Assembly (NCBI GenBank): GCA_041744215.1
Contig: JBGTLG010000036.1
Span: 1-64,000 of the forward strand
Origin: Fimbriimonadales bacterium
GTDB taxonomy: Bacteria > Armatimonadota > Fimbriimonadia > Fimbriimonadales > ATM1
DNA length: 64,000 nt
Direction of reading: 5' to 3'
Below the pieces are notes generated by a model. It was given only the letters and a program-made list of their open reading frames with translations. It was not told the DNA's origin and did not search any database. Of the stretch, positions 1 through 64,000 are shown one piece after another. Position 1 is the first letter of the stretch, and each line of letters begins with the position of its first letter. The position numbers and the translations under genes are program-made.

Positions 1-168
<168 letters not shown>

Positions 169-272
169 ATAGGGAGCAAACTTTTGCAGTCCCGACACTC
201 ACGTTGGGACGTTCCCTGGTCGAACGATTTGCTGTCCAACCGGTTTCTTGGAGTACTTGCCCGAGGTAGCGT

Positions 273-1635
273 ATGGCAATCTCAGTATTGACCCGTGGCA
301 CGGTGGCATTAGCCGCCCTTTGTTTCGCACCTTTAGTCTCTGCTGAAACTCGCATTGAATTGAGCGCGAAAGTGTTACCTCTTTCTTTTGATCCAGAACG
401 ACAAAGCCCGTATGAGCAAGGCGACCAGGTAGGGACTCAGATTGCAGAGTTCACCTGCAATGCAATCGTCGAGAATCTTCCCCCGAATGCCTCTGTGGAG
501 TACCAGTGGTTAGTGTCCTGGCAACCGGGTGCCCCCCCCCCCCCCGGTTGTGGGCCTCCTCGTCTTCGACCCGCCTGCCAACAGCGCAACCGCAGTAGGT
601 CGCGCCTTCTTCCCCGGCTACTTTACAGCCGCTTGTACGATAAGGATTACGGCGCCGGGCTGGCCACCGCAAGAGTTCACACTCATAGAAAACTGTGCGG
701 TTGTAGGTGGTCCGCTGCGCATTGAGGTGGACGGAGCCGATGTGGTCAACACACCGAAATGGGATGCATATGACTCGGAGAAACCGTGGTACTTGCAGTA
801 CTTCGGTAATCAACCCCTGCAGCCGCACCCAGGTCCTCTTGATCAGAGAGCCCAATATGCGAAGGTGCGCGTCGCGCTAGCGCAGCCACCGGAAGTGCGA
901 TTCCAATGGGAAAAGGAGGGACCGGTCGTTTGGAGATCGCCGCCCGAGTCGCAACTTGAGACGGCCAACAACGTCGAGATCGCTGCGACCAACGGTAGCG
1001 GCAAGGGTGAGATCGTCGTCAGAGTGAAGTACACCATCGAGTTTGAAGGTCAGTTGTACGGTCCGTTTGACGACGATACCGATGAAACACCACCCCCTAA
1101 CGAGCCATCGCCTCGGGAGACCTACCGGAGGTTCACCGCGCACCGGCCGAATGATACCAAGGGACTCGCGAAGCTCCACATTGGCCATTCAAGTTCGCCT
1201 CCGTATCACTGGGAAGACGCGTATCTGATGGTCCTGTTTGATCATCTAGGTGACGCAATGCCCGCAGTTTGGGTCCAGGAGGTGTTTCATAAGCCGAATG
1301 GGCAGGGCTACAATCAGTTCGAGTTGCCTCCTGGCTTTTCCACTAATCAACAGGGGCAACCGTGGGTCACTAAGTGCAAGCAGGAGTACTTCAAGTGGGG
1401 CGAGGAGACAATGGAGGAATGGGGCTCATTCATAGACTTTCTGAGCGTCAACGGCTTCATGATCTACCACCCCTATGAACTAAACCCCAATAATCCGCAG
1501 TGGAATCTCCACCACGCATATTACGCAGGAAACCGTGATGTTTCGTGGCCAAGACCTCTTGTTGGAGGTGGAATTCGCGTTGGCTATTGGAGTATCCGGA
1601 TTTGGTCGGATTGGTCGGAGCACGTAAAGCAGTAA
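273..1635 (+). CDS. Secreted hypothetical protein (~453 aa if joined), frameshifted at a poly-C tract
   Basis: ORF 273 has SD and signal peptide; ORF 529-1635 continues in the +1 frame; they meet at C14 (532-545) and removing one C fuses them. Confidence 0.7.
532..545 (+). repeat. C14 homopolymer tract
   Basis: 14 consecutive C at the frame switch. Confidence 0.95.
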
Positions 1636-1647
1636 GAGGTGATAACG

Positions 1648-2832
1648 ATGTATCTCGCAGCTACACTTTTTTCCTTGTCGCTCGTGCCAAGTTTGGCAGC
1701 GACTCAGCTGCCAGATGGATGCGAGTGGCTTTATCCATTTGACACTCACACGGTCAAGCTGCCGGATCTGTCAGTCGTCAACGTTATTGCCGTCGTCAAG
1801 CCGATCGCCCAAACACAACCGCCGACGCCGCGCAATCGCTGGACTCGATCAGGCACGCCAATTGAGCTGCGAGACTTCTATGTGGATCGTTTCCAGGTGT
1901 TGGGCTGCGCGATCGGCGAATTGCACGGAACGATTGCTGTCGTGTATCCGAAACCGACGGTGTTGCGCGGCCAAACTGTACCGCCGCCTTCACCACTGGA
2001 TACAAATGCGACTTACCTCCTTTTGGCCAGAACCGAAGACGACGGCAAGTTGCGAGAACTCGATTTCGATAAGTCCTCGCCACCTCGTTTTCCAGTGAAC
2101 TGGTCACTGTTCGAAAGGCTAAACTCGACTGAACTGTCTGGGATTGCAATCTTTGGAACGCGCCTGTCCGCAATTCGGGTACGCGAAGATCGAACGGCAA
2201 TGATTCTCCTTGCTATTGTCGACGCCCTCAAACATGCCTCAGACGATGAAGTGCGACGGATCTGCGATTTTCTGAACAGGCTTAGAACAGATGAATCCTG
2301 GAGCCCGCCGAACATCGAGGGCCGAGACGTCGAGAAGTGGAGAACATCCGTTCTTGGCGAAGAGATGCGATCTGCCTCGATCACTTTGACCTCGTATGGT
2401 CGCGCGAATGTTCTGGGTCTTCTTGCTGAGTGGGGTGTGCAGAATACAGCCGAGCAGTGGCTCGATGCGCTCGAGGATGCGTACCTGGCCGGAAGCAACT
2501 TGCGGAAGTACGGACAGACACTACTCCCGCAACTTAGTAGCTCCGCCGGAAAGTTGACATCTGATCGTTTATGCCAGAGTCTCGCGATCGTCTTGGATGA
2601 CGGGGTCCGTGATTGGCTGATTCGACGGATGGTCGGCAAACCATCTCGAGAAGGATTACTTCACTTGCGTGAGTTGCTGGAAGTTGATTCACTCCGCTTC
2701 GTGATCTTCAGCAAGTTCGCGACGTGGGCGAAACGTCCTGACCTCGAACCGAGTTGGGATTGGAGCGTTTTTCCACCTCGGATCGAGCGAGAGCGGGAGT
2801 TGCTTGCCTATTGGCGCGCCAATCTGCCGTGA
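1648..2832 (+). CDS. Hypothetical exported protein, helical C-terminal half
   Basis: Long ORF directly after previous stop; GAGGTG SD before ATG 1648 (alternative GTG 1639); hydrophobic N-terminus. Confidence 0.8.
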   Translation: MYLAATLFSLSLVPSLAATQLPDGCEWLYPFDTHTVKLPDLSVVNVIAVVKPIAQTQPPTPRNRWTRSGTPIELRDFYVDRFQVLGCAIGELHGTIAVVYPKPTVLRGQTVPPPSPLDTNATYLLLARTEDDGKLRELDFDKSSPPRFPVNWSLFERLNSTELSGIAIFGTRLSAIRVREDRTAMILLAIVDALKHASDDEVRRICDFLNRLRTDESWSPPNIEGRDVEKWRTSVLGEEMRSASITLTSYGRANVLGLLAEWGVQNTAEQWLDALEDAYLAGSNLRKYGQTLLPQLSSSAGKLTSDRLCQSLAIVLDDGVRDWLIRRMVGKPSREGLLHLRELLEVDSLRFVIFSKFATWAKRPDLEPSWDWSVFPPRIERERELLAYWRANLP

Positions 2833-3050
2833 GCACTTTTCGTTCTGCTCGTTCTTGAAGTGGCTCTAGGCCAGTTCTGCCTTCTGACACTGACAAGGGA
2901 CGCCCGACAACACCCATCTGAATCTGGGTGAAGGGGTCAGGGAAGGGCCGTTTTCCCCAGATCCGCCCCGGATCGCGATGCGCAAGGAGTGTCGTACGTC
3001 TGTAAACGGACCATAATATAGCCGGACACCGTCCGGTGTCGGAGAACCCA

Positions 3051-3992
3051 ATGAAGCACCTACAGATTCTTCTCTTCTCTCTCGGAGTCCTCGCCGTCGG
3101 CCTCGGCTGTGCAAAGGACACGACTACCATAGTGGAAACGCCGAGCACCCCGGCCGATCCGGGATCCCTTTCGGCCCAGGCGCCGGGCGGTAGCCCTGGT
3201 TCGGAAACGCCTGCAGCTCCAACCGAGGCGACTCAGCCGGAGGCGCCTGGCGCGCCGGCTCCGAGCAAGCCCGTCACTGAATCGCCTGCGGCAACCGCAA
3301 GGCCTGCGACGCCGAGCGGCTCGACACCGGCACCACCAGCCGGATCGTATCTCCTTCGGGTGAAGCCCAAAAAGGGCGAGTCGTTCCGCTATCAGATGTC
3401 GATGAAAGCAGAAGGCGCATCTGGGCCCGCTGCTATGGGCGAGATGGACGCGACCGTCAGAATGTCAGTGTCTGATGTGTCTGCCGGGGAAACCACCATC
3501 AGAATGACCTTCGAGAAGCTTGACGTTCCCATGTTCGCCCAGCTTCCTCCTGAGCAACGGCAGCAGGTCGAAACGATGTTCAAGAGCCTTGCTATCATCT
3601 ACACATTGGATGAACGCGGCAACTCGAAGTCCATCAAATCTGAAGGCGGTATGCCAGGGATGGAGCGGGCGTTCGATGGCATGGGCGGTGCAACCGCCGC
3701 GTTTCCCGAAAAGCCTGTAAAAGTCGGCGATTCTTATACAACCGAGCAGACCATGAACGGGAACACTGTGAAGAGCACTTACAAGATTGTTGGTGTCGAA
3801 ACGAAGCATGGTGTTCGGTCTCTCAAAATGAATGTGAGCGTCGATTCGGGCAAAGACGCTCAAACGCTCGTCATGTGGGTTGACCCGTCGAATGGGATGA
3901 TGGTCGCCCTCCAAGGTACGTCTCCTGTGCCCGCAGGGCCCGGCGGCCAGGGCGGCGGCGGCACTATGAAGATGACGATGAGAAAGCTCTAA
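3051..3992 (+). CDS. Lipoprotein with Pro/Ala/Thr-rich linker and beta-rich C-terminal domain
   Basis: MKHLQILLFSLGVLAVGLGC lipobox; GGAG SD. Confidence 0.85.
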   Translation: MKHLQILLFSLGVLAVGLGCAKDTTTIVETPSTPADPGSLSAQAPGGSPGSETPAAPTEATQPEAPGAPAPSKPVTESPAATARPATPSGSTPAPPAGSYLLRVKPKKGESFRYQMSMKAEGASGPAAMGEMDATVRMSVSDVSAGETTIRMTFEKLDVPMFAQLPPEQRQQVETMFKSLAIIYTLDERGNSKSIKSEGGMPGMERAFDGMGGATAAFPEKPVKVGDSYTTEQTMNGNTVKSTYKIVGVETKHGVRSLKMNVSVDSGKDAQTLVMWVDPSNGMMVALQGTSPVPAGPGGQGGGGTMKMTMRKL

Positions 3993-4009
3993 TCTCAAGC
4001 ACTTCCGCG

Positions 4010-4051
4010 ATCGCGCCGCCTGCGGCACTTTGCAGACGGCGCGATTTTTTT
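4010..4051 (+). terminator. Rho-independent terminator
   Basis: ATCGCGCCG..CTGC / GCAG..CGGCGCGAT stem followed by a T run, just after the lipoprotein stop. Confidence 0.85.
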
Positions 4052-4067
4052 GTGTAAACTGACTTCA

Positions 4068-4826
4068 ATGCATGGGTACAGAGAGGACTACGACCGCGAC
4101 GGCTACATCATCGTTCGAGGAGCGATGACTTCCGAGCAGATTAGCGAAATGCGACGGGAGTCGGACGCAGTGGTTCAACGAGCGAAGGAGGCGAAAGAGG
4201 GAACAAGTTTCTTTTGGGGTGGCGACTTTGTGTCCGATGCAGATCGAGAGAAGCTCAACATCAACGGTATTCACGATCCCCAGTTTCACTCTGCTGCATT
4301 CTCTCGTCTGCTGGTTAACTGCGACAAAGTGCTCGATGCAGTCGAACAATTGATCGGGCCTAACATACAATTGCACCATACCAAGCTGATCGTCAAGCCA
4401 CCAGAGACAGGCGCGCCGTTTCCGATGCATCAAGACTATCCATACTTCCCGCACCAAAGAGATACGATGCTCGCTGCGATGTTTCATTTCGACGATTCGA
4501 CGATCGAGAACGGATGTTTGCGTGTCGTTCCTGGTTCTCACAAGGAAGGCGCGATGGAAACTGTTTCTGGAGCGAACTATGTTGTGCAAGATCGGTTCCC
4601 AATTGAGGAAGCGATGCCATGCGAAGTTAACGCCGGCGACGTTGTGATATTCAACTATCTGACTGTTCATGGCAGCGGACTGAACACAAGTGGGCGGCCA
4701 AGAAGGAATTGGCTTGTGCAATTGCGTGCAGCCGACGATCTGCCGACGGTTGACACGCACCACAGTCGGGGACAGGGAATGATGCTGAGGGGCTTTGATC
4801 CGCTCGTGCGCATGTCGAGCCTTTAA
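4068..4826 (+). CDS. Phytanoyl-CoA dioxygenase (PhyH) family Fe(II)/2OG dioxygenase
   Basis: HQD, NGCLRVVPGSH, HGS..N.S..PR motifs. Confidence 0.92.
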   Translation: MHGYREDYDRDGYIIVRGAMTSEQISEMRRESDAVVQRAKEAKEGTSFFWGGDFVSDADREKLNINGIHDPQFHSAAFSRLLVNCDKVLDAVEQLIGPNIQLHHTKLIVKPPETGAPFPMHQDYPYFPHQRDTMLAAMFHFDDSTIENGCLRVVPGSHKEGAMETVSGANYVVQDRFPIEEAMPCEVNAGDVVIFNYLTVHGSGLNTSGRPRRNWLVQLRAADDLPTVDTHHSRGQGMMLRGFDPLVRMSSL

Positions 4827-4845
4827 GAGCTACAATTTCTTTCGG

Positions 4846-5514
4846 ATGCGCTCAAAACAAGAGATCTACAGCGAGCAAGAAGCGGCGGAGATCCTTCGGC
4901 GCGCTGTCGAGCTGAACGAAAACGCTGTAGGAGAAGCAGACTATCAGCCCGGCATAACTCGCGAAGCACTGGAGCGAATCGCAGACGAAGTCGGTGTCAG
5001 CGTGCAGTTCCTGCAGCAGGCGATCATCGAAGCGGGCACCGTCGAATCACGCAAGGGACCCCTGCACTTAACGGAAGAAACCGAGCGGGTGGTTGATGTC
5101 GAGTTGCATCCAGATGATTTTGACGTCGTTGCTTCGCAACTAAAACCATTCAGCAACGCAGGACAGCCTGCATTTGCACAGATCGGCAGATCACTAAGGG
5201 GCAGCGCGTGGACCGGAGTCTCTCAAGCGGAGATCGAAATCTCCTCGCGAAGTGGACGAACAAAGATAAAGGTGAAATCGACACCTTTGTTCGCGTTCTT
5301 GCTCGGAGTTCTGCCTGCATTTATGATTGGCCTAATCACTATGGGTGTGCTCGCGGAGAGCGGTCAAGTTGCCCAGGGGATACTCTCAGCGACAGGTGTC
5401 GCTGTGGCCGGGCTTTTCGCGTTTCGTAAGTTGCTGCAAGCTGGGCACGAAAGAGCGCGCCGACTCGCTGAACGCATCAAGCAGATTGTTGTTGAGGAAT
5501 CTTCGCAGGAGTAG
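4846..5514 (+). CDS. Hypothetical membrane protein, two C-terminal TM helices
   Basis: YSEQEAAEILRRA N-terminus; hydrophobic C-terminal segments. Confidence 0.8.
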   Translation: MRSKQEIYSEQEAAEILRRAVELNENAVGEADYQPGITREALERIADEVGVSVQFLQQAIIEAGTVESRKGPLHLTEETERVVDVELHPDDFDVVASQLKPFSNAGQPAFAQIGRSLRGSAWTGVSQAEIEISSRSGRTKIKVKSTPLFAFLLGVLPAFMIGLITMGVLAESGQVAQGILSATGVAVAGLFAFRKLLQAGHERARRLAERIKQIVVEESSQE

Positions 5515-5518
5515 ATCG

Positions 5519-5917
5519 CTACGAAAGCAGAGTTGCGGCCTTTGCGTTGTCGCTTGTTCTAAGCACGCATAGCGCCGCTCCGGGGCCGAGAGACGATCCA
5601 TAGCAATGCTCGATGTTCAAACCGGAATCCGCTAGTGTTCGCAGTGCCTTGGCCATTTCGCCTGCTTCGTTTGGCAACTCGAATGTCACACACTCGTGGC
5701 ATTCGCAGCTAAAGCCTGCGCTTTGCAGCGCAGTGCACGCACGACTAGGGTTGTCGGTCAATACGTGCAGAAACGCTTGCGCTGGTCCGACTCCGTAGCC
5801 CACCAGGCCGATGACAGTTACGCCTGCGCCGGCGATCGCTTCGAGTACGTTCGCGCCCGATCCGCCCTCATTAGGTATTGATACGATACACTCTTGAGTC
5901 ACTTTTGCATTTGACAC
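5519..5917 (-). CDS. Tandem ACT-domain protein
   Basis: IPNEGG and LPNEAGEMAKALRTLADSGLNIE repeats; GGAGG SD before GTG 5917. Confidence 0.85.
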   Translation of the reverse strand: MSNAKVTQECIVSIPNEGGSGANVLEAIAGAGVTVIGLVGYGVGPAQAFLHVLTDNPSRACTALQSAGFSCECHECVTFELPNEAGEMAKALRTLADSGLNIEHCYGSSLGPGAALCVLRTSDNAKAATLLS

Positions 5918-6010
5918 TTTCTTGCCTCCAATTCTCTCGTTGCTGCTTTCTTGCACTTGCCTCGGCACGGCTGCTGTTGAACCTCAATTGTTGTGAGCCG
6001 TTTGCGAAGA

Positions 6011-7225
6011 TCATGCGGTCGCATGCTCGCCGATAATGCCGAGCGCTTTACCACATTTGGCGAACGCTTCGAGCGCACGCGCCAGTTCTTGGGACGTGTG
6101 CGCGGCGCTGGGCATGGTTCGTATGCGTGCTTTGCCCTTTGGCACGGTGGGGTAGCAAATCGAAAGCGCATAAACGCCTTCGTCCCAGAGCATCTTCTCG
6201 AGCTTCACCGCCTTCTCTTCTTCGCCACAATACACGGGCGTAATGGGCGTTTCGCTACCCATCGTGTCGAATCCGAGTTTCGCGAGCTCGGTCTTCCACC
6301 ATCGCGCGTTGTCCCACAGCCGACGCATCGGCTCTGAGTCGTTTTCCATCACATCGAGCGCCGCGATTAGCGCGGCGGCAACCGCCGGAGGAAGCGCGGT
6401 GCTGAACAGATATGGCCGTCCGCGATTGACCAGCCAGTCCTTAAGCAATGCCGACCCCGCGATGTAACCACCGACGACACCGAGCGCTTTACTGAGTGTC
6501 CCGAGCTGAATGTCCACGCGGCCATACAAATCGAAATGCGATGCAGATCCAGCCCCGTTCTTTCCGAGCACTCCGCTCGCGTGCGCGTCGTCGACCATCA
6601 CCAGCGCGTCGTGTTTCTCTGCAAGTTCCACGATCTCTGGCAATGGCGCGATGTCGCCGTCCATACTGAACACTCCGTCGGTCACGATCATCCGCTTTTT
6701 GAAGCTGACAGCTTTCTTCAAGATATCTTCGAGGTGGTTCATGTCTTTGTGGTTGTAAACCCAACCTTCGGACTTTCGGTACTCTGCCGCGCTTAATCGC
6801 ACCCCGTCAATGATAGAAGCGTGATTCAATTCGTCGCTGATGATGACGTCGTCTGCGGTCATCACCGCCGGAATGCAGCCGCTGTTTGCGGTGAATCCGC
6901 TCGTGAAAACCAGAACGGCTTCGACGTGTTTGAACTTCGCAAGCCGATCCTCCAGCTCGTCGTGAACGCGCATTGTGCCGCCGATCCATCGCACCGCACC
7001 CGCTCCGACTCCCCATTTTTCGATCGCGTCGAGTGCCGCTTGGCGCACTTTCGGGTGATTCGCGAGGCCCAAGTAGTTGTTGCTGGAGAGGTTGATGACC
7101 TCGCGCCCATCCATCACGACGGATCCACCGGCGGGGGTATCGAGGATGCGCGGCTGCTTATAAAGGTGTTGGTCTTTGATGGCCTGTATCTGCCCCGCGA
7201 GCCAGGTTTGTAGGTTTGCGTTCAT
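6011..7225 (-). CDS. kbl: Glycine C-acetyltransferase / 8-amino-7-oxononanoate synthase family PLP enzyme
   Basis: [33 protein letters not shown] motifs; kbl versus bioF not separable by eye. Confidence 0.88.
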
Positions 7226-7338
7226 CTGTCGGGATTGTACCGGCGGCTGTGGAGAGCGGGCGCGGGCCAAAAGTCGGTCACTTTTCCCGCGGGAATGTGG
7301 CCCATATGGTACGATGGGTGCCTCTTCGGGGCAAACTT

Positions 7339-7665
7339 ATGCACCTCGACACTAGCAAGTTTATCGAACTGCTGACCGCTGAAGGCTTGTCGGCTCGCGA
7401 GGCCGAGGTCGCGTTGGGTGTCGCCGAGGGCAGGGCAGATAAGGAGATCGCTTCGAAGCTCGCCATAAGCGTAAGCGCTGTTCGCGCTTATGAACAGCGA
7501 GCGAGAGAGAAGCTTGGGGCACAGAACCGGGTGGACCTGGCGGCTGTTGCAGTGGGGGTCTATGTTCGGGGGGGGGCAATTGAAATAGTAGACCTTTGTC
7601 GGCTATCACAAATGACGACTAGGAAGCTTAGCAACGAGAGAGTAAGGTGGATGCATGGATGGTGA
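7339..7665 (+). CDS. Stand-alone LuxR-type HTH regulator
   Basis: LSAREAEV...G..DKEIASKLAISVSAV...KLG..NR; G9 tract at 7568-7576. Confidence 0.85.
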   Translation: MHLDTSKFIELLTAEGLSAREAEVALGVAEGRADKEIASKLAISVSAVRAYEQRAREKLGAQNRVDLAAVAVGVYVRGGAIEIVDLCRLSQMTTRKLSNERVRWMHGW

Positions 7666-7728
7666 TTCTAAACAGAGCTTCTCGCGGCGTTTACGCGATG
7701 ATCCTAATCGGACTAGACAGGGGGATGT

Positions 7729-8220
7729 ATGAACTTTCGGTTTGCTAGGTTTGGACTTGCGACCCTGATAATGGGGTCTCTTGTATCTTACGGAATCGCC
7801 GCTGAACCTACGTACTTCAAGTACAAATCATCGACAGCAAGCGAACATCGGCAGCTACTGCTTCGCTCAGTGGAAAATCCGCATCCGTACCCAATCACGG
7901 CAGAAACCCAGGATCACGAGATTAATCTGGAAAGCTTTTGTCGAGGATACCTGTGGAACGATCCACCTTGGACTTCGCCGTTCACCGAGCTCTTCGAGTT
8001 GACGACCCCGACATTTGTGCAGACGGGCGGCAGTGTGTCGGCTATGAAGGTTAGAAAGTGGCAGTTTAAGTGGGACTACATCACGAGGGAAGAAGGCTGG
8101 CTAAGGTCGAATCCGGAGGGAGGGCCCTACGATAGGACTCGTCAAGATTGGGCCAACTGCGAAGTCACAAGTGCAGAATTCGATCTGACTGGCGGCAACA
8201 ATCCGCCAGGAGGAGGTTAG
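7729..8220 (+). CDS. Secreted hypothetical protein
   Basis: Sec signal MNFRFARFGLATLIMGSLVSYGIAA; GGGGGA SD. Confidence 0.8.
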   Translation: MNFRFARFGLATLIMGSLVSYGIAAEPTYFKYKSSTASEHRQLLLRSVENPHPYPITAETQDHEINLESFCRGYLWNDPPWTSPFTELFELTTPTFVQTGGSVSAMKVRKWQFKWDYITREEGWLRSNPEGGPYDRTRQDWANCEVTSAEFDLTGGNNPPGGG

Positions 8221-8225
8221 ACTAC

Positions 8226-9224
8226 GTGGTCATCACGCCCGTTTTGCTCGCAGCTACTCTACTGCAGCCCACTGTCGGAGATGAGACTCTCGTCATCCTA
8301 GCGACTCACGATCTGCCCACGCTGTTTGAGAGTCGCTTGCTATCGGAATCGCTTGAGAAGACTCGTCAAGACTTAGATTCCTCAGGCTACGTAGTTGAAG
8401 CTGAGGACCGTTTTGTTTTCATCAGGCACCAGAATCTTTTCAACATCGCTGCAATGGATGAGGCGCTTGACGCCATCTCGGCACTAGAAGCGATTGTTCG
8501 TAGCGGGACCCGCTATGGAAGCTTTGATCGGCTCGATGAATCGGCCAGGGCAGGCTTGAAACGAATCCTGTTTCCGCTGGCTCGAGATTTCGGTCCCCTC
8601 TTGAACAACGATGCCACGCAGTTTGAGATTAGGAGCCATCTAGTCCTGAAGGTGTCCGATGGCAAGAAGTCTGTTCAAATTGAAGTTCCGCAATACAAGC
8701 AGGAAAGGACACCCACGGGTTTTCATTCGCCCCAACCTTCGCAGAGCGAAATCGCCGAATTTTTGAAGAATGACGCCGCAAATCATTCCTTTCCACCGTA
8801 TTCCGAGAGGCTCTTGTTCAGTTTCTCCAAGGCGACCGTACAGAGTTCCATACGGGCCGACGGCGCGGAGCGATTCTCCAAGAAGCTACACGAACTACTG
8901 GACGCCCAGGCGCAGAGGTACGCACGCCAGTACGGCGCGCTTGAAGCTGCGCTTTTCAGTGATTCGATCAAGATCTTCGAAGGACAATCAGTCTCCTCCC
9001 TTGATGATGCTACTCGCAAGTTCATCAACGATTACTTCACAGCCGATGAATCACTTCAATCGTTCGGCTTCGAAAGCAAGCTGCATCTGCGAGCTTTTCT
9101 TGATGACGCCAAGATTCAGTCGGTGCAACAGCACGTTAGCGCTGGTATCGGCAGCAACACTACAGGGCATTTCCCCCGCAGAGGCTTCACAAGCGTGCGG
9201 GTGAACAGAAACTTGGGCCAGTAG
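8226..9224 (+). CDS. Hypothetical exported protein
   Basis: GTG 8226 after AGGAGG; hydrophobic N-terminus; long ORF. Confidence 0.8.
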   Translation: MVITPVLLAATLLQPTVGDETLVILATHDLPTLFESRLLSESLEKTRQDLDSSGYVVEAEDRFVFIRHQNLFNIAAMDEALDAISALEAIVRSGTRYGSFDRLDESARAGLKRILFPLARDFGPLLNNDATQFEIRSHLVLKVSDGKKSVQIEVPQYKQERTPTGFHSPQPSQSEIAEFLKNDAANHSFPPYSERLLFSFSKATVQSSIRADGAERFSKKLHELLDAQAQRYARQYGALEAALFSDSIKIFEGQSVSSLDDATRKFINDYFTADESLQSFGFESKLHLRAFLDDAKIQSVQQHVSAGIGSNTTGHFPRRGFTSVRVNRNLGQ

Positions 9225-9554
9225 ACTTGCATCAATACCTCCATGCGCCGATTGACAGGCCGAGTCGTTGAGAGCAACCGGCTGAGGAGGCAATAGGTTG
9301 ATAAAACAAGATCCGCCACTTCTCATTGCACACCGCCCGTGATTGTTTCGAATCCTTCTCTGAGGATGCAGACTTCTAAGTTGCCGCTTATCGCACTTTG
9401 AGGTTGTTCGCGAGCCTCGGTTGTTGGTCGGACGATTGATGACCTAGCTCCACTCCAGCATTACCGGTCCTCTGGCAGATGCGCCGAGGATGCGTGGTTT
9501 TTGTTAGTTATGATGGAAGGTGAGCCGTCGACCGCTTGACCGAAGAGGGAGCGA

Positions 9555-10601
9555 TTAGTTGAGTCCCGCCAGCCGTGGCGCACGGAAATTCGAGAGCTCC
9601 TCCGGTGCCTTAGGGATGATGAGCGCTCCGTCGGCGATCATCCGCGTTGCTTCATCGATGGTCTCCAGCGCGCCTTCCGGCATCAGTGGTTTCGTGTACT
9701 CTTTCGGCTCACTTAACGAGATGTAGCCATCTTTGACTCCGAGTGAAAGCGTCCTTCCTTTGAACGTGCCATCTTTAACCATTCTGCTTGCATCAAGAAC
9801 GGCTTTGTCCACACTCTTGACCATGCTTGTCAGCACATATCCCGGTTCTATGTGATCTTGATCGCTATCGACGCCGATCGCAAGCTTCCCCTTTTCCTTG
9901 GCGGCATTGATAACACCTAGTCCGCATCTACCAGCGGCGTGGTATACGATGTCAGCGCCTGTGTTGTAAAGCGACAGCGCGGCTTCTTTGCCCTTTTGAA
10001 TGTCGGACCAATCTTCCGTGTACTTCGCGGTGACGATTGCGCGCGGATTGGCTGTCATGACTCCGGCTCGAAATCCCACCTCAAACTTCTTGATTAGCGG
10101 TATATCTTTGCCACCGACGAACCCAATTCGTCCAGACTTGGATGTCATTCCCGCAAGCAGTCCTACAAGGAAAGAGCCTTCTTCCTCTTTGAATGTGATT
10201 CCTAAAACGTTCTCTGCTCGCGACGGCATGTCGATCAATGCAAATTTCTGCGTGGGGTTCGCCGCCGCAGTCTCGTGCAGCGCGCTGTCCATGCTGACGC
10301 CGACGCCGATGATCAGGTCGGGGCTGTCAAAGACGAGGCTTTCGAAGTTAGGCTTGTAGTCCGATGCCGACTTACTATCGATCTCCCTTGTTTTGGCACC
10401 GAGCTCTTCTGCAACTTGGTCGAGGCCCCTTGCCGCGCTGTCGTTGAAGCTCTTGTCACCGCGCCCGGCCTCGTCAAACACGAGCGCAATGGTCAGCGCA
10501 GCCTTGGTCTCGCCGTTTGTTAACGGAGTGTTACTCTTATCGCTACCGGCGCAGCCTACGGCGAGAAGAAGGATAAACGGGAAAGTTCTTCGAATGTGCA
10601 T
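9555..10601 (-). CDS. BMP-family ABC substrate-binding lipoprotein (nucleoside type)
   Basis: LAVGC lipobox; DKSFN, EEEGSFLVG, AIGVDSDQ, LTSMVK motifs. Confidence 0.93.
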   Translation of the reverse strand: MHIRRTFPFILLLAVGCAGSDKSNTPLTNGETKAALTIALVFDEAGRGDKSFNDSAARGLDQVAEELGAKTREIDSKSASDYKPNFESLVFDSPDLIIGVGVSMDSALHETAAANPTQKFALIDMPSRAENVLGITFKEEEGSFLVGLLAGMTSKSGRIGFVGGKDIPLIKKFEVGFRAGVMTANPRAIVTAKYTEDWSDIQKGKEAALSLYNTGADIVYHAAGRCGLGVINAAKEKGKLAIGVDSDQDHIEPGYVLTSMVKSVDKAVLDASRMVKDGTFKGRTLSLGVKDGYISLSEPKEYTKPLMPEGALETIDEATRMIADGALIIPKAPEELSNFRAPRLAGLN

Positions 10602-10625
10602 TGGGTTGCAGACGATTATATCGCG

Positions 10626-11714
10626 CTAGTCGACTTTCCGCTTGAGCACCCCGATACCCCGCATCAGATCTTTCTCAGCCATGCCGTGCTTGCTTACCTC
10701 CATGGCCAGCCTGCCGACAATCTCTCGAATTCGCGACGCCTGAATACTTTCGGGGTGCGCTACGATGCTCGGCTCGCCACGATCTCCAGAAGCGCTGATT
10801 GCGGGGTCGAGTGGAATCGAACCGAGGAAAGGGATCCCGAACTGTCGCGCCATCTCGTCGCCGCTCGTCCCGGCGAAGATCTTCGACGTTTCTCCGCAAT
10901 GGGGACAGACGAAGTGCGACATGTTCTCGATGACACCTAGCAGCGGCGCATTCAATCGCTCGAACAATGCTACGGCCTTGCCTGCTATGTTCGCAGCGAC
11001 ATCGTGTGGTGTGGCAACAATCACGACACCGGTTAGAGGAACCAACTGTGCGAGTGACATGGGCGCATCGCCTGTGCCGGGTGGCAGGTCCACAATAAGA
11101 TAATCGAGCTCACCCCAATCAACGTCGGCAAGAAGTTGTCTTACTGTCCCGGCGACCATCGGTCCACGCCACAACACGGCTTGTCCCTCTTCTAGCAGAA
11201 ACCCGAGCGACATCATCTTCAGTCCGTAGCGCTCGATCGGAATGATTTTCGAGTTTTGCGTCCAAGGACGCTCATCCTCGCAACCCATCATCATCGGAAT
11301 GCTCGGCCCGTAAACGTCTGCGTCCATCAGCCCGACAGTCGCTCCAGACTGCGCGAGTGCGACTGCGATGTTTACCGAAACTGTGCTTTTGCCTACGCCA
11401 CCTTTACCACTCGCGATTGCCACGACGTTCTTGACACCAGGTATCAACTCTGCATTGAGCGACTCACGAACTCTCGCTGTCATCTCAATTTCCACAGCGT
11501 CAACGTCTGCAAGCGCGAGAACCACGTCGTGGGCTTGTTGCTTGAGAATGTCCTTTACAGGACATGCGGGAGTAGTCAGTTCAACCTTGAAGTCGACCGA
11601 TGTCCCCTCGATCCGCACGTCCTTCACGAACCCAAGGGAGACGATGTCGCGCTTTAGATCAGGATCGATAACGGCTTTAAGCGCATCCAGCACTGCTTGC
11701 TCTGTGACGGGCAT
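10626..11714 (-). CDS. mrp: Mrp/ApbC Fe-S cluster carrier ATPase with N-terminal DUF59 domain
   Basis: VIDPDL..DIV.LG, TTPACP, SGKGGVGKS, WRGPM, DLPPGTGD, ENMS..CPHC. Confidence 0.95.
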   Translation of the reverse strand: MPVTEQAVLDALKAVIDPDLKRDIVSLGFVKDVRIEGTSVDFKVELTTPACPVKDILKQQAHDVVLALADVDAVEIEMTARVRESLNAELIPGVKNVVAIASGKGGVGKSTVSVNIAVALAQSGATVGLMDADVYGPSIPMMMGCEDERPWTQNSKIIPIERYGLKMMSLGFLLEEGQAVLWRGPMVAGTVRQLLADVDWGELDYLIVDLPPGTGDAPMSLAQLVPLTGVVIVATPHDVAANIAGKAVALFERLNAPLLGVIENMSHFVCPHCGETSKIFAGTSGDEMARQFGIPFLGSIPLDPAISASGDRGEPSIVAHPESIQASRIREIVGRLAMEVSKHGMAEKDLMRGIGVLKRKVD

Positions 11715-11766
11715 TGTTGACAGTTTACTTGGTATGAGGGGCGTGTTTGCGGAGTAGAATTCGCCG

Positions 11767-12495
11767 GTGGCGACAAGCGAGCGAATAGCGATCATTGGGG
11801 GCGGAAGCCTCAGGTGCGCCACGCCCGTCCTCGCAGGTTTGTTCAGCTTGCCGAGAGTGGCTCCGCTCGAAATTCGCCTTTGTGATCCCCACTCGGAAGC
11901 TCTGGACCTGTTTCATCGAGTTGCCGTAGTTTTTTCAGATGAATCACCGGGCGAAGTAATGATTCACTCCACGAGCGAGATCGATGAGACGATGCTGGGA
12001 GCTGGAACTGTGATCCTCTGCTTCGGTCTTGGCAGGTCGAAAGAAGTGTGGGAGGAGTGGCTTCGCCTCGCGGGTGTCTCGGACCCCGGCTCAAGACCTG
12101 CAATGCTCGCAAGAGCGGTCCTGCTTTCGCCAGTCTTTTCCGCAGTAAATGAGTACCTGGCTGCCTCTGCGCATCGTCCAACTGTCATCAACCTTGTCCG
12201 TCCTGTCGATCTTGCGCGAAAGTTGGTGAGGGGTCCCGCTCATCATCTTGATTGGCCAGCGCCGCTGCCGGACTGGGAGCGCGTCCCCGCTGCGCATAGC
12301 GCGTTACGCCTCGTCATGAAAGATGCGTACGCATCGCATTCGGTCCACGAGCATTCGGAAACGCCTTTTGTCGAGGTTCTTCTTGAGAACGGTCGCGCAA
12401 CCGATGATATTGACGACGCTTCTATAGGCAAGTGGTTAGAGGAACTAGAACGCTTAGCGCCAGGAACGACCAAGATGCTGCTCGATCAATCGTAA
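11767..12495 (+). CDS. Short protein with GH4-like NAD-binding N-terminus
   Basis: RIAIIGGGS...TP motif as in family 4 glycosidases; only 242 aa. Confidence 0.6.
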   Translation: MATSERIAIIGGGSLRCATPVLAGLFSLPRVAPLEIRLCDPHSEALDLFHRVAVVFSDESPGEVMIHSTSEIDETMLGAGTVILCFGLGRSKEVWEEWLRLAGVSDPGSRPAMLARAVLLSPVFSAVNEYLAASAHRPTVINLVRPVDLARKLVRGPAHHLDWPAPLPDWERVPAAHSALRLVMKDAYASHSVHEHSETPFVEVLLENGRATDDIDDASIGKWLEELERLAPGTTKMLLDQS

Positions 12496-12500
12496 GTTAC

Positions 12501-12941
12501 TTATCCACCCCAGTCGCGCTGATCCTGCAGCTGCTTCAGGCGAACGCCTTCTTGCCACGACTGGTCCATTTGCACCGTCTTAAACCAACCGTAGAACATT
12601 AGCACGAGCCCTACGACTGCAACTACACGTGCCAGCTTTAGCGACGCTTCTGCGGCAGCGACTTGGGGGGAGTCGTCTTTCATGATCGAGTGTGCGACCT
12701 TGCCCAAGAAAACTGCCTGCAACAATAAGGCGGCGTACAAGCAAGTGCTAACAATTGCGATGATTCGCGACGTTACTGCAGCTTCATCAATGAAGAAGAA
12801 GGCTTCACGAGTCAACCCCTCCAGATAAAGCGGCGCATAGTTTGCGAGAACGATCGCAGCGAGATTGAAGATGATCAGCAACCAACCGACCACAAAAACG
12901 AGCGTGGCTGTTTTCTGCCGAGAAACTGTTGTACTAGCCAT
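12501..12941 (-). CDS. Hypothetical membrane protein (3 TM)
   Basis: Three hydrophobic segments; overlaps fabF stop. Confidence 0.8.
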   Translation of the reverse strand: MASTTVSRQKTATLVFVVGWLLIIFNLAAIVLANYAPLYLEGLTREAFFFIDEAAVTSRIIAIVSTCLYAALLLQAVFLGKVAHSIMKDDSPQVAAAEASLKLARVVAVVGLVLMFYGWFKTVQMDQSWQEGVRLKQLQDQRDWGG

Positions 12942-14193
12942 CAGCCCTCTTGAAGATCAGAGTAACGTTATGACCGCCGAAGCCAAAGGAGTTCTTCATT
13001 ACGTAGTTTATTGGCATCTTTCGCGACTCATTTGGAACGTAGTCTAAGTCGCAGTCTGGGTCCTTGACCTCGTAGTTGATCGTCGGCGGCGCGATGCCGT
13101 CCTTGAGAGCCATAACGCACGCTATCGATTCGATTGCGCCAGCCGCTCCCAAACTGTGTCCAACCATCGACTTGGTGCTGCTCACCGCGAGTTTGTATGC
13201 GTGCTCTCCGAACACTTGCCGAATCGCGTGGCTCTCCAATCGATCGTTGTATGGTGTGCTGGTTCCGTGGGCGTTAATGTAGTCGATTTGAGTCGGTTCG
13301 AGGCCTGCGCCCTGGAGCGCAAGCGCCATTGATCTGCGTGCGCCGTCGGCATTGGGGTCTGGCTGTGTGATGTGAAAAGCATCCGCGCTCATCCCATAGC
13401 CGACAAGTTCTGCGTACACTCTCGCTTTCCGCTTGCGGGCGTGCTCGTCGCTTTCGAGAATCAGCACACCGCCGCCTTCGCTCATCACAAAGCCGTCCCG
13501 CTCCTTATCGAACGGTCGGCTTGCGCGTTTCGGGTCATCGTTGCGCGTGCTGACGGCTCTTGCCGAGCAAAATCCCGCCAACCCAATCTCAGTTATTGGG
13601 GCCTCCACGCCCCCTGCGACCATGATATCCGCCTCACCGCGAAGGATGATGTGGGCGGCGTCTCCGATCGCGTTTGCGCCCGTGCTGCACGCAGTTACCA
13701 CGCACGAGTTCGGACCCTTGAGCCCGTGACGAATTGAGACGTACCCGCTCGCCATGTCTGGGATCATGTAGGGCACCAGAAACGGCGACACTCTTCCGGG
13801 CCCGCCTTCTATCTGGCGTCGATGCTGCTCGCCCAATATGTCCAGCCCACCGATTCCGGATCCGATCAGAACTCCGATTCGCTCCTTGTCTTCGTTCTCC
13901 AGCTCAAGGCAAGCATCCTTGAGAGCCATGTCTGCGGTAGCGACGGCGAACTGCAAAAACCGACTCAGTCGGCGGGCCTCTTTGGCATCTAAGAACTCTG
14001 CCGGGTCGAAGTCCTTGACCTCGCCTGCAATCTGGCAGGAGAAGTCGGCGGGATCAATGTGAGTGATTCGGTCTACGCCATTCTCGCCTGCGACGAGGCT
14101 GCGCCAAAACGAATCGGCGCTGTTGCCGACCGGTGTCACCGCTCCGAGCCCGGTGATAACCACCCGGCGGTTTGGATCGTAACCCCGGAGCAT
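12934..14193 (-). CDS. fabF: Beta-ketoacyl-ACP synthase II
   Basis: RRVVITGLG, TAC, NAHGTST, GHSLGAAG, NSFGFGG. Confidence 0.97.
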   Translation of the reverse strand: MLRGYDPNRRVVITGLGAVTPVGNSADSFWRSLVAGENGVDRITHIDPADFSCQIAGEVKDFDPAEFLDAKEARRLSRFLQFAVATADMALKDACLELENEDKERIGVLIGSGIGGLDILGEQHRRQIEGGPGRVSPFLVPYMIPDMASGYVSIRHGLKGPNSCVVTACSTGANAIGDAAHIILRGEADIMVAGGVEAPITEIGLAGFCSARAVSTRNDDPKRASRPFDKERDGFVMSEGGGVLILESDEHARKRKARVYAELVGYGMSADAFHITQPDPNADGARRSMALALQGAGLEPTQIDYINAHGTSTPYNDRLESHAIRQVFGEHAYKLAVSSTKSMVGHSLGAAGAIESIACVMALKDGIAPPTINYEVKDPDCDLDYVPNESRKMPINYVMKNSFGFGGHNVTLIFKRADG

Positions 14194-14206
14194 CGCTTAG
14201 GCTCGC

Positions 14207-14527
14207 TTAGCCGTCGCCGACCTTCTTGCCGATGTAGTCGACGGCGTCCTTGACGGTCCGCATCTGTTCCACATCCTCGTCGGGGATGTCGATGCCGAAC
14301 TCGTCCTCAAATCCCATGACTAACTCCACGATGTCAAGCGAATCAGCTCCAAGGTCCTCTACAAAAGAAGATTCGAGGGTGATCTCTTCTTCTTTTCGCC
14401 CAAGTTGAGCTTCGATTACCTTCTTGACTCGCGCAACGATGTCGTCCATTTCGATTTCCTCCGTGTCGTCTGGTTCGTCGCCGAACTCTGCTGTTTCCAA
14501 ATCTTCGAATTCCTCGATCGGGGCCAT
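14207..14527 (-). CDS. acpP: Acyl carrier protein, possibly with acidic N-terminal extension (alternative start 14449)
   Basis: [14 protein letters not shown] motif within fab cluster. Confidence 0.95.
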
Positions 14528-14573
14528 GTTACTCCGTTTTCCTCGCTGATGCCATTGATTTTTGTATTGTGGG

Positions 14574-15305
14574 TCACAAGGTCAGCCCGCCGTCGACGAC
14601 GATGGTCTGGCCGGTGATATATGATGCCTGGTCTCCAGCCAGAAACATCACCACTCCCGCCACATCCTCAGGAGTGCCGAGGCGCGCTGCCGGTGCTGTG
14701 GACAATACCGCTTCTCGCATCTCTTCGGATAGGTCTTTCGTCATCTCAGTGTCGATAAACCCAGGAGCAATCGCGTTGCAGGTAATACCCCGGCTACCAA
14801 ACTCCTTCGCCACAGACTTCGTAAAGCCGATGATGGCGGCTTTGCTGGCGGCATAGTTAGCCTGGCCAGCCTGGCCGCCCAATCCCACAACGCTGGTTAT
14901 GTTGATGATCCTGCCCCACCGCGCCTTCATCATTGACCGAACGGAAGCGCGCGTCATGTTGAAAACGCCCTTGGCGTTCACTCGCATTACGTCGTCCCAG
15001 TCCTCATCCGACATACGCAGAAGGAGCGTATCGCGGGTGATTCCGGCGTTGTTGACGAGGATGTCAAGTGATCCGAACGCTTCGATCGTGGCGGCGACTG
15101 CGGCGTCGACCTGGCTAGGATCGCCAACGTCACATCGGAGGCCCACTGCCTCGCCACCTGCTGCGCGGATGGCGGTTGCGACCTCCTCTCCCCCGACGCT
15201 GCTCGCGACACAGGCGACCTTCGCGCCAGCGGCTGCCAGCGCTTCAGCAATGCCTCGGCCGATCCCGCGGCTTGCACCGGTCACCAGCGCTGCCTTCCCC
15301 TTCAC
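14574..15305 (-). CDS. fabG: 3-oxoacyl-ACP reductase
   Basis: [21 protein letters not shown]. Confidence 0.96.
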
Positions 15306-16234
15306 CGCGGCACTCCTTGGCGCAGGGAGTCAACGCCTTCTGGACTATTCACGGCTAGGCCCTTTGCGTCTGGGTCAATGCGTTTGAGTAGCCCTGTAAG
15401 CACCTCTCCGGACCCACACTCTACGAATGTCGAAATGCCCATCTCCCGCATCTTCAGTACGGACGGGGCCCAGCGGACGGGGGATTCAAGCTGGCGCTGC
15501 AAAAGCGTCGCCCATTCCGAGCCCGGTTCCGCTGTTACGTTTGAAATCACTGGGACCTCACTGGGCGCAAAGCTGGCTTGGCTCAGAGCCTCGCCCATGG
15601 CCGCCGCTGAATCCTTCATAAGCGGGCTGTGGAACGCTCCACTGACATTGAGCTGAATGCAGCGCTTGGCTCCTGCTTGCTTTGCGAGTTCGCACGCCCC
15701 TGCCACTGCCTCCGAATCGCCGGAGACGACGACTTGCCCTGGACTGTTGTAATTCGCAACGACCACCGCCATATCGCCAGTGGTCGCCTCCATGCAGAGT
15801 CGATCAACGTCGTCGTCGCCGAGGCCGAGGATTGCCGCCATCGCTCCCGGTCGCAACGCGCCGGCCCTCGCCATCAAGTCGCCTCGCCGCTGGACGAGCC
15901 TCGCTCCGACCTCGACGGACACGACCCCAGCGCACACCAGCGCGGCGTACTCTCCAACGCTGTGGCCAGCCATCGCAGTTGCCGTAGGGTGATCCCCGAG
16001 CGCTCGAAACGTCGCCACGGAAACTGTGAAGAGTGCGATCTGTGCATTTTGGGTCTGTCGTAAAGTCTCTTCGTCGGATTCGAAGCACAGTGAACGGAGA
16101 TCGAGCCCTGTCGCCTCGCCTACTTCGTCGAATGCCTCCCGCGCTTCGGCGTAGGCGTCGTGGATGCTCTTGCCCATGCCAGGCTGTTGGGAGCCCTGAC
16201 CAGGAAAGACGAAGGCGATGCGGCGGTCGCTCAC
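15302..16234 (-). CDS. fabD: Malonyl-CoA:ACP transacylase
   Basis: FPGQGSQ, GHSVGEY, VSGAFHS, PVRW. Confidence 0.96.
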   Translation of the reverse strand: MSDRRIAFVFPGQGSQQPGMGKSIHDAYAEAREAFDEVGEATGLDLRSLCFESDEETLRQTQNAQIALFTVSVATFRALGDHPTATAMAGHSVGEYAALVCAGVVSVEVGARLVQRRGDLMARAGALRPGAMAAILGLGDDDVDRLCMEATTGDMAVVVANYNSPGQVVVSGDSEAVAGACELAKQAGAKRCIQLNVSGAFHSPLMKDSAAAMGEALSQASFAPSEVPVISNVTAEPGSEWATLLQRQLESPVRWAPSVLKMREMGISTFVECGSGEVLTGLLKRIDPDAKGLAVNSPEGVDSLRQGVPR

Positions 16235-16275
16235 GGCGGAGGATTGTGGCACGCGCGGTGCGTCACAATCTTGCT

Positions 16276-18612
16276 GTGGAGCCCCGGAGTCACTCGGAAC
16301 GCGTTCTCGAGCTTGACCGTGTCATGGAGATGGTCGCTGAGCGTTGCAGCACCTCGTTAGGGGTATCCCTCATCTCCGCTCTGAAGCCGAGCTTTGATGC
16401 TGAAGTGGTGCGGGTTCGGATAGCGCAGACGGAGCAGGCGTTATCGTTGCTGCGAAACGGGGAGCCCCCGGCTTACGGCGGTGCCAAGGATGTGCGGGAT
16501 GCAGTTTCTCAGGCCGGCAAGGGAAGCACGATGCCTGGCGAAGAGATTTTTCGTGTTGCAGAAACCTTGGACGCGATGAATCGGCTTCGGAAGTATCTCA
16601 ACGGCAAGCGCGAAGAGTCCAACGAACTTTGGCGGATCGCGGAGTCGATGCCATACCTTCCAGAGTTGCATCGAGACCTCGTGGAATCGGTCACGTATGA
16701 GGGAGAGGTACTGGACTCTGCGAGCCCTGCGCTGAAGCGAGTTCGCTTGGACAAAAACGCGCAATCAAGAAGGCTCGCATCTCGGGTGCAAACTTTAATC
16801 AACGGTTCGCTGAAGACTTATCTTCAGGAACCGATTTTTACAATCCGAGACGGAAGGTACGTCGTTCCTGTTAAGGCGCAGTATCGTGGAAAGGTTCCGG
16901 GCATCGTACACGATGCTAGCGGTTCAGGCCAGACTATCTTCGTCGAACCTGAGAGTATCGTTGGTGAGGCAAACAAGCTTCGGGAACTAGAAGCGGCTGA
17001 GCGCGAAGAGGTGGAGCGCGTTTTGCGCGAGCTATCAAATCGCATCGGCGAGCAGGCAGATCCGATTGCGGCAGGGTTGGACTCGATTGCGGAAATCGAT
17101 ACGTTGTTTGCAAAGGCGAGATTTGGTATCGAGCGCAAGTGTGTTGCGCCCAAACTCGTGGCCGGTCGCTCTTTGAAGATTGAGTCAGGACATCATCCCC
17201 TGATCGATCCGAGCATATCCGTGCCTCTCGATGTTACAGTTGGCGAAAGTAGCGGGTCGCTGTTGATTACTGGGCCAAACACCGGAGGAAAAACCGTTAC
17301 TCTGAAGATGTTAGGGCTATACGCGATGATGATTGGTTGCGGCATGCTTGTGCCCGCAGCGCACGTCGAGTATGGTGTGTTCGGTCGAGTGTGGGCAGAT
17401 ATCGGTGACGAACAGAGTTTGCAGCAATCGCTTTCGACATTTAGCGGCCACTTAAGAAACATCGCTGCAGCGTTCAAGGATTCGAAAAATGGCGATCTTG
17501 TGTTGCTGGATGAAGTTGGAGCGGGCACCGACCCGCGCGAGGGCTCCGCATTGGCGCAGGCGATCTTGGAAACTCTCGCGGACAGAGGCGTCGTGATCGC
17601 GGCATCCACTCATTACGGCGAACTAAAAGCGTTTTCACAGTCCGACGACCGATTTTGTTGCGCCGCTATGGAGTTCGACGTAGCAACCTTGCGACCCACA
17701 TATCGCCTCATACCAGGAGCATCTGGACAAAGCCATGCGCTCGAAGTTTCGCGACGTCACGGCATTCCGGGCGATGTTGTTGACCTTGCTGAGTCGATGC
17801 TTGGGAGCGACGCCGCGCAGGCTCGCGAGAAGTCGACCGAGCTCGATCGCTTGCTCATGGAAGCCCGACGCGAGCGAGAGGAGATAGCCGAGGTTAGAGA
17901 GGGAGCAATTGCCGTAAAACGTGAGGCAGAAGCTCAGGTGGAAGCGCAATTAGAGAAGCTTCGAAAAGCGCGAGATCGTGCGGAGCAAGTTGCAGCAGAT
18001 GCGTTGCGAGAATCCCGCGAAAAGTATCGGGAGTTGCTCGACATCGCGAAATCCGCCTCCGCATCAGAGCGTGAGATGTTGTTAGAACGAGCAAAGAGAG
18101 TGGAGGACGATATCCGCGCGGCCAAGGCTGAGATTGCTCCCGATGTGTCAGCCGCGCAAGAATCAGCGCTGAAGTCGGGAATGTACGTGCGCATCGCATC
18201 GAACAATCAGCATGGACGCATCCTTGAGATCCAGAAGTCCGGCAAGGTCCTCGTACAAGTCGGAGCCATGAAAATCACACTCTCTCCCACAGAGGTCATT
18301 CCAGCAGAGGAGAAGCCGAGTGATCGATCAAGAAAATCCATGTCCGCTTCGGTGCACCGCACGATGAGCGCAAAGACTGAGATTAGCTTGCGACAAATGC
18401 GAGCCGAAAGCGCTTTGGAAGAGCTCGATCGATTCTTTGATGACGCGGTGCTCGCAGGACTTCCGATGGTTCGAATCGTGCACGGCAAGGGCGAGGGTGT
18501 TCTGCGACGAGTGGTTCGCGAATTCTTGTCTAAGCGAAGCGACGTAGAGCGGGTTCGCGAAGGCGAACCTGGTGAAGGCGGAGGCGGTGTGACCGTTGTG
18601 TATCTAAAATGA
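16276..18612 (+). CDS. mutS2: MutS2 endonuclease / ribosome-collision factor
   Basis: ITGPNTGGKT, DIGDEQS, LSTFSGH, coiled coil, C-terminal Smr IVHGKG.GVLR. Confidence 0.96.
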   Translation: MEPRSHSERVLELDRVMEMVAERCSTSLGVSLISALKPSFDAEVVRVRIAQTEQALSLLRNGEPPAYGGAKDVRDAVSQAGKGSTMPGEEIFRVAETLDAMNRLRKYLNGKREESNELWRIAESMPYLPELHRDLVESVTYEGEVLDSASPALKRVRLDKNAQSRRLASRVQTLINGSLKTYLQEPIFTIRDGRYVVPVKAQYRGKVPGIVHDASGSGQTIFVEPESIVGEANKLRELEAAEREEVERVLRELSNRIGEQADPIAAGLDSIAEIDTLFAKARFGIERKCVAPKLVAGRSLKIESGHHPLIDPSISVPLDVTVGESSGSLLITGPNTGGKTVTLKMLGLYAMMIGCGMLVPAAHVEYGVFGRVWADIGDEQSLQQSLSTFSGHLRNIAAAFKDSKNGDLVLLDEVGAGTDPREGSALAQAILETLADRGVVIAASTHYGELKAFSQSDDRFCCAAMEFDVATLRPTYRLIPGASGQSHALEVSRRHGIPGDVVDLAESMLGSDAAQAREKSTELDRLLMEARREREEIAEVREGAIAVKREAEAQVEAQLEKLRKARDRAEQVAADALRESREKYRELLDIAKSASASEREMLLERAKRVEDDIRAAKAEIAPDVSAAQESALKSGMYVRIASNNQHGRILEIQKSGKVLVQVGAMKITLSPTEVIPAEEKPSDRSRKSMSASVHRTMSAKTEISLRQMRAESALEELDRFFDDAVLAGLPMVRIVHGKGEGVLRRVVREFLSKRSDVERVREGEPGEGGGGVTVVYLK

Positions 18613-18989
18613 AAGACCTGCTTATCGAAAACGCAGTTCAAGTGCGAACTCTGGCATTTGCGCCCCATTCGGCATACAAAGTTGGCGCAGCCGTCTTAGG
18701 GCGCGACGGCAACATCTACGCTGGGTGTAATGTCGAGAATGACTCCTACGGCTTGTCGATTTGCGCTGAGAGAAACGCGATCGGCGCGATGGTTGCTGGC
18801 GGGTGCTCTGGGTGCATCATGATCGCGGTCGCCACCGTTGATGGCGCGCCACCGTGCGGTGCATGCAGGCAGGTTCTATCGCAGTTTGCGCCCACTGCGG
18901 AGTCGCTCGCGATCTATCTCGTCGACGGATTAGGCGTGGTTCGAGAAACAGCGCTTGACGCGTTATTCCCCGACAGCTTTCACCTGTAG
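18609..18989 (+). CDS. cdd: Cytidine deaminase
   Basis: GCNVEN, CAE, PCGACRQ. Confidence 0.95.
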   Translation: MKDLLIENAVQVRTLAFAPHSAYKVGAAVLGRDGNIYAGCNVENDSYGLSICAERNAIGAMVAGGCSGCIMIAVATVDGAPPCGACRQVLSQFAPTAESLAIYLVDGLGVVRETALDALFPDSFHL

Positions 18990-19844
18990 AGTCGGCGAGA
19001 TCTCCTCAACATACCGAGCGACAGCATCTTGCCAAGATGGCAAAGAGCCAAAGCGGAGCGCTGAATACTTGGCCGAGTCGAGAGCGCTAAACTTTGGTCG
19101 TACTGCGGGAGTCGGCCAATCGTCAGTTGTGATGGCTGATAACTCCACCTCTAGGCCTGCGCGTGACATGCACTCTTTTGCTAATTCATACCAACTTGCA
19201 ATTCCAGAGTTAGCAATGTGATAAATCCCGGACTGCGCATCAGTTTCAATTAGGTTCGCAATCGCGAACGCGATGTCTTTCGTGTACGATGGGCTGCCGA
19301 TCTGGTCTGCGACCACACGAAGTGGCTTGCCATGCAGCGCTGCATTCAAGATCGTTCGCGGAAAGCATTTGCCGTTTGCGCCAAACAGCCACGACGTTCG
19401 CGCGACGATCATATCTTGATTCTCGTCGAGCGATAGAACCTCGCCATTTCGTTTGCTGCGGGCGTACGCGCCGATCGGGTTCGGCTCATCAGTTTCAGCG
19501 TAGGGCGCGCCTTTTTCGCCGTCGAACACGAAGTCGGTGCTTACATGCAGAAACCGTGAGCGCACCCACCGACAAAAGCGCGCAAGCGAGTACGGCGCCA
19601 CAGCATTCATTGCGTTTGCGCGATCCACTTCCGATTCGGCATTATCCACGGCGGTATACGCTGCACAGTTAACGACCCAGGCAGGGCGAGCGGAAAGGAA
19701 GTAGGCGTCAATGGAGCGTGGGTCCTCAAGATCTAAAATGTGTTTGGGGGGCGCATCGACAACCCAACCGCGAGACCGAAACTCAGCGTGAACATCGACG
19801 CCCAAAAGCCCAGTTGCGCCGATGAGCAGAACTTCGCCTTCCAC
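18963..19844 (-). CDS. rfbD: dTDP-4-dehydrorhamnose reductase
   Basis: GATGLLG, AAYTAVD.AE, STDFVFDG, Y..SK, DQIGSP. Confidence 0.95.
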   Translation of the reverse strand: MEGEVLLIGATGLLGVDVHAEFRSRGWVVDAPPKHILDLEDPRSIDAYFLSARPAWVVNCAAYTAVDNAESEVDRANAMNAVAPYSLARFCRWVRSRFLHVSTDFVFDGEKGAPYAETDEPNPIGAYARSKRNGEVLSLDENQDMIVARTSWLFGANGKCFPRTILNAALHGKPLRVVADQIGSPSYTKDIAFAIANLIETDAQSGIYHIANSGIASWYELAKECMSRAGLEVELSAITTDDWPTPAVRPKFSALDSAKYSALRFGSLPSWQDAVARYVEEISPTLQVKAVGE

Positions 19845-19876
19845 GCGGTCAGACTACCCCCGGGGATAATTGCAAC

Positions 19877-20359
19877 GTGTCCAACTACACCATTCGACCT
19901 TACGCCAAAGGCGACGAAAGAGGCATTGCGCGCGTGATCAAGAGTGTTTTCGATGAATACTTGTTTCCCTGGCAACCCGATGGCCACAACCGCGACTCAG
20001 AAGAAGTCGAGGAGTTCTATCACAAGCGAGGCGGAGGCTTTTGGGTACTGGTTTACGATGGCGAAGTCGTGGGCACTGTCGGAATACGTGCGATCACGGA
20101 AGCAGTCTGCGACCTGTGCAGGCTCTACCTGCTCGCGGAGCACCGAGGAAAGGGGCAAGGCAAGCGGTTGTTTGCCCTTTCGATTGACGAAGCCAAGCAG
20201 CGGGGCTATCAGAAAATGGAGATCTGGTCGGACAAGCGACTTGACGTGTCGCACGAGCTGTACCGAAAGTCCGGAGCAGTTTCGATTGGCGATCGCACAG
20301 TCGCAGACCCAGACTATCCAGAAGTGTATGAAGAGTGGGGCTACTGTCTAGACCTTTAG
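19877..20359 (+). CDS. GNAT acetyltransferase
   Basis: RLYL...HRGKGQG motif A. Confidence 0.9.
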   Translation: MSNYTIRPYAKGDERGIARVIKSVFDEYLFPWQPDGHNRDSEEVEEFYHKRGGGFWVLVYDGEVVGTVGIRAITEAVCDLCRLYLLAEHRGKGQGKRLFALSIDEAKQRGYQKMEIWSDKRLDVSHELYRKSGAVSIGDRTVADPDYPEVYEEWGYCLDL

Positions 20360-21147
20360 CTGCGCGTTGCTGCCTTCAGGGCGGCGATATCTTGGCGAAG
20401 AGCGGCCGCACCACGACCCTCGTCCCAAGACGAGTGAAGAAGAGCGACCAGGTGACTGCCGACCACCGCCCCGTCCGCTACTTGACAGACCATGCGAACT
20501 TGCTCTGGATTCGAGATTCCCAAGCCAACACAAATCGGAAGGCGTGTGTGGCGGCGAAGTCGCGCGACGGTCTGCGCGACTTCGCCTGGTACCTCATGGC
20601 CTGCGCCGGTAACGCCGGTACGCGAAACGCAGTAAACAAACCCGCTCGCCGCGTCGCAGGCAAGCTGGACGCGGGCTTCGGTGCTTGTTGGTGCGATCAA
20701 GAAGATAGTATCGAGCCCTCCGCTGCGAGCTGCTTCACGCCATGTGCCTGCCTCGTCTGGGGTGAGGTCGCTAAGCAGAACACCCGATGCGCCTGAACTC
20801 GCGGCATCGTCGCAAAACTGCTCGAACCCAGCCCGCATCGCGGTGTTTACGTAGCCCATGTAGACAATCGGCGCCGACACGTCGGAACGGCGGACGGCGT
20901 CGAAGATGTCATGCACTTTCACGTTCCGGTCAAGCGCCCGCTGGCTACTGGCCTGAATGGTTGGTCCATCGGCAATCGGGTCGCTAAATGGCAGGCCGAC
21001 TTCGATCAGATCCGCGCCCCCCGCCTCCAACGTCCTGAGAATCTCCGGCAATTGCTCGATGGGCGGGTCGCCTCCGGTGACGAAGACTACAAGGGCTTTC
21101 TCTTCTTGGGAGCGGAGACTGTCGAATGTCGCAGAGATTCGAGACAC
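20356..21147 (-). CDS. trpA: Tryptophan synthase alpha subunit
   Basis: EVGLPFSDPIADGPTIQ, VSRTGVTG, ADGAVVGS; start GTG 21147. Confidence 0.96.
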   Translation of the reverse strand: MSRISATFDSLRSQEEKALVVFVTGGDPPIEQLPEILRTLEAGGADLIEVGLPFSDPIADGPTIQASSQRALDRNVKVHDIFDAVRRSDVSAPIVYMGYVNTAMRAGFEQFCDDAASSGASGVLLSDLTPDEAGTWREAARSGGLDTIFLIAPTSTEARVQLACDAASGFVYCVSRTGVTGAGHEVPGEVAQTVARLRRHTRLPICVGLGISNPEQVRMVCQVADGAVVGSHLVALLHSSWDEGRGAAALRQDIAALKAATRS

Positions 21148-21332
21148 GGGTCCCGAGTGTACCGGCGCGGACACGACTTTCCGCTTGGAGCACGGCACAG
21201 GGCGTGTGTTTGGCTCCCCACCCCGGATAGATCGCCGCAGGCCCGTTCGCATGCCAGTTTTGAGCCCAAATCCACCTTCGGGGTCGCAATTCGGAGTAGG
21301 ATAAACCACGCAAATACAGCAGAGGTAACCAA

Positions 21333-22955
21333 ATGACACAAGCATTGGCATTACTGATCATGGTGCAGTCGGCCCCCGTGTTCGACCAAGGCACCTTCTC
21401 AACCACGATGAGCGGGGTCGAGATCGCCCGCGAGGGCTTTCGCATCCTCGAGAACGGCAAATCGAGCTCGATTCTTTACACGATTGGCGATGGCATCTCG
21501 ACCGTGAGCGCAAAGACCGAGTTCACTAGTGGCCCCACGGGGCTCGAGTCCGCCGTGGTGAACATCGTCAACGGGCCCTCCACTCGCCTCTCAACCCAGG
21601 GCAACGTCCTCATGTACTCCGACGGTCGGCGAGTTCAGGCTGAAGGCAGGCCCATCTACGCGCTTGAGAGCTTTTGTTGGCACAATTTTTCATTCGTCTT
21701 CCGCGCTTACCAGGCTGGTGGATCCAGCCAAACATTCCAAGTTCTCCTCCCATCAGAGAGGCTGCAAACGAATCTCGTTCTCGTGCGAGGGGCGCAGAGG
21801 AACGAAGCCGGAGAGACGCGGGTCGACTGGACTGGAACGCTTGACGGTGTCGCTCACGAGTTCGTGACCGATGGCCAGGGGAGAATCCAATCCATCAACA
21901 TCCGGTCGCGCAATCTTCGCGTAGTGCGTCTCGCGCCCGGTGCTGCTTCAACCCCACCTGCCGGTCCGATTACGGTCACGCCGCCTGGAACGACGCAGCC
22001 AACTGGGACTGCTGACCTCTCCAGAGTGATGCCGAACCGGGACAGCTATAACGAGCGAGAGGCAAGGATTTTCGGAGCCTCGAACGTCGTACTCTCGGGC
22101 AGTCTCACTTACCCGAAGGGGCGCGATAAGCATCCGGCGATTGTGATGTTCAGCGGTACTGGGCCGTCCGACAGGAACTGGGACTCACCACCGCTCGTTA
22201 CCGGTGCGCCTGGGGCTCAGATCGCGGACGCGCTAACGGCCGCCGGGTTCGCGGTCTTCCGCTTTGACGATCGCGGGGTCGGTAAGTCCACCGGTGGCGT
22301 CTACTCTGCGACGTTTTGGAATCTCGTCAGCGATGCTCGATCGATCGTGGCATGGGTGAAGGCTCAGCCTGAGGTCGATCCATTCAACGTTTATGTCGCC
22401 GGGCACAGCGAAGGGGCCCTGATCGCGATGATCCTCGGCTCCGAGGACCCGACTCTGGGAGGCGTGATCTCGCTCGCCGGGCCGTCGCGATCGCTGGACA
22501 AAATCATCGTCGAGCAGCTCAACGCTATGGCGGCCGACGAGAGCATCCCGGCGAGCGAGCGAGAAAAAGCCGCGAGGATGATTCCCAAGATGAGTGAGAT
22601 CATCGCGAAGGCTCGTGCGGGTGAGCGCGGAGTGATTGATGGCATCAGCTTGCCGTGGCTGAGGGAACATATGAGCGTGAACCCGCTCGATTACGCGGCG
22701 AGGCAAAGAAGCCCGCTGCTGATCGTTCAGGGCCTCGACGACCTGATGGTTCTCTCTAAGAACGCAAACGACCTCAAAGAGGCTGCTCTTGCAAACGAGG
22801 TTGACACGACCGTAGAGATGATTGCGAGGATGAGCCACTTCCTCATGCAGTTCCCCTACAGCAACCCCGAGTTCGACGCGTCGAACCCGACGAAGGTAGT
22901 CGCTCGCGCTGTCGACTCGATGATCCAGTGGATCAAAGAAAAATCGAAGCTCTAG
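21333..22955 (+). CDS. Exported alpha/beta hydrolase with N-terminal beta domain
   Basis: SGTGPSDR, RFDDRGVG, GHSEG nucleophile elbow, catalytic Asp/His region. Confidence 0.9.
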   Translation: MTQALALLIMVQSAPVFDQGTFSTTMSGVEIAREGFRILENGKSSSILYTIGDGISTVSAKTEFTSGPTGLESAVVNIVNGPSTRLSTQGNVLMYSDGRRVQAEGRPIYALESFCWHNFSFVFRAYQAGGSSQTFQVLLPSERLQTNLVLVRGAQRNEAGETRVDWTGTLDGVAHEFVTDGQGRIQSINIRSRNLRVVRLAPGAASTPPAGPITVTPPGTTQPTGTADLSRVMPNRDSYNEREARIFGASNVVLSGSLTYPKGRDKHPAIVMFSGTGPSDRNWDSPPLVTGAPGAQIADALTAAGFAVFRFDDRGVGKSTGGVYSATFWNLVSDARSIVAWVKAQPEVDPFNVYVAGHSEGALIAMILGSEDPTLGGVISLAGPSRSLDKIIVEQLNAMAADESIPASEREKAARMIPKMSEIIAKARAGERGVIDGISLPWLREHMSVNPLDYAARQRSPLLIVQGLDDLMVLSKNANDLKEAALANEVDTTVEMIARMSHFLMQFPYSNPEFDASNPTKVVARAVDSMIQWIKEKSKL

Positions 22956-23050
22956 CAAAACTGCTCAGCTAGGGACGGGAGCCTGCCGACAATAACAGAT
23001 GTCGGTGGGCTCCGGTGTTTTATCGTGCCCACGTCATGGGGCATAGCAAA

Positions 23051-23695
23051 ATGAGCGAAATTGAGCAGGTGTTCTGCCAGTTGGAACCGGGGATGACGCT
23101 TCAAGTATCGCCGGTCGGAACCAACTCGCTGGATCCATCCTTAGGCAAGATTCTCGCGGTTACGAAAGACAACCTAAAGCTTGAACTTGACTTGAGCTTT
23201 GCAATGCTCGGGCCAAAGGATCTCCTACTGATTCAGGCGGATGGCGATGAACGTGTAGGCTGGGCAAGGGTCGTTCGTTCCGATATAGGAGACACGGTTG
23301 TTGTAGTTTTAGGCAGCATTCGTTGGGAGATGAGTCTGCACCAGCGATCTGCCCGACACGATTCCAGTCACAGAATTGTGCTCACATACGCTGAACCTGG
23401 ATTGAATCCGGGAGATAAGGACACGAGAAGATCGCTCGGGCAGACGATCAACGTTAGTGAGACAGGCGTGAGGTTTCGAGTGCGTACGCCCTTGCGAATC
23501 CACACGATCGTCAAGATGGAGATTTTTATAAACGAAGATGAGCCGTTCGTGGCGCTGGGCCGAGTTGTGCGCATTGTTGAGGGAGCTGAAGGTAAGTCCG
23601 GCGGCTTCGAAGTCGGCGCAGAGTTCCTGCGGAAGCTGGGTGGCGAAGAGTCTCTATTCGACTTGCTTAAGTCGTTTGAGGAGGAAGCCGCCTAA
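23051..23695 (+). CDS. PilZ-domain protein (putative c-di-GMP receptor)
   Basis: RSAR and NVSETG resemble RxxxR and (D/N)xSxxG; GRVVR; start uncertain (23015-23051). Confidence 0.8.
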   Translation: MSEIEQVFCQLEPGMTLQVSPVGTNSLDPSLGKILAVTKDNLKLELDLSFAMLGPKDLLLIQADGDERVGWARVVRSDIGDTVVVVLGSIRWEMSLHQRSARHDSSHRIVLTYAEPGLNPGDKDTRRSLGQTINVSETGVRFRVRTPLRIHTIVKMEIFINEDEPFVALGRVVRIVEGAEGKSGGFEVGAEFLRKLGGEESLFDLLKSFEEEAA

Positions 23696-23713
23696 CGAGG
23701 CAAGGCTCACTTC

Positions 23714-25117
23714 ATGGCCGCACACTACGATCTTGTCGTTTTAGGAAGCGGCCCTGCTGGACACCATGCGGCGATACAGGCGGCGAAACTTGGGCGCCGG
23801 GTTGCGGTCGTTGAACGGGGCGACTTTGTCGGTGGCACCTGTTTTGCAAGCGGGACCATCCCTTCAAAAACGCTCAGGGAAGCAGTTCTGTATCTCTCTG
23901 GTTTCCGTCAGCGTGCTCTGTACGGAATGGCCTATCGTGTCAAAGAGCACATAACCATTCAAGACTTGATGTTTCGGTGCAAGCGTGTCATTGAGCACGA
24001 AGTCGATGTGTATCGCGCGCACTTTGGCCGAAACGGGGTCTCCGTCTACCAAGGTCATGCGGAGTTTGTCGATCCGCACACAATCCGCGTCCACCGTGAA
24101 GAAGGCGGTGCAGACGTGCATGGCTCAAAAATCTTGATCGCTGTTGGCACCCGGCCAGCCAGTTCTCCCCATTTTCCCGTTGATGGCGTCCGGGTCCTCA
24201 ATCCTGATGCTCTGATGTATCTACCTGGGATCCCACGCTCGATGATCGTTGTTGGTGGCGGGGTCATCGGGATGGAGTATGCGGGGATTTTTGCGGCGCT
24301 CGGCACGCAAATCACGTTGGTCGATGGCAGACGCCAACTGCTCGAATTCATCGATGGAGAGATTCTCGAGGCGCTCATGTACCACATGCGAGCAATGGGC
24401 GTGACGTTTAGGCTTGGCGAGGAAGTGGCCCGCGTAGAGGTGGAAGCCGACGGCGGCGTGAACGCAGTAACTCAAAGCAACAAGCTTCTTCACGCAGATG
24501 CTGCTATCTATGCCGTCGGGCGACAAGGGAACACTGACGCACTCAATCTTGCGGTCACAGGTTTGGAAGCGGATGAGCGAGGTCGACTGACTGTGGATGA
24601 GGCGTTTCAAACGGAGGTGCCGCACATTTACGCAGCAGGAGATATCGTTGGTTTCCCAAGCCTCGCCAGCACCTCCATGGAGCAGGGTCGAGTTGCGGCC
24701 TGCAGGGCGTTTGGAGTCGATGCAAAAGTGGTTCCCGAACTCTTCCCTTATGGGATTTATACGATTCCAGAAGTCTCGTTCGTCGGCCCGACAGAGGAGG
24801 AGCTGACTGAGTCGGCAGTTCCTTACGAAGTTGGAATCGCCAACTATCGAGAGATCGCGCGCGGCACGATTCTGGGTGACGAAACCGGACGTCTGAAACT
24901 GATCTTTAACCGAGAAACAGAACAGCTCTTGGCAGTCCATATAATTGGGGAGGGCGCGACCGAACTTGTCCATATTGGTCAGGCCGTCATCGCACATGGA
25001 GGGAGCATTCGGTACTTCCTCGATCACGTTTTCAACTACCCGACACTCGCGGAATGCTACAAGGTGGCGGCGCTCAACGGCCTGAACAAAATTGGCGCGT
25101 ATCGAATGGCAGCCTAG
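23714..25117 (+). CDS. sthA: Soluble pyridine nucleotide transhydrogenase
   Basis: GSGPAG, GGTC...GTIPSKTLRE with single Cys, FNYPTLAE.YKVAALNG. Confidence 0.95.
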   Translation: MAAHYDLVVLGSGPAGHHAAIQAAKLGRRVAVVERGDFVGGTCFASGTIPSKTLREAVLYLSGFRQRALYGMAYRVKEHITIQDLMFRCKRVIEHEVDVYRAHFGRNGVSVYQGHAEFVDPHTIRVHREEGGADVHGSKILIAVGTRPASSPHFPVDGVRVLNPDALMYLPGIPRSMIVVGGGVIGMEYAGIFAALGTQITLVDGRRQLLEFIDGEILEALMYHMRAMGVTFRLGEEVARVEVEADGGVNAVTQSNKLLHADAAIYAVGRQGNTDALNLAVTGLEADERGRLTVDEAFQTEVPHIYAAGDIVGFPSLASTSMEQGRVAACRAFGVDAKVVPELFPYGIYTIPEVSFVGPTEEELTESAVPYEVGIANYREIARGTILGDETGRLKLIFNRETEQLLAVHIIGEGATELVHIGQAVIAHGGSIRYFLDHVFNYPTLAECYKVAALNGLNKIGAYRMAA

Positions 25118-25134
25118 CTCCGTCCTTATCCTCT

Positions 25135-25923
25135 GTGAAGACCGTTCTTATTGTTTTCGGGGTTCTCGCCTTGATCGCCCTCTTGGCCATTGGCAGCTGT
25201 GTGTTCATGTTCTCGCGGGTGCTCGGGGCTCCGGCGCAGGCGGCCGATGAGTTCGTGGCAAAAATCGCCACGGGCGACTTGAGGGGAGCGTACGATGCGA
25301 CAGATCCGAGGGTTAAGAGTGCCATGGATTTCGACGCGTTCGCGGCGACGGCCAAAAGAATTCGGCTGGATCAAGTCCAACTCGTCAAGTGGCGCTCAAC
25401 AAATGTCACGCCGCCGACGGCGAACCTCTCTGGCGTCGCCGATATGAGAGGCGGAGGGACTGCAGCAATCGAGGCGACGATCACGGAGGCCGACGGGTGG
25501 CGCGTTTCGAGCATCTCCGTCGACGGCGAACAGCTTACGGTGGTCGGCTCGGAGATAGAGGTCGACGATGAGATCGCCGCAGCGGCAGCGCTCAAAACAC
25601 TGCTTCAATGGAACAATGCGATTAAATCGCAAGATTTCACTGCGTTTTACGCGAACATTGCGGATCTCTGGAAGCAAGAGACGAACCCTGCTGAACTGAA
25701 GCAAGCATTTGCGCGCTTTATCGAATTGCAAGCGGACATATCAGGTATCGCAGACGTCAAGCCAATGTTTACAGATGCGCCTCAAGTCGACGACAATGGA
25801 AACCTTGTCATGGCGGGCTACTATCCGACAAGCCCGCTTCGAGTCCATTTCGAATTGAGATACACACTCGAGTCGGGTGACTGGAAACTCATTCACATCA
25901 ATGTGCGATTGGCGGAGGAGTAA
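25135..25923 (+). CDS. Membrane-anchored hypothetical protein with two NTF2/DUF4864-like domains
   Basis: N-terminal TM; two similar helix+sheet units ending W(R/K)(V/L). Confidence 0.7.
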   Translation: MKTVLIVFGVLALIALLAIGSCVFMFSRVLGAPAQAADEFVAKIATGDLRGAYDATDPRVKSAMDFDAFAATAKRIRLDQVQLVKWRSTNVTPPTANLSGVADMRGGGTAAIEATITEADGWRVSSISVDGEQLTVVGSEIEVDDEIAAAAALKTLLQWNNAIKSQDFTAFYANIADLWKQETNPAELKQAFARFIELQADISGIADVKPMFTDAPQVDDNGNLVMAGYYPTSPLRVHFELRYTLESGDWKLIHINVRLAEE

Positions 25924-26914
25924 CGACCCACAATCTTGCGTCGTGGCTGACGTGAACTTCATCCCCGTTTCGCGCTAGCGTCGAAGCTTCCCAACCTGAG
26001 AGCGTCGGTATGATCTCTACACTTCCTTCTATGCCAAGCTCGGACGCCGTGAAAGCGTAGAGCTTCTGCTTAGCGTAGAGCTCTTTCTGTTTCCAGTAAA
26101 CGCGCATGAGCAATTCGCGGGCGTGCCACGTTGGGTCAGCGTAAAGGCGGCCTTTGCCAGGTTCAGCCGTCGTAAACTGCACATAGCCCCACATCCACGG
26201 TCGGTGCATATCGATGGCGCGCTGAGGAGACCAGACCCAATTGTCTTCCGGCCTGTTTGGCACTTTCTCATACCGGCCGTCGCTAACGCGATGCTCCCAC
26301 TGGACGCGCGAGAAGTTGACACGCCACTGATCACCGTCATTTGGAGGCGACGGCCGGTGGGCGCATTCTGCGAGCGCTTTCCACGGCAGGGCAAGTTCTA
26401 CAGACCATCCTCGATCTTCATCCGTTGGATTGTTGAGCGTGCCGTCAACGTACACAGCATGCCTCAGCCCAGCGATATCCCAACCATTCACAGCGGGACC
26501 TCCGTCGCGATACGGCTTGATCAGAAGTAAGTCCCAAACTGTATTGAGTGCGTTGATTTCGAGTTCGTAGTACTGATGGTTATCGCCGTCCGGATCGATG
26601 AACACTTCAAAATCATTGTCGTGGAAAATCACTGAATCTCGTGTTAGCAGTGTGCCCCAGACATGTGGTTCTTCCATTTGCGCGAGGATATAAAAGTATT
26701 CGTCGTCCCACAGCATTTTGACGCGAGTTCGGAATCTGGGGGTGGGTTTGTGAAGTCCCTCGATATCGATGAAATCGTCGGTCCACTCCGCGGCGGCCCA
26801 TGCTGCGTCTGTGCCTCTGCCGTCGATTAGAATGGGCGCACCGGCGCGGTGGCAGAGGTATTGCTTCGGCGTCGTTGCGTCCATGAGAATGACGGAAGCG
26901 ATGAACAAAACCAT
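25898..26914 (-). CDS. Carbohydrate-binding family 9-like protein
   Basis: IDG....AW, KMLWD, DNDFEVFIDPDGD, YELEINALNT, WRVNFSRV. Confidence 0.88.
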   Translation of the reverse strand: MVLFIASVILMDATTPKQYLCHRAGAPILIDGRGTDAAWAAAEWTDDFIDIEGLHKPTPRFRTRVKMLWDDEYFYILAQMEEPHVWGTLLTRDSVIFHDNDFEVFIDPDGDNHQYYELEINALNTVWDLLLIKPYRDGGPAVNGWDIAGLRHAVYVDGTLNNPTDEDRGWSVELALPWKALAECAHRPSPPNDGDQWRVNFSRVQWEHRVSDGRYEKVPNRPEDNWVWSPQRAIDMHRPWMWGYVQFTTAEPGKGRLYADPTWHARELLMRVYWKQKELYAKQKLYAFTASELGIEGSVEIIPTLSGWEASTLARNGDEVHVSHDARLWVVTPPPIAH

Positions 26915-26932
26915 CGATCAGTTAATGAGATA

Positions 26933-27008
26933 TGGGGCGACGAACGGGGATTGAACCCGCGACCCCCTGAGCCACAGTCAGGTGCTCTGCCACTGAGCTA
27001 CCGTCGCC
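26933..27008 (-). tRNA. tRNA-His (GUG)
   Basis: Cloverleaf GGCGACGG TAGCTCAGTGGCAGAGC, anticodon arm CCTGA-CTGTGGC-TCAGG, GGTTCAATCC, G-1:C73, encoded CCA. Confidence 0.97.
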
Positions 27009-27064
27009 ACTCGAACGCAGAGGATACCTTGGGCAGTGGCCTCAGTTCCATCGTCGGCTTCAAC

Positions 27065-28060
27065 TTAGACGGGCAGGGCATTCGGACCAAAGTTGGCTTC
27101 GTAGTAAGCAACAAGGAAGTCGCCGGGGGGAAAGATGGCATCGATTTTCGCCAACACTTCGCTATCCAATTGGAGCGTCGTCGCTGCAACCAAGTCGTCG
27201 AACTGCTTGACTTTCCGCGCACCTGTAATCGCGCAAGTGATACCAGGCTGCTGGAGCACCCACCCCAGAGAGAGCGTCGTTAGCGATACGCCAAGAGCAT
27301 CGGCAACCTTCTTCAGCTTCTTTGTCGCGGCAAGCGTCTTTTCGTTGACTCGTTGATTGGGGTCGGACTTTGAATAGCGGCCATCTTTGTTCCCTTCGAG
27401 GTACTTCCCGCTCAACTGACCACCTGCAAGCGGAGACCACGGTATCACCGCGTAATTGTAACTGCGACAGAAGGGAAGCAGCTCTCGCTCAATACGGCGA
27501 TCAAACAGATTGAATGGCGGCTGCTCGCTCACGAATCGGTTGGATCCAATCTCTCGCGCGACATAGTGCGCTTCACACAACTGCCAAGCTGCAAAGGTGG
27601 ATGTGCCTATGTATCGCACCTTTCCTGCGCGAATCAAATCATCGAGCGCACGCAAGGTTTCGTCGATTGGGATCGAGGGCTGGGGTCGGTGGATTTGGTA
27701 CAGGTCGATCCAGTCCGTCTTAAGGCGCCTGAGTGAAGCATCGCATTGCTCGATGATGTGCCTCCGAGAGTTTCCCCAATCGTTCGCGCCGTCGCCCATT
27801 TTTCCGTGAAACTTCGTGGCGATGACGAGGTCTTTCCGCTTGCCCTTCATTAGATCGCCAAGGATGTCCTCGCTTGTACCGCGAGCATAAACGTTTGCGC
27901 AGTCGAAGAAGTTTATGCCGACATCAAGAGCTTTTGAGAAGATCTTTGCGGATTGCTCTTTGGTGCTGCCCCAATCATCAGGTTCCCAACCAAACGTCAT
28001 CGTTCCGAAACAAAGGGGGCTGACCATCACGCCCGTGCGGCCGAACTGCCTATACTCCAT
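27065..28060 (-). CDS. Aldo/keto reductase
   Basis: FGTMTFG, D.A.VY, SLRRL.TD.IDLYQIH, GKVRYIG, PWSPLAGG. Confidence 0.95.
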   Translation of the reverse strand: MEYRQFGRTGVMVSPLCFGTMTFGWEPDDWGSTKEQSAKIFSKALDVGINFFDCANVYARGTSEDILGDLMKGKRKDLVIATKFHGKMGDGANDWGNSRRHIIEQCDASLRRLKTDWIDLYQIHRPQPSIPIDETLRALDDLIRAGKVRYIGTSTFAAWQLCEAHYVAREIGSNRFVSEQPPFNLFDRRIERELLPFCRSYNYAVIPWSPLAGGQLSGKYLEGNKDGRYSKSDPNQRVNEKTLAATKKLKKVADALGVSLTTLSLGWVLQQPGITCAITGARKVKQFDDLVAATTLQLDSEVLAKIDAIFPPGDFLVAYYEANFGPNALPV

Positions 28061-28073
28061 CCGGGCAGATTAC

Positions 28074-28850
28074 CTACTCGAATAGGCTTCGCAAGTGTCG
28101 GAAATCTTCTGCATTGTCAAAATCCATCGCGAGCGCTGGATGCGCCTCAGTCTGGATTTTGACTTGCGAGCTAAAAAGTCTCGCCAACGTGCGCTCTGCC
28201 AATCCGATATCTGCTCTGCCGATGGCGTACTTCAGTGCGTTCACCAAGCCAGCGCGAAACAAAAGCCTTGCCATCGACTTGCGATTCTTTGCGGCTTCTT
28301 CAAGCGTAGTCAGGGCGTTCTCAAACGCAAAGCGGGATGCGCCGTAAACCGATGAGGCGATGAATTGTCCTTCACGCAGGCGAATGAACTTAGCTGGGGT
28401 GCCGGGATAAGTGCGCTCAAGTTCATCACGATCGACGAGCCCGACTGAGAACCAACTCTGCGAGCTCGTGTCAAGGCTCGACTCAGTCCTTTGTACAAAC
28501 TCCGTCAAATGAGGAGAGTCAACGAGCGGCAGGTCGGCTGCAAGAAAGAGTATCGGGCCTCCGCTTCCGATGGACTTCAACCCGCTGCGCGCGCTTCTGA
28601 CTGCATTCGACCCCGGCTCCGCGAATGTCACACCTGCGACTTCCCCTACCGTCGAGCGAACTTCTTCGGGCGCGACGACCACTACTTCTCTTAAGCCTGC
28701 TCCGAGACAAGCGTTAATGACAATCTCGATAGTAGTGCTATTGCCGAAAGGCACGAGCGCTTTATGGTCGGCTCCGGTCAATTCGAGAATCTCGCGTTCG
28801 ATTTCACCGCCGGCGGCGATTACCGCTGCCCACTCACTCGCGTTGCGCAT
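28074..28850 (-). CDS. MobA-like nucleotidyltransferase family protein
   Basis: AVIAAGG, KALV, ADLP, MDFD. Confidence 0.85.
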   Translation of the reverse strand: MRNASEWAAVIAAGGEIEREILELTGADHKALVPFGNSTTIEIVINACLGAGLREVVVVAPEEVRSTVGEVAGVTFAEPGSNAVRSARSGLKSIGSGGPILFLAADLPLVDSPHLTEFVQRTESSLDTSSQSWFSVGLVDRDELERTYPGTPAKFIRLREGQFIASSVYGASRFAFENALTTLEEAAKNRKSMARLLFRAGLVNALKYAIGRADIGLAERTLARLFSSQVKIQTEAHPALAMDFDNAEDFRHLRSLFE

Positions 28851-29277
28851 GTGCAGCCAGCTCTCTCGGGGCGAGCGACGAAAATGGTTCTACAGGAACA
28901 TTGCGTAGGGCCATGAACGAGATGACGATCACCGCAAGGATCGCAGATGTACGCTTGCCTGTGATCTGCGGGGATACATACTTGCCGGTAGCCACGAAAC
29001 GCGCGCCCGCAAAGTAGAACCACGCCATCAGAGGCAGCCCAACGAAAACGAAAAGCGCGTTCTGTGAAACTGCGCCGACCAGATCCCCATGCGAAAGTAG
29101 GTGGAAGCTTCTCGTCGCGCCGCAGCCGGGGCAATGCAGGCCAGTCGTGGCGTTTAGGATGCACTTCGGCCAATAGGCTTGACCCTGCGGAGGGACCAGG
29201 ATCACAAACACCGCGATGGCGGCGAGCCCGACCAGGAGAGCTGCCGTTAGGGGTCGGGTGAACGGCGCTCGTATCAT
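28834..29277 (-). CDS. DUF2752 membrane protein
   Basis: C...TG..CPGCGATR, N.L, LRN.P motifs. Confidence 0.9.
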   Translation of the reverse strand: MIRAPFTRPLTAALLVGLAAIAVFVILVPPQGQAYWPKCILNATTGLHCPGCGATRSFHLLSHGDLVGAVSQNALFVFVGLPLMAWFYFAGARFVATGKYVSPQITGKRTSAILAVIVISFMALRNVPVEPFSSLAPRELAAHAQRE

Positions 29278-29762
29278 CCGGCTGTGATCCCGACAAAAAC
29301 CAACGCGATCCAGAAGAGGCCGCTAATGATGCCGAAGACAAAACTTAGGGTCGTCCAAAGCTTTGCTTTGTTAGAGGCCTCCACGGCGGCAGCGTAGTTC
29401 CCCGACTTGGAGTGACTTTCCGCCTGCGCGGCGAAAACGATGCCTGCAATTCCAATCGGAAGGCAGCAGAGAAGGGTGGCCAGGATCGATTCCACTAGGT
29501 AGGTCTTAACCGGCGCAACGTAGGGCGTGGGCGAATAGCCTGGTGTTCCGCTGGTCCCGGGAGGACGGCTCCAATCTGGCGGAGCGGCCGAGGGTGTCGG
29601 GGGTGGCGGCATAGGGACAGGCGGAGGCTCACTCACGCTTTCGGCCCCCGGGGCGTACTGCCCGCCGCCGATTCCGCGAACCGTGTGACCACAGGCGATG
29701 CAAAAAACGGCGTCGGATCGGAGGGCTGCTCCGCACTCTGCGCAGGCGTTGGTTTCAGTCAT
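29274..29762 (-). CDS. CD225/dispanin-family protein with N-terminal zinc ribbon
   Basis: CAECG...FCIACG; Pro-rich linker; YLVESILATLLCCLPIGIAGIVFA...A..AS..AK. Confidence 0.9.
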   Translation of the reverse strand: MTETNACAECGAALRSDAVFCIACGHTVRGIGGGQYAPGAESVSEPPPVPMPPPPTPSAAPPDWSRPPGTSGTPGYSPTPYVAPVKTYLVESILATLLCCLPIGIAGIVFAAQAESHSKSGNYAAAVEASNKAKLWTTLSFVFGIISGLFWIALVFVGITAG

Positions 29763-29834
29763 ACCGTCAGGTTCTCCAGATTGTTTACCCTAATGACGCG
29801 GCACTGGCTGCGCGAGGACGTACAAAATGGGTCG

Positions 29835-31985
29835 ATGATCGCCTGCCTCGCTTTCCTGACCCAGTTCATTCTCATCCCTATCCCGGAGTCGATCTTGCCG
29901 GAGATCGAGGCTGGGCGGGCGCGGATCAGCGCGACGCGGCACGATCTCGGCGACCCAAAGTACGTCTTCGACGGGCGGGACGACACTGTCTGGAGAACCC
30001 CTTCGATCAATCCAGCGGAGATCGTGATTGAGCTTGAACAGCCGAAAGAGGCGAAGGGCTTTCGGGTGAAGCTGCTCGATGCGAATGAGTACCGGATCGA
30101 AGCCGCAGACTCACTCGTAGACCTTCGCAACCAAGCGGGAAGCTATCGAGATGTTACTGGGCTCCAAGTTTGCACCGACGCGGGCGAAGGCTACGTCGCT
30201 GTTGAACCGCCGGTGCGCGCGAAGGTGTGGAGGCTTTGGGTCAAAAGAACGAAGGGAGACGACTACGTCCACGTGTATGAGTGGCAATTCGCCACTATGG
30301 CGCCGGCAGAAGGTGTGCGCATCGAAATGATCCCGGCTCGGCCAGAGTGGAAGCCGAGCGATGTGGTACCTGATGGGGGTGTGGTGAGGATGCGTGCGTA
30401 TGCATTTCTCGGAGGGGCGTCTGTAGAAGTAACAAGCCGCGGCCGCTGGGAAACGGAAGGATTCGTTGCTTGGCCTGCGGGTGGCGAAAACGCGTTCCGA
30501 GCCGTTGCCGCCGAGAAAGCGACGCTGCGGTTTGTGGCAGGAAACCTGACCGCAGAGAAGTCGTTCGATATCAAGGAGATCCCCTCCACCAACGTGCGCC
30601 CCGACATCGATCTGCTCTTCATAGAGCGCTTGCCCAAGATAAGTTTCGACGCATCTGATGTAGGCAACGGTCCAGGATGGCCTGCGGAAGGAAGCTCCGC
30701 GAGATGGGTCGCGCATATCCGCGCACGAAACAACCCTCCGGCCCTGATACCTTACGAATGGCGAGTAGATGGAGAGATCGTAGAGCGAGGAACAGTCACC
30801 ATTGCAAGGCCGAACGATTATAACGTCTGGATTGAGCGCCCGTGGAAGCAAGCTGGTGAGACGATCACTTTGACGCTGACCCCCCCCGACTGGGATTCCA
30901 ACCCGCACAACAATGCGCGTACTATTCGAACGAACGCGATTTCATTGGGCTTTTGGGTGGAGGAGGGCCTCGCAAATCATTGGCTCTCGCATCAACACAA
31001 GCAAAATGAGAAGAACGAGAGCTTTGAAGACTGGGCTCAGTTCATGGTAGAGCTTTGGAACGAGATGATGGAGAAAGCTGTACATCCAGGCATCTCGCCA
31101 AATGGGCTCACCGATCGGTTTCGATTAGATCGAGTCTGGGTCGTACCAAGCGGATCCCTGCCCTTGAATGGTGGATTACCTAGCAATAACCCGGATTCGA
31201 GTGACAAATCAGTCGACCTCGCATGGGGATTCTGCGTCGATCCGAATGCAACGGTTAGCGAGTATTGGCGATTGCGCGACCACCCAAGATCCGTCTACGA
31301 AAACCCGCCTGCGTTCCTCGCGGATTGGGCACTCATTCACGAACTGCATCATGCGCGATACGTGATCGACAGCTACGGGTTTGACGTACACGCGCCTTCA
31401 ATTCAGTTGGAGATCGATGGTAGCCCCTTGATCGGAGGATTGCTGCCGCAAAACTTTGCGAGATTTAACAAGTACAAGGGCGTGATGGGTGGCGGCATTC
31501 GCGCGATTATCGACGAGTATGTCGCGGGAGCGTTGGAACGTGTCGCTGGCAAAAGGGCTCGAGGCGGCAATATGAACTCGCCGTCGGTCATTGGCGAGTA
31601 CTTGAATGACCTGCCCGACGAAAACGTGTTGCAATTCGTCCTCCCGAGCGGCGCAGCTGCGTCCGGTGCAACAGTTCGCGTTTGGCGAGCGAAACCGAAA
31701 CAGGGAGATTGGTACGGAAAGATCTACTCAGGCGATCCGAACATGGCGATCACTGCTGACGAGTCGGGCCGCATTGCCTTGGGCAAGAATCCTTTCTGGG
31801 AAGGCAAGATTCCACACACGTACGGCCATGCGGCTTCCGTCTTGCTAATCGTAGTGACTCATGGCGGAAATCACTACGTGCACTTTCAAGAGGTCTCCGA
31901 CTTCAACCTCGCTTATTGGAAGGGCGCACGTACCAGCGCAGAGTACAAGGTCACCTTGAAAACTCTGCCGGACGTGAGCGACTGA
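29835..31985 (+). CDS. Exported multidomain protein: discoidin-like, Ig-like and putative zinc metallopeptidase domains
   Basis: FDG..DT.W discoidin-like motif; HELHH (HExxH) followed by IDSY. Confidence 0.75.
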   Translation: MIACLAFLTQFILIPIPESILPEIEAGRARISATRHDLGDPKYVFDGRDDTVWRTPSINPAEIVIELEQPKEAKGFRVKLLDANEYRIEAADSLVDLRNQAGSYRDVTGLQVCTDAGEGYVAVEPPVRAKVWRLWVKRTKGDDYVHVYEWQFATMAPAEGVRIEMIPARPEWKPSDVVPDGGVVRMRAYAFLGGASVEVTSRGRWETEGFVAWPAGGENAFRAVAAEKATLRFVAGNLTAEKSFDIKEIPSTNVRPDIDLLFIERLPKISFDASDVGNGPGWPAEGSSARWVAHIRARNNPPALIPYEWRVDGEIVERGTVTIARPNDYNVWIERPWKQAGETITLTLTPPDWDSNPHNNARTIRTNAISLGFWVEEGLANHWLSHQHKQNEKNESFEDWAQFMVELWNEMMEKAVHPGISPNGLTDRFRLDRVWVVPSGSLPLNGGLPSNNPDSSDKSVDLAWGFCVDPNATVSEYWRLRDHPRSVYENPPAFLADWALIHELHHARYVIDSYGFDVHAPSIQLEIDGSPLIGGLLPQNFARFNKYKGVMGGGIRAIIDEYVAGALERVAGKRARGGNMNSPSVIGEYLNDLPDENVLQFVLPSGAAASGATVRVWRAKPKQGDWYGKIYSGDPNMAITADESGRIALGKNPFWEGKIPHTYGHAASVLLIVVTHGGNHYVHFQEVSDFNLAYWKGARTSAEYKVTLKTLPDVSD

Positions 31986-33379
31986 TGACGGAAGTCGCTG
32001 TCGAAAGGAAACCCGATACTCTTTCGGCGCATAGGATCGTGTGGAATCTGGCGTGGCCAGCCATCGCGCTGAATCTGATGCAGACCGTCAACAGCCTGCT
32101 TGATAGCTACTTCTTGGGCGAAGTTGGTGCAGATGCAATTGCGGCGAGTGGCGCCGCATTCAACATAACGTTTCTATTGATGGGTCTCGCATTCGCGCTG
32201 GGGACTGCGACGACCGCACTCGTCAGTCGGTTTTATGGCGCTGACGAGCATCGCAACATGATTGACGCGAGCCGACAGTCAGTAACGCTGGGTCTAATCA
32301 TTGGCGTCGTGCTGACGCTCGCAGCTTGGACGTGTCTCCCACAACTCGCGGCGATTTTCACAGATCGCGATGGTCCAGTCTACACGGAACTGATGCGGTA
32401 CGTGGCCCCTGCGCTGATAGGTGTTCCTGCGACATTTTTGTTCGCAATAGTCGCCGCAAGTCTGCGTGCCATCGGTGATACGAAGCGGCCGATGTACGTT
32501 TCGGGAGCGCAGATCGTGCTCCACATTATTCTCAACTACCTGTTGATCTTTCCAACGCGAGTTGTCGACTTCAATGGGTGGGAGTTCACAGTACCGGGCG
32601 CAGACATGGGAATTGCAGGAGCGGGCTGGTCGATTGCGATCAGCGCATGGTTCGCGGCGATTGTGTACCTTCCTGTTGCGAGCAAGACAATCCTTGGTCC
32701 AGTTTGGAAACTGCAATGGCTTGCGCTTTCTTGGGTAAAGCGCGTCGTGCGAATCGCAATCCCGGCGAGCGTGTCTGCGCTCATTCGTATCGTTAGCATG
32801 GCGTCCTTCATGCTTGTCCTGAAGCACACGGCAGAAGGCGAGCGCGTCTATGGTGCGGTCCGTGTCGGGTTCGCAATGGAAAGCATTGCATTCATGCCAG
32901 CGTTTGGATACATGATCGCAGCGTCGGCGTTGGTTGGCCAGAGTCTCGGTATGAAGGATCCACAGCGCGCAGAGCGATTGGCTTCGGCTGCGGCCAAGCA
33001 AACAACGTACATCATCGCGGTGCTCTCGGTCCTCTTCTTCATTTTTGCACCATGGTTTGCCGACATCTTCTTGCGAGACGAAGTTCAGCACCAGGCCGCT
33101 ACCAACTATCTTCGCATCATCGCGATCACCGAGGTGCTATTCGGCATTGGCGTCGTCTATACGGGCGCACTCCAAGGAGCTGGAGACACTCTGCGCCCGA
33201 CAATCGTTACGCTCGTGGTCCAGCTTGGTTTGCGCGCGCCAGCGGCCTGGTTCTTCGCCGTCTATCTGGGTCACAACTCGACGGCAGCGTGGTGGGTCAT
33301 GTCGGTAACTCAGGCGATTAGCGGCGTCCTCCTGTACTGGCTCTTCAAGCAAGGCAAGTGGAAGGACAAGAAGGTCTAA
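31985..33379 (+). CDS. MATE family efflux transporter
   Basis: LAWP, LRAIGDTK.P, GAGDT..P, about 12 TM. Confidence 0.95.
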   Translation: MTEVAVERKPDTLSAHRIVWNLAWPAIALNLMQTVNSLLDSYFLGEVGADAIAASGAAFNITFLLMGLAFALGTATTALVSRFYGADEHRNMIDASRQSVTLGLIIGVVLTLAAWTCLPQLAAIFTDRDGPVYTELMRYVAPALIGVPATFLFAIVAASLRAIGDTKRPMYVSGAQIVLHIILNYLLIFPTRVVDFNGWEFTVPGADMGIAGAGWSIAISAWFAAIVYLPVASKTILGPVWKLQWLALSWVKRVVRIAIPASVSALIRIVSMASFMLVLKHTAEGERVYGAVRVGFAMESIAFMPAFGYMIAASALVGQSLGMKDPQRAERLASAAAKQTTYIIAVLSVLFFIFAPWFADIFLRDEVQHQAATNYLRIIAITEVLFGIGVVYTGALQGAGDTLRPTIVTLVVQLGLRAPAAWFFAVYLGHNSTAAWWVMSVTQAISGVLLYWLFKQGKWKDKKV

Positions 33380-35991
33380 CGTGCTACAACTTTGACTGTG
33401 CCGGTTATCGGGCCAACGAATCCACTCACGGTGCATCCTTCGTTCTTGATTTCAACATGAAGCGGACGCCCATCGACTGTCGCCGATGCTTTCTTGTAAC
33501 GCCCGCTTTCGATCAGAAGCACAATGTCAGAGACGTCAAGTGCGCCGTTTTTCACTTCGATGTTGACGATAAGATCGTTTTCCTGCTTCGTGATGTCGAC
33601 CGTCCCGTATCCCTTTACAAACGTGAAGAATGCACGGAGATGCTCCTTCGGCCAATTCGGAGCGAAGCCAAGTCGCTTGTTGCGTAGATCGACGTGGACT
33701 CCCGTTGCTGCGAGCAATAGCGAGTACGCACTGAGCGGCCGGACGTAATGATCTCCGCATTCGATTTCGTTGAAGGGATTTCTGTGGGAGCCCGAGTAAC
33801 GATCGCGCGCAGCTTTGACGATTTGTAGAGCCTGATCGGTCATGCCTTCGTAGATCATCAAGCTCGCGAGTGCATACTCGACGCCCGACCAAACTTCATC
33901 AGAGTAGAGCAATGGAACCGCCGGCCGCTGCCCCTCTTCGTACGTCGCATTGAGAAGCCCCCGATCGTTCTCCATCGCAAACTGGCGCGGTGTCTGCACG
34001 ACGCCCACGAAGTTCTCCCGGAAGTTGCGGATGAAGATGGACTGGAGCGCTGCGCGAACTCGATCCTTCGGCAGTACATAGCCCAATCCGCAAACGTGAG
34101 CCCACCATTGGCCGAGCAGTTGATCTGACGCGCACCCATCACCGAACTGGTGCTCGTATCGATCCATCTCAACAACTTGGCGATAGTACTCGCCATTCCA
34201 ACAAGTCTCGTCATAGAGCTTAGTTCCCGAGTCAAATCTGCGCCGACACTCATCCGCCAGGTCTGGAAACATCTTCTCGCAGGCAAGCAGCGACGCTAGA
34301 TACATCGATCCGATAAACGTGTTGGGTCCATAGAGATGAATGTCGTACGTGTTGGGCTGCTCCCCTCGGATCAACCCGTCTCCCTCGTCGTCGTACTTTT
34401 CCATAGCGTATGAAATCGCTGCGCGCGCACGCACTAACAGTTCGTCAATCTGACTGCCTGATGTCATACACCACTGTTGGTAAGTCTTCAGGATTCCTGC
34501 AAACAACCCATCGGCGGCGGGATTCGTCGGTCCGCCAATGGGCATGTCCCACAACCGCTTCAGATAGAGCGGCAAGATAACTCGGTGCGGAAGATAGCCA
34601 CTTTCGTTCTGGTTCTCCAACCAGTCGACCTCACGCATTCGCAAGTGAAGGTCTGGAAACAGATGAGCCAGCGTTTGGTCGTAGCCCCATACATGCGTGC
34701 AGTTCATCGGGCAGCAGCCGCCTGCTGCATACACGCCTCCCGCGGATGCTCCGCAGCCTCCCTCGAAGCCGTAAAAGTGACCATCTTCTGTGCGAATGCA
34801 AATCGACGTCCGCAAAGTCGAACTGTTCGCGGTGATAGCGTCAATAAGGTGGTAGGGCAAGTTAGAGTCATAGAATGCCGCGCGGTATGCGATCGTCCCT
34901 TCTTCAAGCTGAGGTCGGCTTTGAATCTGTTCTACGGCAGCCGCTGCAGATGAAAATCTCTTTGCATACTCGTTGCCCAGGTAGAAGCGAGACTGGTCGC
35001 GTGGAACGATCTCTTCCTTTTGACCAAAATCAACATATCGATTTGGGAACCGCCATGCGTACAAGAACCGAACACGTGCCTTTTCCCCCGGCTCAATGAT
35101 CCGTTTTTCACAGAGTGCTCCGTTCCAAGTCGTCATAGTCGGACTTGGCATCTCAATAGCGGAGGCTTCGATTTTCCCGTCAGCGAAAAAGTCTTCCCAA
35201 AGCGCGGGAAGGCGGTTCCACTGCGCGCACGCAGTAACGTGCTTTCCGTCGCACGCCAGGACTAACTCGCCGTTGTGCGGGTGATCCCTAGTCAGGCCCA
35301 GGTTAAACATCTCGATCGAAGACATTTCGCCCACCGCCGACACCCGGTTGACGTTGGTGCCATAAGACTGATTGGAGACGCCTCGGATCGGACTTCGCCC
35401 ATCCCATCCCACTAAGTTCTGGAGCGATCCCAAGAGGCTGACGGAAATCGGGCGCTGCGCTCTGCTGCGCACCTCAAAGTCAAAAATCGCGACAGGCATC
35501 CCGCTCGATTCCGAATCGAAGGGGACAAGTGGCGACCAAGCTGTCAGATCGCACGCGACTGGCAAATCGCCCAGCGAATATTCGATACGTGCAATTGGAT
35601 ACTCGCCGGAAAACCGAGTCCCTTCAGCGAGGGGATAGCCGGCGAAAGCACGCCGGTGCTCAAATGGAACGTAGTGATCCGAAACGAGCGGCGCAGGCTC
35701 ATGCGTCGGCTCATTCCAGAAGTTGTCGGTCATAAGGATGCGTGCAGCTTGCTTAGACCAACTCTCCTCAACGCGCAACGCGAAGAAGCCAAACGGAACG
35801 TACGCGACATGCTGAATGTTATTCGATATCTGCCATTGCCGCAGGCTTCCGTCTCCACAAATGCAAAGGTGACCTGTCCCAATTCCTCCGAGAGGCATGG
35901 CGATGCACCGTCGATCGGCATCTTGATACGATTTTCGGTCGCTGCCGTCCCATACGGTTTGCAGCCAAGTGGGCGTGCTGAGTCTTCCCAT
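33376..35991 (-). CDS. GH116 glycoside hydrolase (non-lysosomal glucosylceramidase-like)
   Basis: MPLGGIGTG, CTHVW, NTYD, DQLLGQW, EVWSGVEY, NPFNEIECG.HY.R. Confidence 0.92.
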   Translation of the reverse strand: MGRLSTPTWLQTVWDGSDRKSYQDADRRCIAMPLGGIGTGHLCICGDGSLRQWQISNNIQHVAYVPFGFFALRVEESWSKQAARILMTDNFWNEPTHEPAPLVSDHYVPFEHRRAFAGYPLAEGTRFSGEYPIARIEYSLGDLPVACDLTAWSPLVPFDSESSGMPVAIFDFEVRSRAQRPISVSLLGSLQNLVGWDGRSPIRGVSNQSYGTNVNRVSAVGEMSSIEMFNLGLTRDHPHNGELVLACDGKHVTACAQWNRLPALWEDFFADGKIEASAIEMPSPTMTTWNGALCEKRIIEPGEKARVRFLYAWRFPNRYVDFGQKEEIVPRDQSRFYLGNEYAKRFSSAAAAVEQIQSRPQLEEGTIAYRAAFYDSNLPYHLIDAITANSSTLRTSICIRTEDGHFYGFEGGCGASAGGVYAAGGCCPMNCTHVWGYDQTLAHLFPDLHLRMREVDWLENQNESGYLPHRVILPLYLKRLWDMPIGGPTNPAADGLFAGILKTYQQWCMTSGSQIDELLVRARAAISYAMEKYDDEGDGLIRGEQPNTYDIHLYGPNTFIGSMYLASLLACEKMFPDLADECRRRFDSGTKLYDETCWNGEYYRQVVEMDRYEHQFGDGCASDQLLGQWWAHVCGLGYVLPKDRVRAALQSIFIRNFRENFVGVVQTPRQFAMENDRGLLNATYEEGQRPAVPLLYSDEVWSGVEYALASLMIYEGMTDQALQIVKAARDRYSGSHRNPFNEIECGDHYVRPLSAYSLLLAATGVHVDLRNKRLGFAPNWPKEHLRAFFTFVKGYGTVDITKQENDLIVNIEVKNGALDVSDIVLLIESGRYKKASATVDGRPLHVEIKNEGCTVSGFVGPITGTVKVVAR

Positions 35992-36030
35992 CGCAAGCCT
36001 GTTTCGCCGCAAGAGGGTAGATTCCCTGCC

Positions 36031-36876
36031 ATGTCTCGTCGAATTGGCGCACACATGCCCACAGCAGGCGGTCTTCACAACGCAGTGCGCAACGGCCACG
36101 CGATCGGCTGCACAGCGATCCAGGTCTTTACAAGCAGCCCTCAGCAATGGAAAGCGAAGGAGATAACCGATGAAATCGCGCAGCAGTTTCAAGCTGCCGT
36201 CGCGGAGACTGGGATGGATGCCCTTATCTCTCATGATTCTTACCTGGTCAACTTAGCCGCATCTAATGAAGAGATTCGGGTCAAGAGTGAAGCCGCGCTG
36301 GCAGCCGAGATGAACCGGTGTGCAAAGCTCGGTATTCCGACAGTCGTTTCGCACATGGGATCGCACTTGGGACAGGGAGAGGAAGTCGGCCTTCAGATGA
36401 TCGCTGAGAGTGCGGCGCGAATTCTACAGAAGACCGACGACAGCGTCTCGATCGCGATGGAGACCACGGCCGGACAGGGCTCGAACATGGGCTACAAGTT
36501 TGAACACCTTCGATCGATCATTGACGCAAACCACGGGAGCCCAAGGCTTCGGGTCTGTCTCGACACCTGTCACATTTTTGTGGCGGGCTACGATATTCGA
36601 AACAAGAGTGCTTATGACAAGACGATAGAGGAGTTCGACCGCGTCGTCGGCCTGGAAAGACTTGCATGCATTCATGCTAACGACTCGAAAAACCCACTCG
36701 GCTCCAAGAAGGATCGGCACGAACACATTGGTAAGGGCGAGATAGGGATCGAGGCGTTTCGGCTGCTCGTAAACGACGCTCGACTTGCGCATGCTCCTAT
36801 CGTGGTCGAAACACCTGACGCCGACACCATGCACGCCGAGAACGTCCGCTTGCTGGTTTCGATTTTGGGTAAGTAG
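36031..36876 (+). CDS. nfo: Endonuclease IV
   Basis: IGAH, HDSYLVNLA, ETTAGQG, CLDTCH, HANDSK, DRHEHIG. Confidence 0.97.
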   Translation: MSRRIGAHMPTAGGLHNAVRNGHAIGCTAIQVFTSSPQQWKAKEITDEIAQQFQAAVAETGMDALISHDSYLVNLAASNEEIRVKSEAALAAEMNRCAKLGIPTVVSHMGSHLGQGEEVGLQMIAESAARILQKTDDSVSIAMETTAGQGSNMGYKFEHLRSIIDANHGSPRLRVCLDTCHIFVAGYDIRNKSAYDKTIEEFDRVVGLERLACIHANDSKNPLGSKKDRHEHIGKGEIGIEAFRLLVNDARLAHAPIVVETPDADTMHAENVRLLVSILGK

Positions 36877-36893
36877 GGCAAAATAGCGTTACC

Positions 36894-37199
36894 ATGCCCG
36901 ATGAAGGAAAGAGCCAGCAGGAGTCGCTTGAGCCGTTGAGTGTTTACGCGCTAATCGCCATCTCATTCGAGCAGTTTGTGGCGCTCGCGTGGCAGAAGAT
37001 GGGGCTACAACCAGACCCCATCACGCACAAGATGGATCGGAACATCCCGCAAGCCAAAGTTGCGATTGACATCGCATCCAGACTTGCAGAAGCGCTTGAC
37101 TCAGAGTTGCCCGCCGACGAACGGCGCAGGTATCAGAACCTTATGACTGACCTCAAAATTAACTTGGTACGCCAAGCAGATGGCGACAAGAAGGATTAG
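36894..37199 (+). CDS. DUF1844 family protein
   Basis: AWQKMGL.PDP.T......QAK.AID. Confidence 0.85.
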   Translation: MPDEGKSQQESLEPLSVYALIAISFEQFVALAWQKMGLQPDPITHKMDRNIPQAKVAIDIASRLAEALDSELPADERRRYQNLMTDLKINLVRQADGDKKD

Positions 37200-37200
37200 G

Positions 37201-37578
37201 TTAATCCTTGAACAGGTCTTCGATCCAGTCGACGAGCTTCCTGTCGCGGCCATAGATCGGCCGCATCTTTACAAAGCCCCAGCTTCCGTGCCTATCGATC
37301 CAAATCTCTTCGAAGGGCTTCTTATCGCCTGCATTTCGCCAAAACTCGACGCGATAGGGGGGTGTCCCTGCCGTCTTACGATTGGGGTCAACATCAATCT
37401 TGAACATTCGTGCGAAGGATTTGATCCGGTCAGATGTCGTGAATGTCAGTGGATCCTTGCCCGATTTGTGAACCACGAGCTTCGTCGCGAGCGGCAGCTT
37501 GGCGATTCGCATAGTTGGATTTGCATATCCGATCGCAAACACGGCGATGATGATGCTAAGGCCGATAAGTTTCTTCAT
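37201..37578 (-). CDS. Small secreted hypothetical protein
   Basis: MKKLIGLSIIIAVFAIGYA signal; ATGA overlap with upstream gene. Confidence 0.8.
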   Translation of the reverse strand: MKKLIGLSIIIAVFAIGYANPTMRIAKLPLATKLVVHKSGKDPLTFTTSDRIKSFARMFKIDVDPNRKTAGTPPYRVEFWRNAGDKKPFEEIWIDRHGSWGFVKMRPIYGRDRKLVDWIEDLFKD

Positions 37579-37847
37579 TCAAGTCTCTCCTTGACAAGTT
37601 TGTTCAGTTGGTCTTGATTCATACCACCAATGTGGACCGATTTGTTACGGGATGTCGACCCGGAGGCAATCTCAATACGGGATTTTGGCACAGCGAGAGC
37701 TTTGCTCAGCGTCTCGATCACGGCAGTATTCGCCTGGCCATCGGCTGGCGCCGCCGTCACAAAGACCTTCACAATCTCGCCGTCCCGAACTGCCTGATTC
37801 CGTGATGCCCGCGGCGTCACCCGAACTTTCAAGCTTGCGTCAGCCAC
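37575..37847 (-). CDS. DUF167 / YggU family protein
   Basis: VRVTPRA, APADGQAN, G.TSRNK. Confidence 0.9.
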   Translation of the reverse strand: MADASLKVRVTPRASRNQAVRDGEIVKVFVTAAPADGQANTAVIETLSKALAVPKSRIEIASGSTSRNKSVHIGGMNQDQLNKLVKERLE

Positions 37848-38301
37848 TTGCAGCTGTCTTTTCCTCGATCGCGACAACAGCCTGCTCTGGCGTAGCGAGC
37901 TTCTCATAGAAGGAGTCAAGGAAGCTCCGGATCTGTGCGACAAACGCCGCCTTCTCAGAACGCAAGCGCTCGATCTCTGCGACGACTTGAAGCCGACTGA
38001 GTTCGGCTTCCCTCAAGATAAGTTCCGCCTCTTTCCGTGCGTTCGCACGAACTTCTTCCGCGGCTCCTTGAGCAACTATGATCGCATCTTTGACCTGGTT
38101 CTCGATTTCTGCAAGCCGAGTCCGATCGGATTCGGCAGTGGCAAGCCGGTCCTTCAAAACGCGAGCTTCACGCTCGAGTGTTTCGATTTCAGCAGCCACA
38201 CGTTCCAGAAACGCTCGAACCTCAGCAGTGTTGTAACCTTTTAGCGATGAAGAAAATTCCTTTTTCTCGATGTCGAGTGCCGTAATCCGTGGCTTGCTCA
38301 T
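37840..38301 (-). CDS. divIVA: DivIVA domain protein
   Basis: ITALDI..KEF....KGY...EV..FL followed by coiled coil. Confidence 0.92.
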   Translation of the reverse strand: MSKPRITALDIEKKEFSSSLKGYNTAEVRAFLERVAAEIETLEREARVLKDRLATAESDRTRLAEIENQVKDAIIVAQGAAEEVRANARKEAELILREAELSRLQVVAEIERLRSEKAAFVAQIRSFLDSFYEKLATPEQAVVAIEEKTAASG

Positions 38302-38908
38302 CGCGAACGTTGCCTCCCTTGAGTTTTTCCTTTAGGCGGTTCAGATTTACCAGTGCAGACCGATCGTCCGGCGAACGCTGGAGCCTAGTCTCGACGACTC
38401 GAATCGCTTCGTTGATCAGCCCCATCTCTTCGTAGGATTTCATCAGCATCACAAAGATGCCGATGCTGCGCGTTGTTGGTAGGAATGGTTCAAGAATGGG
38501 CGGTATCCGATCCCAAAGCTTCTGGTAACGATAGATGTCAGCCTCAGTCTCTACGCCGACTTCATCAACCGGATTCGTGGAGCGAAACCGCAGCGACTGC
38601 GTAATCGCAAGATCGAATCGCCCAGTGCTGCGCAGATAGAAGACAAGGTCGCTGTTGATCGATCCATCTCGGGGATTTGCACCAAGCCGAATCGTCAGCA
38701 GTGAGATCACCTCGTGATACTGTCCGTCGTGGTAGTACCGATCGGCTCGCAGTGCGATCTCGTTGTCGTACATGTCGTAGATTTGGCCAGCGCGGCGCTC
38801 ACCCGGGGGGGCGAGGCGGCCAACGTCCTTCGGTTCCTCGTGAGAATGGTCCGGCTGCGCCAATCCTAGGACGGGGGCCAGCGCAAGCACAGCGACCCAG
38901 CGCCTCAT
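38222..38908 (-). CDS. Exported TPR-like protein
   Basis: Signal peptide, helical repeats; 3' end overlaps divIVA by 80 nt. Confidence 0.75.
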
Positions 38909-40347
38909 CGCTCAAGCTCCTGTAGCAATACTCGGCTGACTATCTCGGGATTTGCTTTACCTTGTGACCTTTTCATGATTTGTCCGACCAGGAAGCCCTG
39001 AATACTCGTTTTGCCTTCCTTATACTTTTGGACGGCTTCGGGGTTCTGATTCATCGCATCAATTACGAATTCCCTGATTTCAGTCTCGTCGGTGATCTGG
39101 GCGAGTCCATCCTGACTGACGATCCTCGAAGGCAAATCGCCGGAAGAGAACGCCTTAGAAAAGACCTCTTTTGCCTGCTTGCCGTTGATCCGGTTCCCTT
39201 TCAGCACACTCACAAGGTCAACGAGGTGAGCTGGAGTGACCTTCGACGCCCGCGCGGAGAGACCCTCTTCGTTCAGCATGGCCAGGAAGTCGGAGTTCAT
39301 CCAGTTGCACACCAACTTGGGATCTCCTCCAGCCTCGACCGCCTCGTCGTAGTACTCCGCCCACCCGCGATCCTCGGTGATCAGCAGCCCTGCGTCGTAG
39401 GCACCCAGGCCATGCTCCTCCATGTACCTCTTCCTGCGAGCCATCGGCAACTCGGGCAGCCCAGCCCGGATCCCCTCGACGTGTTCCTCGTCAAACTCCA
39501 TTGGCGGCAAATCCGGGTCTGGGAAGTAGCGGTAGTCATGCTCCCGCTCCTTCATTCGCATTGGAAAGCTTTTCTGACCCGCCTCGTCCCAGCCGCGTGT
39601 CTCCTGATGGAGGATGCCTCCCGATTCCAAGGTTGTGATCATTCGCTCAGTCTCGTACTCGATCCCGAGACTAACTGCCTTGAATGAGCCAAGGTTTTTT
39701 AGCTCCGCTTTCGTTCCCAATTCGCTCGCGCCTTCCTTCGCTACTGATATGTTCGGCTCGCAACGAAAACTGCCCTGCTCCATTCTCCCGTCCGAAACCT
39801 CGAGGTGAATGAGCGTTAGCCGCAGATAGTGGAGGTACTCCCTTGCGTCTTCCGAGGAGTGAATGTCTGGAGGAAATGCCGTTACGATCTCCATCAGCGG
39901 GACGCCCGCCCGATTGAAGTCAACGCCGGCTTTGCCGCCTGGGAGGTGCATAAGCTTGCCAGTGTCTTCTTCAAGGTGGATTCTCTGAATTTGAACCTGC
40001 CTGACGCTATCCCCAGAGGGAATCTCGATCCAGCCGTGATAGCCGATCGGATTCGTTTCTCCGTACTGACTGACCTGATACCCTTTCGGCAGATCTGGAT
40101 AGAAGTAGTTTTTGCGATGAAAGACGCTTCGCATCGCGATTGAGCAGTTGAGCGCGAGCGCTGTCCGTAGCACATGCTCGACCGCCTGCCGATTGATGAC
40201 CGGCAGACTCCCGGGGAGTCCCAGACACACCGGGCAGACGCGAGTATTGACCTCCCCCCCGAAAGTGCTCGGACAGCGGCAAAACATCTTGCTCTTGGTG
40301 AGGAGTTCGGCGTGAACCTCCATGCCCACGCTCGTTACATATCCCAT
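38905..40347 (-). CDS. gatB: Asp-tRNA(Asn)/Glu-tRNA(Gln) amidotransferase subunit B
   Basis: [51 protein letters not shown]. Confidence 0.98.
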
Positions 40348-40467
40348 CTAGGCAATTTTGACACCTTGCGCGCGATTTACTGCCCACACCGGCATGAAAG
40401 TCGTGATAAGATGGACTGTGTGTGCTCATAGCTTAGGCTAAAGCCCACGGCATAAGGAGAACTCAAC

Positions 40468-41145
40468 ATGTCAGTTAAGAAAATTGCGATACCCTTGTTT
40501 CTCGTCGTTGCGCCGGTGCTAGGTGCCGCCCAATGGGTCGAAGGTAGCAGAAGCCTGTTGACAGGCGCGAACTCGCTCTTCGGGCCGACTGGTTTGATCG
40601 TGATCCCTACCGCCTACACCGTCGAGAAGAACATGTTCGCGGTGAGCGGCTCCTTCGGCAAAAACATGCGAGGGCCTGCCGCCAACTTCGGCATCCTCGA
40701 TTTTATTGAGATCGGCGGCGCGTTCATTGATCGTGAAGGCGCATCCAACAAAGCGATCGCGAACGGCAAGGTCACGATTCTGCCTCAGAACTTCAAAAAC
40801 TTTGAAATCGGCATCGGCGTTATCGATGCGCTCGACGCGATCGGTCGTACTCTTTACGTCGTCGGAAGTGCCGACTTCATCCCGCCGAACATAGACGAGC
40901 CAATCGCAGGGACGCCGCCTGTCGGGTTCAAAGTCCATGCAGGAGTTGGATCGGGAATGTTTAACGAGGAGCTGTTTGCGGGCGCAGAGGTCCTCTTCGG
41001 GAACAAGTTCAGCCTGATTGGCGAGTGGGACACGAGCAACTTCAACGGCGCGGTTCGATACAGTCCAAATGAGCAGGTGCGAATTCAGTTTGGATTCATG
41101 AAGACCGATCTGTTCTTCGGTATCACCGGCAAGTTCCGGATGTAG
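40468..41145 (+). CDS. Outer-membrane beta-barrel protein, YjbH-like N-terminal motif
   Basis: Signal peptide; G.TGLI.IPTA motif; amphipathic strands; AAGGAG SD. Confidence 0.75.
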   Translation: MSVKKIAIPLFLVVAPVLGAAQWVEGSRSLLTGANSLFGPTGLIVIPTAYTVEKNMFAVSGSFGKNMRGPAANFGILDFIEIGGAFIDREGASNKAIANGKVTILPQNFKNFEIGIGVIDALDAIGRTLYVVGSADFIPPNIDEPIAGTPPVGFKVHAGVGSGMFNEELFAGAEVLFGNKFSLIGEWDTSNFNGAVRYSPNEQVRIQFGFMKTDLFFGITGKFRM

Positions 41146-41151
41146 GCGATT

Positions 41152-41179
41152 GCCTGGCCGCCCGTCTGGGCGGCCAGGT
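41152..41179 (+). terminator. GC-rich hairpin after the barrel gene (no U tract)
   Basis: CCTGGCCGCCC-GTCT-GGGCGGCCAGG. Confidence 0.6.
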
Positions 41180-41212
41180 GAACTTCATTGGCCCCATGGC
41201 GTAGAACGGAAT

Positions 41213-41797
41213 GTGAAAGGTTTAGTTGCCGCTTTGGTGTTGATTGCGGGTCTGAGCTTGGCGCTGGCCCAACGCGTGGCTGGAGGCCCGAAACCTGGGG
41301 AGGACGCGATTGACTTTTCTTTGAAGATCGTCGGCGAGGACAAGAGATTTAAGCTCAGGGATAACTACGGGAAGCGGCCGACGATTCTCATTTTTGGCAG
41401 CTACACCTGACCGCCGTTTCGCTCGCAGGTCGGCGAGCTCGAAAAGCTGTATCAGGAGTACAAGCAGAATGCGGACTTCTGGATCGTTTACATTCGCGAA
41501 GCGCATCCCTCAGACGGCTGGCAAGTCGCGCAAAACGAGCGACAGGGCGTCGTGATAACCGATCCCAAGACCGAAGCCGAACGGGAGGCGATTGCGGGCC
41601 GCTGCGTCCGCGAGTTAGGATTGACGATTCCTGCGGTCATCGACGGTATGGAAAACAAGATCGGGAACGCCTATGCCGCATGGCCGGATAGGATTTACAT
41701 CGTTGGTGTCGACGGAAAGATAGCGTATCAGGGCGAGCCGGGACCGAGGGGGTTTAAGCCCTCGGAGGCGAAAGCGGCGTTGCTGAAGATTCTTTGA
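41213..41797 (+). CDS. Exported iodothyronine-deiodinase-like selenoprotein (TGA 41408-41410 read as Sec), 194 aa
   Basis: Single frame across the TGA: RPTILIFGSYT-U-PPF, VYIREAHPSDGW, D.M.N....YAAWPDRIY, GPRGF; signal peptide. Confidence 0.92.
41411..41443 (+). promoter_or_regulatory. Bacterial SECIS-like element
   Basis: GCTCGC-AGGTCG-GCGAGC hairpin starting 11 nt after the TGA; GCAGGUC apex as in the E. coli fdhF SECIS. Confidence 0.85.
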
Positions 41798-41812
41798 AGT
41801 ATTCTGCAGCGC

Positions 41813-43453
41813 ATGTCCACAGAGCGGCTTCATGCACTGTTTTCGTCCGACTGGGAATGGCGCATGAAGGAGTATCCCGAGCGCGCCTCCTTTTACGGCG
41901 ATAAACGGTATGCCGATCGCATTACGGATCAAAGCATCGAAGCGATCGAGCGACGGTACGACGATTTGGCTGCACGGCTTGCCGAAGTCGAAGCGATTGC
42001 CGACGAACAACTGTCAGAAGGAGATCGCCTCAATCGCGCGATCTTCGAACGCATGCTCCGCGACGAAGTGGAAGGTCGAGAGTTCCGCGACTATCTCCTA
42101 CCGATTCAAGCGCGATCCGGCCCTCAATTCTATGGCGACATCGCGCGAAACATCTCTTTCAACTCGGACGAGGACTACGAAGCGTGGCTTTCGCGAATGG
42201 CGCAGTTCCCGAAAATGATCGATCGAGTAATCGAGGTTCTTCGTGAAGGGGTCGCCAGCGGGATCGTACATCCGAAGGTTGTTATGCAACGCGTTCCTGC
42301 GCAACTCGAGAAGCAACTAACGGGCAACCCAGCGGATTCTTCCTTCTATGCATCGTTCGCATCAAATCGAAAGTTCGCGGATCGCGGAATGGAATCCATT
42401 CGATCTCATATCATCCCTGCCTTTGGAAAGCTGAGAGACTTCTTCGTTGCTGAGTATCTGCCAAACTGCTTAGGCGATGTGGGCGTTTGGCAGCTACCGC
42501 AAGGCGCGGAGCGTTACGCTTACGCCATTCGCGAACAAACGACGACCAGCCTCTCAGCGAAAGAGATACATGACATCGGTTTGCAGCAAGTGCAACTTCT
42601 CCGTGAGAGGATGGAACGCTGTAAAGAGCGCGCCGGGTTCAACGGAACCCTGGACGAGTTCTTTCGCTTCCTTCGCACCGATCCTCGCTTCTTCTTTTCA
42701 ACTGGCGGAGAGTTGCTTTCAGCCTATCGCGCGATGGCGAAAGAGATTGACTTGCAGCTCGTCAAAGTCTTCTCGAAACTCCCTCGCACACCTTATGGCG
42801 TCACGCCGATTCCAATGGATTCTGCCCCCGACACGACGACCGCGTATTACATGCCACCCGCTGCAGACGGATCGCGCGCAGGCCAGCACTTCGTAAATCT
42901 CTACAAGCCGGAAACGCGACCGAAGTGGGAAATGATGACGCTCTCGCTTCACGAAGCGGTGCCTGGCCATCACCTTCAGATCGCTTACGCGATGGAACTT
43001 GGTGAGATGTCCGAGTTTCGCAAGCACGGACACTTCACGGGATACATAGAAGGGTGGGCGATGCACGCTGAAACTCTTGGATACGATATGGGGTTCTTCG
43101 AAGATCCCTATTACGAGTTCGGACACCTAACCTACATGATGTGGCGCGCCGTCCGTTTAGTTGTGGACACGGGAATTCACGCATTCCGCTGGAAACGCGA
43201 ACAAGCTATCGAATACTTCATGCAGAATGCGGCGAAACAAGAGCACGACGTAATCAATGAAATTGATCGCTACATCGTCTGGCCAGGGCAAGCGCTCGCA
43301 TACATGATCGGTTACCTGAAGGTGAACGAATTGAAAGAACGTGCGCTGTCATCGGGGCAGACGCTTAAGCAGTTCCACGAAGCAATACTCGACTTGGGGC
43401 CGCTGCCTCTAGATGTTTTGGACACGGAGTTAGCGAAGTTTGCTAAGCAATAA
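41813..43453 (+). CDS. DUF885 family protein (putative metallopeptidase)
   Basis: HEAVPGHHLQ, EGWA..AE, RAVRLVVDTGIH, PGQALAY. Confidence 0.93.
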   Translation: MSTERLHALFSSDWEWRMKEYPERASFYGDKRYADRITDQSIEAIERRYDDLAARLAEVEAIADEQLSEGDRLNRAIFERMLRDEVEGREFRDYLLPIQARSGPQFYGDIARNISFNSDEDYEAWLSRMAQFPKMIDRVIEVLREGVASGIVHPKVVMQRVPAQLEKQLTGNPADSSFYASFASNRKFADRGMESIRSHIIPAFGKLRDFFVAEYLPNCLGDVGVWQLPQGAERYAYAIREQTTTSLSAKEIHDIGLQQVQLLRERMERCKERAGFNGTLDEFFRFLRTDPRFFFSTGGELLSAYRAMAKEIDLQLVKVFSKLPRTPYGVTPIPMDSAPDTTTAYYMPPAADGSRAGQHFVNLYKPETRPKWEMMTLSLHEAVPGHHLQIAYAMELGEMSEFRKHGHFTGYIEGWAMHAETLGYDMGFFEDPYYEFGHLTYMMWRAVRLVVDTGIHAFRWKREQAIEYFMQNAAKQEHDVINEIDRYIVWPGQALAYMIGYLKVNELKERALSSGQTLKQFHEAILDLGPLPLDVLDTELAKFAKQ

Positions 43454-44771
43454 CCCGAGTTAGCGGCTCCGGCGCCATCCTGCGATACTCCGGCCCATCA
43501 ACGATCGAATGACCGTGACGAATGAAGTATTCGAACTCTTCGGGAAACACCTTCAGCGCTCCCGCAACTGGCCACGCAGCAGCGTCCCCCAAACCGCAGA
43601 AAGAACGCCCGTCGATCTGTGAGCAGACCTCCTTCAACAACTCGATGTCCTCCATGCGCCCGCCGCCTTTTCGAATTCGATCGAGGACCTGCTCCATCCA
43701 CGTTGTTCCTTCGCGACACGGTGTGCATTTCCCACATGATTCGCGCGCATAAAAGAGAGACGTCCGCCAGATAAACGTAACAATGCACGTGTGCTCGTTG
43801 AGAAACATGCATCCACCAGATCCCACCATGCTCCCCGCATCGAACATCTCTTCGTACCCGATGACTGCGCTCATCGTCTGCTCTGCGTTCAGAATTGGAA
43901 CGGATGATCCTCCCGGGACGCAAGCCTTGAGCGCGCCACCCTTCATCCCTCCCGCTAACTCCAAGAGTTCAGCCAACGTCGTTCCAAACTCGACTTCATA
44001 GTTGGCGGGCTTGTTGACATGACCAGAGACGCTGAAGATCTTCGTTCCTCGAGAATTCTTCGTGGACGCGCCAAGCGTCGCATACCACTCCCCGCCGTTC
44101 ACGAGGATGTGCGGAGCGCACGCATAAGTTTCTACGTTGTTGATCACCGTTGGGCAATCCCACAACCCCGCGACGGTCGGTAACGGCGCGTGAGGAAACT
44201 TCAATCGGGGCATTCCGCGCTCGCCCATCAAACTGCTCATGAGCGCACTCTCTTCGCCGCATTCATAGGAGCCAGCGCCGAGATGAACATACATATCGAA
44301 ATCCCATCCGGTGCCCTGAATGTTCTTCCCCAAAAACCCCGCAGCGTAGGCTTCGTCGATCGCCTGCTTGACTGCCCTCGCACAATCGACAAACTCCCCG
44401 CGAATGTATACATACCCAACGTCGCCCTGGGTGGCCCATCCTGCAATCATCATCCCCTCGATCATCAAGTGGGGAGTGTTCTCCATCAACTCCTTGTCCT
44501 TAAACGTGCCGGGCTCACCCTCGTCTGCGTTACAAAGTATGTAATGTGGCTTGGTCTTTTCCTTCTCGATTCCGTTCCACTTGATCCACGTAGGAAAGCC
44601 CGCGCCGCCGCGCCCGCGAAGGCCACTCGCTTTGATCTCGTCGATGACGGCCTGTCGGTCCATACCCAGAGCCTTTTTGAGGCCAGCGTAGCCACCTTTG
44701 GACATATAGCCTTGAATCGTTCGGTAGCTGGGGTCGCCGGAGTGTTTCAGGAGGAGTCGGGTTTCGGTCAT
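43443..44771 (-). CDS. nuoF: NADH:quinone oxidoreductase subunit F
   Basis: GLRGRGGAGFP, NADEGEPGTFKD, CGEE.AL, ESCGKCTPCREG. Confidence 0.96.
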   Translation of the reverse strand: MTETRLLLKHSGDPSYRTIQGYMSKGGYAGLKKALGMDRQAVIDEIKASGLRGRGGAGFPTWIKWNGIEKEKTKPHYILCNADEGEPGTFKDKELMENTPHLMIEGMMIAGWATQGDVGYVYIRGEFVDCARAVKQAIDEAYAAGFLGKNIQGTGWDFDMYVHLGAGSYECGEESALMSSLMGERGMPRLKFPHAPLPTVAGLWDCPTVINNVETYACAPHILVNGGEWYATLGASTKNSRGTKIFSVSGHVNKPANYEVEFGTTLAELLELAGGMKGGALKACVPGGSSVPILNAEQTMSAVIGYEEMFDAGSMVGSGGCMFLNEHTCIVTFIWRTSLFYARESCGKCTPCREGTTWMEQVLDRIRKGGGRMEDIELLKEVCSQIDGRSFCGLGDAAAWPVAGALKVFPEEFEYFIRHGHSIVDGPEYRRMAPEPLTRVIA

Positions 44772-44799
44772 CGCTTCGGCTATTATACGGAAGATCGAA

Positions 44800-45309
44800 A
44801 TGTCTCGTGTTTGCCCCGACTGCCGGATCGAGTTGCAGGTGATCGAACATCAGAGAATTCATCTCGACGCGTGTCCCCAATGCGCCGGAATCTGGTTCGA
44901 CGACTCGGAACTGCGGAATGTGCAAGATTCGTTGACTGAGCTCGATCGGCGTGTGCAACCCGAGAGTTATCAGCGGACAGCTGGGCCATACCGCTTATGT
45001 CCGGAATGCGACTCTCCCTTAGCCAGATACCGCTACCTCTACACTTCGAATGTCGAACTGGACGGCTGCGACCGCTGTGGCGGATGTTGGGTTGAGAATG
45101 GCGAGCTTAATGCGATGCATGAGTTCCTGACGCACGAGCGAAGTCCTCCGTCAACACCCGAAGAGATGCAAAAGCTTCTCTTAGGCGTACTCGGAGCACA
45201 AGGCGAAAGGAGCCGTGTGAGGGCAAAAGAAGTGGAAGACGGCGCAAAGGGCTTGGTACGGAGACCATTCTTCCATTGGTGGGTGGGCTATGGCGGACTG
45301 AAGGACTGA
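44800..45309 (+). CDS. Double zinc-ribbon (zf-TFIIB-like) protein
   Basis: Two CPxC...D.CxxC.G.W....EL units. Confidence 0.88.
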   Translation: MSRVCPDCRIELQVIEHQRIHLDACPQCAGIWFDDSELRNVQDSLTELDRRVQPESYQRTAGPYRLCPECDSPLARYRYLYTSNVELDGCDRCGGCWVENGELNAMHEFLTHERSPPSTPEEMQKLLLGVLGAQGERSRVRAKEVEDGAKGLVRRPFFHWWVGYGGLKD

Positions 45310-45355
45310 TTAGGGAGCGAATCGCTCCCAGATATCGTATGCAACTGAAGCGATC

Positions 45356-46063
45356 ATGAATGATATAACTCGAAGAACGCTGTTAGGATCCGCAGCCGTC
45401 GCCGCGGGTGGATTCGCTTTCGCAGGATTGCCACGCATCGAAACCCCGCAAACAGGCAGTTTGGTCCTGCCGTCTGAAGAGCCCATGCCAACGCTCCCTG
45501 ATAAAGTTCGGAGAACAGAATCGGTCGGAATCAGCATGAAGACGCATGAAGCCCACGAAAAACTGTGGCAGGGCTACGCACGCAAGACCAACGAGATCCG
45601 GCAACTTCTGGCGCAGCTTCCCCCCGACGCTGCCAAAGCCAATCAAATCTACAGCGACCTTCGCTCCCTGAAGGTGGACTACTCGTTCGCGTACCAAGGG
45701 CTCCTCAATCACAACATTTACTTCGACACGATCGGTGGCGAAGGTGGCGAACCGAAAGGCCGTATTGGGGAGCTGATACGCGCAGCCTATGGCAGTTTCG
45801 ATGTTTGGGCGGCCGATTGGAAGGCGACCGGCATCGCTGGTCGTGGGTGGGTCTTTCTCGCCTATGATCATTCGACCAAGCGCGTTTTCAACTATCTCGG
45901 AGATGCACAGAACACATTCCCGCTCTGGAATCACACTTGCGTTCTCGCTATGGACGTCTATGAGCACGCTTACTTTATCGACTTCGCAGAGCGCCGAGCA
46001 GCTTACATCGATGCATACATGAAAGTGATCGACTGGGGCGCGGTGAACTCACGCTTGCAGTAG
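45356..46063 (+). CDS. Fe/Mn superoxide dismutase family protein with Tat signal
   Basis: TRRTLL twin-arginine motif; H...GY, NHNIYF, GW.FL, DVYEHAY. Confidence 0.9.
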   Translation: MNDITRRTLLGSAAVAAGGFAFAGLPRIETPQTGSLVLPSEEPMPTLPDKVRRTESVGISMKTHEAHEKLWQGYARKTNEIRQLLAQLPPDAAKANQIYSDLRSLKVDYSFAYQGLLNHNIYFDTIGGEGGEPKGRIGELIRAAYGSFDVWAADWKATGIAGRGWVFLAYDHSTKRVFNYLGDAQNTFPLWNHTCVLAMDVYEHAYFIDFAERRAAYIDAYMKVIDWGAVNSRLQ

Positions 46064-46098
46064 GCGGTAAACTAACTTAGCAACAAAACGAGTTCATG

Positions 46099-46113
46099 CA
46101 CCGTCTTACGGTG
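46099..46113. promoter_or_regulatory. Inverted repeat, candidate TetR operator
   Basis: CACCGT-CTT-ACGGTG just upstream of the TetR gene. Confidence 0.45.
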
Positions 46114-46128
46114 AAGCAGGTTTTTCTT

Positions 46129-46707
46129 ATGACAGCGATACTCGAAGCGCCCGCATCGCAAGAGTTCAGGGAGAAGATTATCGAGGCAGCATCTCGACTC
46201 TTCCTTCGATATGGGTTCCACGCAACAGGAGTCGACACAATCGTCGCCGAAGCCGGCGTTGCGAAAATGACGCTCTACAAGCACTTCAACTCGAAGGAAG
46301 CTCTGATCGTAGAAGTGCTCAACAGGAACAGCGACGCGTGGATGAGTTGGCTCGGAGACAGAGTTGACGCGATCGGCGACACGCCGAGAAGGCGCGCCCT
46401 CGCAGTGTTCGATGCGTTCCAGGAGTGGTTTGCGCAGCCTGACTTTTGTGGCGATATGTTCCAATGCGCCTCGGCAGAGTTCTCGGAGACTGAAAATCCA
46501 GTCCACCTTGCGGCGCGCGCTCACCATGACCGATTCTCCCAGTACCTCATCGATTTGTGCACGGCAGCCGAGTGTCGCAGGCCGGAAACGTCAGGCCGAC
46601 GCCTAGCGATCATAGCCGCCGGTGCGATCGCGACCGCCATCGTAACACGCCGTCCGGAAGTCGCCAGAGAAGCGAGAAAAGTCGCAAAAGCGGTCGTCGA
46701 AGTCTAA
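46129..46707 (+). CDS. TetR family regulator
   Basis: LF...GFHATGVD.I..EAGVAKMTLYKHF.SKE.L. Confidence 0.95.
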   Translation: MTAILEAPASQEFREKIIEAASRLFLRYGFHATGVDTIVAEAGVAKMTLYKHFNSKEALIVEVLNRNSDAWMSWLGDRVDAIGDTPRRRALAVFDAFQEWFAQPDFCGDMFQCASAEFSETENPVHLAARAHHDRFSQYLIDLCTAAECRRPETSGRRLAIIAAGAIATAIVTRRPEVAREARKVAKAVVEV

Positions 46708-46754
46708 TCCCCTCATCCCCAAGAGCGATGCCGCCACCGAAACTTGGAGGTGGC

Positions 46755-47048
46755 ATGAGCCTCTTTGTTGCAGCTATTGCAACTCTGACTCCGATCAGCA
46801 TGATTGGCTTCTTTCTCTCGGTATTCGGTCTGCTCACGGGCGTGATGCAAATCATGGGAGGATTGCGCAAGAGCGGCGCCTCCGAGGCATTTGAGTCGGT
46901 AACGGGTGCCTCGTGTGCATTGATCTTTGGAGCGCCGGTGCTGATAATCATCTGGGTCGTGCTGGGCATAACCCAGCGGAGCAGAATCGACGAAGCTATG
47001 CTCCGCGAGGAATACTCGGGATCAGATTCAGAAGAAGACGTCGAGTAA
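46755..47048 (+). CDS. Small membrane protein with acidic tail
   Basis: GGAGGT SD, hydrophobic segments. Confidence 0.65.
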   Translation: MSLFVAAIATLTPISMIGFFLSVFGLLTGVMQIMGGLRKSGASEAFESVTGASCALIFGAPVLIIIWVVLGITQRSRIDEAMLREEYSGSDSEEDVE

Positions 47049-47336
47049 ACCTCTAGCACCCTAAAGTTTTGCGTTTGAGCGGTGTTCGATTACACTGCTG
47101 TTTCTTCGCTCGCTTCGATGCCCACAACGACGGTTTCGATGAGTTGCAGGGGTGTCGCTTGTCCGGTTAGCGTATCCGCGAGGCTTCAGCCGAAGGCGTA
47201 CACGCCGGGTGTCAGCGGAACGAGAACTTCGTCGGTCGAAGTTTCGAACGAATGAAATCCGCGTGACTTGAAGAACTGCGTTGGACACCAGCGGATGTTC
47301 GCGCCTTAAGCAAGCCAGAGAGGGTTTACTCTCTGT

Positions 47337-48707
47337 GTGATCGAGCGCGTAGCCGATTTCATCGAAGCTAAGAGACTCCTCCAGCCCGGCCAGGCGGTCT
47401 GTGTCGGGTTTTCCGGCGGCGCAGACTCCACCGCTTTGCTCCACCTCCTCAAAGAACTCGGTTACGGTGTTTTCGCCGCTCACATCAACCATCGCCAGCG
47501 GCCGGAAGCCGACGAACACGAAGCGAAGTGCCGCCAAATCGCCGAGAGGTTTGGAGTCGAATGGCTGAGCGCGAAGTACGATGTACCCGCGATTGCTAAG
47601 GATCGCCGCATCGGCATCGAGGAGGCCGGACGCGCCGCGCGCTACGACTTCTTCCGCCGAATCCACTTAGAACGAGGACATGCGACTGCCACCGCGCACA
47701 CCCTTGACGACAGCGTCGAAACGATGTTGCTCAATCTCGCGCGAGGTTCTGGAATGAGAGGGCTCGCAGGCATCCCTGTCCAACGCGACGGCTACATCAT
47801 GCGCCCGATGTTGGAAATCCGTCGATCGGAGACCGTCGACTATTGCGAAAAGATTGGCGTCGAGCCGATCCACGACCCGTCTAACGACGACTCGCGGTTC
47901 GCACGCGTGCGCTTGCGTGCGTTCATGCCAGCATTCGAAAGTCTTCATCCAGGCGCTATTGCAAACGCCACGCGATCAGCAGGCATCTTCGCGGAGGAGG
48001 ACGAGTTTCTCAACGCGCTCGCAGCGAACGCGATGCAGGACTGCGAGATCGATTCCAGAGACCCGCTCCGATTTCTGACCCGGCACCTCGAAGTTCTGCT
48101 CGATTCGCAGAAACTCCGCCACCTGTTCCCGGTCGTCGCGAAGCGCGGGCTGCGGCTGATCGCCGACGTACTGGGCGGCTCTATCTCGTTCGATCAAACT
48201 GAGCTGATTTATCAGGCCGTCCGCTCAGGAGAGAAAGCGGCGGTCACTCTCGAAGGAGGCGAAGTCGTCTTAGAGGTGGGATCCGACGTGGTGGCCATCC
48301 GCAAACTGGAGGAGTCGCCTCGATACCGCCAGCCCCTGTCGGTTCCAGGCGAAACTAATTCCGCGGAGCTCGGGTTTCGGTTCACCGTCGCGCCCACCGA
48401 CTATGCGCCCGACCGACCTCACAACTCCTTCGACGTTGTCATCGACGGGGACGCCGTGAAAGGCGCGCTCTACATCCGTCCTTTCTCGCCAGGAGACAGA
48501 ATCCAGCCTTTGAAATCGACCGGTGAGAAGAAGATCCAAGACCTACTGACCGATAGAAAGGTGGGCGCTCTCGCGAAAGCTCGTCTCCCAATCGTCTGCG
48601 ACATGGTGGGTCCGATCTGGGTTCCGACCATCTGCATTGCTGACAGGGTGAAGGTAACGCCAGGGACCAAACGCCGACTCGGGCTCGAGTTCGGGTCGTC
48701 GGTATAA
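47337..48707 (+). CDS. tilS: tRNA(Ile)-lysidine synthetase
   Basis: SGGADS, R.ARY.F, TAHT.DD..ET, RPML, DPSN, C-terminal domain. Confidence 0.96.
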   Translation: MIERVADFIEAKRLLQPGQAVCVGFSGGADSTALLHLLKELGYGVFAAHINHRQRPEADEHEAKCRQIAERFGVEWLSAKYDVPAIAKDRRIGIEEAGRAARYDFFRRIHLERGHATATAHTLDDSVETMLLNLARGSGMRGLAGIPVQRDGYIMRPMLEIRRSETVDYCEKIGVEPIHDPSNDDSRFARVRLRAFMPAFESLHPGAIANATRSAGIFAEEDEFLNALAANAMQDCEIDSRDPLRFLTRHLEVLLDSQKLRHLFPVVAKRGLRLIADVLGGSISFDQTELIYQAVRSGEKAAVTLEGGEVVLEVGSDVVAIRKLEESPRYRQPLSVPGETNSAELGFRFTVAPTDYAPDRPHNSFDVVIDGDAVKGALYIRPFSPGDRIQPLKSTGEKKIQDLLTDRKVGALAKARLPIVCDMVGPIWVPTICIADRVKVTPGTKRRLGLEFGSSV

Positions 48708-48788
48708 TCCCCGTCCCATTCGCCCGGCGAGGCAACGACTGTTCGGGCTAATTCGTACATTCAAGAGGGCTAACTGCCCGGAGGTTTA

Positions 48789-50723
48789 GTGAACAGAACC
48801 AAGGTGATGATTCTCGTCGTCTTCGTCGTTCTCGCTGGCATCTGGATGCTGTCGACTATGAACGGCGTTGGCTTCGCTTCGGGTCCCGAACAGATCTCGA
48901 TCGCCGAGCTGGAGCGGGACATCGCGGCCGGTAAGGTCGAGAAGGTTCAATGGCAGGACGATCGAATCAACGCCCAATATAAGGCGCAAGGGGTCGCGAA
49001 GTATGCGACCGGCGCGAGGTTTGACGGCAATGCGGGCGTCCGGTTCCAAGAGATCCTCGCAGCCCACAGCGTAGATTTCGAGAAGAAGGCGCCATTCCTC
49101 GGAGAGGGCTTCTGGGGCGTTCTCATCCCAATGCTGCTCCCCATCACGGTCATCCTGATCATCTGGTACCTGATCGCCAGGCAGGCGCAGCAGCAGGGAA
49201 GCCAAGCGATGAGCTTCGGCAGGAGCAAGGCTAAGCGTGTCAGCGAGAACGTTCCTAAGGTGACCTTCGACGACGTTGCAGGGATCGACGAGGCCAAGGC
49301 GGAACTCGCTGAGGTCGTCGACTTTCTAAAAAATACAAAGAAATATGTCGCTCTCGGTGCGAAGATCCCGAAGGGGGTTCTCCTCACCGGCCCTCCAGGT
49401 TGCGGAAAGACCCACCTCGCGCGAGCCGTCGCCGGTGAAGCAGGGGTTCCGTTCTTCCACATCAGTGGCTCCGACTTCGTCGAAATGTTCGTCGGCGTGG
49501 GAGCATCACGGGTTAGGGACCTCTTCGAAACAGCGAAAGCGCACCGACCGAGCCTAATCTTCGTCGATGAAATCGACGCCGTTGGACGCCAGCGGGGCGC
49601 TGGACTCGGCGGCGGACACGACGAGCGCGAGCAGACTCTCAATCAACTCCTCGTTGAGATGGACGGATTTGATCCCAATAGCGGCGTCATCATGATTGCC
49701 GCGACCAACAGGCCCGACGTGCTCGACCCGGCCTTGCTGAGGCCCGGCCGCTTCGACCGACAGGTCGTCGTCGACGCCCCGGACGCCAAGGGCCGCGAGG
49801 AGATCCTCAAGATCCACTCGAAGGGCAAGCCGATGGCAGAGGACGCCAACCTCGCCACCATTGCAAAGCGAACCGTCGGGTTCACAGGCGCAGACCTCGC
49901 CAATGCCCTGAACGAAGCTGCGCTTCTGGCTGCGCGAAGAAACTTCAACATCATCAATATGGCCGAGATCGACGAGGCTCTCGACCGGGTTATCGCCGGA
50001 CCACAGCGCAAGAGCCGAGTCGTGGAACCCAAGGAGCGGGAGATCATCGCGTACCACGAAGCGGGGCACGCAGTCGTGGGCGAGTTGCTAGAGCACACCG
50101 ACCCTGTCCACAAGATCACGATTCTCCCGAGGGGAATGAGCCTGGGGAGCACGTGGCAGCTGCCGGAGACTGACAAGTATCTCGTTTCCAAGAACGAACT
50201 GCTCGACAACATCACCGCACTGCTCGGCGGGCGTGTAGCGGAAGAAATCGTGTTTGGCGAGGTTACAACCGGCGCGAGTAACGACCTCGAGCGGGTGACG
50301 GGCATAGCTCGCAGCATGGTCTGCAAATTCGGGATGAGCGACAAACTCGGAACACTAGCCCTCGGCCGCAGATCGGACAACCCGTTCCTCGGCCGCGATT
50401 ACATGGAGGACAGAAACTACAGCGAGGATGTCGCAAAGATGATCGATGAAGAGGTGCGCGGCATCGTGGACGCCTGTCACCGGCGCTGCAACGAGATTCT
50501 CCTCGCAAACCGAGACAAGCTGGACGCGGTCGTCGCCGTGCTCCTTGAGGCTGAAACGATCGACAGAGAGCAGTTCCTCGCGATCATGAGCGGGGCGGTC
50601 AACCCGACCCTTCCGGAAGACACACCGATCATCGACCCGCCGGGCGGACCGGAAGCCGAGGTCCCCGCAAAGAAGCAGGACGGGTTTGCGCCCAAACTCA
50701 AGCCCGGGACCGCCGAAACTTAG
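48789..50723 (+). CDS. ftsH: ATP-dependent zinc metalloprotease FtsH
   Basis: 2 [31 protein letters not shown]. Confidence 0.98.
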
Positions 50724-50731
50724 ACGGGGTG

Positions 50732-50760
50732 TTGGCAATTCTCCAAAGCCGTGTTATACT
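50732..50760 (+). promoter_or_regulatory. Sigma70-type promoter
   Basis: TTGGCA-17 nt-TATACT with extended TG. Confidence 0.65.
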
Positions 50761-50791
50761 GCCGTAGTCACCGGACGGTCAGGTCAACACG

Positions 50792-51172
50792 ATGGCCAAT
50801 GTGCAGGAAAGCGGGCAAAGACCAGTGAGTGTCGAAGAGCTATATGAGTCGGGTTTTGCAATGCGTTGCGCCGGCGATTACAGCCAGGCGCGCCAATTGT
50901 TCACCCAGATCATCGACCAGGAGCCAGGACATCTCCTGGCACGTTGGCAGGTCGCCCTCATCGACGGGTTCGAGGGCGAGTTTGAGCAATCACTCGACGG
51001 GCTGAAAGCCTTAGCTGCGGAGGCACCAGCAAACCTTGATATCCGCTACGACTACGCCATGACCCTCATGATGCTCGGCTTCATGGAAGAGTCATGCATG
51101 GAGTTCCGCGCGATCCTTGAGGTCGACCCCGATCACGAAAAGGCGCAGCAGCAGATCATCTATTGCGACTGA
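50792..51172 (+). CDS. TPR protein
   Basis: TPR-like helices, ILEVDPDH..A. Confidence 0.85.
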   Translation: MANVQESGQRPVSVEELYESGFAMRCAGDYSQARQLFTQIIDQEPGHLLARWQVALIDGFEGEFEQSLDGLKALAAEAPANLDIRYDYAMTLMMLGFMEESCMEFRAILEVDPDHEKAQQQIIYCD

Positions 51173-52527
51173 GCCCGCGGTGAGCGTGCTGGCTTCTCGA
51201 CCTTGGCGATCCATTCCTTCAACAACCGGATCACCTCAGGATTAAACTCGCCTCCTGGCTGACCCCACTTCCTATGGCTGTCCGTGGCTGAAGTCGTTTT
51301 GAAGAACCCGTGATCGGATTCTTTGACGACCACAAACTCAGCAGTGCCAGGTCGTTTCGAGTTAACGATATCCGCGATCATCACGTGATCTTCGCGCGTC
51401 GCGATAAACTCGTTTTCGGCCCACATCGCGAGGACATTTGCGCTAACCCGCTCCCAGAAGGACGCAAAGTTCTTAGCGTCCAGCTCGCGCCAGAAGTCCA
51501 TCACCCGAGTGGACATATGGACTCCGTTAGGGAAAAAGCTGTTCGTTAACGCCGTCAAGTCCGGATGTTGCTTTTTGATGTCGTCGGGCCCCAACTTCTC
51601 CTTGAAAAGGTAATGCATGAACCTCCCCAAACTCTGCATGGATTCGTGAAGGTCTGCGTAGGTACTCCCTGCGAGGAGTTGCTGTCTGCGAACGTTTTCA
51701 AGCCAGTACTCCAACCATGTCTTGACGACAGTTCCGTAAACAGCGATGCCCGCGACCTTCTCTTCGCTCGCGATGATCGGCCCAAAGCAGCCGCCCATGC
51801 TGTGCCCAAAGATGAAGATGCGGTCCTGATCAACGAAGTCATAACCCTTGATCGCCTTTAGCGCTTGTCGATAGCAATCGAGCTCTGCATCAAACCCTTC
51901 GTCTGCTGTAGGTCCACCCTCGCTGTCGCCCTGACCGGGTTTGTCCACTCGAACCGTGACCCACCCCTCATCTACAAAGGACTTCACCAGTGGCGCATAC
52001 GCCCCGGTACCGATCGGGTTATCCAATGAAAAGCCGCCCAGCCCCTGAATCAAAAAGAAGACCGGCCGTTTGCCTGGGCCTGTGGGTTTCGAGATCAGCG
52101 TTCTTATCCGGCGCCCGTTACTTACCACGTGATCGTAGAGCACTTCATAGTTCTCGCCCTTGTCGCGCGGCCTCTCCTGCATGGTCATGGAGAGGGTTTG
52201 GGGATCCCGGCCACGGACAATTCGCATCTCAAACCGCAACCCTACAAGAACCGTGTTCGCTGCGGCGACGCCCTCGGCCGGGGTTGTGATGGGCTTTCCG
52301 TCAATTGAGACCACAACGTCCCCACTCTTCAGGCCGTGCGCCTCGGCTGTGGTCCCTGGAAACACGGTTCCCACCAGGACGCCGGATTCAACACCCGCCG
52401 CGCTCTTCGCGTCCGCGCTCAAAGCGAGCAGTTGGGCTCCGAGCAAGCCCTTACGGGGAAGCGGTTGGGCGATTGAGCACGCCATGAAAAGGAGCGCGAG
52501 CACGACGGTCACAAGAGTTCGTCTCAT
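51160..52527 (-). CDS. Exported PDZ + alpha/beta hydrolase
   Basis: Signal peptide, GLKSGDVV.SIDG PDZ, DKPGQGDS, GHSMGG, DH. Confidence 0.9.
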   Translation of the reverse strand: MRRTLVTVVLALLFMACSIAQPLPRKGLLGAQLLALSADAKSAAGVESGVLVGTVFPGTTAEAHGLKSGDVVVSIDGKPITTPAEGVAAANTVLVGLRFEMRIVRGRDPQTLSMTMQERPRDKGENYEVLYDHVVSNGRRIRTLISKPTGPGKRPVFFLIQGLGGFSLDNPIGTGAYAPLVKSFVDEGWVTVRVDKPGQGDSEGGPTADEGFDAELDCYRQALKAIKGYDFVDQDRIFIFGHSMGGCFGPIIASEEKVAGIAVYGTVVKTWLEYWLENVRRQQLLAGSTYADLHESMQSLGRFMHYLFKEKLGPDDIKKQHPDLTALTNSFFPNGVHMSTRVMDFWRELDAKNFASFWERVSANVLAMWAENEFIATREDHVMIADIVNSKRPGTAEFVVVKESDHGFFKTTSATDSHRKWGQPGGEFNPEVIRLLKEWIAKVEKPARSPRAQSQ

Positions 52528-52642
52528 AGAGGCTTAGTACCCCAATAGTTCTGAGTTTGAAGCGAGGCGGGCACTTTTCGGCTAAAGAGGTACAACAAGC
52601 CGCGTTGACGTTACGTTAACAGTTTGACCTCACGATTCAACT

Positions 52643-53080
52643 ATGAGAATCTTATTCCTCTGCACGGGCAACTCTGCCAGGAGCCAGATGGCCGAAGGTT
52701 TCGCAAAGGCCTACGGAACGCCTGGCGTCGATGTCTGGAGCGCAGGGACCTTTCCGTCGCGCGAAGTACACCCACTCGCAGTCCACGTGATGATGGAAAG
52801 GATGATCGACATCAGCGCGGCTCTGCCAAAGAGTTTCACGGCTGTCCCGAAGCCCATTGACGCGGTCATCGCTGTTTGTGGTCAAGCCGCCGAACAGTGT
52901 CCGCGGCCCCCTGGCGCAGAAGTCGAAGCGTGGAACCTTGACGATCCAGCCGCCGCGGAAGGGACGGAGGAAGAGCGCCTTCAAGTCTTCAGGTCGATCC
53001 GAGACCAAGTTGAGAGCAGAGTTGTCGAATTGCTCACCCGTCGCGGCAAACTCGCTGCCGAACACTCCCGGCGAAGTTAA
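52643..53080 (+). CDS. arsC: Thioredoxin-coupled arsenate reductase (LMW-PTP fold)
   Basis: CTGNSARSQMAEG, resolving pair VCGQAAEQCP, W.LDDP. Confidence 0.88.
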   Translation: MRILFLCTGNSARSQMAEGFAKAYGTPGVDVWSAGTFPSREVHPLAVHVMMERMIDISAALPKSFTAVPKPIDAVIAVCGQAAEQCPRPPGAEVEAWNLDDPAAAEGTEEERLQVFRSIRDQVESRVVELLTRRGKLAAEHSRRS

Positions 53081-53123
53081 CACATTAACAGTCTGATAGC
53101 CTTCAGTTAACATTCCGTTGACG
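53077..53123 (+). promoter_or_regulatory. Pho-box-like direct repeats
   Basis: TTAACA at 53077, 53085, 53107 and TTGACG at 53118; the last three are in 11-bp phase, upstream of the porin-pst operon. Confidence 0.6.
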
Positions 53124-53184
53124 CTCCCACAGTTGAATGTACGTGGGCTCTCGGATAGAGAGCTACTAACGGAGGGACCAACAC

Positions 53185-54606
53185 GTGCGAAGTGTTATCA
53201 TGCGTCTCGCCTTTGCGAGCGTGGGTGCAGCGGGTGTCTTGGCTACGGCACACGCCATAACGGTTCAGTTCCCGGTCGAGGCGATCGGAAAGGGAATCGA
53301 GAAGGCAAAGTCAGCCCAGAACCAGACGTCTGCGCCCAAGCGCTCAGCCGAGGCGATCAAACAAGACATCGCGCAGGCTAAAGCCCTGCAAGAGAAAGCT
53401 GCAGGCATCACCAAGTCGATTGGCGAACTCGCCAGTAGCGGCAAATTGCCGACGACCGATGAGTCAATCGCACTCCTGAAGATTCTCGTTACCGAGCTTC
53501 AGGATGTCAACGAGCAGCTCAAGAAGATCGATGAGCGACTCAGAGATGTAGAAAGCTGGATCGAGGATCAATCCCTGGAGAACATCCCGATCATGCAGAA
53601 CGACATCGCAACGCTCAAGAAGCCTGGTATCGGTAACTACATCCAGTTCCAATATGTAGACACGCAAGAAGGCAGCGGCACGACGAACGACGGATTCCAA
53701 ATGCGACGAATGAGGTACGGGCAGAACAATCGGCTCGATCCTAAAACGAGCATGAAGGTTTCGTTCGACCTTTCGACAGGCAGCCAACGCATCGGCGCGG
53801 AAATGCGCGATGCGCAACTGATCTACGAACCGGTGCCGTCAATTTCACAGATTGGCGTCAGGCTCGTCGCGGGCCAACAGCCGCTTCCGCTCGGCTTTGA
53901 GTTGGAGAGGTCGTCGGGAGAACGAGAGTTCCCTGAGCGGACTTTGTACAACAACACAGTCTTTGCGGGCGAAAGAGACCGTGGCCTCAGGCTGGACTAC
54001 GGCTTGAGCCCGGATTCCTATGCTCACGTTGGCATCTGGAACGGACTAACGGTAGGGGATCGACAGTTGGTTGCAGCGAACACATTCAGAAACCTGAATG
54101 GGCTGTTTGGATACCATGCTGGAATACGCCACTACAGCAACGTCCACGATGTGGGAATCAGCGCATTCTACGCAAAGCGGCCAGCGGGTAGTAACGGTAC
54201 ACCACCTAACAACGCGTATCCCGGCGTCGATCGACAGTTCATCTACATCGATGGAACGTACCTACTCGAGCAATTCGCCCTTCGGGGAGAACTGATGTTC
54301 GGTCGAGACCGCATCCCAACGCTTGGCAGCGATGGTCGCCCGACCTATCTGGCGGCCACGAACATTCTCGGATACCAAGCGCAGGTGACATACAACATGA
54401 ATCCGCGGAATCAGATTCACTTCCGCTATCAGTACTTCGATCCGGATCGGGGCACTCCTGCAGACGGAACGAACGGCTACGGGATCGGATACACGTACTG
54501 GATTCACCCAACCGCAAAGATCACGGGAACTTACGAGATCTTCGACGAAGAAGGGCCAGAACGGAGGAACAACGTCTTCACCGTTCGCTACCAGTTCAGG
54601 CTGTGA
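53185..54606 (+). CDS. Phosphate-selective porin (OprO/P-like) with N-terminal coiled coil
   Basis: Signal peptide; F..RR.R, GQ...P.G.E...SS, ER, RDRG motifs; terminal YQFRL strand; context. Confidence 0.82.
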   Translation: MRSVIMRLAFASVGAAGVLATAHAITVQFPVEAIGKGIEKAKSAQNQTSAPKRSAEAIKQDIAQAKALQEKAAGITKSIGELASSGKLPTTDESIALLKILVTELQDVNEQLKKIDERLRDVESWIEDQSLENIPIMQNDIATLKKPGIGNYIQFQYVDTQEGSGTTNDGFQMRRMRYGQNNRLDPKTSMKVSFDLSTGSQRIGAEMRDAQLIYEPVPSISQIGVRLVAGQQPLPLGFELERSSGEREFPERTLYNNTVFAGERDRGLRLDYGLSPDSYAHVGIWNGLTVGDRQLVAANTFRNLNGLFGYHAGIRHYSNVHDVGISAFYAKRPAGSNGTPPNNAYPGVDRQFIYIDGTYLLEQFALRGELMFGRDRIPTLGSDGRPTYLAATNILGYQAQVTYNMNPRNQIHFRYQYFDPDRGTPADGTNGYGIGYTYWIHPTAKITGTYEIFDEEGPERRNNVFTVRYQFRL

Positions 54607-54646
54607 GGACTGCGCAAGTCAATCAGAAAAAAGGAGAACAAAGAAA

Positions 54647-55474
54647 ATGACAGCAGCACTTATCGCAACACTTGCAATCGTTGGTGGGGCGCCCTCACCC
54701 GCACTTGGAACCGTCGCCGTAAAAGGCTCGGATTCAATGCTGATCCTCAACCAGCGCTGGGCCGAGGCCTTCGGAAAAAAGCACCCTGGCACAGCGATTG
54801 AGGTAACCGGGGGTGGGTCGAGCATCGGCATCAACGCGTTCATCAACGGCGTCACCGACATCTGTGCCGCATCTCGCCCAATGCGGAAGAGCGAGATCGA
54901 CCGCGCGCGGAGCCGAGGAGCCATCGCTGTGGAAACCCCAGCGGCGTTGGACGGCCTAGCAGTGATCGTAAACACCAGCAATCCGGTGAACTCGCTGACA
55001 ATGGACCAGATCCGGCGCATCTACATCGGACAGATCAACAATTGGTCGCAGGTTGGCGGCCCCAATCAATCGATTGTCGTCCTGAGCCGCGACAGCAATT
55101 CCGGAACGTACGGCTTCTTCCAAGAGAAGGTTCTCAAGAACCAGAACTGGGGAAGAGGTGTTCGGTTCATGCCGTCGACGGCAGAAGAGGCGCGTGAAAC
55201 GGCTCGTACACCCGGCGCTATTGCATATGGCGGCGTCGCGTACTTCAAAGGCCGCGACGGCATCAAAATCATCGGCATTGCGCCAGCGGAAGGTAAGCCG
55301 CCTGTGCTTCCAACTGAAGCCAACGTCCGAAACAAGAGCTATCCCATTTGGCGATACCTCTACTTCTACACGAACGGGCGCCCACGTGGCGAGACCAAAA
55401 CCTTTATCGACTGGTGCCTGTCCACTGAAGGACAGTCTCTCGTTGAGCAGGTCGGATACTACGGCCTTAAGTAG
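54647..55474 (+). CDS. pstS: Phosphate ABC substrate-binding protein
   Basis: KGSDS, GGGSS.GI, ASR, RDSNSGT, YPI.R.LY.Y. Confidence 0.96.
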   Translation: MTAALIATLAIVGGAPSPALGTVAVKGSDSMLILNQRWAEAFGKKHPGTAIEVTGGGSSIGINAFINGVTDICAASRPMRKSEIDRARSRGAIAVETPAALDGLAVIVNTSNPVNSLTMDQIRRIYIGQINNWSQVGGPNQSIVVLSRDSNSGTYGFFQEKVLKNQNWGRGVRFMPSTAEEARETARTPGAIAYGGVAYFKGRDGIKIIGIAPAEGKPPVLPTEANVRNKSYPIWRYLYFYTNGRPRGETKTFIDWCLSTEGQSLVEQVGYYGLK

Positions 55475-55485
55475 ATCGCGATTGA

Positions 55486-55513
55486 CTTCGCCCCAGCCTC
55501 GGCTGGGGCGAAG
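55486..55513 (+). other. Strong pstS-pstC intergenic hairpin (mRNA stabiliser or partial terminator)
   Basis: CTTCGCCCCAGCC-TC-GGCTGGGGCGAAG perfect inverted repeat. Confidence 0.75.
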
Positions 55514-55521
55514 CTATCAAA

Positions 55522-57015
55522 ATGAAACGTAACCGACTCCGCGAGTTGCCAGCTGTTGCGCTCGTCTATTTTTCGGGCGCCCTCATACTGTTGGTAGTCG
55601 TGGCTATCTTTTACTACCTCGCGCACGAGGCGCGGTATGCGTTTGATCGTCCATTTCCTTATGGCTACCGATTCTCGCTGCAACCTCCAGTTTTAGAGCC
55701 CGATCCTTACACTGGGGAGATCGTCGACGATTTGACAGTTGACCCAAATGCCTCCCTCCTTGCTGCAAACTTTGAAGGCGAGGACGGAGTTGATGACAAA
55801 GAACAATCGGCGCCGATGCCGACGCTTGCCGAACTTGAGGGCTATCACCCATTCGGTACCGGATCAGCAGTGATTGCTACGCTTGAGGATGTCAATCTGG
55901 ATGGCCTCTATCGCGATAACTGGAAGAAAGCGAAGCCAGCAAGCCAAGGCGACAGTTTCTACCTCTTTGCATTTGCGACTCCTGAGTACGACAAGCCGAC
56001 CATGAAACTCGCGTGGGGTCCTGACGCAGCTTTCAGTGCAAAGGATTGTCCATACGACATTCGCTTACGCCTTGTGCGCGCACCAGAGGGAGTAGAGCTG
56101 GACCCTTTTGATATCGACTTAGTCAAACATGAGCAAGGCGCGATTGAGCTTCCAGCTTGGATAGCAAAAACAGACGCAGATCGAACCAGCGGATACGTGT
56201 TCGAAATGATCGCTACTCCAACGAAGAGCAACTTCGTTGCGACGATCATAGGCTTCTTCAAAACGGATTGGGCACCTACACTTCAGTATCCGCGATACGG
56301 ATTTGTTCCATTGTTGCTGAGCACGATGCTGATGTCGTTCGTCGCCCTCCTCATCGCCGTTCCAATTGGGTTAGCGTGTGCGACTTACCTCGCCGAGATC
56401 GCACCTGTACGCGTACGCGAATGGCTAAAGCCAATCATTGAAATGCTCGCAAGTATTCCGACGGTAGTGCTTGGCTACTTCGGGCTAATGATCGTCGCGC
56501 CAGGAATCGTCAAAGTCTTCTCAGAATCGCTCGGTATGACCTCGGGAAGATCGTTCGTAACTGCTAGCCTCGTTCTTGCATTCTTGCTACTGCCCACGAT
56601 CATCTCTATCGGCGAAGACGCATTGCGTGCTGTTCCAAACCTAATGCGAGAAGGCGCGTCCGCGCTCGGATTCACGACTCGCGAGACCATAAAGAAAGTC
56701 GTGATGCCCACGGCTCGCGCGGGAATTGTCGCCACAGTACTGCTCGGGTTTGCGCGCGCTATTGGCGAAACGATGATCATCTGGATACTAAGCGGCGGCA
56801 CGGCTGTGATGCCGAGTGCTAACCCCATCAAAACTTTGGCTGCACCGACGCGAGGAATGACAGACACCATAGCCATCGAAATGGGCAATGTTGAGTTTGA
56901 GGGCGCCCACTACGGCCATCTGTTCATGATCGGGCTGGCGCTGTTCTTGGTCACACTCGTCATAAACCTTGCGGGCTACGCCTACGGGAGGAAGCGGAAA
57001 TGGCTAGCATCGTAG
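55522..57015 (+). CDS. pstC: Phosphate ABC permease with large extracytoplasmic insert
   Basis: YLAE.AP, EMLASIPTVV.G, RAIGETM. Confidence 0.93.
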   Translation: MKRNRLRELPAVALVYFSGALILLVVVAIFYYLAHEARYAFDRPFPYGYRFSLQPPVLEPDPYTGEIVDDLTVDPNASLLAANFEGEDGVDDKEQSAPMPTLAELEGYHPFGTGSAVIATLEDVNLDGLYRDNWKKAKPASQGDSFYLFAFATPEYDKPTMKLAWGPDAAFSAKDCPYDIRLRLVRAPEGVELDPFDIDLVKHEQGAIELPAWIAKTDADRTSGYVFEMIATPTKSNFVATIIGFFKTDWAPTLQYPRYGFVPLLLSTMLMSFVALLIAVPIGLACATYLAEIAPVRVREWLKPIIEMLASIPTVVLGYFGLMIVAPGIVKVFSESLGMTSGRSFVTASLVLAFLLLPTIISIGEDALRAVPNLMREGASALGFTTRETIKKVVMPTARAGIVATVLLGFARAIGETMIIWILSGGTAVMPSANPIKTLAAPTRGMTDTIAIEMGNVEFEGAHYGHLFMIGLALFLVTLVINLAGYAYGRKRKWLAS

Positions 57016-57914
57016 GCGTCAAGTTTCCGACGCCCGATCAAGTCGCAGGGCGCGATCGACTCAGAAAGCGGGCTTCGCTAGCCTATGAAGGATGGCTGTG
57101 GATCATTGGAATCACGATATCAATCGCAATCCTCGCGCTCATCCTAACGATTGCCGCAAAAGGGCTTCCGGCGATGAGCTGGGAGTTTTTGTCGGCTGCA
57201 CCAAAGGAAGGAATGAAAGAGGGGGGAATCTGGCCGATGCTGCGGGGTTCGATCCTGCTCATGGCGGGCACACTCATCATCGTTCTTCCAGTCGGTGTTT
57301 TTGGGGGCATTTTCCTTTCAGAATACGCGGGAACTTCTCGATTTGCTTACACAGTTCGGGCTTGCGTCGTCGCGTTGGCAGGAACTCCGTCGGTAATTTA
57401 CGGCCTATTTGGCCTTGCGGTCTTTGTGCTATTGCTGACGAAGCACACGAGTTTGGTCGCGGGATGGCTGACACTGGCGATGTTTGCCCTGCCAGTCATC
57501 GTTCTAACAACTGAATCCGCAATAAAATCCGTGCCCGAATCGTTCGTGGAAGCGGGAGTCTCTCTCGGCATGTCGAAATGGCAGGTGATTCGAAGAGTGG
57601 TCTTGCCATCTGCGATACCGGGGATCGTCACTGGAGTCGTTCTTTCCACGGGGCGCGCCGCAGGGGAAGCGCCGCCAATCTTGTTGACCGCAGGGATTTA
57701 CTACTCGACTGCGCAACTTTCGTTCGATTTTGAAATGCTGAAGAAGCCGGTTGCCAATCTCCCATATCACTTGGCAGAAGGGTACCGGCAAGGAAGTGTC
57801 ATTCCGGAGAAAATCATATGGGGAACTTGTCTAACATTGATGTTGTTAGTGCTGCTGATCAACTTGGCAGCAATCATCGTCCGAGCGAAAGCCAGGAGAA
57901 AGCAAACCTGGTAA
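57000..57914 (+). CDS. pstA: Phosphate ABC permease
   Basis: GGI.P...[20 protein letters not shown]. Confidence 0.95.
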
Positions 57915-58690
57915 ACGCACCAAAGCCGCAGGGCGATGTCGTCGTAGCCTCAGAGGAACTCAACTTCTACTACGGGCAAAATCATGCGCTTCGCGATGTA
58001 ACTGTTGAGATATCCCGGGGCGAAGTGACGTGCCTAATCGGTCCCAGTGGGTGTGGAAAGAGCACGTTTTTGCGAGTGCTGAACAGAATGAATGACCGGA
58101 TTCACGGGTCAAGACAGACTGGAAAAGTTATTGTCGACGGGCAGAACATTTACGCGAGAGGCACCGATCTGATGCAGCTTCGTCGCAAGGTCGGCATGGT
58201 GTTTCAAAAGCCAAATCCATTCCCGGCCTCCATCTTCGAAAACGTGGCGATGGCGCCACGAATCCACTATGGGCTCAACTCGAGCCAATTGGAAGAGGTT
58301 GTCGTTACCGCGCTTCAGAAGGCCGCACTTTGGGATGAAGTCAAGGACGACTACCGAAAAAAGAGCGGAATGTCGCTTTCGGGTGGTCAGCAACAGAGGC
58401 TTTGCATTGCGCGAACACTGGCAATCAATCCGGAAATCATCCTAATGGATGAACCTTGCAGTGCGCTTGACCCAATCAGCACATACAAAATAGAAGAACT
58501 GATCAAAGCACTAGCTGGTGACTACACGCTAATCGTGGTTACACACAATATGCATCAAGCAGGTCGAATCAGTTCTCAAACAGCGTTCTTCAACATGGGT
58601 GAACTGGTCGAGCACGGCAGCACCGAAGACATCTTCCAAAGGCCGAGACAACGCGAGACAGAGGATTACGTTAGCGGCAGATTCGGTTAG
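57908..58690 (+). CDS. pstB: Phosphate ABC ATPase (start uncertain: CTG 57908 or ATG 57818)
   Basis: [45 protein letters not shown]. Confidence 0.95.
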
Positions 58691-59526
58691 TCTTGTCGAA
58701 ACCCAATCCTGTCGAGCAGTGCAGTCAAGTCGTCGTCGTCGAAGAATGAGAGTTCGATCCGGCCACCCTTGCCTTGTCTCACGATCCGCGCCGATGTACC
58801 AAAAAACTCACTGAGCGGAGTGTCCAATTCGTGAGACGTGGGTTCACGCCGCACAGTGCTCACGCTCGGTTCGACGACCTGCGCGGCGCCTCGCGCCATG
58901 CGCTCAACGTCGCGAACGTTGAGCCCTTTCGCGATGATTTGCGCGTGCGCAAGCAACATCTCCGAATCCGTGTCGAACTGCAAAAGCGCGCGCGCGTGCC
59001 CTTCCGAAATCTCGCCTTCGATCAGCGATTCCCGCACCTCCTTGGGCAGCTTAAGAAGGCGCAGCGCGTTCGCAACTCCAGATCGCGACTTCCCAACGCG
59101 CTTGGCAATCTCCTCCTGAGTCATCCCGAAATCGTTCAGTAGCCGAGCGTAGGCTTCCGCAGACTCAAGGGGCGAGATGTCCTCTCGCTGAACATTCTCA
59201 ATCAGAGCGATCTGTAGCGATGCTTGCCGATCCGCCCCCCGAACCAAAACCGGAACGCTTTCGAGGCCGGCCAGCTTAGCCGCCCGCCACCTTCGCTCGC
59301 CCGCAATCAGCTCAAACCGATCTTCATCCAGCGGTCGGACGACGATCGGTTGAAGGATGCCGACTTCCTTGATGGACTCTGCGAGTTCCAGAAGCGACTC
59401 ATCGGAAAAGCGCTTGCGCGGCTGCTGCGGGTTCGGAACGATCGCCGAAATGGCAACTTCGGTCGTAGAGTCGCCCTGACTCTCGCCGAGGAGTTGTGCT
59501 AATCCCTTGCCGAGCGCTCTACGCAT
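58687..59526 (-). CDS. parB: Chromosome partitioning protein ParB
   Basis: [29 protein letters not shown]. Confidence 0.97.
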
Positions 59527-60283
59527 CCATGACCTCTGAGACGAACTCTTCATACGCCTTCGCTCCAATAGAAGACGGATAGCGGACGACTGCAGGCTCA
59601 CCGAACCCCGGAGCCTCGCTCAGTCTGACGTTGCGAGGAATCGTCGTCTTTGCGACCTTGTCGCCAAAGTAGCCTCGCAACTCTTCTTCAACCTGTAGAC
59701 TCAATCGATTGCGCTTATCATACATCGTGAGCAGAACCTTCGCAATCTGCAAGTCAGGATTGATCCGCCGTTTGATTAACTCGAACGTCTTTACCAGCTG
59801 AGATAGTCCTTCGAGAGCATAAAACTCGCACTGCATCGGTATCAGCACCGCATCGGCGGCGGCAAGCGCGTTGATCGTCAGGATTCCAAGCGATGGCGGA
59901 GCATCGATGATGATCCACTCATAGCGATCGCGAATCTCTGCAAGCGCTTCGCGCAAGATCGTCTCCCGCCCCACAGTATTGAGCAACGAAGGCTCTGCTC
60001 CCGCGAGGTCCAGGGTCGACGGGATGACCTGCAAACCGCTGAAACCAGTCTTGACGATTGCCTTTTCTGCCGGAAGGCACTCTGTTAGAACATCGTAAAG
60101 TGTTGCCTGGAGGGCTGGTTTGTCCACGCCCACGCCTGTCGTGGCATTGCCCTGAGGATCAGAATCAACAAGCAAAACCTGCTGGGAACGGGCGGCCAGC
60201 CCAGCGGCGAGGTTGACGGCCGTCGTGGTCTTTCCGACTCCCCCTTTCTGATTGACCACGGCCCAAACTGGCATGCCCGTCAT
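59519..60283 (-). CDS. parA: ParA/Soj ATPase (start 60283 or 60274)
   Basis: NQKGGVGKTT, DPQGNAT, DAPPSLG, QCEFYALEG, PRNVRLSEAP. Confidence 0.97.
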   Translation of the reverse strand: MTGMPVWAVVNQKGGVGKTTTAVNLAAGLAARSQQVLLVDSDPQGNATTGVGVDKPALQATLYDVLTECLPAEKAIVKTGFSGLQVIPSTLDLAGAEPSLLNTVGRETILREALAEIRDRYEWIIIDAPPSLGILTINALAAADAVLIPMQCEFYALEGLSQLVKTFELIKRRINPDLQIAKVLLTMYDKRNRLSLQVEEELRGYFGDKVAKTTIPRNVRLSEAPGFGEPAVVRYPSSIGAKAYEEFVSEVMDA

Positions 60284-60284
60284 T

Positions 60285-60659
60285 CTACTTCGAGAGGGCG
60301 TATCCAAGCCAGCAAAGCGCGATTCCGCCGACAACGCTTGCCGCAACGTATACAGCCGCGGTCAAGTGCGCCCGTGCGTCGAGCAAAGTTAGCACCTCCA
60401 GCGAGAAGGCGCTGAAAGTCGTGTAGCCGCCCAGCAGTCCCGCGCCAATCAAGATCCGCCAGTGCTGTGGCGGATCCGAATTCAAGGCAAACCCGAGGAA
60501 CGCACCGATTAGCGCCGCTCCCGTCAGATTGACTAAAAGCGTCGCCCAGGGAAACGCCGATGGCTTCGAGGTCGTGAGCCAGATGCTGATCCAATAGCGG
60601 GCATTCGCGCCCAAGCCTGCACCCACGAATACGAGTAAAGACTTGGCGATGGGAGACAT
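60285..60659 (-). CDS. crcB: Fluoride channel Fluc/CrcB
   Basis: GA.LGA.ARY, T..VN..G, GGYTTFSAF..E. Confidence 0.95.
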   Translation of the reverse strand: MSPIAKSLLVFVGAGLGANARYWISIWLTTSKPSAFPWATLLVNLTGAALIGAFLGFALNSDPPQHWRILIGAGLLGGYTTFSAFSLEVLTLLDARAHLTAAVYVAASVVGGIALCWLGYALSK

Positions 60660-60667
60660 ACAAGCGA

Positions 60668-62659
60668 TTATACAGGAGCGCCTAAGTGAGAATCGATTTG
60701 TAAATCCTCATACACCCTCTCGATCTCCTCCTCCGACCCGTCGCCATCAATGAACAGCCGGTGCCACACCTCTAACGCAAGCAACACCCAGATACCCTGT
60801 TCTCGATCCACTTTTCGGCTCAGGTGATCCTCAACGACGCGTCGCACAACATCTGGACGGAAGTAGCCGCGCGACAATGAGCGCTCACTGAGCAGCGTGT
60901 CGCGCACGAAGTTCGCCCACGGTCCGATGAACCACCGAGTGAGCGGAACCGTGAATCCGACCTTGCGACGATAGATTGCTTCCTGCGGCATATACCTTTC
61001 CGCAAGCCGCTTCAGCAATCGTTTCGTCTCCGTTCCCTGCACGTGATAGGATGCTGGCAGCGACGCAGCGAATTCGACGATGCGGTGATCCATCAATGGA
61101 ACACGAGCCTCTACAGATGCTCCCATGCTCATACGATCTCCCTTAACGAGCAGATCATCTACAAGTCGTGTCTGAATGTCGCAGTACTGGAATCGCTTCA
61201 AAGCCGATGAACTGTCACACTCAGCAATGATCGGCACGATGGATCGCCGAAGAAACTCCTCGCCTACATGTGCGCGCAACTCTTTATCCAAGATCGCGGA
61301 TTGTGCCCAGAAGTCGAATGCTCCGTACCAAGAAGAGTAACGCTTTGCAGGTTCGTTGAGCGCCAAAATCTCTAAGATTGCTCTGAGCCTTCTCGCCTTG
61401 AAAGGCATCAACTTCCCACCGGTCTTTAGAAGGGCCTTTCTAACGAGAGAAGGCATCCAATCGAAGTACTTGGAGTATGCATCGAAGGCGTACTTGCCGT
61501 ACCCGCCGAACTGCTCGTCGGCGCCTTCCCCGCAGAGCATGACCGTCACATCCTGTTTGGCATGCTTGCACATAAGGTACGTCGGAACAGCGGGCGGCTC
61601 ACCAATCGGCTCGTCATAAATCCAAGCGAGATGAACAAGCTCGCGCAGGTACTCCGACGCCCCCACGTTTATCTCGTTATGAATCGTCCCGTAGCGATCG
61701 GCCACCATGTTGGCGTATCGCAGTTCGCTAAAGCCTGGCTGATCGAAACCCACAGAGTAGGTGTGGATCTGCTTGCGCTCCCCACGCTCTTCTCGCGCAA
61801 GCTGCATCATCGCGACAACGATGCTGCTGTCGACACCGCCAGACAGCTCCGCCCCAACAGGTACATCCGACATCAGCTGCATCGCAACTGTCTCACGCAA
61901 CATCCGATCCAGTAGCTCAAGGGCGTCGTCAAATTTAGGTGGACTGTCTGGGACGGCGAATGACGGCCGCCAAAATCGCTGCGGTTCTGTTGGTTCCCGA
62001 TCGCCCAAGCCTATCGATATCCATGTTGCCTCTTGTAATTTGTGAACACCTTCAAACATGCTATAGGGTCGAGAAACGTACCGACACGTGAGAAACTGTG
62101 CAAGCCCTGCAGTGTTTACGGCTGGCTTCTGAATGCCCGGAAACTTTAGCAAAGCTTTTACTTCACTCGCAAACACAAGCCGATTGCCGTCAAAGAGGTA
62201 GAAGAGGGGCTTGACACCCATGTGATCGCGCGCGAGATAAAGCCTCCGGGCTCGAACATCGTAAATCGCAAATCCAAATATCCCCTGGACTCGTTGGAGA
62301 AGACCCTCAATGCCCCACTCTTCAAAGCCATGTAAGAGCACTTCGCTGTCTGCGTTCGATCGAAACGTGTGCGCAGCCGCGATCAGCTCAGCCTTGAGTG
62401 AGCCGAAGTTATAGATTTCTCCATTGAACACAAGCCACAACGACCCGTCCTCGTTCGACATCGGCTGGTCTCCGGTGACCAAGTCGACAATAGCCAAGCG
62501 ACGAAAGCCCAACCAACACAACCCATCCGGAGATTCCCACTCGCCTTCGGCGTCGGGACCACGGTGTCGGATCGAATGGAGAATGGCTTTTCGGTGTTCA
62601 GTTGCGAGGTTTAAGCCAGGGTCGCCCCCGACCCTGAAGAATCCTGCGATTCCACACAT
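60668..62659 (-). CDS. asnB: Asparagine synthase (glutamine-hydrolysing) family amidotransferase
   Basis: MCGIAG, HRGPD, NGEIYNF, LSGGVDSS, GEGADE.FGGY. Confidence 0.95.
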   Translation of the reverse strand: MCGIAGFFRVGGDPGLNLATEHRKAILHSIRHRGPDAEGEWESPDGLCWLGFRRLAIVDLVTGDQPMSNEDGSLWLVFNGEIYNFGSLKAELIAAAHTFRSNADSEVLLHGFEEWGIEGLLQRVQGIFGFAIYDVRARRLYLARDHMGVKPLFYLFDGNRLVFASEVKALLKFPGIQKPAVNTAGLAQFLTCRYVSRPYSMFEGVHKLQEATWISIGLGDREPTEPQRFWRPSFAVPDSPPKFDDALELLDRMLRETVAMQLMSDVPVGAELSGGVDSSIVVAMMQLAREERGERKQIHTYSVGFDQPGFSELRYANMVADRYGTIHNEINVGASEYLRELVHLAWIYDEPIGEPPAVPTYLMCKHAKQDVTVMLCGEGADEQFGGYGKYAFDAYSKYFDWMPSLVRKALLKTGGKLMPFKARRLRAILEILALNEPAKRYSSWYGAFDFWAQSAILDKELRAHVGEEFLRRSIVPIIAECDSSSALKRFQYCDIQTRLVDDLLVKGDRMSMGASVEARVPLMDHRIVEFAASLPASYHVQGTETKRLLKRLAERYMPQEAIYRRKVGFTVPLTRWFIGPWANFVRDTLLSERSLSRGYFRPDVVRRVVEDHLSRKVDREQGIWVLLALEVWHRLFIDGDGSEEEIERVYEDLQIDSHLGAPV

Positions 62660-62754
62660 TTATGTTCCTCATTAGATGCACGCACTGCATGATTTCCAGG
62701 CTAATAGCCGAACGTTTTCCCCGTCGCAACTTGTAATTGGCCATACTCCAGAGC

Positions 62755-64000
62755 ATGAGTGCCCGGGCACTATGGCCTTTCGCCGTTCTCGCTGTCGTTG
62801 CGTTCCTTCCTACCTGGCAGTTTCTATTCGGCGGTCAAGTCCCAGCTCCCGTTGACCATGTGAATTCTCTCCCTCCGTGGAACGGTGCGCCTGCAGACTC
62901 GCCGATAGACATTTTACAACTAGATGGCGCACTTCAGTTCTTGCCATGGCGCGAATTAATGCTGGTTTCTTACAAAAAGGGCGAAGTACCTATCTGGAAC
63001 GACCACGTTATGGGTGGAATTCCGTTCATGGCAAACTCCCAATCAGCGCCACTGTATCCATTGCACATCGCATGGGGTTTAACCGACCTCTCCGCCGAGG
63101 CTCTGCTCTCATTCTCTGCTTGGCTGCACCTCTGGATCGCGGGCTGCGGCATGTTCCTGCTCTGTCGCAGGCTAGGAGGTGCCGTCGGCGGCGCGCTGAT
63201 CGGGGCGACCGCTGTGATGCTCTCCTCCTTCTTCATCGGTTGGCTCCAACTTCCGAGCGTAGTTATGACCGCGAGCTGGATTCCTTGGGCGATGGTTGGT
63301 GTGCTTCGCCTTTTTGAGGAACCGACTGGCAAGTCTGTCGCGAAGCTCGCATTGGCGATCGCCCTCATGCTTCTCTCGGGTCATCTGCAAATCGCTATGT
63401 ATGGGTTGTTGGCAACGGGGTTGTATGCAATCTGGCTTGGCGCATCCCGCAGGCTGATAAAGACTCTCGCATGGGTGGCAAGCGCTCTGACTTTCGGCCT
63501 GATGGTCGCTGCTCCACAACTCGGGCCCGTTCTCGAAAACGGGCGCGAAGGGCACCGAGCACAACCGCCGACCGCGGACGGTTATCGTGGATACTCCGCC
63601 CTCGCGCTTACCCCGCGTCACCTGTCCGTCCTCGTCGCGCCGACCGTATTCGGTTTGCCAGGGGAATGGGTTGAGTTGGAAGACGGCAGGGCTCCGTCTT
63701 ACTGGCTCTCACTCGAAGAGCAAGGGAGGAACTACGCCGAGTTGGCCCTCTACGTCGGACCCGTCGCTATCCCTCTCTTCCTGCTTGGGTTCGCAGCGTT
63801 GTGGCGTCGGCCGGAAGCGAACTTCTTCGGCTTCTTGGCTGTGTTTGCTCTTCTGGTAGCGCTCGGAACATTCGTGACCCAAGCGATGTATTGGGGGATC
63901 CCCGGTTGGGCCGCCACCGGGTCGCCGGGCCGAATTGCGATACTGGCGGTCATTGCGATTGGCGCACTCGCAGGGGCGGCGATTCGGGAGGATCAAGAAA
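62755..64000 (+). CDS. YfhO-like GT-C membrane glycosyltransferase (partial, runs off the window)
   Basis: Manual translation from ATG 62755: ...QFLPWR...GEVPIWNDHVMGGIPFMANSQSAPLYP, then many TM segments; absent from the ORF track because no stop is reached. Confidence 0.82.
   Translation, partial: MSARALWPFAVLAVVAFLPTWQFLFGGQVPAPVDHVNSLPPWNGAPADSPIDILQLDGALQFLPWRELMLVSYKKGEVPIWNDHVMGGIPFMANSQSAPLYPLHIAWGLTDLSAEALLSFSAWLHLWIAGCGMFLLCRRLGGAVGGALIGATAVMLSSFFIGWLQLPSVVMTASWIPWAMVGVLRLFEEPTGKSVAKLALAIALMLLSGHLQIAMYGLLATGLYAIWLGASRRLIKTLAWVASALTFGLMVAAPQLGPVLENGREGHRAQPPTADGYRGYSALALTPRHLSVLVAPTVFGLPGEWVELEDGRAPSYWLSLEEQGRNYAELALYVGPVAIPLFLLGFAALWRRPEANFFGFLAVFALLVALGTFVTQAMYWGIPGWAATGSPGRIAILAVIAIGALAGAAIREDQE

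Follow-up and report, generated by a model that had tools for sequence, protein, structure and literature searches.

The window analysed here, the whole stretch of 64,000 nucleotides, carries on its forward strand two open reading frames, 41150-41410 and 41552-41797, that share a common frame. The sole internal stop codon between a GTG at 41213 and the TGA at 41795-41797 is a TGA at 41408-41410, in the context FGSYT-U-PPF, and reading this codon as U fuses the two frames. An earlier sequence-only reading had proposed that they are the two parts of one exported deiodinase-like selenoprotein; the single TGA that splits them was confirmed in the sequence, as was the uninterrupted reading beyond it, which continues in frame through VYIREAHPSDGW and then YAAWPDRIY. 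The region 41213-41797 is a single gene, and its 194-residue product belongs to the bacterial family of deiodinase-like selenoproteins. The gene has the following features:

41213-41797, forward strand: complete coding region for the deiodinase-like selenoprotein (194 codons, GTG start, TGA stop at 41795-41797)
41213-41269, forward strand: Sec-type signal peptide predicted from the sequence (residues 1-19, MKGLVAALVLIAGLSLALA), which might instead be an N-terminal membrane anchor
41408-41410, forward strand: UGA codon, very likely selenocysteine 66 (Sec66), in the motif FGSYT-U-PPFR; the column holds TGA or Cys in homologues and the genome holds Sec machinery
41417-41444, forward strand: putative SECIS hairpin inside the coding sequence (core stem 41421-41426/41433-41438, apical loop AGGUCG at 41427-41432)
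41498-41521, forward strand: motif E96-A-H98-P-S-D101-G-W103, the start of the loop-D insertion (to about residue 120), placed by alignment to 'eeahpsdgw' of mouse Dio3/Dio2
41603-41605, forward strand: TGC codon of Cys131, a candidate resolving residue and the sole other Cys of the protein

Membership of the deiodinase family, likewise proposed from the letters of the DNA, is borne out by profile, sequence and structure comparisons. The protein matches Pfam PF00837 (T4_deiodinase) with 123.1 bits (E 1.4e-35, cut-off 27), and the match covers residues 27-192, on both sides of the TGA, corresponding to profile positions 74-235 of 237; in a six-frame search of the genome, the same profile scored 115.7 bits with one TGA inside the match. 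The peroxiredoxin profile AhpC-TSA (PF00578) reaches 33.3 bits, which is above its cut-off of 26 but 90 bits below the overlapping PF00837 match, and the Redoxin family reaches 32 bits against a cut-off of 26.6. Judged by these scores, PF00578 is a clan relative, and PF00837 is the better family. The best NCBIfam match is NF038285, 'deiodinase family protein' (E 8e-60, 203.1 bits), a hypothetical equivalog of 347 positions of which positions 159-341 are spanned. Since the score lies below the cut-off of 250 bits and the approximately 158 N-terminal positions of the model are absent from the protein, the latter counts as a shorter relative that lies outside NF038285. Sequence matches were found to mouse Dio3 (4tr3, E 1.5e-25) and mouse Dio2 (9h48, E 3.4e-20), and the same two proteins lead at least 500 Foldseek matches of the AlphaFold2 model (mean pLDDT 90.6), Dio2 with a TM score of 0.75 and 34% identity and Dio3 with a TM score of 0.69. 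They are followed by ResA, TlpA-like proteins, DsbE and peroxiredoxins, with AhpE and 1-Cys Prx further down. A deiodinase catalytic-core fold that includes the family-specific insertion is thus strongly supported by the predicted structure.

Comparison of genes at the DNA level makes it very likely that the organism's SelA/SelB/SelD/tRNA-Sec system inserts selenocysteine at the TGA at 41408-41410. In 94 homologous genes compared as DNA, the codon at this column is TGA in 88, TGC in 5 and TGT in 1; the 88 genes with TGA come from several phyla, and their frames are open on either side of it. TGA also occupies the column in all 10 metagenome loci that fit the motif pattern, out of the first 12 of 26 loci inspected (L123 and L126 fall outside the pattern). 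Of 14 related genomes whose PF00837 match exceeds the cut-off, 13 have exactly one in-frame TGA. The selA gene accompanies the selenoprotein gene in 14 of 14 related genomes carrying it, and the selenoprotein gene occurs in 0 of 28 genomes lacking a selA match, both tallies including one unpublished genome (G011). Genome G012 shows a partial PF00837 match only, to profile positions 129-235, with no stop inside.

The machinery that the sequence-only reading had proposed to look for was found in the same genome, which is 93% complete. Profile searches returned selA (413 bits), selB (356 bits) and selD (339 bits), the last with an in-frame TGA of its own in ...DCAG-U-ASK..., together with a tRNA-Sec with anticodon tca (78 bits), and all four matches exceed the curated cut-offs.

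The opposing explanation is that this is no selenoprotein gene: the TGA would be a real stop, left in a pseudogene, separating two small genes or produced by an assembly error, or it would encode Trp or another standard residue. Two short ORFs are indeed what translation table 11 yields, and among 120 listed database homologues the Sec column is occupied by W in 15 (and by C in 84). However, the recurrence of TGA at exactly this column, with open flanking frames, in 88 of 94 genes from several phyla argues against this explanation, and the remaining six genes have Cys and not Trp codons. The W-bearing protein P0002 ends in ...TTWP, a read-through of the gene's own TGA stop, and loci 92-93% identical to it carry TGA at the Sec column; W at this column is therefore a translation-table artefact, as shown directly for P0002. 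TGA is an ordinary stop codon in this genome: the stops of 653 long ORFs are TGA in 218 cases, TAA in 218 and TAG in 217, so that one third end with TGA, and the SelA and SelB genes are free of internal stops. As to a sequencing error, a 35-kb contig of public run X1 shows 0 differences from the stretch, although that run could itself be the source sample; the TGA is covered by X1 only, with no contig of runs X2 or X3 spanning 41408-41475. We regard the non-selenoprotein explanation as highly improbable.

Downstream of the TGA, the hairpin GCTCGC (41421-41426), AGGTCG (41427-41432), GCGAGC (41433-41438) lies where it had been described, its 6-bp stem opening 11 bases beyond the A of the TGA and its loop lying 16 nt past the UGA; fold prediction adds the outer pairs UUUC/GAAA. 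As stand-alone evidence this hairpin was rejected: the 66-nt fold of the window has z = -0.62 relative to shuffles, and when the peptide is recoded synonymously in 13,824 ways, 6-7% of the versions form a stem of at least 6 bp at that place (P 0.06-0.07). An advocate of the non-selenoprotein explanation could point to this lack of significance. The window's hairpin is unremarkable by itself; its significance emerges only through comparison with relatives.

That comparison yields a consistent pattern. Of 88 Sec genes, 73 have a hairpin of at least 4 bp whose loop begins precisely 19 nt past the U of the UGA; the rate is 9.6% at 35,695 control positions, and none of the 6 Cys genes has such a hairpin. 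In the family alignment, the covariation score is 0.538 compared with 0.175 in shuffles, with 0 of 500 shuffles reaching it, and 71.8% of the cells are paired compared with 46.3% in shuffles, both statistics being inflated by the kinship of the sequences. Across 87 sequences the distance of the hairpin is fixed, the loops are G-rich and the stems swap C-G for G-C: the loop-closing pair is C-G in 47, G-C in 36, U-G in 3 and G-U in 1, and the loop begins with AGG in 60, AGU in 10 and CGG in 9. An Rfam search of 41350-41550 with E up to 10 returned no family; no Rfam model fits so short an element. The proposed combination of an in-frame UGA and a SECIS element thus stands, with the TGA kept in 88 of 94 homologues and a co-varying hairpin behind it. 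These alignments strongly support the view that decoding of the UGA is directed by a short hairpin in the 30 coding nucleotides that follow it, and that compensatory changes have preserved this hairpin across phyla.

Sec-containing bacterial deiodinase-like proteins have been known since 2005, and the present gene is one more member. They were described by Zhang, Fomenko and Gladyshev (PMC1088965), and reviews list the family (PMC9312934, PMC13188914); in the passages of these three sources that deal with it, its function is called unclear and a redox role is presumed. The gene shares with the family, as outlined in these sources, the PF00837 domain, an in-frame UGA for Sec, Cys in some homologues and, immediately after the UGA, a SECIS of bacterial type whose small apical loop contains G. 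The tables of the two reviews give the family motif as 'UxxC', whereas here it is U-P-P-F, within a general U-[P/G/H]-P-[F/Y], and Cys at +3 from Sec occurs in 0 of 87 Sec forms. Neither the signal peptide nor the conserved distal Cys131 is mentioned in the passages on the family in PMC1088965, PMC9312934 and PMC13188914, and nor is the fact that Sec forms dominate, with 75 among the best 80 loci. The family is large, with at least 602 relatives among representative genomes of 185,579 species.

The N-terminus, M/V-KGLVAALVLIAGLSLALA|QR, has the elements of the Sec signal peptide that had been claimed for it, namely a short positive start, a 16-residue hydrophobic core and A-L-A, after which cleavage is possible. 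In the AlphaFold2 model a helix spans residues 2-20, and a mean hydropathy of at least 2.0 in an N-terminal 13-residue window is seen in 69 of 93 family genes. Such features suggest that the catalytic domain is probably placed outside the cytoplasm by a signal peptide or anchor.

Animal Dio1-3 (4tr3, 9h48) are among the closest known counterparts, with 33-34% identity over the catalytic core and TM scores of 0.69-0.75. FGS-x-T-U-PPF and Y-I-x-E-A-H-P-S-D-G-W have nearly identical letters in both, and the loop-D insertion, an Arg aligned to Dio3 Arg275 (R160 here) and a hydrophobic N-terminus are common to them. The differences are that the animal genes have a SECIS in the 3'-UTR, while the bacterial one lies within the coding sequence, and that the animal enzymes have Cys before T-U, where Tyr64 is found here. 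In the 87 Sec forms, S63, Y93, E96, H98 and R160 are each present in 87 and T65 in 86; along the E-A-H-P-x-D-G-W edge, E96, A97, H98 and D101 are each kept in 87 of 87 and W103 in 79 of 87.

A second Cys is conserved. Column 131 holds Cys in 80 of 87 Sec forms, a Cys falls within residues 126-135 in 84 of 87, and in 66 of 87 the mature domain has no Cys besides that of column 131. It differs in place from its animal counterpart: the distal Cys of Dio3, which we take to be residue 239, aligns to Ile139, the distal animal Cys is absent here, and Cys131 sits on the preceding helix. The position of Dio2 Cys205, the residue named as the distal Cys in the part of PMC11592359 concerned with Dio2, is also Ile139. 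The same source, where it treats mechanism, proposes a deiodinase proton relay of Dio2 Ser127, Thr129, Tyr157, Glu160, His162 and His182, as well as peroxiredoxin-like recycling of the animal enzymes through a selenenylsulfide. Five of the six relay residues are kept here (S63, T65, Y93, E96, H98), and His182 aligns to Pro118, a column that holds Pro in 66, Ala in 10, His in 6 and Thr in 5 of the 87 Sec forms.

Overall, these observations are best explained by a selenoprotein gene whose product would run an extracytoplasmic, peroxiredoxin-like redox cycle with Sec66 and Cys131 as its two catalytic residues, a proposed reading to which we assign a probability of about 0.6. The Sec66 selenolate would attack an electrophilic substrate atom to give Se-OH or Se-X, the conserved Cys131 would then join Sec66 as a selenenylsulfide, and an external thiol reductant would regenerate the enzyme, perhaps a thioredoxin-like protein that receives electrons from the CcdA/DsbD-type membrane protein encoded in the genome. 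Since a DsbD_TM/CcdA homologue (123 bits by profile search) is encoded in the genome, a periplasmic electron supply is possible. Atypical 2-Cys peroxiredoxins (AhpC/TSA, Redoxin) have in common with the protein a thioredoxin-type fold with N-terminal strands and a single nucleophile at the start of helix 1 combined with a distant second Cys, but they use Cys where Sec is found here, and the deiodinase-specific insertion is additional. The signature of peroxiredoxins is PxxxTxxC. It is not present as such in this protein, which has Ser at -3 and Thr at -1 and is missing the Pro at -7. Among the observations that count against the cycle are that Cys131 is not at the distal-Cys position of animal deiodinases and that the relay His (Dio2 His182) is Pro here, with His in only 6 of 87. 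As for the substrate, a hydroperoxide is our tentative best guess, with a halogenated aromatic compound as the main alternative.

The same set of structural neighbours raises another alternative, an extracytoplasmic TlpA/ResA-type thiol:disulfide oxidoreductase. It would act on disulfides in partner proteins, such as those involved when cytochromes or copper proteins mature. ResA, TlpA-like proteins and DsbE are the closest structures after the deiodinases, and the predicted extracytoplasmic location and the CcdA/DsbD homologue would suit such a role. The NCBIfam ResA model does match weakly, but its 27.6 bits are far under the 170-bit cut-off. The CxxC (or UxxC) pair that defines these proteins is also missing, U-P-P-F being present instead and Cys standing at +3 in 0 of 87 Sec forms, and no cytochrome-maturation genes adjoin the locus. 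With the defining pair absent, we consider this role unlikely.

A dehalogenating role is also doubtful, although it deserves somewhat more weight. Here the selenolate would strip I, Br or Cl from an aromatic ring or N-halo compound, much as animal Dio1-3 act on iodothyronines, and the conserved Ser/Thr/Tyr/Glu/His network would protonate the ring. The protein belongs to the deiodinase family proper and not to a generic peroxiredoxin family (PF00837 123 bits, against 33 for AhpC-TSA and 32 for Redoxin), Dio2 and Dio3 are its best structural matches, five of the six proposed proton-relay residues are kept (four in all 87 Sec forms and T65 in 86), R160 is invariant in the 87, and the loop-D insertion is retained. 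Because that deiodinase-specific insertion is so strongly retained, the chemistry may be nearer to dehalogenation than to peroxide reduction. However, a thyronine substrate is not expected here, and the section of PMC1088965 on the family regards thyroid hormones as unexpected in bacteria. The sixth relay residue is Pro, halogen-related genes are absent nearby, and the titles and abstracts returned by the literature searches hold no assay of a bacterial deiodinase-like member. In its broadest form, the idea would make the bacterial deiodinase-like Sec enzymes, including the present one, extracytoplasmic reductive dehalogenases of natural halogenated phenolics or N-halo compounds, acting through a selenolate and a proton relay as thyroid-hormone deiodinases do; we hold this for improbable. 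If it were true, the animal hormone enzymes would descend from an ancient bacterial activity, very widespread and serving detoxification or scavenging, with Cys131 as a family-specific resolving residue.

For the preferred Sec/Cys redox cycle, as for its rivals, the surrounding genes offer little guidance. The neighbours in the window are a 225-aa exported ORF without a family, a DUF885 gene, gatB and a nuoF-like gene, and these yield no functional hint. Of the 172 ORFs that most closely flank the 87 unique Sec loci, 87, from 44 of these loci, were searched with Pfam, and no conserved neighbour pointing to a substrate or reductant was found. The sole recurrent partner among the ORFs scanned, an AAA gene resembling ClpX/HslU, occurs in 6 close relatives and was set aside as plain synteny. 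A sigma-70 scan of 40300-43600 gave 0 promoter-like sites and no terminator at the inverted repeat 41153-41178, which lacks a T-run.

This instance alone brings no new principle. Standard gene callers split or mistranslate the gene. As had been anticipated, 21 of the 120 listed database homologues are 3' fragments, pieces of 117-146 aa that start right after the Sec column, and a further 15 carry the false Trp; the annotation of 41213-41797 should be a single selenoprotein. Being small and single-domain, with one Cys besides Sec, the protein is convenient for studying the chemistry of the ancestors of thyroid-hormone deiodinases. The sequencing runs listed with this DNA include no RNA data sets, and all of them are labelled hot springs metagenome.

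The gene at 41213-41797 on the forward strand is genuine and encodes a selenoprotein whose family has been described before. Under translation table 11, the ORF listing of the window gives two short ORFs in the same frame, 41150-41410 and 41552-41797, which fuse once TGA is read as a residue. The sequence-only reading had reported these two ORFs parted by one TGA, and both frame and coordinates are as it described. The fused gene comprises 194 codons, starting at GTG 41213 and closing with the TGA at 41795-41797, and the sole internal stop between the GTG and 41795 is the TGA at 41408-41410 (residue 66, context FGSYT-U-PPFRSQVGELEKLYQ). Translation from a TTG at 41150 is improbable, since the frame would then cross an 11-bp inverted repeat. 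The features of the region are as follows:

40468-41145, + strand: upstream exported ORF, 225 aa, no Pfam or NCBIfam family
41153-41178, strand not given: inverted repeat, directly past the end of the upstream ORF, with 34 nt separating it from the GTG
41421-41438, + strand: hairpin with a 6-bp stem and loop AGGUCG
41795-41797, + strand: TGA, the gene's own stop
41813-43453, downstream: DUF885 gene (542 bits), 15 nt past the stop

The Pfam family T4_deiodinase (PF00837) matches residues 27-192, on both sides of the TGA, with 123.1 bits (cut-off 27), and the AhpC-TSA and Redoxin matches on the same protein are far weaker. In a six-frame search of the genome holding the window (G000), the gene was the sole PF00837 match, with '1 TGA' inside. 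A PDB sequence search retrieved mouse iodothyronine deiodinases, namely Dio3 (4tr3, E 1.5e-25, residues 23-188) and Dio2 (9h48, E 3.4e-20), and the motifs FGS-x-T-U-PPF and Y-I-x-E-A-H-P-S-D-G-W are near-identical to those of mouse Dio. The deiodinase-like assignment made from the sequence alone is thus upheld by both searches.

The G000 genome (2.68 Mb, 42 contigs, 93% complete) contains the complete selenocysteine machinery whose presence the sequence-only reading had left to be checked: selA (413 bits), selB (356 bits), selD (339 bits) and a single tRNA-Sec (anticodon tca; 78 bits with Rfam RF01852). The selD gene is located as follows:

G000:C16:75837-76805 (locus L010), - strand: selD, with an in-frame TGA in ...LVDCAG-U-ASKLG...

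Because of this in-frame TGA, selenophosphate synthetase is itself a selenoprotein there, and G000 has at least two selenoproteins. Among G000 ORFs with at least 400 residues after an M, the stops are TGA in 218, TAA in 218 and TAG in 217, so TGA is no general sense codon in this genome.

Across 60 related genomes and G000, PF00837 exceeded its cut-off in 14, of which 13 carry exactly one in-frame TGA (GSYT*PPF in 12, GSYR*PPF in 1); the 14th, G012, has a partial match only, downstream of the Sec column. A selA match accompanies the gene in 14/14 genomes, and of the 28 genomes lacking a selA match none had a PF00837 gene over the cut-off (0/28), these tallies being drawn from related, non-independent genomes with G011, an unpublished genome, counted in both. 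When one genome per species was scanned (185,579 species), at least 603 stretches matched, and 602 of them were confirmed as relatives. The best 80 loci of these at least 602 relatives come from records titled Armatimonadetes, Planctomycetota, Acidobacteriota, Verrucomicrobia, Chloroflexi/Dehalococcoidia, Actinomycetes and others. In the set of 94 genes that they form together with 13 related-genome genes, the Sec column is TGA in 88, TGC in 5 and TGT in 1; unique TGA sequences number 87, since L037 and L024 are the same contig. It is this conservation of TGA across genomes that answers the concern that the TGA might be an assembly error. Parts of the window also occur in three runs of a single study whose label is hot springs metagenome; in one run (X1) a 35-kb contig shows no difference over 41000-42000 (depth 19), and the two others have no coverage of the TGA. 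Read support from X1 is weak and non-independent, X1 being possibly the source sample.

The expectation that pipelines mishandle such genes is borne out by the 120 listed database proteins, in which the Sec column is C in 84 and W in 15, the remaining 21 being fragments of 117-146 aa that start just past it. At least one homologue already bears the NCBI name 'deiodinase-like protein'. For P0002, the best W-bearing match, a true Trp at this column, which the sequence-only reading had counted against selenocysteine, is ruled out by the TGA in metagenome loci 92-93% identical to it. Under table 4, one of these loci, L117, ends in ...CTTWP*, as P0002 ends in ...CTTWP; this terminal W comes from reading through the TGA at which the gene stops, and the W at the column of P0002 is therefore a translation-table artefact. 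The same presumably holds for the other 14 W proteins.

The hairpin noted earlier, with its first base the 11th after the TGA, is present, its loop lying 16 nt past the UGA. Alone, it is unremarkable: its fold z-score is -0.62, and a stem of at least 6 bp arises at the same spot in 6-7% of synonymous recodings of the same peptide. The window hairpin taken alone therefore proves nothing, and it is the comparison with relatives that counts. Under a strict criterion (loop start fixed at 19 nt past the U of UGA, loop of 3-7 nt, contiguous stem), stems of at least 4 bp occur in 73/88 Sec genes and of at least 6 bp in 34/88, against 9.6% and 1.6% of 35,695 other positions in the same genes, and stems of at least 4 bp in 0/6 Cys genes; with the loop start allowed to vary by up to 2 nt, 79/87 have at least 4 bp. 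The loop-closing pair is C-G in 47, G-C in 36, U-G in 3 and G-U in 1, and stem pairs 2, 3 and 4 are formed in 85, 76 and 75 of 87, so that the stem letters vary while the pairing is kept. The loop begins with AGG in 60, AGU in 10, CGG in 9 and AUG in 6 of 87. In an ungapped alignment of the 87 sequences at one fixed 5-nt-loop register, chosen after viewing the sequences, paired cells reached 71.8% against 46.3% in shuffles and the covariation score 0.538 against 0.175 (0/500 shuffles reaching either value), figures that are inflated by relatedness; a shift of the partner by 1-3 columns brings the score down to 0.065-0.343. The stem swaps alter the encoded peptide, which reads R-S-Q-V-G-E in the window, R-R-E-V-P-A in many Acidobacteriota and R-T-Q-V-S-E in the related genome G009. 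Hairpin and peptide co-evolve, which is an incremental point over earlier descriptions. Rfam returned no model matching the element. A minority of Sec forms lie off the standard register (L028 in G034, L043, L055, L068, L075, L082) and show other stem-loops, e.g., CGGCA aca TGCCG, CCGGCA gcatg TGCCGG and TCGCGATGTCG...GACATCGA; in some lineages the SECIS has undergone remodelling.

Bacterial deiodinase-like proteins with Sec or Cys were described by Zhang, Fomenko and Gladyshev in 2005 (PMC1088965), who report four Sec sequences from the Sargasso Sea and bacterial SECIS elements in these genes, and suggest a redox function unrelated to thyroid hormones. The window gene is a new member of this known family; the incremental points are how widespread the family is, the dominance of Sec in it, a conserved Cys131, the export signal and presence or absence as a single gene within one genus. 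Reviews of 2022 and 2026 (PMC9312934, PMC13188914) place the family among those of unknown function, and their Table 1 gives the Sec motif as 'UxxC', whereas the motif of every one of the 87 Sec forms is U-[P/G/H]-P-[F/Y]; 'UxxC' denotes either another subgroup or a generic label. The best NCBIfam match, NF038285 'deiodinase family protein', scores 203 bits against a cut-off of 250 and is limited to the C-terminal 183 positions of that model, which makes the window protein a shorter relative of the model and no member. By precomputed Pfam annotation, some members have calcium-binding EF-hand domains (PF13405, PF13499) N-terminal of the deiodinase-like domain (P0068 and P0100, ~300 aa; P0002 and loci L117-L122 are grouped with them), and P0002 has a DQNKDGFVNEKEI stretch resembling an EF-hand loop. 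In L071, a Planctomyces MAG, two paralogues lie ~1.3 kb apart (~1860 and ~3222, both +), one with TGA (FGSFT*GPYR) and one with Cys (FGCFSCGNYR).

The Sec signal peptide proposed earlier holds insofar as residues 1-19 (MKGLVAALVLIAGLSLALA, then QR) resemble a signal peptide with A-L-A as its cleavage site, a cleaved signal being indistinguishable here from an uncleaved anchor; the AlphaFold2 model places these residues in a helix. The protein is probably exported. A hydrophobic N-terminal segment occurs in 69/93 unique family genes, and three layouts were distinguished by eye: a short signal peptide (window protein and close relatives), a membrane anchor with a conserved YWAMRQPPxxFG module after it (many Acidobacteriota), and no hydrophobic segment (some Chloroflexi and deltaproteobacterial records). 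The anchor module, as YWAM(R/S)QPP(E/D)xFGxxM, is found in L046, L048, L051, L056, L057 and other Acidobacteriota, and the window protein lacks it.

Near Sec66, the 87 Sec forms keep S63 in 87, T65 in 86, Sec66 in 87, P68 in 87 and R70 in 87; at the insertion edge and downstream, Y93 in 87, E96 in 87, H98 in 87, D101 in 87, W103 in 79 and N108 in 86; and later P140 in 85, D144 in 85, P158 in 87 and R160 in 87. By alignment with the mouse enzymes, S63, T65, Y93, E96 and H98 match residues proposed in PMC11592359 as the deiodinase proton relay, and R160 matches Dio3 Arg275. Two positions differ: Dio2 His182, the sixth residue of the relay, falls on Pro118, a column occupied across the family by Pro in 66, Ala in 10, His in 6 and Thr in 5, and the animal distal Cys (Dio2 Cys205, PMC11592359) aligns with Ile139. 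The only other Cys of the window protein, C131 on helix 121-135, is Cys in 80/87 Sec forms; a Cys lies within residues 126-135 in 84/87 and is the sole other one of the mature domain in 66/87. The Dio3 Cys aligned with Cys205 is presumably residue 239.

We propose that the Sec66 selenolate would attack an electrophilic atom to give Se-OH or Se-X, which C131 would resolve to a selenenylsulfide, an outside thiol reductant closing the cycle; a CcdA/DsbD-type membrane protein in G000 (123 bits) could feed this reductant. Peroxide is the leading candidate substrate (probability about 0.35-0.4), favoured by the descent of the fold from peroxiredoxins and by what is usual among exported thiol peroxidases. 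In the AlphaFold2 model (31 sequences, mean pLDDT 90.6, pTM 0.84), the top Foldseek matches are 9h48 (TM 0.75, 34% identity) and 4tr3 (TM 0.69, 33% identity), followed by ResA/TlpA-type oxidoreductases and then 1-Cys peroxiredoxins. Dehalogenation of a halogenated compound, favoured by the family-specific insertion and the relay, is a less likely alternative, and classical CxxC disulfide exchange is unlikely, as Cys at +3 occurs in 0/87 Sec forms. Other electrophiles take up the remainder. A full-text search judged by titles and abstract openings, with subscription journals largely outside it, found no enzyme assay of a bacterial member.

The neighbours of the gene vary across 44 other loci (Pfam scan of 87/172 flanking ORFs), so there is no conserved partner gene; in six other family genera the gene lies beside a ClpX/HslU-like gene instead. 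A gatB and a nuoF-like gene flank the wider group. In the same-genus genome G001 (94% complete), no deiodinase-like gene was found, and homologues of the 225-aa ORF and DUF885 are adjacent, 143 nt apart (L146:3123-3265), the interval in the window being 669 nt (41144-41812). Gain or loss within the genus therefore involved this gene alone, as one unit. Ahead of the start of DUF885, G001 has a short stretch, TTCTGTAAAGTA, similar to the 3' end of the window gene, TTCTTTGAAGTA; this may be a deletion scar or chance. The 225-aa ORF has an N-terminal signal-like segment and keeps its synteny in G001 (~72% DNA identity); its C-terminus, ...FFGITGKFRM, gives the impression of an outer-membrane beta-barrel. 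The inverted repeat at 41153-41178 is a perfect 11 bp (CCTGGCCGCCC gtct GGGCGGCCAGG), and at the corresponding position G001 also has a hairpin, built from other stem letters (CCTGCCGACC attg GGTCGGCAGG). The terminator scan was silent on the repeat of the window because it has no T-run; possible roles are terminator, attenuator or RNA-stability element. In L054, a MAG titled Verrucomicrobia bacterium, a deiodinase-like Sec gene (3001-3465) lies directly downstream of selB (990-2786) on the same strand.
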